Positions 1 to 45,192 of a DNA stretch of 45,192 nucleotides are shown in pieces. The DNA is from an uncultured Peptococcaceae bacterium. GTDB lineage: Bacteria > Bacillota > Desulfotomaculia > Desulfotomaculales > Desulfocucumaceae. The DNA is taken from positions 1 to 45,192 of the forward strand of contig CAZHAJ010000001.1 in NCBI GenBank assembly GCA_964530215.1, read 5' to 3'. Position numbers and translations under genes: made by a program. Each line of letters opens with the position of its first letter. Positions within the stretch are counted from its first letter, which is position 1. Below the pieces are notes generated by a model. That model did not search any database, was not told the DNA's origin, and saw only the letters and a list, made by a program, of their open reading frames with translations.

Positions 1-365
1 ATGGATACTAATATTTCTGTAGTATTATTGAACCTTCTAAAAAAGAAATCCGGTAATGTAATTAGATTCATTCGATTCATTGGCTTTGCATAAAATAATC
101 CTGTTATTAAGAGACAGACACCGACTCCACCTGATAAAACAACGCCTGCCCAAAAACCTCCGGTGAATGCTTGACTAGCACCTCCTACAGTTCCGTTAGA
201 CTCTGCAGCCTGGGCAAAAAGCATGGTACCAATTATGAAAAAGGGGAGACTTTTTCCTGCAATAATAAAACGTTTGCCACTTTTTTTAACTAAGAAATAG
301 GTAAGGCTGCCGACAGAAGTAAAAATAACCAAGATAATCGCCAGACCGATTTGCATGCTATTCAT
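1..365 (-). CDS. Sodium:solute symporter (SSF) family transporter, N-terminal ~121 codons; the gene runs off the window start
   Basis: Absent from the ORF track because the window edge truncates it. My reverse-complement translation from ATG (365-363) reads MNSMQIGLAIILVIFTSVGSLTYFLVKKSGKRFIIAGKSLPFFIIGTMLFAQAAESNGTVGGASQAFTGGFWAGVVLSGGVGVCLLITGLFYAKPMNRMNLITLPDFFFRRF, with no stop through position 1. It has hydrophobic TM segments and an SSF/PutP-like N-terminus. A GAAGGAAGG RBS lies just upstream. Confidence 0.6.
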   Translation of the reverse strand, partial: MNSMQIGLAIILVIFTSVGSLTYFLVKKSGKRFIIAGKSLPFFIIGTMLFAQAAESNGTVGGASQAFTGGFWAGVVLSGGVGVCLLITGLFYAKPMNRMNLITLPDFFFRRFNNTTEILVS

Positions 366-400
366 CCTTATAACACCTTCCTTCTATATCTTTAATGTGT

Positions 401-437
401 CACAAGCGCCCTGACAAATTTTTTTTGGGCGCTTGTG
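401..437 (-). terminator. GC-rich 11-bp hairpin between the amidinotransferase and symporter genes (weak terminator, attenuator or processing site)
   Basis: CACAAGCGCCC (401-411) and GGGCGCTTGTG (427-437) form a perfect inverted repeat with a 15-nt A/T loop. No clean U-tract follows on the minus strand, so full termination is doubtful. Confidence 0.25.
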
Positions 438-447
438 TATTAGAATT

Positions 448-1629
448 TTAATAATTAGCTAATTGTTTGGGGAAATAATCTTGTAGACCACCTTCTCTGT
501 GTACATCTAAAGTAGTACAATGCAGTGCGCCACCAAAGGGAACTACATTTTCATAAGGAATAGGAAGAACTTGTGCCCCCAACTTATCTAACTGGTCCAT
601 GTAGGCAGTTTCATGGGACTCTACACAGATTCTGTTTGGTGCTACTGAAAACGTATTCATTGATATCCAAGACTTCTCATTATAGCCGCCAAATAGGTAT
701 ATTTGACTCATATAAGTATGGGCTGGTCTTGCGGCGGGCACCAATTCCCAATCATTTTTTTCAAACAGCTCCCAAAACTCTGGAGTGCGGGGCGCCCAGT
801 CAGGATTGTACATCATTAAGCCAGGTCTAACTATTGTTAGATTTACATCGATATGCCACGGATGGTGGTTAGCTGGCTTTCCTTTCTCTTTAGGGGTGTC
901 AAACTCAACTACGTGTACTCTGATTCCCAACGAATTAAACATGCGCTTAATCCAATCAAATCCACCACGGTTTGTTACCGAGGAGGCTTGTACAAAAATA
1001 TCCTTGCCAAATCTCATAATGTCAGCGGCATCCCATAGTGGTTCCTTTTCAGTTAATTGAAAGTCCCAGTTATATAGTTTTTCTGTTTTTTCCTCATCAG
1101 ACCATACATTGTAATAATAATAGTAATAGTTCTCTTTGTATGATTCATTTGTTAGGCGAGGTTTAGGAGCTGCAAAATGAATAACTTCTGGATCTTCCTT
1201 GAAGTAACGCTCGAAAATAGGTCTAAAATTTAGATACTCATACCAACGTGAACGCCGAGTACCCGTGGCCTCAACTATATAATTACCATGTATTGTGACC
1301 ATGTCGCGAACGTTGTTTACCCCATGGCTGTTTAGCTGTGTCCAGTCCGGTGTGGATACGGGCTTATTTAGCATAAAGTCTTGTATTTCCACTCTGTCCA
1401 CTACAGCCCCCTCTTTTTCCAGTACCTTTACAAAGCCATCCATCTGTTCATTTGCTGCATCCACCATTTCTTGAGGAAAGGGACCGTAGGACCCTAGGGG
1501 GAAGCCGCCATCCGGCAGATCATACCACCATGCAGGTTCCGGAGCGGGGATGTTGGTTCCCTCCGGTCTCCCTACGATTACACGTTTTAGTGGATCCCAT
1601 TCATTCCATGAATTAACTACCTGTGCCAT
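448..1629 (-). CDS. Amidinotransferase of the L-arginine:glycine amidinotransferase (AGAT/StrB1) family
   Basis: The 393-aa ORF is alignable by eye along its length to vertebrate AGAT. Matching motifs include NEWDPL..VIVGR, TPDW, RSRWYEY, APKP, FDAADI.R.G.DIF.Q.S.VTN, the catalytic His in PWHIDV and the catalytic Cys in GGALHCTTLDV. RBS is GAAGGGAG. Confidence 0.85.
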   Translation of the reverse strand: MAQVVNSWNEWDPLKRVIVGRPEGTNIPAPEPAWWYDLPDGGFPLGSYGPFPQEMVDAANEQMDGFVKVLEKEGAVVDRVEIQDFMLNKPVSTPDWTQLNSHGVNNVRDMVTIHGNYIVEATGTRRSRWYEYLNFRPIFERYFKEDPEVIHFAAPKPRLTNESYKENYYYYYYNVWSDEEKTEKLYNWDFQLTEKEPLWDAADIMRFGKDIFVQASSVTNRGGFDWIKRMFNSLGIRVHVVEFDTPKEKGKPANHHPWHIDVNLTIVRPGLMMYNPDWAPRTPEFWELFEKNDWELVPAARPAHTYMSQIYLFGGYNEKSWISMNTFSVAPNRICVESHETAYMDQLDKLGAQVLPIPYENVVPFGGALHCTTLDVHREGGLQDYFPKQLANY

Positions 1630-1724
1630 TAAAATTACTCCCTTCTGATTGTTTATTTATGACCTGGTGAGGCCAATTTTTTAACAAGTTTTAATTAATA
1701 TGACTAAATATGAAAGCATTCGAC

Positions 1725-1853
1725 ATTCATTATATTCATATATTTCACATAAAGCAAGATAAAAATGAATAATATTATTCTTTACATTCATGATGTGGTG
1801 CTGTAATATAGCTATGGGGCATAAATTCTTTTCAGCATGAATATAAATGAATT
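1725..1853. promoter_or_regulatory. Divergent promoter/operator region with repeated ATGAAT half-sites
   Basis: Perfect 14-bp palindrome GAATAATATTATTC (1767-1780). ATTCATTATATTCAT (1725-1739) is nearly the inverse of ATGAATATAAATGAAT (1838-1853). The region is AT-rich and lies between the XRE gene and the amidinotransferase gene. Confidence 0.35.
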
Positions 1854-1879
1854 GGGTAAGAGTGTCTGAGGTGATAAAA

Positions 1880-2080
1880 ATGGGCAGCAATGAAAGTATT
1901 GGTGAAAAAATTCGAAGGCTAAGAATAGCCAGAGGCCTTGAACAGGGGGATTTGGCTTATCGGAGCGGTATTACCCAAAGCCATTTGTCAAAAATTGAAA
2001 ATGGCAGAACGAATACGTCTCTAAGGGTGCTTGAAAATCTAAGCAAAGCACTAAGTGTGCAGAATATAATAATTTTTTAA
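1880..2080 (+). CDS. XRE-family helix-turn-helix transcriptional regulator (short, 66 aa)
   Basis: The segment IGEKIRRLRIARGLEQGDLAYRSGITQSHLSKIENGRTNTSLRVLENLSKAL is a classic Cro/C1 HTH. I moved the start to ATG 1880 because a GAGGTG RBS precedes it; the track ORF starts at 1847. Confidence 0.8.
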   Translation: MGSNESIGEKIRRLRIARGLEQGDLAYRSGITQSHLSKIENGRTNTSLRVLENLSKALSVQNIIIF

Positions 2081-2252
2081 ATATAAAGTGATAAAGGCAG
2101 CAAATTTTAAATTTTAAATATTTAATATTGCTCTAGAACTCGTTCCATGACTGAACAATATGGGGGCAAATACCTGAATCACCGGCCTGGTCGGGGACAG
2201 GCCGATGACTCAGGTAAAAATTTTACCTCGTTTCTAAGTAGTTTCTACTATT

Positions 2253-2278
2253 ATCCTCAGAAAGAGGATTTTTTTTTT
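2253..2278 (+). terminator. Rho-independent terminator
   Basis: ATCCTC-AGAAA-GAGGAT hairpin followed by T9 (2270-2278). Confidence 0.6.
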
Positions 2279-2349
2279 GTATTCATAAACATACAGTTTT
2301 TTTTAAATATTACTGCAATAAATGACACGGTTCCTCTTGTTGGCTGCTG

Positions 2350-2378
2350 TTGACTTCTGGATATTGATGTACTATAAT
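2350..2378 (+). promoter_or_regulatory. Sigma-A type promoter of the leuS leader
   Basis: TTGACT (2350-2355), 17-nt spacer, TATAAT (2373-2378). Confidence 0.6.
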
Positions 2379-2571
2379 ACAGTTTGTTATCTCTAAGAGG
2401 AAAAAGACTTTGAAGGGGAGCAGTAAGCATTCCAAGTCTATCAGAGAGCCGTCGGTTGGTGTAAGGCGGCAGGCAAGGCTGCAGAAACTCGCCCCGGAGT
2501 CTATCGGGAGAAAATTAGCAGGTATCTCGATACGGTTTGCACCGTTATTGGCGTAGAGAGGGTAATACAAT

Positions 2572-2646
2572 GGGGCTGTGGCGCAGGGGGAGCGCGCTTC
2601 CTTGGCATGGAAGAGGCCGCGGGTTCAATTCCCGCCAGCTCCACCA
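2572..2646 (+). tRNA. tRNA-Ala (anticodon GGC), CCA encoded, embedded in the leuS T-box leader
   Basis: Hand-folded cloverleaf. Acceptor GGGGCTG/CAGCTCC includes the G3:U70 alanine identity pair. U8 and A14 are present. D stem is GCGC/GCGC with G18G19. Anticodon stem is CTTCC/GGAAG, loop TT-GGC-AT. Variable loop is AGGCC. T arm is GCGGG-TTCAATT-CCCGC. Discriminator A73 is followed by CCA. Confidence 0.85.
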
Positions 2647-2673
2647 TTTACCAATCAGGGTGGTAACGCGGGT

Positions 2674-2705
2674 AAAGCCCGTCCCTATCAAGGGACGGGC
2701 TTTTT
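2674..2705 (+). terminator. T-box leader terminator
   Basis: GCCCGTCCCT (2677-2686) pairs with AGGGACGGGC (2691-2700). The loop is 4 nt and the stem is flanked by AAA and TTTTT. Confidence 0.85.
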
Positions 2706-2749
2706 GATGATATTAAAAAGTTATTACCATTTATGGAGAGGAGAAATAT

Positions 2750-5230
2750 ATGTTGCCCGAAGATATTTATAATTTTAGTGAAATCGAAAAAAAATGGCAG
2801 AAGTGCTGGGAAGACCAAGAGCTATATAAGATTTCTGATAAAGACGAAAAACCAAAGTATTACTGTCTTGAGATGTTTCCTTACCCCTCAGGCAAACTGC
2901 ATATGGGGCATGTAAGAAACTATTCCATCGGTGATGTGGTATCAAGGTATATGACTATGCAGGGTTACAACGTATTGCATCCAATGGGATGGGATGCTTT
3001 CGGACTCCCTGCCGAAAATGCCGCCATAGCAAATGGGATTCACCCTTCGGTATGGACATACCAAAATATTGACACCATGCGAATGCAGTTAAAGCAGCTG
3101 GGCATTAGTTATGACTGGAACCGTGAAATTGCCACTTGTCATCCTGGGTATTATAAGTGGACTCAATGGTTATTTTTGCAGCTTTACAAACATGGCTTGG
3201 CATATAAAAAGAAAGCTGGGGTAAATTGGTGCCCCTCCTGTGCCACTGTTCTGGCCAATGAACAGGTTAAAGAAGGAAGCTGTGAGCGGTGCAGCAGTGA
3301 AGTGGAAAAAAGGGAGCTTAGTCAGTGGTTTTATAAAATTACACAATATGCCCATCGTTTGCTGGAAGATATGAAGCTGTTAGACGGATGGCCGGAAAAA
3401 GTTAAGCTGATGCAGGAAAACTGGATTGGAAGAAGTGAAGGTGCAGAGTTAAAATTTAAGCTGGCAGATGGTGACGATGTAATCACTGTTTTTACCACAA
3501 GACCAGATACTGTTTTTGGTGTCACCTATATGGTTTTATCTCCGGAACATCCCTTGGTGGAACAGCTCATCCAGGGTAAGTCTCAGGCTGAGGAAATTAG
3601 GCGATTTGTAAAAGAGGTAAAAAACTTAAGTGAAATCGACCGCACTTCTACAGATACTGAAAAGATAGGTTATTTTACCGGAGCATACTGCATTAATCCC
3701 CTTTGCGGTGAAGAAATACCTATATTGGTAGCAAATTATGTGTTATTAGAATATGGAACCGGCTGTGTAATGGGAGTACCTGCCCATGATCAGCGGGACT
3801 TTGAATTTGCGCGAAAATATGATTTGCCCGTCAAGGTTGTTATACAGCCAGAGGGTACAATTTTAAATCCTGATACAATGACAGAGGCATATTCCGGGGA
3901 AGGAAAAATGGTAAATTCAGGCCAGTTTGACGGACTTTCGGACAGCCAGGCGATAATGGCGGTAACCAATTACTGCGAGGAGCAGGGAATCGGTAAAGGT
4001 GTTGTTAATTATAGGCTAAGAGATTGGCTTATTTCTAGGCAGCGTTACTGGGGCGCTCCCATACCCATCATTACCTGTGAGCATTGCGGGGTAGTGCCTG
4101 TTCCTGAAGAGGACCTTCCGGTAGAGCTGCCCACGAATGTGGAGTTTAAGCCCACAGGTAAATCTCCACTGGCAGAATGCCAGGATTTTGTCAATACTGA
4201 TTGTCCAAAATGCGGAGCAGTAGCCCAAAGGGAAACGGATACTATGGATACCTTTATGTGTTCTTCCTTTTATTACTACCGTTATGCCGACGCTAGGGAT
4301 TCGGTCAGGATTTGGGATAAAAAAAAGGTTGATGAATGGCTTCCTGTAGATCAATATATCGGCGGGGTTGAGCATGCAATTTTGCACCTGCTTTATTCCA
4401 GATTTTTTACCAAGTTTCTAAAGGATATTGATCTCGTGTCTTGCACGGAACCGTTTACCAATCTTTTGACCCAAGGAATGGTGTTAAAAGATGGTGCTAA
4501 GATGTCAAAGTCTAAAGGTAATGTAGTAAGTCCTGAGGAGATAATATCAAAATATGGAGCAGATACCGCAAGGCTCTTTATCTTGTTTGCTGCTCCACCG
4601 GAGCGTGATTTGGAGTGGAGTGATCAGGGGGTTGAAGGCAGCTTCCGTTTCCTTAACCGGGTATGGCGGCTGGTGGTTCCTCTGGCAGGTAAGTTAAACA
4701 GCAGTAAGCAGTCGGAAACCGATAAGCTGTCAGGAGTTCACCGTGAAATGCATAGACTTACCCATGTTACTATTAAGAAGGTTACAGATGATGTGGGCGG
4801 CAGATTTAATTTCAATACAGCTTTGAGTGCAATTATGGAAATGGTAAACGGGTTGTATCAATATAAAGATCGTTCGGATGCTGATGCTGACGTTATAAAT
4901 GAGGCGGTGGAGTCATTGCTGTTAATGCTGGCACCCTTTGCTCCCCATATAGCCGAGGAGCTTTGGAAATTAACCGGACGTGGGGGAAGTATTCACAGTC
5001 AGCCTTGGCCTAAGTATAGACAGGAAGCTTTAGTTCAAGATAAAGTGGAGATTGTGGTTCAAGTAAAGGGTAAAATAAAAGATAGAATATGGGTTCCTGT
5101 AGGTCTGTCTTCGGAAGAATTAAAAGAAAATATTTTATCTCAGTCAGGTGTTCAGCAACTTATAAAGGGCTCAGAGATAATAAAGGTGGTTGCCGTGCCT
5201 GGCAAACTGGTTAATATCGTTATTAAGTAA
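2750..5230 (+). CDS. leuS: Leucine--tRNA ligase
   Basis: 826 aa with class I HIGH motif (HMGH) and KMSKS, and LeuRS-typical CP1 and Zn-finger cysteines. RBS is GGAGAGGAG. A Leu T-box precedes it. Confidence 0.97.
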
Positions 5231-5237
5231 CATTGAA

Positions 5238-5266
5238 CCCCCTTGACATTGTCAGGGGGTTTCTTT
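5238..5266 (+). terminator. leuS terminator hairpin
   Basis: CCCCC(T)TGACA / TGTCAGGGGG followed by TTTCTTT. Confidence 0.55.
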
Positions 5267-5271
5267 ACAAT
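5243..5271 (+). promoter_or_regulatory. Sigma-A type promoter of the ylxM-ffh operon, overlapping the leuS terminator
   Basis: TTGACA (5243-5248), 17-nt spacer, TACAAT (5266-5271). Confidence 0.5.
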
Positions 5272-5315
5272 CAGTGTGTCAAGTATTTTTCCTTGGCAGG
5301 CCGGAGGAGCCGGGT

Positions 5316-5648
5316 ATGGAAAAAGTTAACTTTATAAATTTGCTATATGATTACTATGGGCAATTGCTCACAGAAAGACAAAGGAAGATAATTGAGCTGT
5401 ATTATGGTAACAACTTTTCCTTGGCAGAGATAGCTCAGCAGTTTATCGTAAGCAGGCAATCAGTTCATGATATTTTAAAGAGGTCAGAGCAGTCACTTTT
5501 TAGATTTGAGGAAAAACTGGGTTTAGTTAGCAATTCATATTTACTGAGGGAAAAGTTGTCTAAGGTATTGGAATTTCTAGATAACTGCAGTGAGACGGAC
5601 ATTCAAAGGGCAAAGCAAATTCTGTCCCAGATAATTCAGGAGCAGTAG
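5316..5648 (+). CDS. ylxM: YlxM (UPF0122) putative DNA-binding protein, ffh-associated
   Basis: MEKVNFINLLYDYYGQLLTERQRKIIELYYGNNFSLAEIAQ... is a sigma-70 region-4-like HTH. It holds the conserved position immediately upstream of ffh. I chose the start at ATG 5316 because of the GGAGG RBS. Confidence 0.85.
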   Translation: MEKVNFINLLYDYYGQLLTERQRKIIELYYGNNFSLAEIAQQFIVSRQSVHDILKRSEQSLFRFEEKLGLVSNSYLLREKLSKVLEFLDNCSETDIQRAKQILSQIIQEQ

Positions 5649-5664
5649 AGATGGGGGTGGGGAC

Positions 5665-7023
5665 ATGGTTTTTTCCGGTTTGGCAGAAAAACTTCAGGAA
5701 ACTTTCCGCAAACTGAAGGGTAAAGGTCGGCTTACAGAGGCAGATGTGGAGTTGGCTTTAAAAGAGGTTAGACGGGCTTTGCTTGATGCCGATGTTAACT
5801 TTAAGGTGGTTAAAGACTTTCAGGCAAAGATAATGGAAAGGTCTGTGGGACAAGATGTTTTGACCAGCTTAACACCGGGTCAGCAAGTTATTAAAATTGT
5901 TAATGATGAGTTGGCTTCCTTGATGGGAGGATCCCAAAGCAAGATTAATATTGCCTCCAAGCCTCCCACCATTATTATGATGGTAGGGCTTCATGGGGCA
6001 GGAAAGACAACTACTACCGCGAAGTTGGCAAATCTGCTGAAGAAGCAGGGACGTCGGCCGTTGCTGGTGGCTGCAGATGTCTATAGACCTGCTGCGATAA
6101 AGCAGCTGCAGGTCTTGGGTCAGCAGTTGGATATTCCGGTTTTTTCAATGGGTGAGGAAATCGGTCCGGTGGATATTGTAAGAGCTGCCAAGGAGCATGC
6201 CGTTACATCGGCAAGGGATATTGTAATTATAGATACCGCTGGGCGGCTGCATGTAGACGTTGATTTGATGGCTGAGCTTGAAGGAATAAAAAAAGCTGTG
6301 CAGCCTCATGAGATTTTGTTGGTGGTGGATTCCATGACCGGGCAGGTGGCGGTAGATGTGGCCACGTCCTTTAACAATTCCCTTGGTCTAGATGGGGTGA
6401 TTTTAACCAAGCTGGACGGAGACACCAGAGGTGGTGCGGCCTTGTCCATAAGGGCTGTCACCGGCTGTCCCGTTAAATACGCGGGTGTGGGTGAAAAACT
6501 AGACGCCTTGGAGCCTTTTCACCCGGATAGAATGGCGGACAGAATTTTGGGCATGGGTGACGTTATGACTCTAATCGAAAAAGCCCAGGCCAATTTTGAT
6601 GCCGATCAGATGGAAAAGCTCAATAAAAAAATTCGTAGTATGGAATTCACTCTGGAAGATTTTTTGCAGCAAATCCAGGAAATTAAAAAACTGGGACCTA
6701 TACAGCAGTTGTTGGGTATGATGCCCGGTTTAGGAAGTGCTAAGTCACTAAAGCAGTTGGGCGATATAGATGATAAAGAGCTGGTTTATGTCGAAGCCAT
6801 CATAAAATCAATGACATCTTGGGAAAGGGAGCATCCACACGAAATTAACGGAAGCCGACGCAAACGCATTGCTTTGGGAAGCGGTACCACCGTCCCGGCA
6901 GTCAATCGCTTACTAAAACAATTTGAGCAGACTAAGAAAATGATGAAGCAGTTTAGTAATGTTGAAAAGACCATGAAGAAGGGCGGAAAGATGTCGAATC
7001 CTTTTATGAATTTAGGTAAGTAG
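5665..7023 (+). CDS. ffh: Signal recognition particle protein Ffh
   Basis: NG domain motifs [15 protein letters not shown] and TKLDGD, plus a Met-rich C-terminal M domain. Confidence 0.97.
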
Positions 7024-7076
7024 TTTTCATTTCGAAATATACTTATAGTTTGATTTATGTTAAGGAGGTGAGATAT

Positions 7077-7349
7077 ATGGCAGTTAAGATTAGACTTAAA
7101 AGGATGGGTGCAAAGAAAAGACCCTTTTATCGCATTGTGGTAGCAGATTCCCGCTCTCCCAGGGATGGCCGCTTTATTGAAGAAATCGGCTATTATGACC
7201 CCATGAAAGAGCCCTCAGTAATCAGTGTTGACCACGAAAAAGCAGCGGACTGGTTGAAAAAGGGAGCTCAAGCCACTGAAACTGTCCGGGCTTTGTTGAA
7301 AAAAGTCGGAGTTATTAATAAGCCTGAGCCTGTTGGGGAAAAGCAGTAA
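7077..7349 (+). CDS. rpsP: 30S ribosomal protein S16
   Basis: [35 protein letters not shown]...; the AAGGAGGTG RBS supports the ATG at 7077. Confidence 0.95.
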
Positions 7350-7444
7350 ATATGGTTATGATATCGACACCGCCCCGAGTTTCTAGAAGTTGGAATCATT
7401 AACAATAACTTTTAGTTATTTCGAGGACTAGGGGGTTTAAGCCC

Positions 7445-7672
7445 ATGAAGGAGCTAGTAGAGCTTGTTGCAAAATCCTTGGTTGATCACCCTGAAAAGGT
7501 GAGTGTCAACATGATTGAGAAAGAAAAATCCTGTATCATTGAATTGAGGGTGGACCCTGAGGATATGGGTAAAGTGATAGGCAGGCAAGGGAAAATTGCC
7601 AGGGCTATCCGTGTTGTGGTGAAAGCAGCAGCTACAAAGTTAAATAAGAAGGTAATTGTGGAGATTATTTAA
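7445..7672 (+). CDS. khpA: KH-domain RNA-binding protein (YlqC/KhpA family)
   Basis: 75 aa with the KH motif VIGRQGKIARAIR, in the conserved position after rpsP. Confidence 0.85.
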   Translation: MKELVELVAKSLVDHPEKVSVNMIEKEKSCIIELRVDPEDMGKVIGRQGKIARAIRVVVKAAATKLNKKVIVEII

Positions 7673-7754
7673 TCTTAGTGAGGTAAGCAGGCGGGACAGG
7701 GCCATGGCAAGTTGCCAGGTAGTTTCCCGCCTGAATAACCAAAAGGGTGGAATT

Positions 7755-8174
7755 ATGGACTTTATTACCGTTACCCGTCCAGTCATTGTGAAGGTATTGG
7801 TGACAGCTGCTTATAAAAAGGCTTTAGCGGCAGAAATGCATGGGAAGCTGGCTGAACTGGAAGGTCGAATAGAGCAGTTTGGTTTATACTATAAAAAAAT
7901 CTCTGAATCTGAAAAAAACAATCCTAAACAGTCTGGATTGCAACAAATAGAGGTAGAAATCCAAAAATTGATGGAAAAAAAGGGGCAACTGGCGGAGAGA
8001 CTAAGAGAAGTGGGACAGCTTGCGGAAGGACAGGAAGTGGTTCACGGCCGCGTGGAGAGTTTTGTTGACATAAATATCGGAGATAGATGGGCAGACGTTA
8101 TGTTTTCAGAAGTAATTTTAAAAGACGGTATAGTTGTTGAAATTCGTCAAGGGGGACTTTCCGAAGGGGTATGA
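7755..8174 (+). CDS. ylqD: YlqD family protein
   Basis: A coiled-coil-rich protein of about 139 aa between the KH protein gene and rimM, as in Bacillus ylqD. I chose the start at ATG 7755 (AAGGGTGG RBS) rather than the track start at 7656. Confidence 0.6.
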   Translation: MDFITVTRPVIVKVLVTAAYKKALAAEMHGKLAELEGRIEQFGLYYKKISESEKNNPKQSGLQQIEVEIQKLMEKKGQLAERLREVGQLAEGQEVVHGRVESFVDINIGDRWADVMFSEVILKDGIVVEIRQGGLSEGV

Positions 8175-8668
8175 CTAAAGATGTTGTAATAGGGAAAATT
8201 ATTGGTACCCATGGTAGACGTGGAATGGTGAAAATCTTCCCGTTGTCAGATTATCCTGATAGATTTATGGATATGGATAAGATGACCCTGGAAAAAGGCG
8301 GAGTTCATAGGGATTATACCGTTGCTGAAATAAAAAAGCATCAAAAATATTTTCTAATCAAATTTCAACAGGTAGCGGATATGAATGAGGCAGACAATCT
8401 TAAGGGTTCTTTAATCAAGGTGAGCAGGGAGGAATTGGTTCCCTTGCCTGAAGGTAGTTTCTACGTCTTTGATATTATAGGTCTTAAGGTATATACCGAA
8501 GACGGCGGCTATATTGGAGAGGTGGAAAATGTTTTGCAGACTGGAGCCAACGATGTTTACGTTGTGGGCACAAATGATAAGCCTCTTTTGATACCGGCTA
8601 TAAAAGAAGTTGTAAAGGAAATCAATATTGTCGACAGAAAAATGGTTATTGTCCCGCAAAGGGAATAG
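8171..8668 (+). CDS. rimM: 16S rRNA processing protein RimM
   Basis: The N-terminus IGKIIGTHGRRGMVKIFPLSDYPDRF and a PRC-barrel C-terminus. The start overlaps the ylqD stop (ATGA). Confidence 0.92.
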   Translation: MTKDVVIGKIIGTHGRRGMVKIFPLSDYPDRFMDMDKMTLEKGGVHRDYTVAEIKKHQKYFLIKFQQVADMNEADNLKGSLIKVSREELVPLPEGSFYVFDIIGLKVYTEDGGYIGEVENVLQTGANDVYVVGTNDKPLLIPAIKEVVKEINIVDRKMVIVPQRE

Positions 8669-8712
8669 TAACTTTGGTTTCGGAACGATGAGGTTAAAGG
8701 ACAGGGGATTTT

Positions 8713-9531
8713 ATGTTGCAGATTGATATTCTGACCCTTTTCCCGGAAATGTTTTTAGGACCTTTTGACCATAGTATTATAAAAAGAGCCAAGGATGAGG
8801 CAATTCTATCTCTTGAATTGATTAATATTCGAGATTTTTCCCAAAATAAGCATAACACTGTAGATGATGCGCCTTATGGTGGCGGTGCAGGTATGCTAAT
8901 GACACCGAAGCCTTTTTTTGAAGCCTTGGAATGGCTGAAATCCAAGCGAGGTGGTCTGGGACGCTGTATCTACATGAGTCCGGACGGTGAGCCCTTAACT
9001 CAGAAATTAGCCGAAGAGCTGTCAAAAGAAAGCCATTTGGTTGTACTATGTGGCCGCTATGAGGGTATAGACGAAAGGGTTAGGGAGCAGTTGGTAACCG
9101 ATGAAATAACTATAGGGGATTATGTTCTTACCGGCGGTGAACTTCCAGCCATGGTTTTGGTGGATTCGGTATCAAGGTTAGTTCCGGGGGTTCTTGGAGA
9201 GCCAACTTCCGCTGAGGAAGAATCCTTTAGTAATGGTCTACTGGAATATCCTCAGTACACCAGGCCCAGAATATACAAGGGGCTGGAGGTTCCGGAAATT
9301 TTGTTAAACGGACATCATGAGGAAATAAGGTTGTGGAGAAGAAGAAAGTCTTTGTTGCGTACCTTAGAGCGCAGGCCGGAAGTTTTGGCTGAGGCGGATT
9401 TGACCGAGGAAGATAAAAGAATTCTTCGCCAGGTGGCTGTTGAACTTGAAAAACTTGGGTTGCGGGATAGTACAGAAAAAATTAAAGGCACAAACAAGAA
9501 TTCCAGAGGTCAAAATTCAGAAAATAAATAG
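8713..9531 (+). CDS. trmD: tRNA (guanine37-N1)-methyltransferase TrmD, with a ~30-aa basic C-terminal tail
   Basis: [14 protein letters not shown]...[13 protein letters not shown]...[15 protein letters not shown]...[15 protein letters not shown]. Confidence 0.96.
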
Positions 9532-9573
9532 CAGGAGATTAAGACAGAGATTTTTATAGGAGTTCTGCTGGGG

Positions 9574-9602
9574 TTGCAAGGTAAAATCCTTTATGATATA
9601 AT
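9574..9602 (+). promoter_or_regulatory. Sigma-A type promoter upstream of rplS, followed by an ~80-nt leader that may be an L19 autoregulatory leader
   Basis: TTGCAA (9574-9579), 17-nt spacer, TATAAT (9597-9602). The leader contains the hairpin ATTAAG...CTTAAT. Confidence 0.45.
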
Positions 9603-9682
9603 TTCTTTTGTGTATTAAGGTTGGTCCGCTATGTCTTAATGAAGGGACATATGAACAACTTGCGGGAAGGGAGGTACATATT

Positions 9683-10030
9683 ATGAGTCTCATCCAATCA
9701 TTGGAACAGGAGCAGGTTAAGTCAGACATTCCTAAGTTTAGGCCTGGGGATACTGTAAAGGTTCATGTAAAGGTTGTTGAAGGAACCAGAGAAAGAATCC
9801 AGGTGTTTGAAGGGGTAGTTATAAGGCGCAGAGGTACAGGGCTAGGTGAAACCTTTACTGTGCGCAGGATATCATATGGTGTGGGCGTAGAGAGAACCTT
9901 CCCCTTGAATTCTCCAAAAATAGATAAGATTGAAATTGTTAAGCTGGGCAAGGTTCGTAGGGCAAGACTTTACTATCTGCGTAATTTGCGCGGTAAAGCA
10001 GCGAGAATCAAAGAAAGAGCAAAACAGTAA
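9683..10030 (+). CDS. rplS: 50S ribosomal protein L19
   Basis: [47 protein letters not shown]...; the GGGAGG RBS supports the ATG at 9683. Confidence 0.95.
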
Positions 10031-10041
10031 AGTACAACTCA

Positions 10042-10070
10042 GGGGACTGTAAAGCAACAGTCCCTATTTT
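10042..10070 (+). terminator. rplS terminator
   Basis: GGGACTGT (10043-10050) pairs with ACAGTCCC (10057-10064), followed by TATTTTG. Confidence 0.6.
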
Positions 10071-10119
10071 GTCAGTATATGAGCAAAAAATCATTGATGA
10101 TTCTTAGGGAGGATTTTAT

Positions 10120-10674
10120 ATGACAGACACCCCTGAATACTATCATCAAAAAAGTGCCAAAAAGAAATCTCTATATAGGGAAATTATAGAGTCCATTATT
10201 ATAGCGGTATTACTTGCTTTAATAATACGGGCATTTATATTTCAACCATTTTATATTCCCTCAGGTTCAATGGAGCCTACTTTGCAGATAAATGATGAAA
10301 TTTTGGTTAATAAATTTTCTCATCGATTCTGGGAGCTTCAACGGGGTGATATTGTAGTTTTCAAGTATCCTAAGGACCCAACTAAGGACTATGTTAAAAG
10401 ACTAATCGGCCTTCCTGGGGAAAAAGTGGAGTTAAGAGACAGTAAGTTATTTATAAATGATGCGGAAGTCCCGGAGGGTTACCTACCTGCAGGATTAGAG
10501 TTTGAAGACTTTGGTCCGGAGGTGATTCCTGAGGATGGATATCTGATGTTGGGAGACAATAGGAATAACAGTGAAGACGGTCGTTATTGGGGATATTTGC
10601 CAAAGGAAAACATTATCGGCAAAGCCATGTTTATATTTTGGCCTTTTAATAGGATGGGTATGCTAAACCCCTAA
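10120..10674 (+). CDS. lepB: Signal peptidase I
   Basis: N-terminal TM segment, catalytic Ser box IPSGSMEPTL, Lys box YVKRLIGLPGE, and GDNRNNSEDGRYWG. Confidence 0.93.
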   Translation: MTDTPEYYHQKSAKKKSLYREIIESIIIAVLLALIIRAFIFQPFYIPSGSMEPTLQINDEILVNKFSHRFWELQRGDIVVFKYPKDPTKDYVKRLIGLPGEKVELRDSKLFINDAEVPEGYLPAGLEFEDFGPEVIPEDGYLMLGDNRNNSEDGRYWGYLPKENIIGKAMFIFWPFNRMGMLNP

Positions 10675-10704
10675 CAGCGCGTTTACTGTCAGTTTGTGTA
10701 TACA

Positions 10705-10735
10705 AGGGGGAACTATGTTCTCCTTTTTCTTTTTA
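10705..10735 (+). terminator. lepB terminator
   Basis: AGGGGGAAC-TAT-GTTCTCCT hairpin followed by a TTTTTCTTTTT run. Confidence 0.6.
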
Positions 10736-10799
10736 TATTAAGAATCGGACGGTAATTGGGCAAATTTATTAACATAGCCTTAGATAGGGGGCTGAGGAA

Positions 10800-11648
10800 A
10801 TGGATATTCAGTGGTATCCCGGTCATATGGCCAAGGCCAGAAGAATCTTAAAAGACGATTTAAAGCTGGTGGATGCGGTAATAGAAGTGGCGGATGCCCG
10901 AATCCCCTATAGCAGCAGGAACCCTGATTTAAAGGGTATGATTGGAAATAAACCGCTACTGCTGATCTTGAACAAGGCTGATTTAGGGGACCCGACGGTA
11001 TTGAAGCAATGGCAGGATTTTTTTATTTCCAAAGGTTTGGCAGTCTTGGCAGTTGATTCGGTGAAGGGTACCGGTATTTCAAGGATAGTGCCTATGGTAA
11101 AAAAAATCGCGGGTCAAAAAATGATTTCTCTGGGTTCCTCGGGACGGCTGCCCCGACCTCCCCGTTGTATGATTGTGGGTATACCAAATGTTGGCAAGTC
11201 GTATTTAATTAATCGTTTGTCACGTAGGAAATCTGCCAAAGCTCAAAATAAACCGGGGGTTACCAGGGGGCAGCAATGGATTCGGGTGTCAGAAATAGAA
11301 TTGCTGGATACGCCGGGAATACTTTGGCCTAAATTTGAAGAACCGGAAGTGGGTTACCGCTTGGCTGTTACCGGTGCCGTTAAAGAGCAGGTATTCGATT
11401 TGGAGGCAGTTGCTGCGCGCTTGTCTCTTTGGTTAGCCGAAAAACATCCGGCAAATTTATTGCAACGGTATAATATTGAAGTTGAGGGAATAACAGAACC
11501 TCATATTGTCTTAGAGATGATTGGCAAGAGCAGAGGGTTTATTCTCCAAGGCGGTAAAGTTGACACTCATAAGGCTGCTGTTCTTTTGCTGAAGGAGTTT
11601 AGAGGCGGGCTTTTGGGTAGATTTACATTGGAGACACCTTATAAATAA
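10800..11648 (+). CDS. rbgA: Ribosome biogenesis GTPase A (YlqF/RbgA), circularly permuted GTPase
   Basis: MDIQWYPGHMAKARR..., LNKADL (G4) precedes GIPNVGKS (G1) and DTPG (G3). Confidence 0.93.
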   Translation: MDIQWYPGHMAKARRILKDDLKLVDAVIEVADARIPYSSRNPDLKGMIGNKPLLLILNKADLGDPTVLKQWQDFFISKGLAVLAVDSVKGTGISRIVPMVKKIAGQKMISLGSSGRLPRPPRCMIVGIPNVGKSYLINRLSRRKSAKAQNKPGVTRGQQWIRVSEIELLDTPGILWPKFEEPEVGYRLAVTGAVKEQVFDLEAVAARLSLWLAEKHPANLLQRYNIEVEGITEPHIVLEMIGKSRGFILQGGKVDTHKAAVLLLKEFRGGLLGRFTLETPYK

Positions 11649-11724
11649 CTCTATGCTTTTCGTTTGACAATAAACCGCAATAAATACCGTTTATTGCGAA
11701 ATTTAACCGTTAAGGGATGTATCC

Positions 11725-11753
11725 TTGAGACATTTTGTCCATTGGGGTATAAT
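11725..11753 (+). promoter_or_regulatory. Sigma-A type promoter upstream of rnhB
   Basis: TTGAGA (11725-11730), 17-nt spacer, TATAAT (11748-11753). Confidence 0.45.
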
Positions 11754-11789
11754 TATAGCGTTGATCTTTTTGGATAGTGGGGTTGCGGC

Positions 11790-12593
11790 GTGAAATTATC
11801 CACTATGACGCTGGCAGAAATTAAACGAAGTATATATGATACCAATGAATCGGGTTTAATATCTGATGAATTGCAACAGGCTTTATACAGTGATCCAAGG
11901 TCTGGTGTTAGAGAAATTTTGGCAAAATTAGAGAGAAAACGCAGCCTTTTTTTGGAGGAGCAAAAGCGTCAACGGGAACTTTGGTTAATTGAAAGAAAAC
12001 TTTTTTCCTTAGGTGTTGATACGGTTGCAGGAGTAGATGAGGTGGGTCGCGGCCCTCTGGCAGGCCCTGTGATGGCAGCCGCGGTAATATTGCCACCGGA
12101 AATAGCAATTGACAGACTTAATGACTCTAAAAAACTTACCTCTGTTGCCCGCAGTTCGTTAGCTATCAGGATAAGAAAGCTTGCTCTGTATTGGTCGGTT
12201 GGACTGGCCACCGTAGAAGAAATACAGAAATTAAATATTTATCATGCTTCGATGCTGGCTATGAGGAGGGCGTTGGAGGGGCTTGAGATTAAACCGGATC
12301 ATGTTTTGGTAGACGGTTATACCATACCAAATACTAATCTGGCTCAAACCGGAGTAATAGGGGGAGACAGTAAAAGTGCTTCAATAGCAGCGGCTTCTGT
12401 TTTGGCCAAAGTAGCTAGGGATGATATCATGGATCAACTGAATATATTATATCCCCAGTATGGTTTTAATCGCCATAAGGGTTATGGTACCAGAGAGCAT
12501 TTGGATGCCCTCGATAAGTTCGGACCTTGCCCCCATCATCGCCAAGGTTTTGCGCCGGTGAAGGATAGGTTGGGAATGAGATTAAACTTATAA
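11790..12593 (+). CDS. rnhB: Ribonuclease HII
   Basis: GVDEVGRGPLAGPV catalytic motif, DSKKL and HKGYGT. GTG start with an N-terminal extension of about 70 aa; the exact start is uncertain. Confidence 0.9.
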   Translation: MKLSTMTLAEIKRSIYDTNESGLISDELQQALYSDPRSGVREILAKLERKRSLFLEEQKRQRELWLIERKLFSLGVDTVAGVDEVGRGPLAGPVMAAAVILPPEIAIDRLNDSKKLTSVARSSLAIRIRKLALYWSVGLATVEEIQKLNIYHASMLAMRRALEGLEIKPDHVLVDGYTIPNTNLAQTGVIGGDSKSASIAAASVLAKVARDDIMDQLNILYPQYGFNRHKGYGTREHLDALDKFGPCPHHRQGFAPVKDRLGMRLNL

Positions 12594-12714
12594 CAAAATT
12601 TTCTATCAGCTTATTGGTTTTTATATTATATAATTATTTTGAAGTTTTATATTGTTAAGTTTTTCACATTGTCATTATTATAGATGATTTTTTTTTGTGA
12701 AAGGGGTGAGTTGC

Positions 12715-13071
12715 TTGCTTTCAATTTGGGGTGCACTGTTTATTTTTTTAATAGTGGGAATTTTGTTTGGAGTAGGGGGAATGCTAGTGGGCTTTGTAAT
12801 AGCCCCGCGCAGAAATAGTCCCCAGAAATCTATTACCTATGAGTGTGGTATGGATACCATTGGACCCACTTGGGTGCAATTTAGAACCAGCTATTTTTTA
12901 TATGCCTTGTTATTTGTTATCTTTGATGTAGAAGTTCTTTATCTTTATCCATGGGCCTTAAAATTTCAGAGTTTGGGGCTTTTTGCATTTATTGAAATGA
13001 TAATTTTTCTTACGATTTTAATTGTCGGACTATGGTATGCATGGAAGGAGGGAGCATTTGAATGGATGTGA
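12715..13071 (+). CDS. nuoA: NADH-quinone oxidoreductase subunit A
   Basis: Three TM segments; YECGMD and [11 protein letters not shown] motifs. I prefer the TTG at 12715 (AAAGGGG RBS) over the track GTG at 12697. Confidence 0.88.
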
Positions 13072-13604
13072 CCCAACAAGAAAAGCATTTGGTTGAAAAT
13101 ATCACCGATGATCCCGAAGTTATTGATGAGGTGAAACGCCTAATCCATATTGCTCCGTTGGAAAAGATTTTAAATCTTGCCCGAGGCCATTCCCTTTGGC
13201 CCTTTGGCTTCGGTTTGGCATGCTGTGCCATAGAAGGTTTGATGGGAGCCAATATGCCTAGGTTTGACCTGTCTCGTTTCGGCTATGAGGTCATGAGAGC
13301 TTCACCCCGGCAAGCTGATGTCATGATGGTTGCCGGAACGGTAACCAAAAAAGCTGCTCCCTTTGTGGTGAGACTTTATGAGCAGATGTCAGAACCTAAG
13401 TGGGTCATTGCTTACGGAAACTGCGCAATTTCAGGGGGGCCCTTTGTAGACTCATATCATGTGGTGCCCGGAGTAGACAAGATTATTCCTGTGGATGTAT
13501 TTGTTCCCGGATGTCCCCCAAGGCCTGAGGCCGCCATTGAGGCATTTTTGATGATTAAGGACAAGCTGATTAATCCAAAGGTGGTGGATCAGATCCGTGG
13601 CTAA
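13062..13604 (+). CDS. nuoB: NADH-quinone oxidoreductase subunit B (N2 cluster)
   Basis: Cysteine motifs [18 protein letters not shown] and PGCPPRPE. Confidence 0.95.
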
Positions 13605-14055
13605 TGGTGTATTGTCAGAAAGTCATTTTCACGAGTTGAAGAAAAAATTTCCTGATATTGACATTGATGAAACAAAAGAGATCAATGTTTCAGCAGAAAA
13701 TTTAATTCCCTTAATGGAGGAATTACAAAAAAACCAAAACTATTGTATGGACTTTTTGACTAATCTTACTGCTGTAGACTATCAGGATTACTTTCAAATA
13801 ATATATAACCTTTTTTCGTTAAAATACGGTTATGTATTGACGCTGAAGATTAAGTTGGAAGAGCGGGAAAATCCGGAGATACCTTCTTTGGCTTCTCTGT
13901 GGGGTGGTTCCCTTTGGCAGGAACGCGAAGTATATGATTTGTTCGGAATTAACTTTTCAGGATATCCCGGACACCCCACCAGGATACTCTTGGATGATGA
14001 TTTTGACGGTTATCCTTTACGCAAGGATTACCAATGGGAAAGCGGCAGAGAGTAG
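13597..14055 (+). CDS. nuoC: NADH-quinone oxidoreductase subunit C (30 kDa)
   Basis: LTAVDY and [16 protein letters not shown] motifs. The start overlaps the nuoB stop. Confidence 0.9.
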
Positions 14056-14089
14056 TATATTTTTATTTGTATAAGAGGTGTTCTGGTTT

Positions 14090-15184
14090 ATGAAAACTCA
14101 AACTTACAGTCTTAATCTCGGTCCGCAGCACCCCAGTACCCACGGTGTTTTTCGAATTGTACTGGAACTTGATGGTGAGTTTGTGGTAAAGGCTACACCG
14201 GTTCCGGGTTATTTGCACAGGGGAATTGAAAAATTGGCGGAATCCAGAACTTATACCCAAGTAATTCCATACACCGATCGAATGGACTATTTGGCGGGTA
14301 TGCTGATGAATTGGGGTTATGTTATTTCTGTGGAGAAGCTTATGGGGATGGAAGTCCCCGAAAGAGCTGAGTATATACGGGTTATAGTGGGGGAGCTATC
14401 CAGAATAGCCAGTCATATGATGGCCATCGGTGCCTTTGGTGCTGATCTGGGAGCTCTAACCGCTTTTACCTATACTTTCAGAGATCGTGAATATATTATG
14501 GACCTGCTGGAAATGGTCAGCGGCTCCAGAATGACCTTTAATTTCATGAGAATTGGTGGGGTAGCAAAGGATTTCCCCGAGGAATTTTTCCCGGCGGTAA
14601 AAAGATTTTTAGATGAACTGCCTGCAATGTGTGACGAATATGACGGATTACTGACCGGTAATGAAATATTTATTGCCAGAACAAAAAATGTCGGTATTAT
14701 TACACAGGAAGCTGGTATTAATTACAGCCTTAGCGGTCCCACCATTAGAGCCAGCGGGGTAAACCTGGATCTTCGAAAAACTCGGCCTTATAGTATTTAT
14801 GAAAGATTTGATTTTGATGTGCCTTTGGGAACTAACGGTGATTGTTATGACCGATTCCGCTTGAGAATTGAGGAAATGCGGCAGAGCGGAAGGATTATAC
14901 GGCAGGCTTTGGAACAAATCCCCGAAGGTCCCATTATATCCAAAGTTCCTCGGATAATTAAGCCTCCCGCCGGAGATGTTTATGAGGAAATTGAAAGTTC
15001 CAAGGGAATATATGGATGTTATATAGTTAGCGACGGAAGCACAAAGCCTTATCGAATTCATTTTAGGCGGCCTTCTTTTGTTAACCTAGGATACCTGGGC
15101 AAGCTTTGTGAGGGTTGGAAGCTGGCAGATGTGATTGCTATCTTAGGAAGCATTGATATTATTCTGGGTGAGGTAGACTGTTAA
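14090..15184 (+). CDS. nuoD: NADH-quinone oxidoreductase subunit D (49 kDa)
   Basis: [25 protein letters not shown] and DRMDY motifs. The AAGAGGTG RBS supports the ATG at 14090. Confidence 0.95.
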
Positions 15185-15261
15185 GGCAGTCGGATGAAGA
15201 TTTTATGCTGACTGATTAAATAATGAACCTCAACAAAATGCTGGTGGGGGAGAAGGATAAT

Positions 15262-16314
15262 ATGTTTGAAAGCATTTTTACCGATGCTACAGCCTGGTTA
15301 AGTTCCTTTTTGTGGGGGCTGGGAGTGCCGGAATTATTAAGTGAAATTATACTGACCACAGTAAAGCTATCGGCGATAATGGTGTTTATTATTGTCAATG
15401 CACTTTGGTTAGTCTATATGGAAAGAAAAGTGGCAGCTTATATACAATCCCGGGTGGGTCCGGTGCACACCGGGCCCAAAGGGTTGCTGCAAACAGCGGC
15501 TGACATAGTTAAATTAATGGGAAAAGAAATAATTTTGCCGAAAGGTATTGACCGGGTAATTTTTCTTCTTATGCCGGTACTGATATTTGTTCCGCCATTA
15601 ATGATTATGGCAATCATCCCTTTCGGTAAAAACATGGCGGCTGTGGACATGAATTTGGGGGTCTTTTATTTATTGGCCGTGGCCTCTGTATCTACAATTA
15701 TTTTTTGGGCTGCGGGATGGGCCTCTAATAACAAGTACTCATTGGTGGGCGGCATGAGAGTAGTAGCTCAAATGGTCAGCTATGAACTGCCTTTGGTGTT
15801 AGCTCTTTTGGGAGTCGTTATGCTTGCTGGTAGTATGAATTTGAGTGAAATCGTGGTTGCCCAAAGTGGTGTGTGGTACGTTTTTACTCAGCCTGTTGCA
15901 TTTCTAATATATATTATTGCCGGAATTTCTGAGACAAATCGTGCACCTTTTGACCTGGTGGAGGGAGAGTCAGAAATTATTTCCGGTCCCTATACCGAGT
16001 ACTCCGGGATGGGGTTTGCTCTTTTTTTCTTAGCTGAGTATGCCAATATGATGGTGGTAGCTGCTGTTTGCACCGTTATGTTTTTGGGAGGCTGGCTGGC
16101 TCCTTTTGGAATGGAGTTCATACCTTCCTGGGTGTGGTTTTTCTTGAAAATGTATTTTATTATTTTCCTTTTTATGTGGATTCGCTGGACTTACCCCCGT
16201 ATAAGGGTAGACCAGTTAATGGCTTTTGGTTGGAAGGTGCTGGTACCCCTTTCATTAGCTAATATATTTATAACTGGTGCCGGTATATATATCTTCCGGG
16301 CGATGGGATGGTGA
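15262..16314 (+). CDS. nuoH: NADH-quinone oxidoreductase subunit H
   Basis: Polytopic membrane protein with ERKV.AYIQSRVGP and ETNRAPFDL.EGESE motifs. I chose the start at ATG 15262 (GGAGAAGGA RBS). Confidence 0.93.
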   Translation: MFESIFTDATAWLSSFLWGLGVPELLSEIILTTVKLSAIMVFIIVNALWLVYMERKVAAYIQSRVGPVHTGPKGLLQTAADIVKLMGKEIILPKGIDRVIFLLMPVLIFVPPLMIMAIIPFGKNMAAVDMNLGVFYLLAVASVSTIIFWAAGWASNNKYSLVGGMRVVAQMVSYELPLVLALLGVVMLAGSMNLSEIVVAQSGVWYVFTQPVAFLIYIIAGISETNRAPFDLVEGESEIISGPYTEYSGMGFALFFLAEYANMMVVAAVCTVMFLGGWLAPFGMEFIPSWVWFFLKMYFIIFLFMWIRWTYPRIRVDQLMAFGWKVLVPLSLANIFITGAGIYIFRAMGW

Positions 16315-16318
16315 TTAG

Positions 16319-16771
16319 ATGTTTGGAAAAGGACTGCTGAAGGGTCTGAAAATAACCTGGAAAAGAATGTTGGATAAGAAGCAGACGGTTAAATATCCCT
16401 ATGAGAAAATAGAGATGTTTCCCCGTTTTCACGGTCGTTTTCAAATTGATCCCGATAAGTGTATATCATGTGGGTTATGTGTTAATGCCTGTCCCAATAA
16501 AGTGATTCAGCTAGAGAAGCAAAAAGTAGGGAAAAAGCAGTATTTAACTAAATATGTGATGCGCATCGAATACTGCCTTTTCTGCGGCTTGTGTGTAGAG
16601 GTGTGCCCAACAAATGCTATTAAGTTCAGTGAAGTTATTGACATGAACCAGTATAAGAGGGAATGGGTTCGTTTAAATATGGTGGATCGACAGGCACCCG
16701 AATCTTTAAGTGACTCAGGTGACGATGCCGGTGAAACTGCAGAAAATATATCTTCCGGTAAGGAGGGTTGA
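16319..16771 (+). CDS. nuoI: NADH-quinone oxidoreductase subunit I (2x[4Fe-4S])
   Basis: CISCGLCVNACP and CLFCGLCVEVCP ferredoxin motifs. Confidence 0.92.
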   Translation: MFGKGLLKGLKITWKRMLDKKQTVKYPYEKIEMFPRFHGRFQIDPDKCISCGLCVNACPNKVIQLEKQKVGKKQYLTKYVMRIEYCLFCGLCVEVCPTNAIKFSEVIDMNQYKREWVRLNMVDRQAPESLSDSGDDAGETAENISSGKEG

Positions 16772-16775
16772 TACT

Positions 16776-17303
16776 ATGGCATTATTTTCCGATGGATCGA
16801 CTTGGGCGGTTATGTTTTTTTACTTGCTGGCGGCAATAGTAATTGGTGCGGCGTTGCTGGTGGTGTTTTCAAAAAACATCGTCCATTCAGTTTTGTGGTT
16901 GGTGGTTTGCTTTATTGCAGTGGCTGGGGTATTCCTTACGTTAAATGCAGGTTTTTTAGCTTTAATTCAAGTTATGGTTTATGCCGGTGCAGTCTGCATA
17001 ATGATGGTTTTAGGTATTATGCTTATTCGGCGTGAGGATATGGGGCAAACCAATTTGTTTAACAATCAGTTATATGCCGGAGCCGGCGTGGCAATATTGG
17101 TTACTGTTCTTACCGGCTTCGCCTCCTATAAAGTCAGGTATAGCGGATATGCTCCTATGGTACCTGAAAACACTGTGGAGCACATTGCTGATCTGTTGCT
17201 CAGTAAGTACGTAATTCCCTTTGAGGTGGTGGCATTGCTGCTGACGGTTACTCTGGTGGGAGCGATATTTATTGCTAAGGAGGTGAAGGCCGATGATTCC
17301 TAG
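16776..17303 (+). CDS. nuoJ: NADH-quinone oxidoreductase subunit J
   Basis: ND6-like 5-TM protein in the operon position after nuoI. The AAGGAGGG RBS supports the ATG at 16776. Confidence 0.85.
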   Translation: MALFSDGSTWAVMFFYLLAAIVIGAALLVVFSKNIVHSVLWLVVCFIAVAGVFLTLNAGFLALIQVMVYAGAVCIMMVLGIMLIRREDMGQTNLFNNQLYAGAGVAILVTVLTGFASYKVRYSGYAPMVPENTVEHIADLLLSKYVIPFEVVALLLTVTLVGAIFIAKEVKADDS

Positions 17304-17610
17304 TGTCAGTCTGCATCATTATTTGATTCTTGGGGCAATCCTTTTCAGTATAGGGCTTTTCGGGGTTTTGACCAAGAGAAATGCCATTGCAGTTTTTATT
17401 AGTATTGAACTTATGCTTTGTGCAGTGAACATTAATTTATTGGCCTTAAATAAATTTATCACCCCGGAAGCTTTTATCGGTCAGATTTTTGCAATTTTTG
17501 TTATTACCGTGGCGGCTGCTGAAGTTGGGTTGGGTTTAGCCATCATCATTGCAATATACCGTCACAAGTTTAGTGTAAACTTAGAAGATTTTGACTGGCT
17601 TAAGTGGTAG
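17293..17610 (+). CDS. nuoK: NADH-quinone oxidoreductase subunit K
   Basis: 105 aa, 3 TM, ND4L-like (GLFGVLTKRNAI, SIELML.A.N). The start overlaps the nuoJ stop. Confidence 0.9.
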   Translation: MIPSVSLHHYLILGAILFSIGLFGVLTKRNAIAVFISIELMLCAVNINLLALNKFITPEAFIGQIFAIFVITVAAAEVGLGLAIIIAIYRHKFSVNLEDFDWLKW

Positions 17611-17633
17611 GGAAGGTAGGTGCTAACATTTAA

Positions 17634-19547
17634 ATGGTTCAATTTTCGATGCATAACGCATGGCTGGTGCCACTCCTGCCCGCTTTATCCTTCGTAATTA
17701 TAGTTTTTTTAACGAGGCAGTGGAAAAGAATAAGCTCCATGGTGTGCGTAACCAGTATGGCGATGTCCTGCGGGATAGCTTCTCTGGCGGCTTATGGAGT
17801 TTTCACCAATCATGAGTTAACAGAAAAACCTTTGATTTATGCAACCAGATGGTTTTCTATGTCCGGCTTTAGAATTGACGTAGGGGTGCAGTTGGATCCG
17901 GTCTCAGCTATGATGATGTTTATGGTGACTTTGATAGCAACCCTTATATTCATTTACTCCACTGGGTATATGAAAGGGGAGCCGGGATATTCAGTGTTTT
18001 TTGCGTACCTCTCCCTTTTTGGGGCATCTATGCTGCTGCTGACCATATCTAGCAACTTACTCCAGATGTTTGTTGCTTGGGAGTTGGTGGGACTCTGTTC
18101 CTACTTGTTAATCGGTTTTTACACACACAAAGTATCGGCTAGGGAAGCAGCAAAGAAAGCTTTTATCACCTGTCGGGTGGCTGATTTTGGTTTGCTTTTG
18201 GGACTTCTCTCTTTGCAAATAGTATTTGGAACTCTAAATATTGCCGAGTTGTCAATGAAAATAAACAATTTTGAGCAGTACACAAGTCTAGGTGTTCTCA
18301 CCTTGATAGCATTACTGGTCTTTATCGGCCCCATTGGTAAGTCAGGTCAGTTTCCGCTGCATGTTTGGCTGCCCAATGCAATGGAAGGTCCTACTCCTGT
18401 CAGTGCATTGATTCACGCTGCCACTATGGTGGTGGCAGGGGTCTATTTGATGGCCAGGACAATGTTCTTGTTTGTAGAGGTACCCCCTATAATGGATTTG
18501 GTTGCAGTAATAGGCGGGTTTACCGCTTTGTTTGCAGCTTCCATTGCAATTACCCAGCGGGATATCAAAAGAGTTTTAGCTTATTCCACCATAAGTCAGA
18601 TCGGTTATATGATGCTGGCATTGGGTTTGGGTGCATTAACGGCTTCATTGTTCCATCTTTGGACTCATGCCTTCTTTAAAGCCTTAATGTTTCTTGGTGC
18701 CGGTTCTGTATTGTATGCCCTGCATCACAAAGGAGACATATGGCATATGGGTGGCCTGCTTAAAAAGATGCCCGTTACCGGATATACATTTATGGTGGGT
18801 TGTCTGGCAATAGCTGGCATTCCGCCCTTTGCAGGTTTTTGGAGTAAGGATGAGATACTTTTGGCAGCCTTTGATTCAGGTCATTATGTATTGTTTACTA
18901 TGGCAGCGCTTACAGCTTTCATGACTGCTTTTTATATGTGGAGATTATTTTTCTTGGTGTTTACCGGTAGCGAAAATCATGGGGAGCAGCCTAAAGAATC
19001 TCCCAGAGCAATGACCTTACCCCTGGTGGTACTGGCTGTGTTTGCAACCCTAGGGGGGTTGATTGGTACTCCTTGGGCACCGATGTGGCAAGATAAAATC
19101 TTTTTTGGACATCCACACCATGCAGAGCCTAATTTTATGATTATGCTTGGTTCGGTGGTATTGGCGGTGGCCGGTATTTATCTAGCCTATAATCTCTATG
19201 GTATTGACAAGTCTAGAGCAGAAATTATGGCAAAAAAATATAATTTCTTCTGGAGATTATCATACAACAAGTTTTATGTGGATGAACTTTATTTATGGTT
19301 TACTCACACCATGGTGGATGGTGCAGCAAAGATACTGTATTTATTTGATGTCTACGTTGTGGATGGTGTTTTTGTGAATGGTATAGCTGCATTGACTAAA
19401 TTATCCGGAGAAAAACTAAGAATTTTTCAGACTGGACGACTTCAAAACTATGCTTTAGTGTTTTTTCTGGGAGTATTATTTGTTGCAGTAATATTGGCTT
19501 TTACTGAACCATCTCTTCTGTTAGGTCTAAAAGGGGGTGTAAATTAG
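17634..19547 (+). CDS. nuoL: NADH-quinone oxidoreductase subunit L
   Basis: 637-aa ND5/Mrp-type antiporter-like subunit (GKSGQFPLHVWLP.AMEGPTPVSALIHAATMV). Confidence 0.93.
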   Translation: MVQFSMHNAWLVPLLPALSFVIIVFLTRQWKRISSMVCVTSMAMSCGIASLAAYGVFTNHELTEKPLIYATRWFSMSGFRIDVGVQLDPVSAMMMFMVTLIATLIFIYSTGYMKGEPGYSVFFAYLSLFGASMLLLTISSNLLQMFVAWELVGLCSYLLIGFYTHKVSAREAAKKAFITCRVADFGLLLGLLSLQIVFGTLNIAELSMKINNFEQYTSLGVLTLIALLVFIGPIGKSGQFPLHVWLPNAMEGPTPVSALIHAATMVVAGVYLMARTMFLFVEVPPIMDLVAVIGGFTALFAASIAITQRDIKRVLAYSTISQIGYMMLALGLGALTASLFHLWTHAFFKALMFLGAGSVLYALHHKGDIWHMGGLLKKMPVTGYTFMVGCLAIAGIPPFAGFWSKDEILLAAFDSGHYVLFTMAALTAFMTAFYMWRLFFLVFTGSENHGEQPKESPRAMTLPLVVLAVFATLGGLIGTPWAPMWQDKIFFGHPHHAEPNFMIMLGSVVLAVAGIYLAYNLYGIDKSRAEIMAKKYNFFWRLSYNKFYVDELYLWFTHTMVDGAAKILYLFDVYVVDGVFVNGIAALTKLSGEKLRIFQTGRLQNYALVFFLGVLFVAVILAFTEPSLLLGLKGGVN

Positions 19548-21065
19548 ATGGAAAACTTCCCTATATTGACCGTTATAATTTTTGCACCTGTGATAAGTGC
19601 GATTATCATGGCCTTTATCCCCAGGGAGAGGGAGACAGCAATCAGAAGGGTTGCTGCTTCCGGTACCATTACCTCATTGGTGTTAACTCTGTATGTATAT
19701 GCTATGTATGATGTGAAAGCAGCGGGATTGCAGTTTGTGGAAAATATCCCCTGGATTAAAGATTTAGGTGTCAGTTATTTCATGGCTGTGGACGGAATCA
19801 GTTTGGCAATGGTTTTATTGACTAATCTTGTGGGTGTTGCTGCAGTTTTTACTTCCTGGAGTATCGCCAACAGAAACAGAGAATTCTTTATCTTGGTCTG
19901 TCTGTTGATTTCAGGGTTGATGGGTACTTTTGTTGCTCATGATTTGTTTATATTTCTCTTGTTTTATGAGGTTTTTGTAATTCCCATCTATATTATGATT
20001 GTTGTATTTGGTACCACCAAACGTTTAACCAAAGAATATGCCGGGATGAAGCTGGTAATTTATTTACTGGTGGGATCCGGATTTTTACTGGCAGGGTTAA
20101 TTGCTTTTTATGTAAAGTCTATAGCAATACTGGGAGAACCCAATATGAGTTTTGAGGCTTTGGCTACCGCAGGCAGACAGATGAGTGCTTTTGATCAAAA
20201 ATGGATTTTTGCTCTAATGGCGCTGGGATTTTGCCCATTGGTTACAATGTTTCCTTTTCACTCTTGGTCTCCCGACGGTCATGCCGGTGCTCCCACTGCG
20301 GTATCAATGCTACACGCAGGGGTGTTTAAAAAAATAGGTGCTTACGGATTAATCAAGATTGCTTTTTCTTTCCTGCCCTTGGGTGGTATGTTTTGGGCTC
20401 CTTATTTGGCAGGTTTAGCTGTGATAGGTGTGGTTTATGCAGCTTTTAATGCCCTTGTTCAGAAAGATCTGAAATACATTGTGGGCTATTCATCTGTTTC
20501 CCATATGAATTATGTGATTTTAGCTATAGCGTCAACAAGTGCTGTGGGTTTCACAGGTGCAGTGGCAAATATGTTTGCCCATGGAGTTATGTCGGCAATG
20601 TTCTTCTCCGCTGTTGGTTTTATTTATAACAAAACCAATACCCGCTGGATACCTGACCTAGGTGGTTTAGCCAGACAAATGCCCAGGCTGGCTGTGGCCT
20701 TTATGGTGGCAGGTTTTGCAACGCTGGGTCTCCCCGGGCTTATAAGTTTTATTCCTGAGTTTACAATTTTCTTGGCGTCCTTTGAGGTTTATGGAGGATT
20801 GGCGGTTGTAGCTATTGCAGGAATTATAATAACTGCTCTATATGCACTGCGGGCAGGAGCCAACACATTATTTGGTCCTCCCAAAGAGGAGTTTAACCAT
20901 CTGAAGGATATAAGAGGTACCGAACTTGTTCCGGTGCTGGTGCTGGGTATTGTAGTGGTGGTTGGAGGTCTTCTGCCTTCACTGCTCTTTGATATGGTGG
21001 ACAGTGGAGTTACCCCGCTAATGAATCAAATCGATAGTGTGTTGAAGATAGGGGGGATAAGGTAA
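19548..21065 (+). CDS. nuoM: NADH-quinone oxidoreductase subunit M
   Basis: 505-aa ND4-like subunit (FPFHSWSPDGHAGAPTAVSMLHAGV). It starts directly after the nuoL stop. Confidence 0.93.
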   Translation: MENFPILTVIIFAPVISAIIMAFIPRERETAIRRVAASGTITSLVLTLYVYAMYDVKAAGLQFVENIPWIKDLGVSYFMAVDGISLAMVLLTNLVGVAAVFTSWSIANRNREFFILVCLLISGLMGTFVAHDLFIFLLFYEVFVIPIYIMIVVFGTTKRLTKEYAGMKLVIYLLVGSGFLLAGLIAFYVKSIAILGEPNMSFEALATAGRQMSAFDQKWIFALMALGFCPLVTMFPFHSWSPDGHAGAPTAVSMLHAGVFKKIGAYGLIKIAFSFLPLGGMFWAPYLAGLAVIGVVYAAFNALVQKDLKYIVGYSSVSHMNYVILAIASTSAVGFTGAVANMFAHGVMSAMFFSAVGFIYNKTNTRWIPDLGGLARQMPRLAVAFMVAGFATLGLPGLISFIPEFTIFLASFEVYGGLAVVAIAGIIITALYALRAGANTLFGPPKEEFNHLKDIRGTELVPVLVLGIVVVVGGLLPSLLFDMVDSGVTPLMNQIDSVLKIGGIR

Positions 21066-22495
21066 TGCAGATGGATCTTACAGTTATTATTCCTGAAATA
21101 GCTATGGTTTTATTCGGAATAGCAACTCTAGTACTGGGGTTGTTAATGCCAAAAAAAGCGCTTTCAAAGCTGGGGTGGTTTGCCGCAATATCATTATTGG
21201 CAGTAATTGCCTTGGTGATTCTGGGGTGGAACAATACCGGCACACTTAGTGGGGATCTTTATTTTGTAGATCAATTCTCGCAATTTTTTAAAATAACTTT
21301 TTTAGTGGCAGCCTTTCTGGTGGTTTTGGGGTCCATGCAGTATGTGGATCAGCATTTGGGAGGTCAAAGTGAGTATTACAGTATATTAATCTTTGCCACT
21401 TTAGGAATGATGGTAATGGCTTCAGCTAATGACTTTATGACCATGTACTTGGGGTTGGAGTTAATGACCATTTCCTTTATCATCTTAGTTTGCTTCCGCC
21501 GCACCGAAGATAAATCCTTGGAAGCAGGCATGAAATATATTCTTTTGGCCGGGGTGTCTTCCGCAGTTCTTTTGTATGGATTGAGCTTTATATACGGCAT
21601 AACGGGAACTGTAGTTATTACCGAAGTAGCGAAGGCATTGGCGGTTCAGCAAGTAATGCCCCTGCTAGTGGTGGGAGTAACTTTTGTTATTGCCGGTATG
21701 GGATTTAAGGTAGCCGCAGTTCCTTTCCATATGTGGGCACCGGATGTTTATGAGGGTGCTCCGACGCCCATTACCTCATTTTTAGCCATTGGCTCTAAAG
21801 CAGCTGCTTTTGCTGTTTTTATAAGGATTTTCGTTATAGGAATGTTTGGCCTTGCATTAGATTGGGGCTTATTGATTGCCATTTTAGCTGCTTTAACCAT
21901 TGTTATAGGTAATTTGATAGCCATTGCCCAGACCAATATAAAAGCATTGTTGGCATATTCCAGTATTGCTCAAGCAGGTTATATTTTGGTGGGCATGGTT
22001 AATGCCTCTCATCAGGGAGTTAAAGCGATGATGCTGTATAGTTTCCTGTATATTTTTGCAATTGTAGGGGCTTTCACTGTGATAGCATACTATTATAATA
22101 TTGCCGGCAGTGATGAAATAAAGGATTATGCAGGACTTGCTCAAAGGTCGCCCCTAATGGCTGCCGTTATGGTGGTTGCTTTAATGACTTTGGCAGGCAT
22201 ACCTCCCCTGGCAGGGTTCGTGGGTAAATTCTATTTATTTATGACTGTGGTTGAAAATTATCTTTGGTTAGCCATTATCGGTTTAGTGATGAGCATGGTT
22301 TCGGTGTACTATTACTTAATGGTGGTACTGGTGATGTATCGGGATAAACCAAAGGATGCGAGCCCCATTATAATAAGTATGCCGGTGAAAGTTACATTAT
22401 TGGCTACGATGATAATATCGTTCTTCCTGGGTATATATCCCGGCCCGTTGGCAGAGTTGGTTAACAGTGCTTCATTATCTTTCTTTCTGCATTAA
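21065..22495 (+). CDS. nuoN: NADH-quinone oxidoreductase subunit N
   Basis: 476-aa ND2-like subunit (VPFHMWAPDVYEGAPTPITSFLA). The start overlaps the nuoM stop. Confidence 0.93.
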   Translation: MQMDLTVIIPEIAMVLFGIATLVLGLLMPKKALSKLGWFAAISLLAVIALVILGWNNTGTLSGDLYFVDQFSQFFKITFLVAAFLVVLGSMQYVDQHLGGQSEYYSILIFATLGMMVMASANDFMTMYLGLELMTISFIILVCFRRTEDKSLEAGMKYILLAGVSSAVLLYGLSFIYGITGTVVITEVAKALAVQQVMPLLVVGVTFVIAGMGFKVAAVPFHMWAPDVYEGAPTPITSFLAIGSKAAAFAVFIRIFVIGMFGLALDWGLLIAILAALTIVIGNLIAIAQTNIKALLAYSSIAQAGYILVGMVNASHQGVKAMMLYSFLYIFAIVGAFTVIAYYYNIAGSDEIKDYAGLAQRSPLMAAVMVVALMTLAGIPPLAGFVGKFYLFMTVVENYLWLAIIGLVMSMVSVYYYLMVVLVMYRDKPKDASPIIISMPVKVTLLATMIISFFLGIYPGPLAELVNSASLSFFLH

Positions 22496-22517
22496 ATGCT
22501 AAAGAAAGATAATGAAG
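22470..22517 (+). terminator. Long AT-rich hairpin spanning the nuoN stop codon (terminator or 3' stabiliser of the nuo mRNA)
   Basis: A perfect 17-bp inverted repeat, CTTCATTATCTTTCTTT (22470-22486) and AAAGAAAGATAATGAAG (22501-22517). The 14-nt loop is itself self-complementary (GCAT..ATGC). No strong U-tract follows. Confidence 0.4.
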
Positions 22518-22574
22518 GTTCATTAGGAAGGAAACTTGAATCATAGATAGAATATCTAGTAGATGTTAGGATAG

Positions 22575-23591
<1,017 letters not shown>

Positions 23592-23603
23592 TTGCAGAAA
23601 GAT

Positions 23604-23733
23604 CAGAAGTCAGAATTCAGAATCCAGAATTAAGAAGTGACTTTCTGTCAATTGTTGGGGTAGGCCCCACAAATGGAGAGTAAATATGTTAGATAGAGAG
23701 ATTGATGTTTTTGTATATCAATCTCTCTTTTTT
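23604..23733 (+). repeat. Intergenic repeat element, copy A: heptamer array, bulged hairpin and terminator
   Basis: Heptamers CAGAAGT CAGAATT CAGAATC CAGAATT AAGAAGT (23604-23638). The following segment CTGTCAATTGTTGGGGTAGGCCCCACAAATGGAGAGTAAATA is near-identical to 40566-40606. Then comes the terminator hairpin. Confidence 0.7.
23695..23733 (+). terminator. Rho-independent terminator (ilvC / element A)
   Basis: AGAGAGATTGAT (23695-23706) pairs with ATCAATCTCTCT (23717-23728), followed by TTTTT. Confidence 0.75.
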
Positions 23734-23790
23734 ATCAAAAAATACACGTAAATGTAGGCTGGGGGTGCGGATTTCAGTCCGGACAAATGG

Positions 23791-23803
23791 ATTCTGACTT
23801 CTG
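23791..23803 (-). repeat. Inverted copy of the heptamer pair (right boundary of element A)
   Basis: ATTCTGACTTCTG is the exact reverse complement of CAGAAGTCAGAAT at 23604-23616. Confidence 0.6.
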
Positions 23804-23852
23804 TATTCCTCTGAATTTCTATGTCCATCACAGTTGGTTTAATTATAATTAA

Positions 23853-24911
23853 TCAGTCATTAATTGATACCAATGACTGAATCTCCAGTTCCGGATGACG
23901 TTCCAGTTCCACCAGTTTATCTCCAATTCTAACCACCGGTCTGCATGGATTATTTCTGTTTGACATCACAATTTGACCTTTGCTCCCGTCACTTAAAGCT
24001 ACAAATTCACCTACGTAACATTCTGCAGTGCGATCACAGAAGGAGAAAAGGATCTTTGTGTCCAATAACCCAAGATTTTCATTTTTCAGTACTTCCAGCA
24101 CTTTGAAGGGACATCCTTGTCCTTTTTCGGCCATTTCGCTGGTTAATTTGTCAAAGGTATCTGCCACTGCCACAAGCTTGGCAACTTGTGGTATTTTTTC
24201 GTCCTTGAGGCCATTGGGATAACCTGAGCCATCGATGCGTTCGTGGTGAAGCAGTGCTCCCAGACAGACATCTTCGTGAAAACCGGAGTTTTTTAAAATT
24301 TCATAGCCAATTTTAGTATGGCTCTCATAATCATCCTGTTCTTTAAAAGAACGTTGGATTTTATATAATATATCGGGATTTAATCTTGTTTTACCAACGT
24401 CATGAAAGAGTCCCGCCACAACATAATCTTTGCTAATATCTTCCGGAAAACCAAGCCAACGGCAGATTACTCCACAGATCAGAGATACATTAATACTGTG
24501 GTTATATGTGTTTTTATCAAGTTGAAGTACATGAGCCAGCGTAGGTATAAGATCATAGGCGGCTTTTGGCTTACTTAAAAGAGAGCCGGGAATATCATAT
24601 GCTTCATCGATTGTCACCGGGTTTCCACTGATTACCGCTTTAATCAGGTCTTCTGATTCTTCATTTGTTTTAATGTAAAGGTCTTTTATCTCTAAAATTT
24701 CCTCAGGACTTATAGTGGGCCAGAAATTTGACGTGTCTTCTTGGGGCCTGTCCACTGAGACACTGGAATAACCAAGTCTTTTAATTATTTTTATATTTTC
24801 CTCTGTAAGAACTGCACCACTGGAAAGTAAAAGGATTTTGTTTCTATTGTAAATATCTTCGTTTAAACGCATTCCCGGCTTTAATTCTTCAGTCATCCGG
24901 ACTATAGCCAA
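23853..24911 (-). CDS. HD-GYP domain cyclic-dinucleotide phosphodiesterase with a DUF3391-like N-terminal domain
   Basis: HD motif GLFHDVGK and HHERIDGSGYPNGL (HHExxDGxGYP). The N-terminus L.PGM.L..DI.....LLLSSGAVL....I..L is typical of HD-GYP proteins. TTG start with a GGGGGGT RBS, 12 nt after the DGQHR gene stop. Confidence 0.85.
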   Translation of the reverse strand: MAIVRMTEELKPGMRLNEDIYNRNKILLLSSGAVLTEENIKIIKRLGYSSVSVDRPQEDTSNFWPTISPEEILEIKDLYIKTNEESEDLIKAVISGNPVTIDEAYDIPGSLLSKPKAAYDLIPTLAHVLQLDKNTYNHSINVSLICGVICRWLGFPEDISKDYVVAGLFHDVGKTRLNPDILYKIQRSFKEQDDYESHTKIGYEILKNSGFHEDVCLGALLHHERIDGSGYPNGLKDEKIPQVAKLVAVADTFDKLTSEMAEKGQGCPFKVLEVLKNENLGLLDTKILFSFCDRTAECYVGEFVALSDGSKGQIVMSNRNNPCRPVVRIGDKLVELERHPELEIQSLVSIND

Positions 24912-24923
24912 TATATACCCCCC

Positions 24924-26006
24924 CTATTCTTTAAAGTTAAACTCATTTTCTAATACAGAAACAACTAAATGTTCAATCTTATCTGCAGTGGCTTCGACGT
25001 TGGGATAAAATTCATGGGATAAATTTTCATTTCTAATTTTTAAACTTTTTTTAACTTTTTCAAATATATCCATAAAAAATTCCTGCTTTAAAGACTTGTT
25101 CTGTTCCCCCAGTTGGTGCATTTTAGGGAAAGCCTGCATTATTCCGACATATCCAACGGTATTGGATAAAACGGATTGCTTTGGATTATCCCATTCTTCC
25201 GGGAAAACAGCTTTGATAGCGTTAAACAGGTTAAAGAGAATTTTGTAAATATATTCATCTTTTTCAGCTATGAAGTAACGCCTCAAAGGAAGAGACGGGT
25301 CTTCCTTAAGAGGAGTGTTCCTTTTTATCTTCATCATGTCAGTCTCGGGATCATTGGATATGAGAGAGATAAGATGTTGTGCAAATAGCCCTTGGGAAAG
25401 CTTTGAAAGTTTTCCTTCTCTGCTGCCCAGCATTTTTAGCCTCTTATAAAAAGCTGATTTTTCGTCCGCATTAAGCAATCGGGCTATATGATGACAGGTC
25501 TTTTGGGGGCTTCTCTTATCTGAGAGATTAAAGAGTTTATACAATAATGACATAGAGAATTGGGTTTGCTTACTGTTGATAATGGAAAATACATATGCCT
25601 TCTCTTCTTCGGTTAATCCAAACATAAAAACCACAGGCATTACAAAGTCATCAACATGCTCGGACTCTTTAATACCCAAAAGTCTGTGCTGTCCGTCAAT
25701 CACTTCACCGATCACTTTCCCGTCGTCTATTTCCAGTATGTTGTTTTCGAAAAGAAAGCTGGAGATATCTTCGGTTACAGCTATAATTATTGGGGTGGGA
25801 AAGGTTGCGTCCGGGTCTGCACAGTAGATGGAAATATCATGGACACATTTAGATGATCCATTTGAATAGTTACAGTCTGAATCAAACTGTCTCCTAGAAA
25901 AATTTGATATTTCAGCTATTCTTAATATGGTTCTGGCTTCCAGTGCACTGATATAGAAAGTGCCTATGGGCTGAGTTACTCTTATAAAAGGAATTAGTTT
26001 TTTCAA
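24924..26006 (-). CDS. DGQHR-domain protein (DndB-like, ParB/Srx nuclease superfamily)
   Basis: 360 aa with the exact DGQHR motif (VIDGQHRLLGI), preceded by TFPTPIIIAV and an N-terminal QPIGTFYISAL strand, as in the DndB/DGQHR family. The TTG start overlaps the upstream stop (TTGA). Confidence 0.75.
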   Translation of the reverse strand: MKKLIPFIRVTQPIGTFYISALEARTILRIAEISNFSRRQFDSDCNYSNGSSKCVHDISIYCADPDATFPTPIIIAVTEDISSFLFENNILEIDDGKVIGEVIDGQHRLLGIKESEHVDDFVMPVVFMFGLTEEEKAYVFSIINSKQTQFSMSLLYKLFNLSDKRSPQKTCHHIARLLNADEKSAFYKRLKMLGSREGKLSKLSQGLFAQHLISLISNDPETDMMKIKRNTPLKEDPSLPLRRYFIAEKDEYIYKILFNLFNAIKAVFPEEWDNPKQSVLSNTVGYVGIMQAFPKMHQLGEQNKSLKQEFFMDIFEKVKKSLKIRNENLSHEFYPNVEATADKIEHLVVSVLENEFNFKE

Positions 26007-26656
26007 ATTTCTATGCCTCCTTCGATAACGTTATCAATATTACTGGCATTAACCTTCAATTTGTTTACGTTTTTATTATCTGCTAAATGAAAAAAATCCA
26101 TTTCGTGTTTATCAAGGTTTTTAACTGCAAAAATATAAATACTTAAAGCAATGGACAGTAAGTAAAAAATAATCTGAATATATCCGTCAGTTTTACTGTA
26201 TACGTGTGAGGTTAAATTACCTTTGAAAATAGTAATTGCATACTCAGCAGACATAAATATAACCAGTATAAAAGCCAAAATCCATGAACCTATCTGATAT
26301 CTTTTAAATAAAGTTGTTTCATTGCTGTTTAGGTATTGGGTAAATCCGTCATAAAGGGCTATTCCCAATATTGAAATTGAGAAAATATAGAAGTTTCCGT
26401 TTACCAGATTGGTGAAAATGTTTTTTTCCAAACCGATATTGTAGTTGACAAGTAATGACAGGATAATTCCAAACTGACCAATAACAATTACCACTGCCAC
26501 CCAAAGTAAAAAAGTGAAGGACTCCTTTTTAATAACTTGATACGGACTGAAAACATAGAACAATATTCTTAGAGTAAATCTCTTAATATCCCTTAAAAAA
26601 TTAACTATAAAAATAAAAGGCCATGCTAACATTCCTAAAAAGCTTTTTGATTTCAT
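26003..26656 (-). CDS. Hypothetical integral membrane protein (about 5 TM) with a ~40-aa soluble tail
   Basis: 217 aa. Hydrophobic segments lie at about residues 6-22, 47-70, 87-105, 122-144 and 158-178. RBS is GGAGG. I recognise no family. The gene is visibly AT-rich. Confidence 0.7.
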   Translation of the reverse strand: MKSKSFLGMLAWPFIFIVNFLRDIKRFTLRILFYVFSPYQVIKKESFTFLLWVAVVIVIGQFGIILSLLVNYNIGLEKNIFTNLVNGNFYIFSISILGIALYDGFTQYLNSNETTLFKRYQIGSWILAFILVIFMSAEYAITIFKGNLTSHVYSKTDGYIQIIFYLLSIALSIYIFAVKNLDKHEMDFFHLADNKNVNKLKVNASNIDNVIEGGIEI

Positions 26657-26869
26657 ATAAACCTCCGGTATTTTTGAAGATTATATTAAAGGTAATTATA
26701 CCATTGTCAGAGCATTATATACAGTCTAATAAATCTATACAACACAGGTAATAGGTTGTATTTATAATACTTCTAATTATTACTGAACTCTATAGGCCTG
26801 TAGTCTTAATTTACAGATTCTCTGTTCTTCAGGCGGAGTCTTTTGTGCTTAAAGATTAATTTAAAAAAA

Positions 26870-28381
26870 TTAATCTGTTTTACGGTACTGAAGGGCTTCG
26901 GCTAAATGTTCTATTTTTACATTTTCACTTTGATTTAGATCAGCGATGGTTCGAGCGATCTTTAAAACCTTATTATGAGAACGGGCACTCATTTTTAATT
27001 GTTTAAATGAAGATTTTAGCAGGCTTTTTGCTTCATTGGTAAGATTGCAATATTTCTGAATATCATCTCCGTTCATATGGGCATTGCACCGAATGTGGGA
27101 GCCGGCAAACCTCTCAGTCTGTAATTTTCGTGCTTGTAACACCCTTTTCTTAACAGCCTCAGACCCTTCTGAAGGAAGGGCTTTGCTTAATTCGTCATAA
27201 GACAAAGGAGGTACATTTATCACAATATCAATGCGGTCTAAAATGGGCCCAGAAATTTTTCCCATGTATTTGGAAATTTGCAAAGGAGTGCATTGGCAAT
27301 TTTTAAGAGGGTCTCCGTAATAGCCGCAAGGACAGGGGTTACATGCCCCCACCAAAGTAACTCTGGCAGGGAAGGTGACGGATGCATGGACGCGGGTAAT
27401 GGTTATCACCCCATCCTCTAAGGGTTGCCTTAATGCTTCTAGGCAGTTTTTATTAAACTCGGGCATTTCATCTAAAAATAAAATTCCGTTGTGGGCAAGG
27501 CTTATCTCACCCGGGCGGGGTATCTTACCTCCCCCCACCAGGGAAACGGAAGATGCGCTGTGGTGCGGTGCCCGAAATGGACGATTGCTTATAAAGCCAG
27601 ATTGAAGGAGGCCGGTAAGGCTGTATATTTTTGTGGTTTCAAGAGCTTCCTCGAAAACCATATCGGGCAATATTCCGGTTAAGCAACGAGCTAGCATGGT
27701 CTTTCCGGATCCGGGACTGCCCACCATCAGTAGATTATGACTGCCGGCTGCAGTCACTTCCAAAGCTCTTCGGGCTGCCATTTGTCCGCGGACTGTGGAT
27801 AAATCGATGGAAATTTCCCCGTTTGGGTTTGAAGTTTTTTTAGGCTCGGATTTATGCGGGGGGATGTTTGTTTCTCCTTTTAGAAAGCTGACCAGCTGAT
27901 ATAGCGAGGAGATGGGAAAAACCTCTGATTTAATAGATAAAGCTGCCTCATCGGCATTTTCTGAAGGCACTACAACCGATACCTGACCGCTTTCATATGC
28001 AGCTATTACATTGGGAAGAACTCCGTTTACACCCCTTACTCCTCCGTTTAACGATAGCTCCCCGATAAAGACATACCTGCTACACACCAACGGATCCAAT
28101 TGGTCGGTGGCTGCAAGAATGCCTACAGCAATGGCAAGGTCGTACATAGAGCCTTCTTTTTTTATATCAGCTGGTGCCAGATTAACTGTTATTCTTTTCA
28201 GAGGGAATTCAAAATCTGAGTTTCTGATGGCTGATCTTACTCTTTCCCGGGATTCCTTCACCGATACATCGGGAAGTCCTACAAGATCAAAACAAGGCAA
28301 CCCATTGGAGACGTCAACTTCTACTTTAATTAAGTTTCCCTCTAATCCGTTAAGGGCTGTGCTTTGGGTTATTGCAAGCAA
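26870..28381 (-). CDS. comM: YifB/ComM family Mg-chelatase-like ATPase
   Basis: Lon-protease-like N-domain, Walker A GSPGSGKT, FLDE Walker B and a C-terminal Mg-chelatase domain. I trimmed the start to TTG 28381 (AAAGAGGT RBS 7 nt upstream, giving MLAITQS...). The track ORF extends to 28468. Confidence 0.9.
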   Translation of the reverse strand: MLAITQSTALNGLEGNLIKVEVDVSNGLPCFDLVGLPDVSVKESRERVRSAIRNSDFEFPLKRITVNLAPADIKKEGSMYDLAIAVGILAATDQLDPLVCSRYVFIGELSLNGGVRGVNGVLPNVIAAYESGQVSVVVPSENADEAALSIKSEVFPISSLYQLVSFLKGETNIPPHKSEPKKTSNPNGEISIDLSTVRGQMAARRALEVTAAGSHNLLMVGSPGSGKTMLARCLTGILPDMVFEEALETTKIYSLTGLLQSGFISNRPFRAPHHSASSVSLVGGGKIPRPGEISLAHNGILFLDEMPEFNKNCLEALRQPLEDGVITITRVHASVTFPARVTLVGACNPCPCGYYGDPLKNCQCTPLQISKYMGKISGPILDRIDIVINVPPLSYDELSKALPSEGSEAVKKRVLQARKLQTERFAGSHIRCNAHMNGDDIQKYCNLTNEAKSLLKSSFKQLKMSARSHNKVLKIARTIADLNQSENVKIEHLAEALQYRKTD

Positions 28382-28584
28382 ATATCTGACCTCTTTGTTA
28401 AAATTAGCCGTAAAATATCTGGGCTTGCAACATAATTCTGCATAATGATAAAAGAACCTGCAGTGCAAGGTGCTAAAGTACCAAAAGGCTATAAAAAAAT
28501 GCTGTTTGGTGCTTATTTTGGTTTGAAACTGTACAAACTTTTGGAACTTTGCATTTTATGGTGAGTCATTTATGTTATGGTTAT

Positions 28585-28947
28585 CTAAAATGCGTTGGGT
28601 ATGTGTTCAATTTTTTTTGCAATGCCATCTGACATCATTGTCACTGCAACAACATCAAAACGTACCGAGATATTTTTTAAGTTTTGGGACGCAAGATATA
28701 ACACAGCCAACTGTCTTATCTTTTTTTGCTTTTTAAAGTTTATACTTTCAACAGGTTTTATATAAGCATCAACGGCAACTGTTCTTACCTCTATGAATAC
28801 AAGGCTGTCTTTGTGTTTGGCAATTATGTCCAACTCGCCCAGTTTGCATCGGAAATTTCTATTTATTATTTTAAAGCCTAATTTACTAAGATATTCAGCT
28901 GCCGCATCTTCCCCCATTTTGCCTAAGGTTAGCCTAGATTTTGTCAT
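28585..28947 (-). CDS. yraN: YraN family (UPF0102) endonuclease-like protein
   Basis: 120 aa; G..GE..A..YL...G..I...N.R....GE.DII........VF.EV..R pattern. Confidence 0.88.
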   Translation of the reverse strand: MTKSRLTLGKMGEDAAAEYLSKLGFKIINRNFRCKLGELDIIAKHKDSLVFIEVRTVAVDAYIKPVESINFKKQKKIRQLAVLYLASQNLKNISVRFDVVAVTMMSDGIAKKIEHIPNAF

Positions 28948-29089
28948 GGCAGTCTCCTTGTTGGTTAATTTAGGTGATTAATTCTTGAAATGCCTGAAAA
29001 ATCCTGCATACCTTTTGTTTTAAGGCGATGGCTTTGTGATGGAGATTACATCTTTAATAAATAGCTTTTAATTATTGAAATTCTTCACG

Positions 29090-29118
29090 TTGCTTATCAG
29101 CAATGCCTCTTATATAAT
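29090..29118 (+). promoter_or_regulatory. Sigma-A type promoter upstream of recJ
   Basis: TTGCTT (29090-29095), 17-nt spacer, TATAAT (29113-29118). Confidence 0.45.
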
Positions 29119-29147
29119 CTTGATTAATGAATGATTGTGGGGGTAAG

Positions 29148-31811
29148 ATGAATAGACACAGTAAGTGGCAGGTCAGAACTGCCGATCCTATTTTAACTTA
29201 TATATTGGAAAAAGATCTGAATATATCTTCAACGTTAGCAAAATTATTGATCAACAGGGGCATATCCACTGCGGATCAGGCCGAGTTCTTCTTTAACGGA
29301 GGCTTAGGCGATATGTTCGATCCATTCTTGATGGCGGACATGGATAAAGCTGTACATAGAATAGGGACTGCCATCGGCAGTCAGGAGAAAATACTTGTTT
29401 ACGGAGACTATGATGCTGACGGGATCACAGCCACTGCCTTATTGGTAAAGACATTGAGAAGTCTTGGTGCACAGGTGGGATACTATATACCTGACCGTAT
29501 GGATCAGGGCTACGGTTTGCATATTGATGTTTTATCCTGGGCAGGTCAGCAGGATTATAATCTTGTAGTGACAGTGGATTGCGGTGTCACTGCTTTGGAG
29601 GTAATTGAGCAGAATAAGGCACAATGTGGTCCGGATGTCATAATAACAGATCATCATGAAACACTGGATGATATACCCGATGCCGAGGCCGTCCTAAATC
29701 CCAAAAGGAAGGATTGCAATTACCCTTTCAAAGAATTAGCCGGAGTTGGAGTTGCACTTAAATTAGCCCAGGCATTGTTTATACATTTTGGAAAATATAA
29801 GGACAGTTGGATTTCCTATCTTGATTTAGCTTGCCTGGGGACTGTGGCAGACATAGTGCCACTCCACAGTGAGAACAGGATAATAGTAAAACATGGCTTG
29901 CCGGCGTTATTCAATACCGGCAATGTGGGAATCAGTGCATTAATGGATGTATCTGGGCTGAAATCCGGAGTACCGGATACCCGGGAGGTGGGATTTGCTC
30001 TGGTGCCCAGAATAAATGCCGCCGGCAGGATCGGGGATCCGTCTCAGGCAGTTAAACTTTTGTTGACAGAGGATAGTCACGAGGCTGCCGAGTTGTCGAT
30101 GCTGCTTCATAAAAATAATCAGGAAAGGCAAAAAATTGAAAGTCTGGTTCTGGCAGAAGCCATGGGTATGCTGGATGGTGATCCTGATCTGGCTAACCAA
30201 CAGGTTATTGTATTGGCTTCTGCAAATTGGCACTCCGGTGTAGTGGGGATAGTGGCTTCTCGTTTGGCGGATAGATATTTCCGGCCTGTACTGCTGATAG
30301 CATTAGAGGATGGAGAAGGTAAGGGATCGGGTAGGAGTATACCCGGGCTTAACCTTTATAAAGCATTGGGTTCTTGTAAAAAGATTTTAACTAAATTTGG
30401 GGGTCATGCCCAAGCGGTGGGTTTTTCGGTATCTGCAGAAAATGTAGACAAGCTCCGTTATGATATCAATGATTATGCACAAAGAAATGTTAGCGAAGAT
30501 ATTTATACTCCCGGAATTATATTTGACGCAGAAGTATCCCTGGCAGAGATTGATGAAATATTGGTTGATGAAATTAAGCATATGGCTCCCTTTGGTCACT
30601 GCAATCCGGATCCGGTTTTAGCTTGTACCGAAGCAACATTGGTTTCTTGCCGAGAAATCGGCAAAAATGGCGGTCATCTGAAAATGGTTGTTCGGGATCG
30701 GGAGACAATATTGGATGCCATTGCTTTTAGAATGGCCTCTTGTATGGATGAAATAGCAGCTTCTTCTGAGGTTGACCTTGCTTTTTTTCCATCTATTAAT
30801 CTGTGGCAGGGCAGACGTAATCTTCAACTTGAAATAAAAAATATAAGACCGTCCGGAGATGGCTTTGCAAGTGACTTGCAGCAATTCTGCAATTATTCTT
30901 ACTTAAGGGATATCCCCGGTTTTTCGGAGGCTGAAGGTTTATTAAAAAAAATGGGGTCCCTGGCTTTTATCCCGGAATGGGGTGTTGCTCTTCTGCACAG
31001 TTATAAGCAGTGTTCTCACTTCTTTATGCTTAATGAAAGCTACCTGGATAGTTATAGGGTGAAAGACCTTGGCATCGGAAGTCAGAACGCCAATATGCCG
31101 CATATCTTAGATGAACAGAAAATTCCCTGCAAATGGTCTTACCTAAAGTTGCTACTTAACCATGAGGGGAGCGGCAGTCTGATTTTGGTGAATTCTGCAG
31201 CAAGAGCTATGGAAACTGCGATTTTTTTAAATCACTCCGGAATAAATGCTGCTTACTACCATTTAGGTATGGATTCACAAAAAACTACTTCTTTTAAGGA
31301 ATGGTTTGAAGCCGGCAAGGGGGTACTGGTATCTACCTATATGGCCTGGGATGAGTTGGGGATCACACCCGGAAAAGTTTTTTTGTTTCAGCCTCCTCAC
31401 AGTGCCGGAGCTATACAGGCTTTTATTGCTAATGGGATTGAGTGTGTCAGTCTGTTTGGAAACAATGATTTAAGGTCATGTTTAAACAGTTTAGAGGCAG
31501 TTGCCCCTGACCGAGAAAAATTAGTTCATTTTTATAATATAATAAGAAACCAGAAAAAATCAATTAATCCAAGAGATTTGGTGGATATCCTTCGCCAGAG
31601 GAGCCGCCTTGCCCATGCGGATATAAATACCATAGCCTATGGATTGGCGGTTTTTTCTGATATAGATTTAATAAAGTATACAATTAGGGGCAGCGGGCTT
31701 GAGATAGAGTTTAACTCGGTAGAAGGTAAAAAAGATTTAAATGATTCCCTCATATTTCGTACAGGCCAAAATGTTGCAGGGGTTATCAAAAAATGGTGGA
31801 CCGGCAAATAA
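29148..31811 (+). CDS. recJ: Single-stranded-DNA-specific exonuclease RecJ (long Firmicute form with a large C-terminal extension)
   Basis: DHH motifs (GDYDADGIT, VTVDCG, ITDHHE) and DHHA1 GGHAQAVG. I chose the start at ATG 29148 (GGGGGT RBS). Confidence 0.93.
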   Translation: MNRHSKWQVRTADPILTYILEKDLNISSTLAKLLINRGISTADQAEFFFNGGLGDMFDPFLMADMDKAVHRIGTAIGSQEKILVYGDYDADGITATALLVKTLRSLGAQVGYYIPDRMDQGYGLHIDVLSWAGQQDYNLVVTVDCGVTALEVIEQNKAQCGPDVIITDHHETLDDIPDAEAVLNPKRKDCNYPFKELAGVGVALKLAQALFIHFGKYKDSWISYLDLACLGTVADIVPLHSENRIIVKHGLPALFNTGNVGISALMDVSGLKSGVPDTREVGFALVPRINAAGRIGDPSQAVKLLLTEDSHEAAELSMLLHKNNQERQKIESLVLAEAMGMLDGDPDLANQQVIVLASANWHSGVVGIVASRLADRYFRPVLLIALEDGEGKGSGRSIPGLNLYKALGSCKKILTKFGGHAQAVGFSVSAENVDKLRYDINDYAQRNVSEDIYTPGIIFDAEVSLAEIDEILVDEIKHMAPFGHCNPDPVLACTEATLVSCREIGKNGGHLKMVVRDRETILDAIAFRMASCMDEIAASSEVDLAFFPSINLWQGRRNLQLEIKNIRPSGDGFASDLQQFCNYSYLRDIPGFSEAEGLLKKMGSLAFIPEWGVALLHSYKQCSHFFMLNESYLDSYRVKDLGIGSQNANMPHILDEQKIPCKWSYLKLLLNHEGSGSLILVNSAARAMETAIFLNHSGINAAYYHLGMDSQKTTSFKEWFEAGKGVLVSTYMAWDELGITPGKVFLFQPPHSAGAIQAFIANGIECVSLFGNNDLRSCLNSLEAVAPDREKLVHFYNIIRNQKKSINPRDLVDILRQRSRLAHADINTIAYGLAVFSDIDLIKYTIRGSGLEIEFNSVEGKKDLNDSLIFRTGQNVAGVIKKWWTGK

Positions 31812-31878
31812 TGTTTTATAATAGTAGAAATTGACTATGGCAGTGTCAGCATTGATAACTGCGGCTAGGAAGATGGCT

Positions 31879-34035
31879 ATGACTTTGGATGATGTTATTC
31901 AAAGATTGATGAGCTATAATTCGGGAGCAGATGTTTCACTGTTGCGCCGTGCTTATGATTTTGCCGAAAAGGCACATACCGGGCAAAAGCGTATTTCAGG
32001 TGAGGCTTATATAACTCATCCCCTTTCTGTAACCATGATATTGGCAGAGCTGGAAATGGACCTGGACACTTTGTTGGCAGGACTGCTTCATGATGTGGTG
32101 GAGGATACCGATATTTCTTTGGAGCAGCTTGCCAAGGAATTCGGAATAGAAGTTGCCCAACTGGTGGACGGTGTTACAAAGCTGGGGAAATTTGAGTTTA
32201 AGTCGAAGGAAGAGCATCAGGCGGAAAATCTGCGCAAGATGCTTTTGGCTATGGCAAAAGATATTAGGGTTATATTGATTAAGCTGGCAGACCGTCTCCA
32301 TAATATGCGCACATTGGATGTTTGTTTTGAGGAAAAGAGAAAAGAGATTTCCCAGGAAACTCTTGAAATATATGCTCCGTTGGCTAACAGATTAGGCATC
32401 TATCATCTTAAGTGGGAGTTGGAAGATCTCTCCTTTCGACACATGATGCCGGAGAAATATTATGAGTTGGCCGAACTCATTTCTAAAACCAGAGATAAAC
32501 GTGAAGAAAATATAGCCAGTGCCATTAAAATACTAGATGAAAAACTCACTTCCATGGGGATTGAGGCAGATATTAAAGGCCGTCCCAAGCACCTTTACAG
32601 CATTTATGAGAAAATGCAGGAGCAGCAGAAAGATTTTAATGAAATCTATGACGTTATGGCTGTCAGGATTGTGGTAAATACCGTTAAGGATTGCTATGCG
32701 GCATTGGGTACAGTGCATACCCTTTGGATACCGATACCCGGCAGATTTAAAGATTATATCGCAATGCCTAAAACAAATATGTACCAGGCTTTGCACACGT
32801 CAGTCGTGGGTCCCCAGGTGGAGCCGCTGGAAATACAGATTCGAACTTATGAAATGCACCGTACCGCAGAATACGGAATAGCGGCTCATTGGAGATATAA
32901 GGAAGGTGGGAAAGAGGATAAAGTTTTAGATAATAAACTTGCTTGGCTGCGTCAACTGTTGGAATGGCAGCATGACCTTAGGGACGCCAAGGAATTTATG
33001 GAAACTTTAAAAGTAGACCTTTTTACCGATGAAGTTTTTGTTTTTACCCCAAAAGGAGATGTCTTTGATCTTCCGGCAGGATCGGTACCGCTGGACTTTG
33101 CCTATCAAATTCACACGCAGGTAGGGCATAATTGTGTGGGAGCCAAAGTAAATAACAGATTGGTGCCCCTGGATTACAAGCTAAAAAACGGTGACATTGT
33201 TGAGATAATTACTTCAAAACAATCACAGGGACCCAGTCGTGACTGGCTTAATGTTGTTCAGACACCTCATGCAAGAAATCGGATACGTCAGTTTTTCAAA
33301 AAAGAGAAAAAAGATGAAAATGTTGTCAAAGGGCGGGATATGCTGGAGAGAGAAGCCAAAAGGCTGGGTATTGAGTCCGAGTTATTAAAAGGTGAACGCC
33401 TTTTGGAGGCAGGACGTAGATATTCTTTGTTAACCGCAGAAGATATATATGCTGCCATTGGGGAAGGGGTTGTTACAGCTACCCTTATATTAAACCGTAT
33501 TAAAGAGTCTATGGCTGACACCAAAGGAGTCCTGCCGTTAAAATATAAGTCCTTAATAAATGAACCTAAAAAGATTGCTTGGGGCAAACCTACCCAAGGA
33601 GTCAGGGTAAGGGGTATTGACAATTTACTTATTAGGCTGTCCCAGTGCTGCAATCCTATACCCGGTGATTCCATTATTGGCTATATTACCAGGGGCAGAG
33701 GGGTATCGGTGCATAGAGATGACTGTCGAAACGTCATCGGTCTGAAGGAATCTGGTGACCCTCGTCTTGTGGAGGTTGATTGGGATGATCATTCCAATGC
33801 ACCTTTTCTGGTCAAGCTTGAAATAGCAGCGGAAGATCGTTCAGGGATGCTAAGTGATATACTGGAAGTGTTGGTGGATATGAAGATAAATGCCAGTTCT
33901 GTTGTTGCCAGGGGGCGCAAGGACGGAGCTGTTATTGAAATGACTTTAGAACTGAAAAGCAAATCCCAGCTTGAATTGATAATTAATAAAATTGCCATGG
34001 TTAGGGATGTCTACGGAGTTAAAAGAACAAATTAA
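31879..34035 (+). CDS. relA: Bifunctional (p)ppGpp synthetase/hydrolase RelA/SpoT homologue
   Basis: HD hydrolase domain (HPL.V...L.....D..T..A.LLHDVVEDT), synthetase domain (RPKH.YSIY.KM, ..D..A.RI), and TGS and ACT domains. The start is uncertain; in-frame options are TTG 31831, ATG 31837, 31873 and 31879. 31879 has the best RBS spacing. Confidence 0.93.
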   Translation: MTLDDVIQRLMSYNSGADVSLLRRAYDFAEKAHTGQKRISGEAYITHPLSVTMILAELEMDLDTLLAGLLHDVVEDTDISLEQLAKEFGIEVAQLVDGVTKLGKFEFKSKEEHQAENLRKMLLAMAKDIRVILIKLADRLHNMRTLDVCFEEKRKEISQETLEIYAPLANRLGIYHLKWELEDLSFRHMMPEKYYELAELISKTRDKREENIASAIKILDEKLTSMGIEADIKGRPKHLYSIYEKMQEQQKDFNEIYDVMAVRIVVNTVKDCYAALGTVHTLWIPIPGRFKDYIAMPKTNMYQALHTSVVGPQVEPLEIQIRTYEMHRTAEYGIAAHWRYKEGGKEDKVLDNKLAWLRQLLEWQHDLRDAKEFMETLKVDLFTDEVFVFTPKGDVFDLPAGSVPLDFAYQIHTQVGHNCVGAKVNNRLVPLDYKLKNGDIVEIITSKQSQGPSRDWLNVVQTPHARNRIRQFFKKEKKDENVVKGRDMLEREAKRLGIESELLKGERLLEAGRRYSLLTAEDIYAAIGEGVVTATLILNRIKESMADTKGVLPLKYKSLINEPKKIAWGKPTQGVRVRGIDNLLIRLSQCCNPIPGDSIIGYITRGRGVSVHRDDCRNVIGLKESGDPRLVEVDWDDHSNAPFLVKLEIAAEDRSGMLSDILEVLVDMKINASSVVARGRKDGAVIEMTLELKSKSQLELIINKIAMVRDVYGVKRTN

Positions 34036-34091
34036 TAAAGAAAAACAACGATATATAACATGATGTTTCAATCAACAAGGATGTGTATTTT

Positions 34092-34541
34092 TTGAGAGCA
34101 GTGGTTCAAAGAGTTTCACGGGCATCTGTGTCAGTTGAACAAGAAACAGTGGCCAAAATCGATAGAGGTGTTGTTATTTTATTAGGGGTTGGTGGTCAGG
34201 ATGGAGATGAGGATGCCCGTTACCTAAGCGATAAGATAGCAAATTTACGGATATTCGAAGATCAGGATAACAAACTTAATTTATCGTTGATTGATGTAGG
34301 GGGCCAAGCTTTGGTGGTCTCACAGTTTACACTGTTTGGAGACTGTCGGCATGGCAGGAGGCCCGGTTTTTCAGAAGCTGCCCCCGCTCATGTCGGTAAG
34401 GAATTATATCAGACCTTTATTGTTAATCTAGAGAAAACAGGCATACCTGTAGCCACCGGTATTTTCCGCGCAAATATGCAGGTGGAAATTATTAATGACG
34501 GTCCGGTGACGATATTGTTAGACAGCAAGAAGCTTTTTTAG
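34092..34541 (+). CDS. dtd: D-aminoacyl-tRNA deacylase
   Basis: [15 protein letters not shown]..., SQFTL and NDGPVT motifs. I prefer the TTG start at 34092. Confidence 0.93.
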
Positions 34542-34613
34542 TTAAGTATAGAATTTGGCAAAACTTTGGGACAGGCAGTTTCGGTCCCATAATTTAATGT
34601 GGGAGGGATATTT

Positions 34614-35231
34614 TTGATTTTTACAAAATTATCGGTTGGACCTATGGACAATAATTGCTACATAATAGGCTGTGGGGAAACTATGGTGGCAGCAGTGGTG
34701 GATCCCGGAGCAGAAGGTGAAAGGATAATAAGTAAATTGAAGGAATTAAAGTTGGACTGCCAATACATTATTTTGACTCATGGCCATGCCGACCATATAG
34801 GGGCATTGCAGCAGGTTAAAAAAGCTACAGGAGCACAAACAGTGATCCATATCGATGATTCAGAGATGCTCACCGATCCGGTAAAAAACCTTTCGTATTT
34901 TACCGGTGCCAAATTGGGGGCAGACCCTGCTGATAAGCTGTTGCAGGAAGGTGATGTCATACAGGTGGGAAAGGTGGATTTAAAGATAATTCATATTCCC
35001 GGGCATACACCGGGAGGTATGTGCATTTTAGTGGAGGATAAATTAATAACAGGGGATACTTTATTTGCCGGGGGGATTGGGCGATCAGATTTTCCGGGAG
35101 GGAGCCATGAAGCTTTAGTTGCTTCAATTAAGGAAAAACTTTTTAGTCTGCCTTCTGAAACAAAGGTTTACCCGGGACACGGCCCTTCATCCACTATCGG
35201 AGAAGAAAAACGGAACAATCCCTATTTTTAG
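34614..35231 (+). CDS. MBL-fold metallo-hydrolase (glyoxalase II-like)
   Basis: THGHADHIG metal motif, HIPGHTPG and GDTLF. TTG start sits 6 nt after a GGGAGGG RBS. Confidence 0.88.
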   Translation: MIFTKLSVGPMDNNCYIIGCGETMVAAVVDPGAEGERIISKLKELKLDCQYIILTHGHADHIGALQQVKKATGAQTVIHIDDSEMLTDPVKNLSYFTGAKLGADPADKLLQEGDVIQVGKVDLKIIHIPGHTPGGMCILVEDKLITGDTLFAGGIGRSDFPGGSHEALVASIKEKLFSLPSETKVYPGHGPSSTIGEEKRNNPYF

Positions 35232-35286
35232 GTTATTCCGTTTATGTAGGAGTCACAAAAGATATTGTATTTAAAAGACAAGGCAC

Positions 35287-35502
35287 TCAGTGTTTACAGT
35301 TTTTGCAGCTGCAAGAGTGTTTATGTCCTTTATGGGGTTTTAACCCCATGCCTGAGAAACTGTCAACAATTTGAGCTTTTATTCCTTTTAGATAAATTTG
35401 ACGAAGCCGGTGCTGTTCAGCCTTTTCTTCGTCAGTTAAACCTGTGGACCTTTGTTTTCTTGCTAGCCGGTTAATTTCTGCTACCAAATCTGTGCTAATC
35501 AT
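35287..35502 (-). CDS. DUF896 (UPF0291, YnzC-like) small protein with a C-terminal His/Cys-rich tail
   Basis: INRLARKQRSTGLTDEEKAEQHRLRQIYL is the UPF0291 signature. The tail reads HKGHKHSCSCKNCKH. Confidence 0.75.
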   Translation of the reverse strand: MISTDLVAEINRLARKQRSTGLTDEEKAEQHRLRQIYLKGIKAQIVDSFSGMGLKPHKGHKHSCSCKNCKH

Positions 35503-35553
35503 TAATCATCACCCACAATTATTATAGCACAGGATGATTCGGTTACACTACTG

Positions 35554-35582
35554 TTGACAATAATTGTGAAATTGCATAAAAT
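35554..35582 (+). promoter_or_regulatory. Sigma-A type promoter of the hisS-aspS leader
   Basis: TTGACA (35554-35559), 17-nt spacer, TAAAAT (35577-35582). Confidence 0.55.
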
Positions 35583-35589
35583 TTTGTAC

Positions 35590-35884
35590 GTACCAAAATA
35601 TTTAGCTTAAGGGAAATAAATCAAAGCAATGATCAGGACCAGTAAGTGAGTATTTGCTGTATAGGGAAGAAGGGTCAAAGACTGTAAGCCCTTCCACTGC
35701 AAGATCACTGAATGACCCCTGGGAGTGGTTTTTTAAAAAGGCGGAATGTAAAGCCCCGGATAACAAAACCCGAATAGCCTGCGTTAAAGGCGTATTGGAG
35801 CGGGACATTATGTCCAATCAGGGTGGCACCGCGGGTAACTCTCGTCCCTGACCTTATATAAGGTCGGGTATGAGAGTTTTTATT
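35590..35884 (+). promoter_or_regulatory. T-box riboswitch leader of the hisS-aspS operon (specifier probably GAC, Asp)
   Basis: T-box sequence AATCAGGGTGGCACCGCGGG (35816-35835). S-turn AGTAA is at 35641-35645. The opposing loop reads UGAAUGACC, with GAC at 35714-35716. Terminator stem is at 35839-35876. The distal Stem I motifs are less canonical than in the leuS leader. Confidence 0.75.
35839..35884 (+). terminator. T-box leader terminator (hisS-aspS)
   Basis: 17-bp stem CTCTCGTCCCTGACCTT / AAGGTCGGGTATGAGAG (one mismatch, two G-U pairs), loop ATAT, then TTTTTATTT. Confidence 0.8.
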
Positions 35885-35915
35885 TAGATATTAAACCTCA
35901 TATGGGAGGATAAAA

Positions 35916-37175
35916 ATGCTTACAAATAGACCAAGGGGAACAGCTGATATACTGCTGGATGAAGCCAATCGATGGAGATATGTGGAAAAAATATTTCAGA
36001 AGGTGTGTTGTGAGTATAATTATCTGGAGATAAGAACCCCGATATTTGAGCATACAGAATTATTTGAGCGGGGAGTCGGTGACACCACCGATATTGTGGA
36101 AAAGGAAATGTACACTTTTTTTGACAGGGGAAACCGTAGCATAACTTTAAGACCGGAGGGTACTGCACCAGCAGTAAGGGCGTATTTGGAGAACAAGCTT
36201 TCATCAGGTCCTCAACCTGTGAAGTTATGGTACTGTGGCCCGATGTTTCGTTATGACAGACCACAAGCCGGCAGACTAAGACAGTTTCACCAGTTGGGTG
36301 CTGAGGTAATCGGTTCAGACGATCCCGCAGTGGATGCTGAGCTAATGATTATGCTGATGGATTTCTATGACAGATTGGGCCTTAAGGACTTGGAGTTGCA
36401 GATAAACAGTGTGGGCTGTCCCAACTGCAGGAATGAATTGTGGACCAAGCTACAGGATTATTTCAAACCTGTTCAGGACAAGCTTTGCAATAACTGTCGT
36501 AGCAGGATGCATAAAAATCCGTTAAGAATACTGGATTGCAAAGTGGAAACTTGCGGTGCTGTGGGGAGAAATGCTCCCACCACCTTGGATTATCTCTGTC
36601 AAAGCTGCAATGAGCATTTTATTAAGGTGCAAAATTATCTTGAGCAGGCAGAAGTCAGATATATCATCAACAATAGGCTGGTTCGGGGTCTTGATGATTA
36701 TACTCATACGGCTTTTGAAATTTCTGCTCCGGAAATCGGGGCTCAAAGTTCCATCGGCGGGGGTGGAAGGTATAATGGTTTGGTGAAGTCAATTGGTGGG
36801 CCCGCAGTCCCTGGTGTAGGATATGCCTTGGGTTTTGAAAGAATATTGCTGGCGATGGAAAAACAGAATATTTCCGGGATCACTGCAGCCGGACCCAGTG
36901 TTTTTATAGCAGTTGCTGATGAAGCGGGCAGCAATAGCGCCTTTGCTGTTATGAAGTCACTTCGTTCTAAGGGAATCAGTGCTGATAAAGACTATATGGG
37001 CAGGAGCTTAAAGGCTCAAATGAAATATGCTGGGAAAATTGGATGTCGGTTTGTGATAATCTTGGGTGCTCAAGAGTTGTCCAAAGGTGTGGCGGCAGTT
37101 AAGGATATGCACAGCGGTAATCAATTTGAGCTGTCTGCCGAAAGAATAGCTGAGGAAATTGAAAAAATAATATAG
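35916..37175 (+). CDS. hisS: Histidine--tRNA ligase
   Basis: Class II motifs ([34 protein letters not shown]) and a C-terminal anticodon-binding domain. Confidence 0.96.
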
Positions 37176-37201
37176 CTAATGAGGTTTTGGGAGGGTTTTT
37201 A

Positions 37202-39004
37202 ATGGAAGAGAGTATGGGAAGCTTGAAAAGAAGTCATATGTGCGGAGTTCTTCGTGAAGATCACATGGGACAAGAAGTTGTTCTTATGGGATGGGTTCAA
37301 AGAAGACGCGATCATGGCGGGCTAATTTTTGTGGACCTCAGGGATCGTACAGGTGTGGTGCAGTTGGTTTTTAACCAAGAAGTTGACGTTGAGGCTTTTA
37401 ATAAGGCAGAGATTATAAGAAATGAGTATGTTTTGGCAGTGGTGGGTACAGTAATTAAAAGGCCAGAAGGCACTGAAAATCCTGCACTTCCAACAGGTTT
37501 TGTGGATGTAGAGGTTAAAGAGGTGAAAATTCTTAACAGGGCTAAAACTCCTCCCTTTTACATAGAAGACGGGGTGGAGGTGGATGAAAATATTCGGCTG
37601 CGGTATCGTTATCTTGATTTGCGGCGTCCTGAAATGTACAACGCCATGAAACTTCGCCATCGTGCCTCAAAGGCAGCTAGGGACTATTTAGACCAAAATG
37701 GTTTTTTAGAGCTGGAGACTCCCATGTTAACAAGAAGCACTCCTGAGGGCGCCAGGGATTACTTGGTTCCCAGTAGACTGAATCCTGGAAAATTTTTTGC
37801 TTTACCCCAGTCCCCTCAACTTTTCAAGCAAATGCTTATGGTGGCCGGAATGGACAGATATTTCCAAATAGTAAGATGTTTTAGGGATGAAGATTTAAGG
37901 GCTGACAGACAACCGGAGTTTACCCAGATAGATTTGGAGATGTCTTTTGTGGATGTAGAGGATATTTTGTCCTTAATGGAGGAAATGATTCAATATATTT
38001 GCAGGGAAACAGTAGGATTGGAGCCATCATTGCCTTTTCCACGCATTTCATATCAGGAAGCCATGGACCGTTTCGGTTCAGATAAACCCGATACCAGGTT
38101 TGGTATGGAAATCCGGGATATATCCGATGTTGCCGGAACATGTGGTTTTAAGGTGTTTACATCAGCGGTGGAGAGCGGAGGTCAGGTAAGAGGCGTTAAT
38201 GCTAAAGGCTGTGGGGATTATAGCAGAAAGGAAATTGATGATCTTACAGCTTATGCAGGAATCTTTGGTGCAAAAGGTCTGGCATATTTTATTGTGGGTG
38301 CCGGAGGGACGGTAAAGACCCCCATTGCAAAGTTTTTCAATCAGGAAGAAATAAATGTGATTCTGGAGCGACTGCAGGGAGATGAGGGTGATTTACTGCT
38401 TTTTGTAGCTGATAATCCGGAAACAGTGGCATCATCATTAGGGAATTTAAGGCTTCATTTGGCACAGAAAAATTGCTTAATTCCCAACGATAAGTTTAAT
38501 TTCCTTTGGGTAATGGATTTTCCTTTATTGGAGTTTGATCAGGAGGAAAAAAGATATACCGCTAAGCACCATCCCTTTACTTCACCAGTGGAGGAAGATC
38601 TGGATTTGTTGGAGTCTAATCCTGCCCAAGTAAGGGCTAGAGCATACGATATGGTACTCAATGGTATGGAAATAGGAGGGGGCAGCATCCGGATACATCG
38701 CCGGGATGTACAGGAAAAGATGTTTAATGCTCTGGGCATGAGTGAGGAAGAGGCCGATGAAAAGTTTGGTTTCTTATTGGAAGCTTTTGAGTTTGGAACT
38801 CCCCCCCACGGAGGTATTGCTTTTGGTTTGGATCGCTTGGTTATGCTGTTGGCGGATAAAAAGTCCATCAGAGATGTTATACCATTCCCCAAAACGGCAA
38901 GCGCCACCTGTCTTCTTACTGATGCGCCCGGGGGTGTTGACTTAAATCAGCTTAAGGAGCTGCACATTAAATCCGACATAAAGTTAAAAACTGAGAAAAA
39001 ATAA
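37202..39004 (+). CDS. aspS: Aspartate--tRNA ligase (bacterial type; discriminating status unknown)
   Basis: OB-fold N-domain, [44 protein letters not shown] and the GAD insertion. I chose the ATG at 37202 (GGGAGGG RBS). Confidence 0.96.
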
Positions 39005-39069
39005 CTTTAAATTAGCAAAAATAGGACTTGTACACTACTTGCGTAGCTTATAGAAATATGCTAACATGA

Positions 39070-39316
39070 TTTTAGAAAAGCAGGTTACCCTGCGGTGTTC
39101 GTATAAGCTTGGGAGTTTAAAACCAACACTTAAACATTGGGAGTCTAACTCTGGTTGTGGCATGTAAGCCTTTTTTGGTAACATAAAGCAGTCAGGAGGA
39201 CACCCACCTATTTTAGAATAGGTTATAAACTTTTAGTTTTTACGGCACGTGTGGGGTGTTATGCTTGGAGCGCAAAACTATCGATCTTATGTGTTAAGGT
39301 CGATAGTTATTATTTT
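39070..39316 (+). ncRNA. Candidate structured non-coding RNA in the aspS-tcdA spacer (possible 6S RNA by synteny; fold not confirmed)
   Basis: A 375-nt ORF-free spacer ending in a good terminator. Long-range pairing AGTTTAAAACC (39114-39124) with GGTTATAAACT (39221-39231). Direct repeat GGTGTT..AT..GCTTGG.AG at 39095-39116 and 39254-39270. Local hairpin CCTATT-TTAG-AATAGG. Confidence 0.25.
39276..39316 (+). terminator. Rho-independent terminator
   Basis: AACTATCGA(T)C (39276-39286) pairs with GTCGATAGTT (39299-39308), followed by ATTATTTT. Confidence 0.65.
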
Positions 39317-39393
39317 ACTGCTTTATGTTATTAATTATAAAATAGGTTTAAGATAACTGGTTAGCTGCCGTTGTTTTTGGAGTGGAGCGTATA

Positions 39394-40089
39394 ATGGAAG
39401 AAAGGTTTGGTAGGACCAAACTATTGATTGGCAATGAAGGCTTAGAGGTTTTAAACAATAGTATTGTAGCTGTTTTTGGCTTAGGAGGAGTTGGCTCTTA
39501 TGCTGCTGAAGCCTTGGCTAGGGCCGGAGTGGGCAATCTAATTTTAGTGGATTATGATTTGGTGAATGTCAGTAACATTAATCGGCAGTTGCACGCAATG
39601 GATGACACGTTGGGTGTTTTTAAAACCCATCTTATGCTTAAAAGAATTAAAGGTATTAATTCAGAGGCAAAGGTTATCATTCATTCCAGAAGATATACCT
39701 TAGAAGATAGAGAGAGCTTTTTTACTGTTAAACCTGATTATGTAATAGATGCCATTGATGATGTTCAAAATAAAATAGACCTGATTTTTTATTGCTTAGA
39801 AAATAAGATTCCCTTAATATCCAGCATGGGGGCTGGCAACAGATTAGATCCCACTATGTTTAAGGTGGATGATATAGCAAAAACTTCAGTATGCCCCCTA
39901 GCTCGGGTTATCCGACAATCTTTGAGAAAAAAGGGTATTACTCACGGCGTCAAGGTGGTTTATTCAAAGGAGCAGCCTATAAAGACCAATGATATAGTAG
40001 GAAGTATTTCATATGTGCCTCCGGTAGCCGGCATGGTTTTGGCAGGAGCAGCTGTCCAGGATCTATTGACAATGTCTTTGGTGAAATAA
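39394..40089 (+). CDS. tcdA: tRNA threonylcarbamoyladenosine dehydratase (TcdA/YrvM, ThiF/MoeB E1-like family)
   Basis: RFGRT..L.G.EGL..L....V.VFGLGGVGS.AAEALAR.GVG.L.LVD.D.V..SN.NRQ. I chose the ATG at 39394 (GGAGTGGAG RBS). Confidence 0.88.
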   Translation: MEERFGRTKLLIGNEGLEVLNNSIVAVFGLGGVGSYAAEALARAGVGNLILVDYDLVNVSNINRQLHAMDDTLGVFKTHLMLKRIKGINSEAKVIIHSRRYTLEDRESFFTVKPDYVIDAIDDVQNKIDLIFYCLENKIPLISSMGAGNRLDPTMFKVDDIAKTSVCPLARVIRQSLRKKGITHGVKVVYSKEQPIKTNDIVGSISYVPPVAGMVLAGAAVQDLLTMSLVK

Positions 40090-40176
40090 TATAATATAAA
40101 GAATATCCATTTATTGATTTTGATGGTAAATATTTGGTTTGATATGTAAATACTACATATGAAAGGAGCGGTTATA

Positions 40177-40503
40177 ATGGCAGGCAGTGTTAAGGTTTTA
40201 AATGACGCCGATTTCAAAGAATTTATTTCAACAGCAAAAACTCCGGTACTGGTGGATTTTTATGCTGATTGGTGTGGCCCTTGTAAAATGATAGCTCCGG
40301 TTCTTGAAGAGGTTGCCGGAGAGTATGAAGGTAAAGTTCAAATTGCTAAAGTAAATGTAGATGAAAATAGAAATGTTCCAGGTGAATTTAACGTCAGCAG
40401 CATACCGACTTTGATTATGGTTAAGGATGGCAATGAGGCAGAAAGATTTGTCGGTTATAAGAACAAAAAAGAATTAAAGGATATTATAGATAAATATGCT
40501 TAG
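40177..40503 (+). CDS. trxA: Thioredoxin
   Basis: WCGPCK active site, 108 aa; AAAGGAG RBS. Confidence 0.95.
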   Translation: MAGSVKVLNDADFKEFISTAKTPVLVDFYADWCGPCKMIAPVLEEVAGEYEGKVQIAKVNVDENRNVPGEFNVSSIPTLIMVKDGNEAERFVGYKNKKELKDIIDKYA

Positions 40504-40651
40504 GCCCCATAAAGAGTAATACAGAATCCAGAAGTCAGAATCCAGAATTTTAGGAAATGGTCCTCTGTCAATTGTAGGGGTAGACCCCATAATGGGAGAG
40601 TAAATAGATTAAATTGGGTGATTGATATTTAAGTATCAGTCACCCTTTTTT
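40501..40651 (+). repeat. Intergenic repeat element, copy B: partial unit, heptamer array, bulged hairpin and terminator
   Basis: TAGGCCCCATAAAGAGTAATA (40501-40521) is a partial unit overlapping the trxA stop. Heptamers are CAGAATC CAGAAGT CAGAATC CAGAATT (40522-40549). CTGTCAATTGTAGGGGTAGACCCCATAATGGGAGAGTAAATA follows, then the terminator. Confidence 0.7.
40616..40651 (+). terminator. Rho-independent terminator (trxA / element B)
   Basis: GGGTGATTGATA pairs with TATCAGTCACCC (one G-U pair), followed by TTTTTT. Confidence 0.75.
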
Positions 40652-40888
40652 AAAGAAGTAAAATCAATTTATATAAAATTCTTGCTCTGAACCTCTCAAA
40701 GTTCCTGACCCCAAAAGCAGTTCTTTATAAACCTTAATTTTGTGAATCTTTGCATTGGTAGGGTGCGGATTTCAGTCATGCGCTTGGTACTGCGGTTGAA
40801 CCGTCTACCCAAACATTTATTACAGCGCCAATTTTTGGTATAGTTATAGCAAAGGAAAATCCTTTTTCTGGATTTGGAGGTTTTTGCT

Positions 40889-42202
40889 ATGGGAAACCTT
40901 TTTGAGCACACTGTTGATAAAAATACAAAAGCCCCCTTAGCTGAAAGAATGAGACCCGGTACTCTTGAAGAATTTGAAGAGCAGCAAGATATATTAGGGG
41001 TTGGAAAGCCTCTGCGAAGAGCCATAGAAAATGATAGTTTGGGTTCAATTATACTTCATGGCCCTCCCGGCAGCGGAAAAACCACCTTGGCCAAGATAAT
41101 AGCGAAGATGACGAAATCTCATTTTGAAACTATTAATGCAGTTATGGCTGGAGTTGCAGATATTCGGCGCGTATTGCATGAGGCCAAGGAGAGACGTTCT
41201 TTTTATAGTGAAAATACTATTTTATTTATTGATGAAATACATCGTTTTAACAAGTCCCAGCAGGATGCCCTGCTGCCTTTTGTAGAAAACGGTTTAATTA
41301 CTCTTATTGGATCAACCACTGAAAACCCTCTTTTTACAATAAATAGACCACTGATCAGCAGATCAAGATTGTTCAGGCTGAATAATTTATCCGGTGAAGC
41401 GATTACAAGAATCCTTCATAGGGCATTAGAGGATAAGGTAAGGGGCTTAGGGCAATATAACACAAATTTTGAAGAAAATGCTTTGGAGCATATTGCCGCC
41501 AATTCAAACGGGGATGCCAGGGGTGCACTGAATTGTCTTGAGTTAATGGTGATGACCACACCTCCAGGTGAGGATGCGGTACGACATATATCCCTGGAGG
41601 CTGTAAGGGAGGCATGTGGGGGGAGGGTGCTTCAATTTGACCGACAGGATGAACATTATGATGTTGTTTCAGCTTTTATAAAAAGCATGAGAGGCTCTGA
41701 TCCCCAAGCCACTGTGTATTGGCTTGCCCGTCTGCTTTATGCGGGAGAAGATCCTGAGTTTATCTGTCGCAGAATTATAATTCTTGCAGCCGAGGATGTG
41801 GGTTTGGCCGACCCAAGGGCATTGATGGTGGCAACAGCAGCTTCCCAGGCAGTTGAGAGGATTGGAATGCCTGAGGCCAGGATTATCATGGCAGAGGCTG
41901 CTTTGTATATGGCGGCGGCTCCTAAAAGTAATTCGGTTATTACTGCTATAGATGAAGCAATGAGAACAGTGGAGGAACAATTTGCTCAAGGAGTGCCGGT
42001 TCACCTTAGGGATTCATCCTATGCTAAACTGGAAAAGATTATGGGAAATAAAACGGATCAATATATGTACCCCCATGATTATCCCGGCAATTATGTTCGG
42101 CAGCAGTATTTGCCTGATAATTTGCAGGGAAAAGAATTTTATTACCCTTCAGATAATGGTGAGGAGAAAAACATCAGGCACTTCTTGAGAAGCTTAGAAT
42201 GA
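40889..42202 (+). CDS. rarA: Replication-associated recombination protein A (RarA/MgsA/YrvN AAA+ ATPase)
   Basis: [16 protein letters not shown], Walker [10 protein letters not shown], Walker [14 protein letters not shown] and the MgsA C-terminal domain (HYD..SAF.KS.RGSD.A..YWLARL). I chose the ATG at 40889 (GGAGG RBS). Confidence 0.93.
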
Positions 42203-42223
42203 AGGAGACAAGTAGGAAGGAGG

Positions 42224-42244
42224 CAGAAGCCAGAAGTCAGAATA
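42224..42244 (+). repeat. Heptamer array CAGAAGC CAGAAGT CAGAATA
   Basis: Same CAGAAKN unit as in elements A and B, immediately after the rarA stop. Confidence 0.6.
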
Positions 42245-42276
42245 AAGCTTCAGCTTATGTTAGTCTAATGGCCCTA

Positions 42277-42370
42277 GGTTGCTGATTGCTGATTGCTGGT
42301 TGCTGGTCGCTGACAGCTGAGCCAGAGGGAATGCCATTAGCTTATAGCTGATTGCTGGTCGCTTACAGCT
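42277..42370 (+). repeat. Tandem heptamers GRTTGCT (= YCAGCAA on the minus strand), x6, plus a second x4 block
   Basis: GGTTGCT GATTGCT GATTGCT GGTTGCT GGTCGCT GACAGCT (42277-42318). TATAGCT GATTGCT GGTCGCT TACAGCT (42343-42370) repeats the tail of the first block. Confidence 0.7.
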
Positions 42371-42400
42371 ATAGTCTATTAAAATAGTAGGAATTAGCCG

Positions 42401-42430
42401 TTGACTTACTGTCTAAATACGTGCTATTAT
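42401..42430 (+). promoter_or_regulatory. Possible sigma-A promoter of the iscS-iscU-mnmA operon
   Basis: TTGACT (42401-42406), 18-nt spacer, TATTAT (42425-42430). A ~110-nt leader follows, with the hairpin CCAGTGA...TCACTGG. Confidence 0.4.
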
Positions 42431-42546
42431 TTTTTTAATTAATCCCCAGTGAAATAGTATGGATTGATGTGGATAAACAGAATCACTGGAACGGACACAA
42501 AATAAATAATTAAAAAAACTTCTATAAAAAACAGGGAGGTATATGG

Positions 42547-43773
42547 ATGCAAAGAATTTATTTTGATCACAGTGCCACAACCCCAATTAGGCCTGAGGTT
42601 GCAGAAGTAATGTACCAATACTTAACAGGCGATAACTTCGGTAATCCCACCAGTCTTCATTGGTATGGCAGCAAAATAAGGAATGCCATTGAGGATGCCA
42701 GGGAACAAGTGGCTAAAGCCATTGGTTCTGCCCCAAGTGAAATAGTTTTTACCAGTGGTGGGACAGAATCAGACAACATGGCTATTCATGGTGTTGCACA
42801 GGCAAATAAAAATAAGGGTAATCACATTATTACCACAGCTGTGGAGCATCATGCGGTGTTGAATACAGTGAAGGCGTTGGGCAAACAAGGTTTTACTGTC
42901 ACTGTTTTACCGGTTGATAAGTATGGCATGGTGAGTGCAAGTGATGTAGCAGCATCCATTACAGATAAAACCATTTTAATTTCGGTTATGCATGCCAATA
43001 ATGAGGTGGGCACAATTATGCCTATAAAGGAAATAGCTGATATTGCCCGCTCCAAAGGGGTATTGTTTCACACTGATGCCGTTCAAAGTTTTGGAAAAAT
43101 ACCGGTGGATGTGAATCAGTTGGGAGTTGATCTGTTGACTATTTCCGGACACAAGATTCATGGACCCAAGGGGATCGGGGCATTGTATGTCAGGAGAGGT
43201 GTGCGATGGAAGCAAAGTCTTTTTCATGGTGGAGGTCAGGAGCGTTTGCGCAGGGCCGGCACTGAAAATGTCCCCGGAATCGTGGCTTTAGGATTGGCTT
43301 CTGAGTTGGCGGTGGCCAATTTAGAAAAAGAAAGTTCTTATTTGCAAGCTTTAAGGGATAAGCTTATAGAAGATGTTACAAGTCGCATAAGTCATGTGAA
43401 ATTGACCGGACATCCAACAGATAGACTTCCTAATCATGCAAGTTTTACCTTTGAGTATATTGAAGGTGAGTCCATGCTGCTAAGTCTTGATATGAAGGGA
43501 ATTGCTGCATCCAGCGGGTCAGCCTGCACATCAGGTTCACTGGAGCCGTCTCATGTATTGTTGGCTATGGGCATACCCCATGAGATTGCCCATGGGTCCA
43601 TAAGAATCACCTTTGGTATTGATAATAAGCTTGAAAATATTGACTATTTTATGGAAGTAATGCCGCCCATTGTGAACAGACTCAGAAGCATGTCACCTTT
43701 GGGCCAAGAGACAGAGTTTGCCCAAAATTCCGAATGTGTCTCCTGTAAGGCAAGCGGTACTTGCGGTCATTAA
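42547..43773 (+). CDS. iscS: Cysteine desulfurase (NifS/IscS class I)
   Basis: PLP lysine in SGHKIHGPKG and catalytic loop SSGSACTSG; IYFDHSATTP N-terminus. RBS is GGGAGG. Confidence 0.95.
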   Translation: MQRIYFDHSATTPIRPEVAEVMYQYLTGDNFGNPTSLHWYGSKIRNAIEDAREQVAKAIGSAPSEIVFTSGGTESDNMAIHGVAQANKNKGNHIITTAVEHHAVLNTVKALGKQGFTVTVLPVDKYGMVSASDVAASITDKTILISVMHANNEVGTIMPIKEIADIARSKGVLFHTDAVQSFGKIPVDVNQLGVDLLTISGHKIHGPKGIGALYVRRGVRWKQSLFHGGGQERLRRAGTENVPGIVALGLASELAVANLEKESSYLQALRDKLIEDVTSRISHVKLTGHPTDRLPNHASFTFEYIEGESMLLSLDMKGIAASSGSACTSGSLEPSHVLLAMGIPHEIAHGSIRITFGIDNKLENIDYFMEVMPPIVNRLRSMSPLGQETEFAQNSECVSCKASGTCGH

Positions 43774-43802
43774 TTTATGATAGAATGATTGGAGGTATGG
43801 AT

Positions 43803-44180
43803 ATGTATAGTGAAAAAGTTATGGACCATTTTGAAAATCCGCGGAATGTGGGTGAAATTACTGACGCCGACGGTATCGGTCAGGTGGGTAACCCCACTTG
43901 TGGTGATATAATGAGAATGTATATAAAGGTCAATAATAATATCATTGAAGATGTTAAGTTTAAAACCTTTGGCTGTGGTGCAGCGATAGCCACCAGCAGC
44001 ATTATCACCGAACTGGTAAAGGGTAAAACCATTGAGGAAGCGTTGAATGTAAGTAATAAAAATGTTGCAGATGCTTTGGATGGTTTGCCTCCGAAAAAAA
44101 TGCACTGTTCAAATTTGGCTGCGGATGCTATTCAAGCAGCTGTGGAGGATTATAAGTCCAAATTGAAAAAGGGGGAGTGA
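43803..44180 (+). CDS. iscU: Fe-S cluster assembly scaffold IscU/NifU (N-terminal domain type)
   Basis: YSEKVMDHFENPRNVG, NPTCGD, FKTFGCGAAIA and KMHCSNLA (three cluster-ligand Cys). I chose the ATG at 43803, 7 nt after the GGAGG RBS. Confidence 0.93.
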   Translation: MYSEKVMDHFENPRNVGEITDADGIGQVGNPTCGDIMRMYIKVNNNIIEDVKFKTFGCGAAIATSSIITELVKGKTIEEALNVSNKNVADALDGLPPKKMHCSNLAADAIQAAVEDYKSKLKKGE

Positions 44181-44181
44181 G

Positions 44182-45192
44182 TTGCGTAAGAAAGTAGTAG
44201 TGGCAATGAGCGGTGGAGTAGATAGTTCAGTTACTGCCGCAATTCTTAAAAATAAGGGATATGAAGTTATCGGGGTAACCATGCAGATATGGGATCCTGA
44301 TGTTACTGAAGTTGAAGGGGAACAAGTGGGATGTTGTTCCCTTTCAGCGGTTGAAGATGCACGAAGGGTAGCACATATGTTGGATATTCCTTTTTATGTA
44401 ATGAATTTTAGACAAGTCTTTGAAGAAAAGGTGATCAATTATTTTGTCCAGGAATATTTGGGCGGCAGGACACCAAATCCCTGTATTGCGTGCAACCGAT
44501 ATGTTAAATTTGATTCTTTATTGAAAAAGACCCTGGCTTTAGGTGCAGATTATTTGGCCACTGGTCACTATGCCAGACTTTACAGGGACAAATCAACTAA
44601 CCGATACGGAATAAGGAGAGCGCAGGATAAAAGGAAAGATCAGACTTATGTGCTTTATGGGATGAGTCAGGAGCAGATATCACGCACGCTCATGCCTTTG
44701 GGCGAATATACCAAGGAACATGTCAGGGATATGGCATCGGAGATGGGATTACCCACTGCAGAGAAATCCGAAAGTCAAGAAATATGCTTTGTCCCCGATA
44801 ATGATTACACGGGGTTCATTGCAAATAAGGCCGGTAATTCTGTGGAGCCAGGCCTGTTTTTGGATAGGTACGGCAATACTATGGGTACACACAGAGGAAT
44901 ACCATACTATACCATCGGACAGCGTCGGGGACTGGGTGTTGCTGCAGGACATCGACTATATGTGGTGGATATAGATGTGGAGAATAATGTAATAATACTG
45001 GGAAAAGAGGAGGATTTGCTGGTCTCTGGTCTGGAAGCCGGGTGCAACAATTTTATATCCTTCGATAAGCTTACTTCTCCCCTGAAGGTGGGTGCCCAAA
45101 TACGGTATAACGGAAAACCTGAACCGGCATTACTTATACCCATTGATGGAGAACGGGTTTCGGTGGTTTTTGACTCCCCCCAGCGGGCAATT
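44182..45192 (+). CDS. mnmA: tRNA 2-thiouridine(34) synthase MnmA (TrmU), N-terminal 337 codons; the gene runs off the window end
   Basis: Absent from the ORF track because no stop lies in the window. My translation from TTG 44182 reads MRKKVVVAMSGGVDSSVTAAILKNKGYEVIGVTMQIWDP..., carries the PP-loop SGGVDS motif and the NPCI.CN cysteine, and stays open to 45192. Confidence 0.9.
   Translation, partial: MRKKVVVAMSGGVDSSVTAAILKNKGYEVIGVTMQIWDPDVTEVEGEQVGCCSLSAVEDARRVAHMLDIPFYVMNFRQVFEEKVINYFVQEYLGGRTPNPCIACNRYVKFDSLLKKTLALGADYLATGHYARLYRDKSTNRYGIRRAQDKRKDQTYVLYGMSQEQISRTLMPLGEYTKEHVRDMASEMGLPTAEKSESQEICFVPDNDYTGFIANKAGNSVEPGLFLDRYGNTMGTHRGIPYYTIGQRRGLGVAAGHRLYVVDIDVENNVIILGKEEDLLVSGLEAGCNNFISFDKLTSPLKVGAQIRYNGKPEPALLIPIDGERVSVVFDSPQRAI

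Follow-up and report, generated by a model that had tools for sequence, protein, structure and literature searches.

A tRNA-Ala(GGC) gene, very probably functional, nested in the Stem III apical loop of a leucine-specific T-box leader of leuS

T-boxes are textbook RNAs that sense a tRNA. In the leuS leader of the window (the whole stretch of DNA analysed, 45,192 nucleotides of contig CAZHAJ010000001.1 from an uncultured Peptococcaceae bacterium), a tRNA-Ala(GGC) cloverleaf is located inside a T-box for leucine, and the question is raised of whether this is a genuine gene nested in a single riboswitch, a functional part of that riboswitch, or a separate unit that merely looks nested. Sequence comparison indicated that it is very probably a working tRNA-Ala(GGC) gene, placed in the Stem III apical loop of a canonical Leu (CUC) T-box, which would be transcribed as part of the leader and released through tRNA processing.

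The features of the leader are detailed in Table 1. The leader matched the Rfam T-box family RF00230 with 131.9 bits (gathering score 93; E 3e-29), and the match comprised the full model (1-219) over positions 2401-2689, with 80 nt skipped by the alignment in the Stem III loop. The comparison with this covariance model, proposed in an earlier note made from the sequence alone, therefore gave a full-length T-box in which the tRNA is treated as a Stem III loop insert, and the promoter, CUC specifier, T-box sequence, terminator and leuS were all recovered at the coordinates given by that note. The specifier CUC (Leu) at 2488-2490 was followed by G, the motif GAA-CUC-G extending over 2485-2491, and leuS, with its ATG at 2750, was the gene downstream. 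The T-box sequence (2653-2672) included helix A1 GGG (2658-2660), the bulge UGGUAAC (2661-2667) and helix A2 GCGGG (2668-2672); the UGGU of the bulge (2661-2664) pairs in T-boxes with the NCCA of uncharged tRNA-Leu. One segment serves both as terminator 5' strand and as antiterminator 3' strand: the partner of CCCGUCCC (2678-2685) is the T-box 5' strand in the Rfam alignment and GGGACGGG in the terminator fold, the U-run being next, and antiterminator and terminator are thus predicted to be mutually exclusive in this leader.

Table 1. Features of the leuS leader in the window and the basis on which each was assigned.
Feature	Position	Strand	Basis
Sigma-70-type promoter TTGACT (2350-2355), 17-nt spacer, TATAAT (2373-2378)	2350-2378	+	11/12 match
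T-box Stem I: GA/K-turn motif, AGAGAG bay, GGUUGGUG distal loop, specifier loop	2401-2502	+	RF00230 alignment
Stem II (S-turn) and Stem IIA/B region with F-box CCGUUA	2503-2549	+	RF00230 alignment
Stem III 5' purine string RRRNG = GAGAG	2556-2560	+	Sequence; motif per PMC7583486
Stem III 5' strand GGUAA	2561-2565	+	Pairs with 2648-2652 in Rfam alignment and minimum-energy folds
5' linker UACAAU, predicted RNase P leader for the tRNA	2566-2571	+	Sequence
tRNA-Ala(GGC) gene with encoded CCA (2644-2646)	2572-2646	+	ARAGORN; Rfam tRNA RF00005
Stem III 3' strand UUACC	2648-2652	+	Rfam alignment, folds, covariation
AA linker, T-box sequence and antiterminator 5' part	2653-2676	+	RF00230 alignment, sequence
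Intrinsic terminator GCCCGUCCC / GGGACGGGC + UUUUU	2677-2705	+	Predicted 13-bp hairpin
leuS (leucine-tRNA ligase, 826 aa), regulated gene	2750-5230	+	Pfam tRNA-synt_1 and Anticodon_1 on homologues

The tRNA itself was predicted by ARAGORN as tRNA-Ala(GGC) at 2572-2646 on the + strand, the sole tRNA in the 45-kb window, and scored 66.9 bits with Rfam RF00005 (gathering score 29), so that both methods agreed with the cloverleaf and alanine identity set described in the earlier note. The features read from the sequence were G3:U70, U8, U33-GGC-A37, a T-arm GGTTCAATTCC, A73 and an encoded CCA.

A scan of 185,579 species genomes, open to any tRNA type, looked for tRNA T-arms that have a T-box sequence behind them. 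Ninety-nine of the 120 matches listed were nested tRNA-Ala(GGC) loci, and no nested tRNA of another type was found among these 120. Eight matches with other tRNAs (Leu, Cys, Ser, Arg, Val) were considered chance pairings, because the 3' strand of an antiterminator and a terminator were absent. A second scan, of metagenomes and with U70 excluded, gave 9 matches and among them no nested tRNA of another identity: six loci had a T-box and no tRNA, locus L124 had a tRNA-Tyr and no T-box, and two had neither. Taken from the scan matches, two LeuS-derived loci and the window, at least 101 nested loci were obtained, all of them with tRNA-Ala(GGC). Among the matches listed, LeuS was encoded downstream in 98 of 101 loci, the specifier was CUC in 97/97 related leaders, with GAA-CUC-R conserved, and a run of five or more T followed within 100 nt downstream in 74/101. 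Locus L039 contains a putative half-tRNA.

The labels of the carriers are Bacillota, Chloroflexota, Sysuimicrobiota, Armatimonadota and Coprothermobacterota; the cultured Pelotomaculum thermopropionicum SI, whose genome is complete, is one of them. Labels of metagenome-assembled genomes are unreliable in this respect, as some loci labelled Proteobacteria, Bacteroidales and Actinomycetota encode Bacillota- or Chloroflexota-like LeuS. The uniqueness implied by the earlier note is therefore not upheld, the architecture being widespread, in several phyla, and old. Its claim that no T-box carrying a tRNA gene of another identity had been described agrees with the portions of the T-box literature covered (including Wels 2008, TBDB and reviews), where no description of a tRNA inside a T-box was found; a brief earlier mention is possible.

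All 23 tRNA-bearing loci submitted to Rfam gave a full-length RF00230 match spanning the tRNA (that of locus L137 clipped 5' by the locus edge). Relatives above the gathering score reached 96-133 bits, and eleven distant loci, also matched over the full length, obtained 50-86 bits (< 93) with E-values from 5e-8 to 4e-17. In total, 11 of 19 related leaders tested fell under the gathering score, and so did all non-Bacillota loci tested except one Chloroflexia locus. Since the insert lowers the score, standard annotation would miss those distant leaders, and in Chloroflexota and related phyla more leuS genes are likely to be under T-box control than are annotated as such.

Conservation of the nested tRNA was strict. 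Across 61 distinct orthologous sequences among the matches listed, 100% of the stem cells were paired; the 21 stem pairs, counting the G:U identity pair at 3:70, were standard in 61/61, and compensatory changes were present in 15 of the 21. The anticodon GGC was invariant (61/61), U33 was present in 60/61, and GGC, R37, G3:U70 and all four stems were kept without exception in the distinct sequences. Over all loci listed, G3:U70 and A73 were each found in 101/101, and the encoded CCA was missing from 22/101. Judged from these sequences, no feature of a decoding tRNA-Ala is missing from the nested tRNA, which is under strict purifying selection.

The earlier note had located the tRNA in the Stem III position, and this stands in part: in the window the Stem III helix is retained and the tRNA lies in its apical loop, not in the place of Stem III. 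The order GAGAG-GGUAA...UUACC-AAUCA-GGG-UGGU, with AAUCA at 2653-2657, corresponds to the discriminator motif 5'-RRRNG-Stem III-AA-3' defined in PMC7583486, followed by UGGN. Structural work indicates that the stem and loop of Stem III are variable and that its flanks are essential (PMC7583486). A separate Stem III of 3-10 bp with RRRNG...AA flanks was recognized in 83 of the 101 loci listed, the other 18 not being placeable in the Stem III register. In 73 distinct sequences, 87.7% of Stem III cells were paired, against 24-42% in slid controls, a value in which the first three pairs are inflated because the register required the RRRNG motif and at least three base pairs. Double-sided changes occurred in 7/7 pairs, and 0/500 shuffles matched the observed score. 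Because this separate covarying helix persists, the idea that the acceptor/T-arm helix of the tRNA substitutes for Stem III, as the earlier note had suggested, was rejected. The single-stranded linkers flanking the tRNA had a median of 7 nt on each side (range 0 to 40 nt). CCGTTA could also be seen again just 5' of Stem III in many related loci. Folding of the discriminator region of the window recovered Stem III and the acceptor stem, not the exact cloverleaf, with an unremarkable z-score of +0.50; failure of thermodynamic folding to give the exact cloverleaf is usual for tRNA sequences and carries little weight in either direction.

One ortholog without the insert was identified. In Desulfurispora thermophila the same leader, again in the same gene context, has a plain 8-nt Stem III loop and no tRNA, and its T-box is complete (RF00230, 103 bits). 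The leuS switch therefore does not need the tRNA. This is the only clear loss of the nested tRNA that was seen. Alignment of related leuS leaders, proposed earlier as a check, thus gave an insert that is widely present, a Stem III that covaries and a single insert-free ortholog.

That the locus might consist of two independent units merely looking nested (a tRNA with its own promoter beside a T-box fragment and an attenuator), or be an assembly artefact, is a practically negligible explanation. Nothing specific speaks for it, apart from the window being part of a metagenome-assembled genome, and at least 101 independent assemblies show the same arrangement, the complete genome of P. thermopropionicum SI among them. 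The promoter of the window was the only promoter-like site on the + strand in 1900-2900, and no promoter was found between Stem I and the tRNA in that scan; its only terminator-like site, 2253-2269, is upstream of the promoter. Promoters at the equivalent position were found in locus L121 (11/12) and in the P. thermopropionicum locus L134 (12/12), so that one consensus-like promoter precedes the leader in three Desulfotomaculia genomes. In the window, L121 and L134 there was no promoter of the tRNA's own and no terminator or T-box sequence upstream of it. Stem III pairs and covaries across the tRNA, and, by the established mechanism (PMC7583486), neither half of a T-box is functional by itself. 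Independent units are refuted by these comparative data, and the proposal of one riboswitch with a genuine nested tRNA gene is borne out by the RF00230 matches that span the tRNA, the covarying Stem III and the single upstream promoter. Scarcely more credible is a cloverleaf that does not decode, serving as a cis mimic of an uncharged acceptor end paired with the T-box bulge, or as a decoy of the Stem I platform or of AlaRS, and so tuning antitermination. The earlier note had considered such a mimic conceivable because ACCA (2643-2646) in the window is complementary to the UGGU 14 nt downstream. tRNA-Leu is expected to carry A73, as is tRNA-Ala, and A73 is universal in the nested tRNAs listed. 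As a conserved function the mimic is nevertheless unlikely, because CCA is not encoded in 22 of the 101 loci and because the bulge reads UGGC in four loci whose nested tRNA still has A73; as a conserved feature it was rejected on these two grounds. The paired 3' strand of Stem III sits between ACCA and UGGU, an insert-free ortholog exists, and constitutive imitation of an uncharged end would defeat regulation. A mimic would not need the anticodon, R37, G3:U70 and four stems, all of which are maintained throughout; the pattern expected of it, a conserved NCCA with dispensable decoding features, was not found.

A nested tRNA selected as a functional module of the riboswitch, and not a mere passenger, is a more serious alternative, and still an unlikely one. 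In one form of it, release of the tRNA by RNase P together with RNase Z or exonucleases would be programmed, stabilising the read-through leuS mRNA and discarding the sensor; in another, the 75 extra nucleotides and a fast-folding cloverleaf would give tRNA-Leu more time to bind and would pre-organise Stem III; in a third, leuS would be tied to a stable-RNA promoter. Such a role is favoured by the conservation of the arrangement, for which at least 101 loci in several phyla stand against a single clear loss seen, and by the restriction to tRNA-Ala(GGC) and to leuS leaders among the matches listed. It is also favoured by the Chloroflexota leaders: 12 Chloroflexota-type loci have a same-strand tRNA-Ala(CGC) 182-356 nt upstream of the nested tRNA, and in locus L027 only 18 nt separate tRNA-Ala(CGC) from the start of the T-box, which places this leader inside a tRNA-Ala operon. 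Cleavage that stabilises a read-through mRNA has a counterpart in Bacillus subtilis, where the thrS T-box leader was reportedly found by Condon et al. in 1996 to be cut upstream of the terminator. Structures between Stem I and the antiterminator have been proposed to extend the tRNA-binding window (PMC4919913). On the other side, D. thermophila keeps a complete T-box with an ordinary hairpin, known leuS T-boxes mostly have a short Stem III, and linkers from 0 to 40 nt argue against a precise structural role. If nothing more than a delay or a handle for processing were required, other tRNAs or hairpins would do as well; the invariant anticodon and alanine identity elements point to selection for decoding. 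Only slightly better placed, and likewise tentative, is a composite device in which excision retires the sensor after a one-shot decision, makes a stable hairpin-capped leuS mRNA and hard-wires tRNA-Ala(GGC) to the leader promoter. If this were true, the tRNA sensed by the T-box would differ from the one that it produces and through which it is processed; such a device would represent a new class of riboswitch architecture that predates the divergence of Bacillota and Chloroflexota or was anciently transferred between them.

For a working tRNA gene within a single T-box, the preferred reading, the following course may be proposed. Because its 5' and 3' ends adjoin, the folded tRNA would be a compact insertion in the loop that caps Stem III and would be directed away from the discriminator core, so that tRNA-Leu(GAG) sensing would be normal during transcription. 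The riboswitch would end transcription upstream of leuS. Between the tRNA 3' end and the U-run of the terminator there are only about 59 nt, roughly one to two seconds of transcription, and it is reasonable to predict that RNase P cleavage and sensing are kinetically ordered. Every initiated transcript, terminated or read through, would include the tRNA, which would be released on its 5' side by RNase P and on its 3' side by exonucleolytic trimming if CCA is encoded, or by RNase Z and CCA addition if it is not. Output of tRNA-Ala(GGC) would thus be constitutive from the leader promoter, and that of leuS would occur only on read-through. Excision would cut the sensor (Stem I/II) off the leuS mRNA, leaving the discriminator/terminator hairpin as its 5' end. 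Expected products would be a terminated leader of about 320 nt starting at a single site some 7-10 nt past the -10 hexamer, a mature tRNA-Ala(GGC) of 73-76 nt, and leuS mRNAs whose 5' ends fall just 3' of the tRNA. The suggestion of the earlier note that leader transcripts serve as putative tRNA-Ala precursors is the best-supported functional reading, on the strength of the flawless maintenance of the tRNA.

A single origin, through insertion of a tRNA gene into a permissive loop, is most likely, and the nested copy was probably retained because it became a needed tRNA gene. Conservation across phyla may point to a further function, since more losses or relocations than the one loss observed would be expected of a gene carried along purely passively. 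In at least 100 genomes of several phyla, a tRNA sensor contains a second, unrelated tRNA gene, and the predicted mode of expression, a stable-RNA gene transcribed from the constitutively transcribed and mostly terminated part of a riboswitch, would be new. The apex of Stem III tolerates a 75-nt folded domain, which is useful to structural biology and engineering of T-boxes. As RNase P and 3'-end processing must share one molecule with a co-transcriptional decision, the leader offers a natural system for the study of kinetic ordering, in which D. thermophila, naturally lacking the insert, can serve as the control and P. thermopropionicum SI, cultured and fully sequenced, as the host.

Compared with known systems, the leader resembles the canonical leuS T-box (RF00230, Bacillus-type) in its CUC Stem I, Stem II, IIA/B, RRRNG...AA Stem III, UGGU, antiterminator/terminator and leuS, and differs from it in the Stem III loop, of about 7 nt in the Rfam consensus versus a tRNA gene with linkers, 80 nt in the Rfam alignment, here. 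In the Escherichia coli thrU-tyrU-glyT-thrT-tufB operon, tRNA genes are co-transcribed with a protein gene; one promoter serves tRNA and mRNA, which are separated by RNase P and 3' processing, as is predicted here, but those tRNAs are upstream of the mRNA, whereas the nested tRNA splits the sensor of a riboswitch from its decision domain. The thrS leader of B. subtilis is similar in that an endonucleolytic cut falls between Stem I and the terminator-proximal part and the resulting mRNA starts with a protective hairpin, as predicted for the present leader; there a general mRNA endonuclease acts at an unstructured site, whereas here RNase P and the 3' tRNA enzymes would act at the nested tRNA. 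Insertions in T-boxes are known, and 'curious insertions in every domain' are noted in PMC7583486; stem Sa, a lineage-specific insertion in staphylococcal glyS T-boxes (PMC9177973), is of this kind. Such insertions are also extra folded elements in the discriminator region, conserved within lineages, but they are simple helices with no known separate product, in contrast to an autonomous gene for another tRNA that is presumably excised. Finally, MALAT1 mascRNA and tmRNA precursors, mentioned in PMC4919913, contain tRNA-like elements cut by RNase P, and the nested tRNA shares with them a cloverleaf-like fold in a longer transcript and, by prediction, excision by RNase P; those elements are mimics without decoding, whereas the full tRNA-Ala identity set and the anticodon are conserved in the leuS leader.

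The only tRNA gene detected by ARAGORN in the 45-kb window was a tRNA-Ala(GGC), which scored 66.9 bits against the Rfam tRNA model (gathering score 29). The leuS leader that encloses it matched the T-box model RF00230 with 131.9 bits (gathering score 93, E = 3e-29), and the full model (1-219) was aligned in one match across the tRNA, with 80 nt skipped within the Stem III loop. The earlier note had called both the tRNA and a T-box around it, and both calls were upheld; the promoter, the CUC specifier, the T-box sequence, the UGGU bulge, the terminator and the leuS start were likewise recovered at its positions (Table). Homologues of the window LeuS were found among Desulfotomaculia/Peptococcaceae-like Bacillota, the nearest being 80% identical. 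Upstream of the leader are an HTH_3 (XRE-type) regulator and an ORF without Pfam match, unlike the loci L121, L122, L134 and L135, where RRM_1/rsfS genes precede the leader (rsfS in L136); Lnnn handles designate relatives' loci gathered by the scans. A 6S RNA (SsrS) gene is also present in the window.

Table. Features of the window and of two related loci.
Locus	Feature	Position	Strand	Remarks
Window	393-aa ORF	448-1629	-	no Pfam match
Window	HTH_3 (XRE-type) regulator	1847-2080	+	
Window	Promoter TTGACT-17-TATAAT	2350-2378	+	11/12 match
Window	RF00230 match	2401-2689	+	
Window	Specifier CUC	2488-2490	+	sequence reading
Window	Purine string GAGAG	2556-2560	+	Stem III 5' flank
Window	Stem III 5' strand GGUAA	2561-2565	+	then 6-nt linker, then tRNA
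Window	tRNA-Ala(GGC)	2572-2646	+	ARAGORN
Window	Stem III 3' strand UUACC	2648-2652	+	1 nt after tRNA; then AAUCA, GGG-UGGU
Window	T-box sequence	2653-2672	+	sequence reading
Window	UGGU bulge	2661-2664	+	sequence reading
Window	Terminator and U-run	2677-2705	+	13-bp hairpin on folding
Window	leuS ATG	2750	+	gene start
Window	6S RNA (SsrS)	39084-39261	+	RF00013, 96.6 bits (gathering score 46.4)
L134 (Pelotomaculum thermopropionicum SI)	AMP-binding gene	1727-3391		also in L029, L073, L133, L135, L136, L137
L135 (Desulfurispora thermophila, AQWN01000005.1)	T-box	870-1093		224 nt, 103 bits

The leuS promoter was the sole promoter-like site on the forward strand of region 1900-2900, and neither promoter-like nor terminator-like sites were found between Stem I and the tRNA in the window scan, in agreement with the previous reading of a single riboswitch with no terminator ahead of the tRNA. 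The distance from promoter to T-box model start was 17-23 nt in the window, L121 and P. thermopropionicum, and no internal promoter was found in these three leaders. P. thermopropionicum SI, a cultured and fully sequenced carrier of the nested arrangement, has a perfect TTGACA-17-TATAAT promoter followed by a T-box (125 bits) across the tRNA, an AMP-binding gene and leuS, in that order. Among the matches listed, 12 Chloroflexota-type loci (L026, L027, L040, L043, L048, L052, L061, L063, L068, L077, L090 and L107) carry a same-strand tRNA-Ala(CGC) that lies 182-356 nt ahead of the nested tRNA. This spacing is roughly what Stem I, Stem II and the 5' strand of Stem III together would fill, and in L027 the gap between the upstream tRNA and the T-box start is as short as 18 nt; the leader therefore sits within a tRNA-Ala operon in those 12 genomes, with Stem I/II between two tRNA-Ala genes.

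The arrangement was not limited to the window lineage. A scan of 185,579 species, each represented by a single genome, with a pattern independent of tRNA identity (T-arm GGTTCRANTCC, 14-44 nt, T-box sequence GGGTGGNANCGCG) gave at least 120 matches. In 99 of the 120 matches listed, ARAGORN placed a tRNA-Ala(GGC) directly 5' of the T-box sequence, and with L121 and L122 (found through LeuS homology) and the window the total is at least 101 nested loci; in four further loci among the matches listed the arrangement is interrupted by the locus edge. The remaining listed matches, in which the tRNA was absent or was one for Leu, Cys, Ser, Arg or Val, lacked the antiterminator strand and terminator and agreed with a rough prior estimate for chance matches. 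A leuS gene, its product 45-80% identical to that of the window, lies downstream of the leader in 98 of the 101 listed loci, the contigs of the other three being too short, and the specifier was CUC in all 97 listed leaders with sufficient upstream sequence. When 23 tRNA-bearing loci were submitted to Rfam, all gave a full-length RF00230 match across the tRNA; 12 reached the gathering score (among them L137, whose match loses its 5' end at the locus edge) and 11 fell below it (50-86 bits, E-values 5e-8 to 4e-17), so the insert, that is, the nested tRNA with its linkers, conceals many such leaders from standard annotation.

According to database record labels, and to the taxonomy record for Fervidifonticultor, the loci belong to Bacillota (Syntrophomonadaceae, Thermosyntropha, Peptococcaceae/Desulfotomaculia, Thermacetogeniaceae, Desulfitispora), Chloroflexota (Anaerolineae, Chloroflexia, Thermomicrobiales, Ktedonobacter, Limnocylindria, Caldilineae), Candidatus Sysuimicrobiota (Fervidifonticultor), Armatimonadota (one MAG) and Coprothermobacterota (two MAGs); implausible labels on a few MAGs are probably binning errors. 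A divergent tRNA-Asn(GTT) precedes the leader by about 188 nt in both Coprothermobacterota MAGs (L051 and L094), and in L051 (2087-2325) the nested tRNA is present while Stem I is much shortened, its distal part being absent in the alignment. In the Syntrophomonadaceae MAG locus L039 (JAAYRQ010000102.1, about 1345-1518, forward strand), the nested tRNA-Ala is represented by its 3' half alone, which begins at the anticodon loop and abuts unrelated AT-rich sequence; leuS and the 3' half of the T-box are intact. The locus holds a disrupted copy or else is a chimera created during assembly.

An additional gene separates leader and leuS in 16 loci among the matches listed. L072, L015, L090 and about eight more, labelled Sysuimicrobiota, Armatimonadota, Anaerolineae or unclassified, encode an ilvE-like class IV aminotransferase of about 310 aa (PF01063, by Pfam match for the ORF of L072 and by inspection for the others), starting about 45-105 nt past the T-box sequence. 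In several Desulfotomaculia an AMP-binding, acyl-CoA-synthetase-like gene (PF00501, 551-561 aa) separates the Leu T-box from leuS, and is thus apparently under leucine-tRNA control; the window leader has no such gene ahead of leuS.

The tRNA had been suggested to take the place of Stem III. This is not supported, since a separate, covarying Stem III is retained around it. The frame RRRNG, strand, linker, tRNA, linker, complementary strand, AA plus 3 nt and GGGUGG recurs across the listed loci and corresponds to the discriminator motif as defined structurally in PMC7583486, where the flanks are essential and Stem III itself varies in both stem and loop. The strands change together (GGTAA/TTACC, GACAAA/TTTGTC, GATAGG/CCTATC, GTCGG/CCGAC, GACTGA/TCAGTC). 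With the register anchored on two independent flanking motifs, 83 loci (73 distinct sequences) were placed, and the 7-bp frame had 87.7% standard pairs versus 24-42% with the 3' partner slid by 1-3 columns; two-sided changes occurred in 7/7 pairs, and none of 500 shuffles reached the observed covariation score. Because the register needed at least three pairs, pairs 4-7 alone escape this selection, and these still covary. Stem III spans 3-10 bp (median 6), the linkers flanking the tRNA measure 0-40 nt (median 7), and in the minimum-energy fold of the window Stem III encloses the acceptor stem. A natural control for these leaders is the orthologous T-box of D. thermophila. This insert-free relative, with a LeuS 74% identical to that of the window, has the context rsfS, T-box(CUC), AMP-binding gene, leuS, and its Stem III is a plain 7-bp hairpin (GAGCG-GGUCGCG-(8-nt loop)-CGCGGCC-AAGCG-GGGUGG). 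No tRNA was found in this 9.5-kb locus; the T-box being complete, the riboswitch framework can do without the tRNA. As carriers occur among relatives on all sides, the D. thermophila state looks like a secondary loss.

The tRNA itself retained all 21 standard stem pairs in each of 61 distinct nested sequences, with compensatory double changes in 15 of the 21; G3:U70, A73 and anticodon GGC were invariant, U33 was present in 60/61, and position 37 was a purine throughout. This is the pattern of selection that acts on a genuine decoding tRNA, and it would be unneeded for a scaffold or a processing handle. An encoded CCA was present in 79 of the 101 listed loci and absent from 22, mostly Chloroflexota. 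These 22 loci disfavour the proposal that the ACCA end mimics an uncharged acceptor by pairing in cis with the UGGU bulge, as do the Stem III 3' strand that intervenes and the UGGC bulges of L043, L082, L096 and L113, whose nested tRNA-Ala still has A73; the mimic is unlikely. A UGGC bulge points either to a cognate tRNA-Leu whose discriminator base is unusual or to a mismatch that is tolerated.

The leaders keep both the tRNA and a complete T-box, with a lone upstream promoter in the three scanned for promoters. Since a folded tRNA brings its 5' and 3' termini together, the cloverleaf would form a compact insertion at the far tip of Stem III, directed away from the discriminator core, and tRNA-Leu(GAG) would be sensed during transcription as in ordinary T-boxes. 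Only about 59 nt lie between the end of the tRNA (2646) and the terminator U-run (2701-2705), and the tRNA would be present on all transcripts, terminated or read-through. RNase P would cut it out at the 5' side; the 3' side would be trimmed by exonucleases where CCA is encoded, or processed by RNase Z and CCA addition where it is absent. Being on every transcript and excised, tRNA-Ala(GGC) would be constitutive and leuS conditional, and the earlier proposal that leader transcripts serve as tRNA-Ala precursors gains indirect support from maintenance of the tRNA. Excision would detach Stem I/II, leaving an mRNA that starts with the discriminator/terminator hairpin. The earlier proposal of a kinetic order between sensing and RNase P cleavage is plausible; the Stem III helix could also keep both pieces joined after a cut. 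Excision might benefit regulation or mRNA stability, possible parallels being the B. subtilis thrS leader, which reportedly undergoes cleavage, and the suggestion in PMC4919913 that intervening structures may widen the tRNA-binding window of T-boxes.

A second scan, of metagenomes, required a non-U at position 70, which excludes tRNA-Ala, and an antiterminator strand; among its only nine matches no nested tRNA of other identity was found. A metagenome contig, L128 (Ga0334722_10006242, 7233-7635), has another large insertion: its T-box match is 403 nt long, the specifier looks by eye like UAC (Tyr), and about 180 nt of non-tRNA sequence, likewise placed by eye, separate Stem I from Stem III. 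Within the patterns of both scans, nesting is restricted to tRNA-Ala(GGC) in leuS leaders, and this specificity favours a single origin. In the accessible full-text literature, T-box surveys, TBDB and reviews, no T-box with a tRNA gene nested in it was found to be described, in accordance with the earlier statement, though a passing mention may exist. The arrangement is surprising, broadly conserved and overlooked by standard annotation, and it is directly testable, as a cultured carrier and a natural insert-free relative exist. The T-box and the tRNA are each of a known kind; nested as they are here, they make up a new and conserved architecture.

What the first reader, a model, noticed from the sequence alone, without database searches (positions are those of the whole stretch)
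23853..26869. Accessory three-gene operon: 5-TM protein, DndB-like DGQHR protein and HD-GYP phosphodiesterase, with no dnd/dpd/R-M partners
Seen in sequence. Three co-directional minus-strand genes sit between comM and ilvC. The 217-aa membrane protein (about 5 TM, no family I recognise) and the 360-aa DGQHR protein overlap by TTGA, which indicates translational coupling. The HD-GYP gene follows after 12 nt with its own RBS. The upstream spacer has extended -10-like TGGTATAAT and TTGTAT-17-TATAAT promoter candidates. My hand counts on a few 60-nt lines give roughly 28-33 percent G+C in the TM gene, against roughly 40-55 percent in the flanking ilvC/comM lines I counted. The islet abuts repeat element A (23604-23803). 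Established knowledge. DGQHR/DndB proteins belong to the ParB/Srx superfamily and are normally found with DNA-modification systems (DndB with phosphorothioation, DpdB with 7-deazaguanine). HD-GYP enzymes hydrolyse c-di-GMP or cGAMP-type second messengers. Inference. A stand-alone DGQHR protein coupled to a small polytopic membrane protein resembles two-gene membrane-effector defence modules in architecture only (for example Kiwa KwaA/KwaB). Together with a cyclic-nucleotide phosphodiesterase, it could be an undescribed DNA-sensing defence or signalling module. Alternatively the HD-GYP gene is an unrelated passenger.
Basis: partly seen in the sequence, partly recalled or inferred. Interest (0 to 1): 0.75.

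Follow-up and report, generated by a model that had tools for sequence, protein, structure and literature searches.

The report
Membrane protein paired with DGQHR protein
The membrane gene and the DGQHR gene form a two-gene cassette that recurs across bacteria and at least one archaeon, often beside restriction or DNA-modification genes and not described in any source I could search, while the third gene (HD-GYP) is only a local neighbour.

Summary
They are not one conserved unit.

- **The pair is conserved.** All 72 related loci with room upstream, across about ten phyla, have a small same-strand ORF abutting the DGQHR gene. In 62 of them stop and start overlap.
- **One membrane family.** In 65 loci that ORF belongs to one four-helix membrane family, absent from Pfam, NCBIfam and PADLOC.
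- **Co-inheritance.** The two genes co-diverge (Mantel r 0.83). Four of four independently found membrane homologues precede a DGQHR gene.
- **HD-GYP is a neighbour.** It occurs only in the window and two close relatives, and is missing from two others.
- **The DGQHR protein is a separate clade.** It passes the general DGQHR model, has a ParB/Srx-like N-domain, and fails the DndB, DpdB and TIGR04172 cutoffs.
- **Context points to defence.** About 40 of 70 loci carry restriction-modification, Dnd or helicase genes nearby. In three loci the pair follows dptH, where Salmonella has the sensor-nuclease DndI.
- **Local oddity.** The window's clade has replaced the family's QR motif yet remains under purifying selection.

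Best reading: a membrane-tethered, nucleotide-dependent DNA-sensing module of the defence type. This is inferred from context, not demonstrated.

The parts
26003..26656 (-). Gene for a 217-aa polytopic membrane protein, the upstream partner of the pair. It has a 4-TM core with motifs GQxGI, NGxFY(T/I)FSI, Q161 and Y174, a clade-specific N-terminal hydrophobic extension, and an acidic cytoplasmic C-terminal tail.
   Evidence: ORF. It belongs to a single BLAST-linked family found at position -1 in 65 loci, with the alignment. No Pfam, NCBIfam or PADLOC family matches. The AF2 model has pLDDT 72.5 and is helical, with no PDB fold match. K+R counts give an N-in/C-in topology. The exhaustive search found 280 representative clusters, all small stand-alone proteins.
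24924..26006 (-). Gene for a 360-aa DGQHR-domain protein: a ParB/Srx-like N-domain plus an all-helical C-terminal region. IDGQHR is at 103-108 and F140xxxN144 is present. The family's QR pair is replaced in this clade.
   Evidence: TIGR03187 138.2 bits against 58.85. TIGR04172 133 against 450. DpdB 65.7 against 300. PF14072 28.7 against 29.1. AF2 pLDDT 84. Foldseek top hits are ParB 7bm8 (probability 0.97), KorB, Spo0J, PadC and Srx, and viral DndB-like, DUF262 and GmrSD-N proteins. QR loss. dN/dS about 0.05.
26003..26006 (-). TTGA stop/start overlap between the TM gene and the DGQHR gene (translational coupling), with GGAGG at 26020-26016.
   Evidence: Read. The same type of junction (-4 in 51 loci, -1 in 11 loci, of 72) recurs in related loci.
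26657..26869 (-). AT-rich comM-TM spacer holding the likely promoter region (extended -10-like TGGTATAAT at 26703-26695) and the TM gene's GGAGG RBS (26666-26662).
   Evidence: Sequence. GC 0.29-0.30. The promoter scan lists CTGACA-16-TAATAT at 26710-26683, but site density is not above shuffles.
23853..24911 (-). Gene for a 352-aa HD-GYP phosphodiesterase-type protein. It is probably co-transcribed here, but it is a lineage-specific neighbour and not part of the conserved module.
   Evidence: HD_5 75.1 bits, HD 65.1 bits, HHERIDGSGYP motif. Homologue present only in L002 and L081. Absent in L001, L082 and all other loci. dN to relatives is higher than for the pair.

Best explanation
The TM gene and the DGQHR gene form an autonomous, horizontally mobile two-gene cassette.

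**Components**
- The DGQHR protein has a ParB/Srx-fold domain. In its relatives (DndB, DpdB, and the DUF262 domains of DndI, SspE and GmrSD) this fold binds or hydrolyses NTP and engages DNA.
- Its partner is a small N-in/C-in four-helix membrane protein. Its acidic cytoplasmic tail is the likely docking site for the DGQHR protein.

**What is shown**
- Obligate pairing, translational coupling and co-divergence of the two genes.
- Spread across phyla.
- Enrichment next to R-M, Dnd and helicase genes.
- Occupancy of the DndI slot after dptH.

**What is inferred**
- The complex is a membrane-tethered, nucleotide-dependent DNA sensor of the defence or conflict type.
- On meeting foreign or wrongly modified DNA, it either gates the membrane partner (abortive infection by depolarisation) or holds the DNA at the membrane for neighbouring nucleases or helicases.

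**In this window**
- The cassette sits alone in a variable comM-ilvC gap of a Peptococcaceae-type genome.
- The HD-GYP gene downstream is a local neighbour, probably co-transcribed but not part of the system.
- This clade's copy has a remodelled segment where the family has its QR motif, so its nucleotide handling may differ from the rest of the family.
For: **Pairing**
- All 72 loci with room upstream have an abutting same-strand ORF, mostly 170-230 aa and polytopic.
- 65 of these ORFs form one BLAST family that includes the window's protein.
- 62 of 72 junctions overlap.
- Mantel r is 0.83, with 0 of 2000 permutations reaching it.
- Reverse test: 4 of 4 remote TM homologues sit upstream of a DndB-family gene.
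- The coupling persists down to about 28% DGQHR identity in plasmids and viral or prophage contigs.

**Tail**
- The tail is cytoplasmic by the positive-inside rule and net acidic.
- The tail profile's three best non-family hits among 821 neighbour proteins are the three alternative 2-TM partners in dnd loci.

**Fold**
- ParB, KorB, Spo0J, PadC and Srx are the top PDB matches.
- DndB-like, DUF262 and GmrSD-N proteins are the top viral matches.

**Context**
- D12 or N6_N4 methyltransferases occur in 17 loci, and cytosine methyltransferases in about 3 more.
- Mrr, PLD-helicase, DndCDE(A) and DptH also recur.
- The pair overlaps or abuts dptH in L024, L040 and L056. DndI occupies that position in Salmonella and is a PT-sensing DUF262 ATPase plus HNH nickase (PMC11662687).
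- Some pairs head an operon with a ParB_N protein and a ZorD/DpdE-like SNF2 helicase.

**Mobility and accessory status**
- The query is 45-49% identical to proteins in Planctomycetes, Bacteroidota, Campylobacterota and Methanolobus.
- L082 sits at a different chromosomal site.
- L001 has a serine recombinase, RtcB, an exonuclease and an HSDR_N nuclease in the same gap.
- The TM gene has low GC3.

**HD-GYP not part of the module:**
Against: - There are no functional data for any member.
- The defence role rests on neighbourhood alone, and about 30 of 70 loci, including this window, show no recognised defence gene nearby.
- The defence-context count uses crude ORF calls, and there is no matched genomic control.
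- The C-terminal half of the DGQHR protein and the TM protein have no structural or family match, so no effector chemistry is identified.
- Part of the conservation in the last few tail residues (G at -4) could reflect a Shine-Dalgarno constraint for the overlapping gene and not protein function.
- Only one of the three 2-TM partners matches the tail profile significantly on its own: E = 5.6e-4, against 0.06 and 0.22.
- The window's clade lacks the QR pair and R54, so NTPase-based inference from the family may not transfer to this copy.
- I could not run DefenseFinder, and the PADLOC library is from 2023, so a recent description cannot be excluded.
Confidence: 0.55

Rival explanations
1. Three-gene signalling or defence operon. 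The HD-GYP enzyme is an integral part, for example resetting a cyclic-nucleotide signal made or sensed by the TM and DGQHR pair.
For: - The 12-nt spacing and the lack of a terminator between DGQHR and HD-GYP make co-transcription likely.
- The arrangement is kept in three related genomes: the window, L002 and L081.
- The clade has a remodelled nucleotide-pocket-like segment.
Against: - HD-GYP is absent from L001 and L082, which share the same remodelled DGQHR protein.
- It is absent from the other 76 GTDB loci in which neighbours could be called and from 4 loci found through the TM protein.
- No cyclase or other signal-generating enzyme is present in the module.
- HD-GYP evolves faster than the pair between the same genomes: dN 0.24-0.29 against 0.12-0.17.
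Confidence: 0.05
2. Membrane-controlled transcriptional regulator. Like DndB, the DGQHR protein is an NTP-responsive DNA-binding repressor. The membrane partner sequesters or releases it in an anti-sigma-like way, to control neighbouring genes such as R-M, Dnd, or here HD-GYP.
For: - DndB is reported as an ATP-modulated repressor of the dnd operon (PMC4507180, seen).
- The paired DGQHR proteins share the TIGR03187 domain with DndB.
- The pair often sits next to modification genes.
Against: - Neighbouring genes are not conserved, so there is no common regulatory target.
- dnd loci carrying the pair also keep their own true DndB. In L040 it scores TIGR03233 410 bits against a 328 cutoff.
- In those loci the pair is attached to the restriction operon (after dptH) and not to the modification operon.
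- No HTH or other sequence-specific DNA-binding domain was detected.
Confidence: 0.15
3. Mobile-element function: a membrane-anchored ParB-like protein serving partition, exclusion or fertility inhibition (Osa-like) for an integrated element, and not host defence.
For: - The ParB/Srx fold.
- A few close copies (43-46%) and many distant ones lie on IMG/VR viral or prophage contigs, and distant ones on plasmids.
- L001 has a serine recombinase at comM next to the islet.
Against: - There was no match in 50,697 GenBank phage records.
- Only 16 of 72,556 plasmids carry even distant relatives.
- No parA, parS-like repeats, integrase or conjugation genes accompany the pair in the window or in most loci.
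- The cassette is only 1.7 kb and is inserted among housekeeping genes.
Confidence: 0.1

Closest known systems
DndB (TIGR03233) and DpdB (NF041060): DGQHR proteins of the phosphorothioation and 7-deazaguanine systems
   Same: - It shares the TIGR03187 DGQHR domain with the DGQHR and FxxxN motifs (motif definitions in PMC4619093).
- It has a ParB/Srx-like N-domain.
- It associates with DNA-modification neighbourhoods in part of the family.
   Different: - It fails both equivalog cutoffs: DpdB 65.7 against 300, and no DndB hit at E <= 0.1.
- No dndCDE or dpdA is present.
- It is always preceded by a coupled membrane gene.
- In dnd loci it coexists with a true DndB and sits after dptH.
- Relatives below about 27% identity instead have a soluble upstream partner of about 290 aa.
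DndI / SspE / GmrSD (DUF262 DGQQR NTPase fused to a DUF1524 HNH nuclease)
   Same: - A ParB-fold NTPase-type domain with a DGQxR motif.
- DndI is co-transcribed after dndFGH (PMC11662687), the same slot the pair occupies after dptH in L024, L040 and L056.
- GmrSD-type enzymes also work as stand-alone units.
- GmrSD-N and DUF262 proteins are among the best viral fold matches.
   Different: - There is no DUF262 or DUF1524/HNH hit.
- No PDB sequence match to 9JFL or 7DRS appeared at E <= 1.
- The partner is a separate membrane protein in place of a fused nuclease.
- No nuclease motif was identified.
TIGR04172, 'DNA phosphorothioation-associated DGQHR protein 1'
   Same: - It is the best-scoring specific NCBIfam model after the general domain model: 133 bits, aligned over residues 5-334.
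- A true member on Rhizobium plasmid pRphaN831b, next to dndC and dndD, also has an overlapping upstream 4-TM gene.
   Different: - The score is far below the 450-bit cutoff, even for dnd-linked copies of the window's family (174 and 156 bits).
- Identity to true members is about 26%.
- The window has no dnd genes.
Kiwa (KwaA 4-TM protein plus KwaB) and Zorya (ZorAB membrane complex plus the ZorD SNF2 nuclease)
   Same: - The logic is a small polytopic membrane protein coupled to a cytoplasmic DNA-binding partner.
- One variant operon adds a ZorD/DpdE-like SNF2 helicase, with a ZorD model E-value of 4e-45 over the helicase region.
   Different: - No KwaA, KwaB, ZorA, ZorB or ZorC model hits the TM or DGQHR proteins.
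- No Kiwa or Zorya structure appears among the fold matches.
- The resemblance is architectural only.
Noc (ParB-family CTP-dependent membrane-binding nucleoid occlusion protein)
   Same: It is a ParB-fold protein whose nucleotide state links DNA binding to the membrane (as summarised in bioRxiv 10.1101/2025.10.10.680097). That is a precedent for a ParB-fold switch working at the membrane.
   Different: - Noc binds the membrane through its own amphipathic helix and is a housekeeping, ParB-like HTH protein.
- Here the membrane link would be a separate integral membrane protein, and the genes are accessory.

Membership tests
DGQHR domain family (TIGR03187 / PF14072) | Score above the curated cutoff of the domain model | tested here: met
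   TIGR03187 scores 138.2 bits against a cutoff of 58.85. Pfam PF14072 scores 28.7 against 29.1, just under its cutoff.
DGQHR domain family (TIGR03187 / PF14072) | Signature motifs: DGQHR pentapeptide, FxxxN, and a QR pair (as listed in PMC4619093) | tested here: inconclusive
   DGQHR (104-108) and F140xxxN144 are present and invariant in the family. The QR pair (Q-R in 73 of 77 members) is Y47-S48 in the window and its four close relatives.
ParB/Srx fold | The predicted structure matches ParB/Srx-fold structures | tested here: met
   AF2 pLDDT is 84. The top PDB hits are ParB 7bm8 (probability 0.97), KorB, Spo0J, PadC and sulfiredoxin, but with weak E-values (>= 0.026) and for the N-domain only. 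Viral hits reach E = 5.7e-8 and include DndB-like, DUF262 and GmrSD-N proteins.
DndB (phosphorothioation regulator, TIGR03233) | Equivalog score above cutoff, and linkage to dndCDE | tested here: not met
   TIGR03233 is not among the hits at E <= 0.1. No DndC, DndD or DndE is present in the 45-kb window. A true DndB coexists with the pair in L040.
DpdB (7-deazaguanine system) | Equivalog score above cutoff, and linkage to dpdA/dpdC | tested here: not met
   NF041060 scores 65.7 against 300. The PADLOC DpdB hit (E = 2.6e-20) reflects the shared domain only. No TGT-like gene is nearby.
TIGR04172 DGQHR_dnd_1 | Hypothetical-equivalog score above the 450-bit cutoff | tested here: not met
   133 bits. 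The dnd-linked family members L024 and L040 score 174 and 156 bits.
DndI / SspE / GmrSD | DUF262 N-domain with DGQQR, fused to a DUF1524 HNH nuclease | tested here: not met
   No DUF262 or DUF1524 Pfam hit. The motif is DGQHR. There is no His-Me finger or other nuclease match in the fold searches.
HD-GYP phosphodiesterases (third gene) | HD-superfamily domain with the HHExxDGxGYP signature | tested here: met
   HD_5 scores 75.1 bits against 27.2 and HD 65.1 against 22. FHD and HHERIDGSGYP are read in the translation. Substrate was not tested.
Kiwa (KwaA/KwaB) | Homology of the membrane protein to KwaA and of the partner to KwaB (DUF4868) | tested here: not met
   No PADLOC hit for the TM protein at E <= 1. 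The DGQHR protein hits only DpdB models. No Kiwa structure appears among the fold matches.
SLATT membrane effectors | Pfam SLATT model above the gathering score | tested here: not met
   SLATT_5 scores 14.7 bits against 29.5 in the window protein only. SLATT is not among the families matched by the 64 aligned members.
TM plus DGQHR cassette (family delineated here) | A same-strand polytopic membrane gene abutting or overlapping the DGQHR start, with the 4-TM family motifs and an acidic C-terminal tail | tested here: met
   The window has the TTGA overlap. Its TM protein is in the 66-member BLAST cluster and aligns with the GQxGI, NGxFY and Q161 motifs. Its tail ends ...NVIEGGIEI.

The most novel reading that the evidence does not exclude
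The membrane protein and its DGQHR partner constitute a previously undescribed, widespread class of membrane-coupled DNA-sensing immune module. It would work alone, as in this window, or plug into larger systems: after DptFGH in place of DndI, or ahead of SNF2-helicase operons. The ParB-fold switch would report foreign or wrongly modified DNA to a membrane effector. In the Peptococcaceae clade the remodelled nucleotide-pocket segment might even mark a change of ligand.
Probability: 0.35. Interest if true: 0.75.

Novelty: new variant of a known kind. Interest (0 to 1): 0.6.

Why it matters
DGQHR and ParB-fold proteins are known so far as parts of DNA-modification systems (DndB, DpdB) or fused to nucleases (DndI, SspE, GmrSD).

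A clade that is always coupled to a dedicated membrane protein points to a different output for the same sensor fold. This clade is found in more than 360 species representatives (a lower bound). It sits in defence-type neighbourhoods and in the DndI slot of dptFGH operons.

It also adds an uncharacterised membrane-protein family, with about 280 representative clusters and no Pfam entry. If the pair protects cells on its own, it would be a compact new defence system. It would also offer a handle on how ParB-type nucleotide switches are wired to membranes.

If it does not protect, it is still a cleanly defined two-gene family that current annotation labels only as 'hypothetical protein' plus 'DGQHR domain-containing protein'.

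Tried and rejected
- **HD-GYP as part of the system.** Rejected on presence/absence.
- **SLATT-like effector.** A single weak hit was not reproduced across 64 members.
- **HEPN domain in the C-terminal half.** This was prompted by the invariant R165-x6-H172 and by the DndB = ParB + HEPN statement in PMC3632139. No HEPN or any other fold match was obtained, so it is left open and not claimed.
- **His-Me/HNH nuclease in the 189-213 hairpin-helix.** There is no catalytic His, so it was rejected by inspection.
- **PDB sequence search with the family profile.** Only chance PsaD hits.
- **Fold search of the TM model.** Only generic helical bundles.
- **Literature search for 'PF14072'.** It returned Plasmodium gene identifiers.
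- **Promoter evidence.** Candidates exist but are not above shuffled expectation.
- **RNA elements in the locus.** None above threshold.
- **Word-indexed homologue search for the TM protein.** It found only 8 and then 23 relatives. The family was recovered only through gene neighbourhood and the exhaustive profile search.
- **Pseudogene or decay explanation for the QR loss.** Rejected by dN/dS.

Full report
**1. Observation.** They are a 217-aa protein (26003-26656), a 360-aa protein (24924-26006) and a 352-aa protein (23853-24911). They lie between comM (Mg_chelatase/ChlI domains) and ilvC (KARI domains).

The sequence shows the following directly:
- The TTGA overlap at 26006-26003, with GGAGG nine bases upstream.
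- The 12-nt G-rich spacer before the third gene's TTG start.
- IDGQHR in the second protein.
- FHD and HHERIDGSGYP in the third protein.

The composition claim holds. The TM gene has GC 0.295 and GC3 0.303 (z = -2.5 against 35 other ORFs). The DGQHR gene has GC 0.367 and the HD-GYP gene 0.397, against a window mean of 0.42.

Promoter-like hexamers are present in the AT-rich spacer, but they are no denser than in shuffled sequence. The rest of the window is housekeeping: nuo genes, aminoacyl-tRNA synthetases, relA, recJ, iscS/nifU and others. It has no dnd, dpd or R-M genes.

**2. What the proteins are.**

*DGQHR protein.*
- It passes the general DGQHR model (TIGR03187, 138 bits against 58.85).
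- It fails the DpdB equivalog (66 against 300) and TIGR04172 (133 against 450), and it does not hit the DndB equivalog at all.
- PADLOC gives only DpdB-model hits.
- An AlphaFold2 model built on 77 homologues has pLDDT 84.
- Its best PDB matches are ParB, KorB, Spo0J, PadC and sulfiredoxin. Its best viral matches are DndB-like, DUF262 and GmrSD-N proteins. So the N-domain has the ParB/Srx fold.
- The helical C-terminal half matches nothing, and the family profile finds no solved relative by sequence.

*Membrane protein.*
- It has no Pfam, NCBIfam or PADLOC family, whether scanned alone or as 64 aligned members.
- Its model (pLDDT 72.5) matches only generic helical bundles.

*Third protein.* It is an ordinary HD-GYP-type HD-domain protein.

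**3. The pair is a conserved cassette.** A pattern scan of one genome per GTDB species returned at least 362 loci encoding relatives, and I kept 80.

The hits span these groups:
- Bacillota, Bacteroidota and Pseudomonadota
- Campylobacterota, Planctomycetota and Verrucomicrobiota
- Spirochaetota, Chlorobi/Ignavibacteria and Cyanobacteria
- A CPR bacterium and the archaeon Methanolobus
- A weak 23% match in an Aenigmatarchaeota genome (L080), which lacks the abutting upstream gene

Most hits are 42-49% identical to the query regardless of phylum. That pattern indicates horizontal spread.

Evidence for the pairing:
- In every one of the 72 loci with an intact gene and room upstream, a same-strand ORF abuts the DGQHR start. 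Most are 170-230 aa and polytopic.
- 51 junctions overlap by 4 nt and 11 by 1 nt.
- All-against-all BLAST places 65 of these upstream proteins, plus the window's, in one family. No other neighbour family is shared by more than 14 loci.
- Pairwise identities of the two proteins are strongly correlated across loci (Mantel r 0.83, 0 of 2000 permutations reaching it). The membrane partner diverges about twice as fast, with mean identity 25% against 46%.
- The exhaustive profile search finds 280 representative clusters of the membrane family. All are stand-alone proteins of about 140-275 aa.
- In the reverse direction, four remote membrane homologues found without reference to DGQHR all sit directly upstream of a DndB-family gene.
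- The coupling extends to more distant DGQHR clades. These include a true TIGR04172 member beside dndC/dndD on a Rhizobium plasmid, a copy beside a BglII-type R-M system on an Acinetobacter plasmid, and 28-35% relatives on viral or prophage contigs.
- Below about 27% identity the upstream partner becomes a soluble protein of about 290 aa. That marks the edge of the clade.

**4. Anatomy of the membrane partner.**
- The alignment shows a four-helix core with GQxGI in helix 1, NGxFY(T/I)FSI at helix 2, and a near-invariant Q and Y in helix 4. A tail of about 45 residues follows.
- K+R counts are 6.1, 1.2, 3.7, 1.3 and 6.8 for the N-terminus, the three loops and the tail. This gives an N-in/C-in topology. 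The tail is therefore cytoplasmic, and it is net acidic.
- In three gammaproteobacterial dnd loci the upstream gene is a different protein, with 2 TM helices plus a soluble domain. It ends in the same D-DY...EN-D...DG--KL tail.
- A profile of the tail ranks exactly those three proteins as the best non-family hits among 821 neighbour proteins. Only one is individually significant: E = 5.6e-4, against 0.06 and 0.22.
- I take the tail as the likely contact with the DGQHR protein. One caveat applies: the last few codons also carry the ribosome-binding site of the overlapping gene.

**5. HD-GYP is not part of it.**
- A homologue follows the pair only in L002 and L081, which are close Peptococcaceae relatives with the same comM...ilvC synteny.
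- In L001 (81% identical pair) the DGQHR gene abuts ilvC directly. The gap towards comM holds a serine recombinase, RtcB, an RNase_T-like protein and an HSDR_N-type nuclease.
- In L082 (70%) the pair lies between ArsB/CitMHS-type and TerC-type genes.
- So the comM-ilvC gap is a variable spot, the pair moves as a 1.7-kb unit, and HD-GYP is a local neighbour.
- HD-GYP also diverges faster than the pair between the same genomes.

**6. Context elsewhere.** The following counts are within six crude gene calls of the pair.
- 37 of 70 loci carry recurrent defence-type families. These are D12 and N6_N4 DNA methyltransferases, DUF6996/6997, Mrr_cat, PLD plus ResIII helicases, MORC-like HATPase_c_3, DndC, DndD, DndE and DndA.
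- About three further loci carry type II cytosine methyltransferases.
- Seven loci are dnd-linked.
- In L024, L040 and L056 the pair follows DptH in the same orientation, overlapping or abutting it. DptH scores TIGR03237 1385 bits in L024. L040 also keeps a true DndB at 410 bits against a 328 cutoff. The paired protein is therefore not a DndB substitute.
- ProPhylo (PMC3226654) had already listed a 'DGQHR domain protein' between DptH and DptE.
- In Salmonella that slot holds DndI. DndI is a DUF262 (DGQQR) ATPase fused to an HNH nickase. It senses phosphorothioate and restricts unmodified phage DNA (PMC11662687).
- Other variants place the pair ahead of a ParB_N protein and a ZorD/DpdE-like SNF2 helicase, or beside a 760-aa second DGQHR protein and a MORC-like ATPase.

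**7. A peculiarity of this copy.**
- The family consensus G[VI]QRxxSxxR[IV]xEI has Q-R in 73 of 77 members and the later R in 70 of 77.
- In the window and its four close relatives it is replaced by C-x-Y-[ST]-x-x-S-x-K-C-V. Both cysteines are conserved in all five.
- The QR pair is one of the three DGQHR-domain signatures (PMC4619093).
- By position it lies where ParB has Box I, the base-contacting motif upstream of the GxxR Box II (bioRxiv 10.1101/2025.10.10.680097). This mapping is my inference.
- dN/dS of 0.05-0.09, where dS is not saturated, shows that both genes are maintained.
- The change does not track HD-GYP presence.

**8. Interpretation.**

*Shown:* an obligate, translationally coupled, co-diverging, horizontally spread two-gene cassette. 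It consists of a ParB-fold DGQHR protein and a dedicated membrane protein, is frequently found among R-M, Dnd and helicase genes, and is not covered by Pfam, NCBIfam or PADLOC-2023 as a system.

*Inferred:* it is a membrane-tethered, nucleotide-dependent DNA sensor of the defence type. Its output is either the membrane partner itself (abortive infection) or neighbouring nucleases and helicases.

*Rivals:*
- A membrane-controlled DndB-like regulator (0.15).
- A mobile-element function (0.10).
- The three-gene cyclic-nucleotide model (0.05).

I found no description of the pair in eight DGQHR-mentioning papers, in the Aravind-group reappraisals of Dnd and BREX, or in the ParB-fold survey. That search covers open-access text only.

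**9. Verdict.** Interest is 0.6. The family is well delineated and experimentally tractable, but its function is still inferred from context.

Noticed in passing
window 2401-2689 (+), insert at 2572-2646: The T-box leader (RF00230, 131.9 bits) carries an 80-nt insert in place of a 7-nt loop. The insert is a complete tRNA-like cloverleaf, called tRNA-Ala(GGC) by ARAGORN and scoring 66.9 bits on the Rfam tRNA model, and it ends in CCA. The downstream 826-aa ORF (2750-5230) appears to be a class I synthetase with a LeuRS editing domain. A tRNA embedded in a T-box leader is unusual.
   Followed up: partly
window 24924-26006, protein residues 44-57; also L001, L002, L081, L082: The Peptococcaceae clade of the DGQHR protein has replaced the family's QR pair and the following arginine with a conserved Cys-containing loop, while staying under purifying selection. 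The meaning for nucleotide binding is unknown.
   Followed up: partly
window 23630-23716 and 40550-40636: An 87-nt direct repeat (77% identity) lies in two intergenic regions. The first copy is in the ilvC/HD-GYP spacer and overlaps a 14-bp-stem terminator-like hairpin (23695-23728). Its only Rfam hit is below threshold (HrrF, E = 0.024).
   Followed up: partly
window 39084-39261 (+): A 6S RNA gene (RF00013, 96.6 bits).
   Followed up: no
L001 667-7109: In a close relative, comM is represented only by a 3' fragment (2256-2713) preceded by a large serine recombinase. RtcB, an RNase_T-like 424-aa protein and an HSDR_N-type 301-aa nuclease fill the gap before the TM and DGQHR pair. This suggests an element integrated at comM and a variable hotspot.
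   Followed up: partly
L092 3196-8783, L093 5001-10591, L096 1511-7092: A recurrent six-gene operon: TM protein, 395-aa DGQHR protein, 342-aa ParB_N protein, 146-aa protein, 494-aa SNF2 helicase (ZorD/DpdE-like helicase region) and a protein of about 333 aa. It did not match any complete PADLOC system. The ParB_N protein weakly hits the PD-Lambda-5_A and PDC-M38A models.
   Followed up: partly
L013 5106-7397, L055, L095 2432-4735, with neighbours: Some loci add a second, approximately 765-aa DGQHR-domain protein next to the pair. It comes with a MORC-like HATPase_c_3 protein and a 528-aa protein that has a CxxxCxxC motif and no Pfam or NCBIfam hit. This may be another multi-gene system.
   Followed up: no
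L118-L129 (IMG/VR contigs): DGQHR relatives at or below 27% identity on viral contigs are preceded by an overlapping soluble protein of about 290 aa with a conserved ...GAVA(K/R)DP... C-terminus, not by a membrane protein. This is a different pairing and may be DpdA-DpdB-like; I did not check.
   Followed up: no
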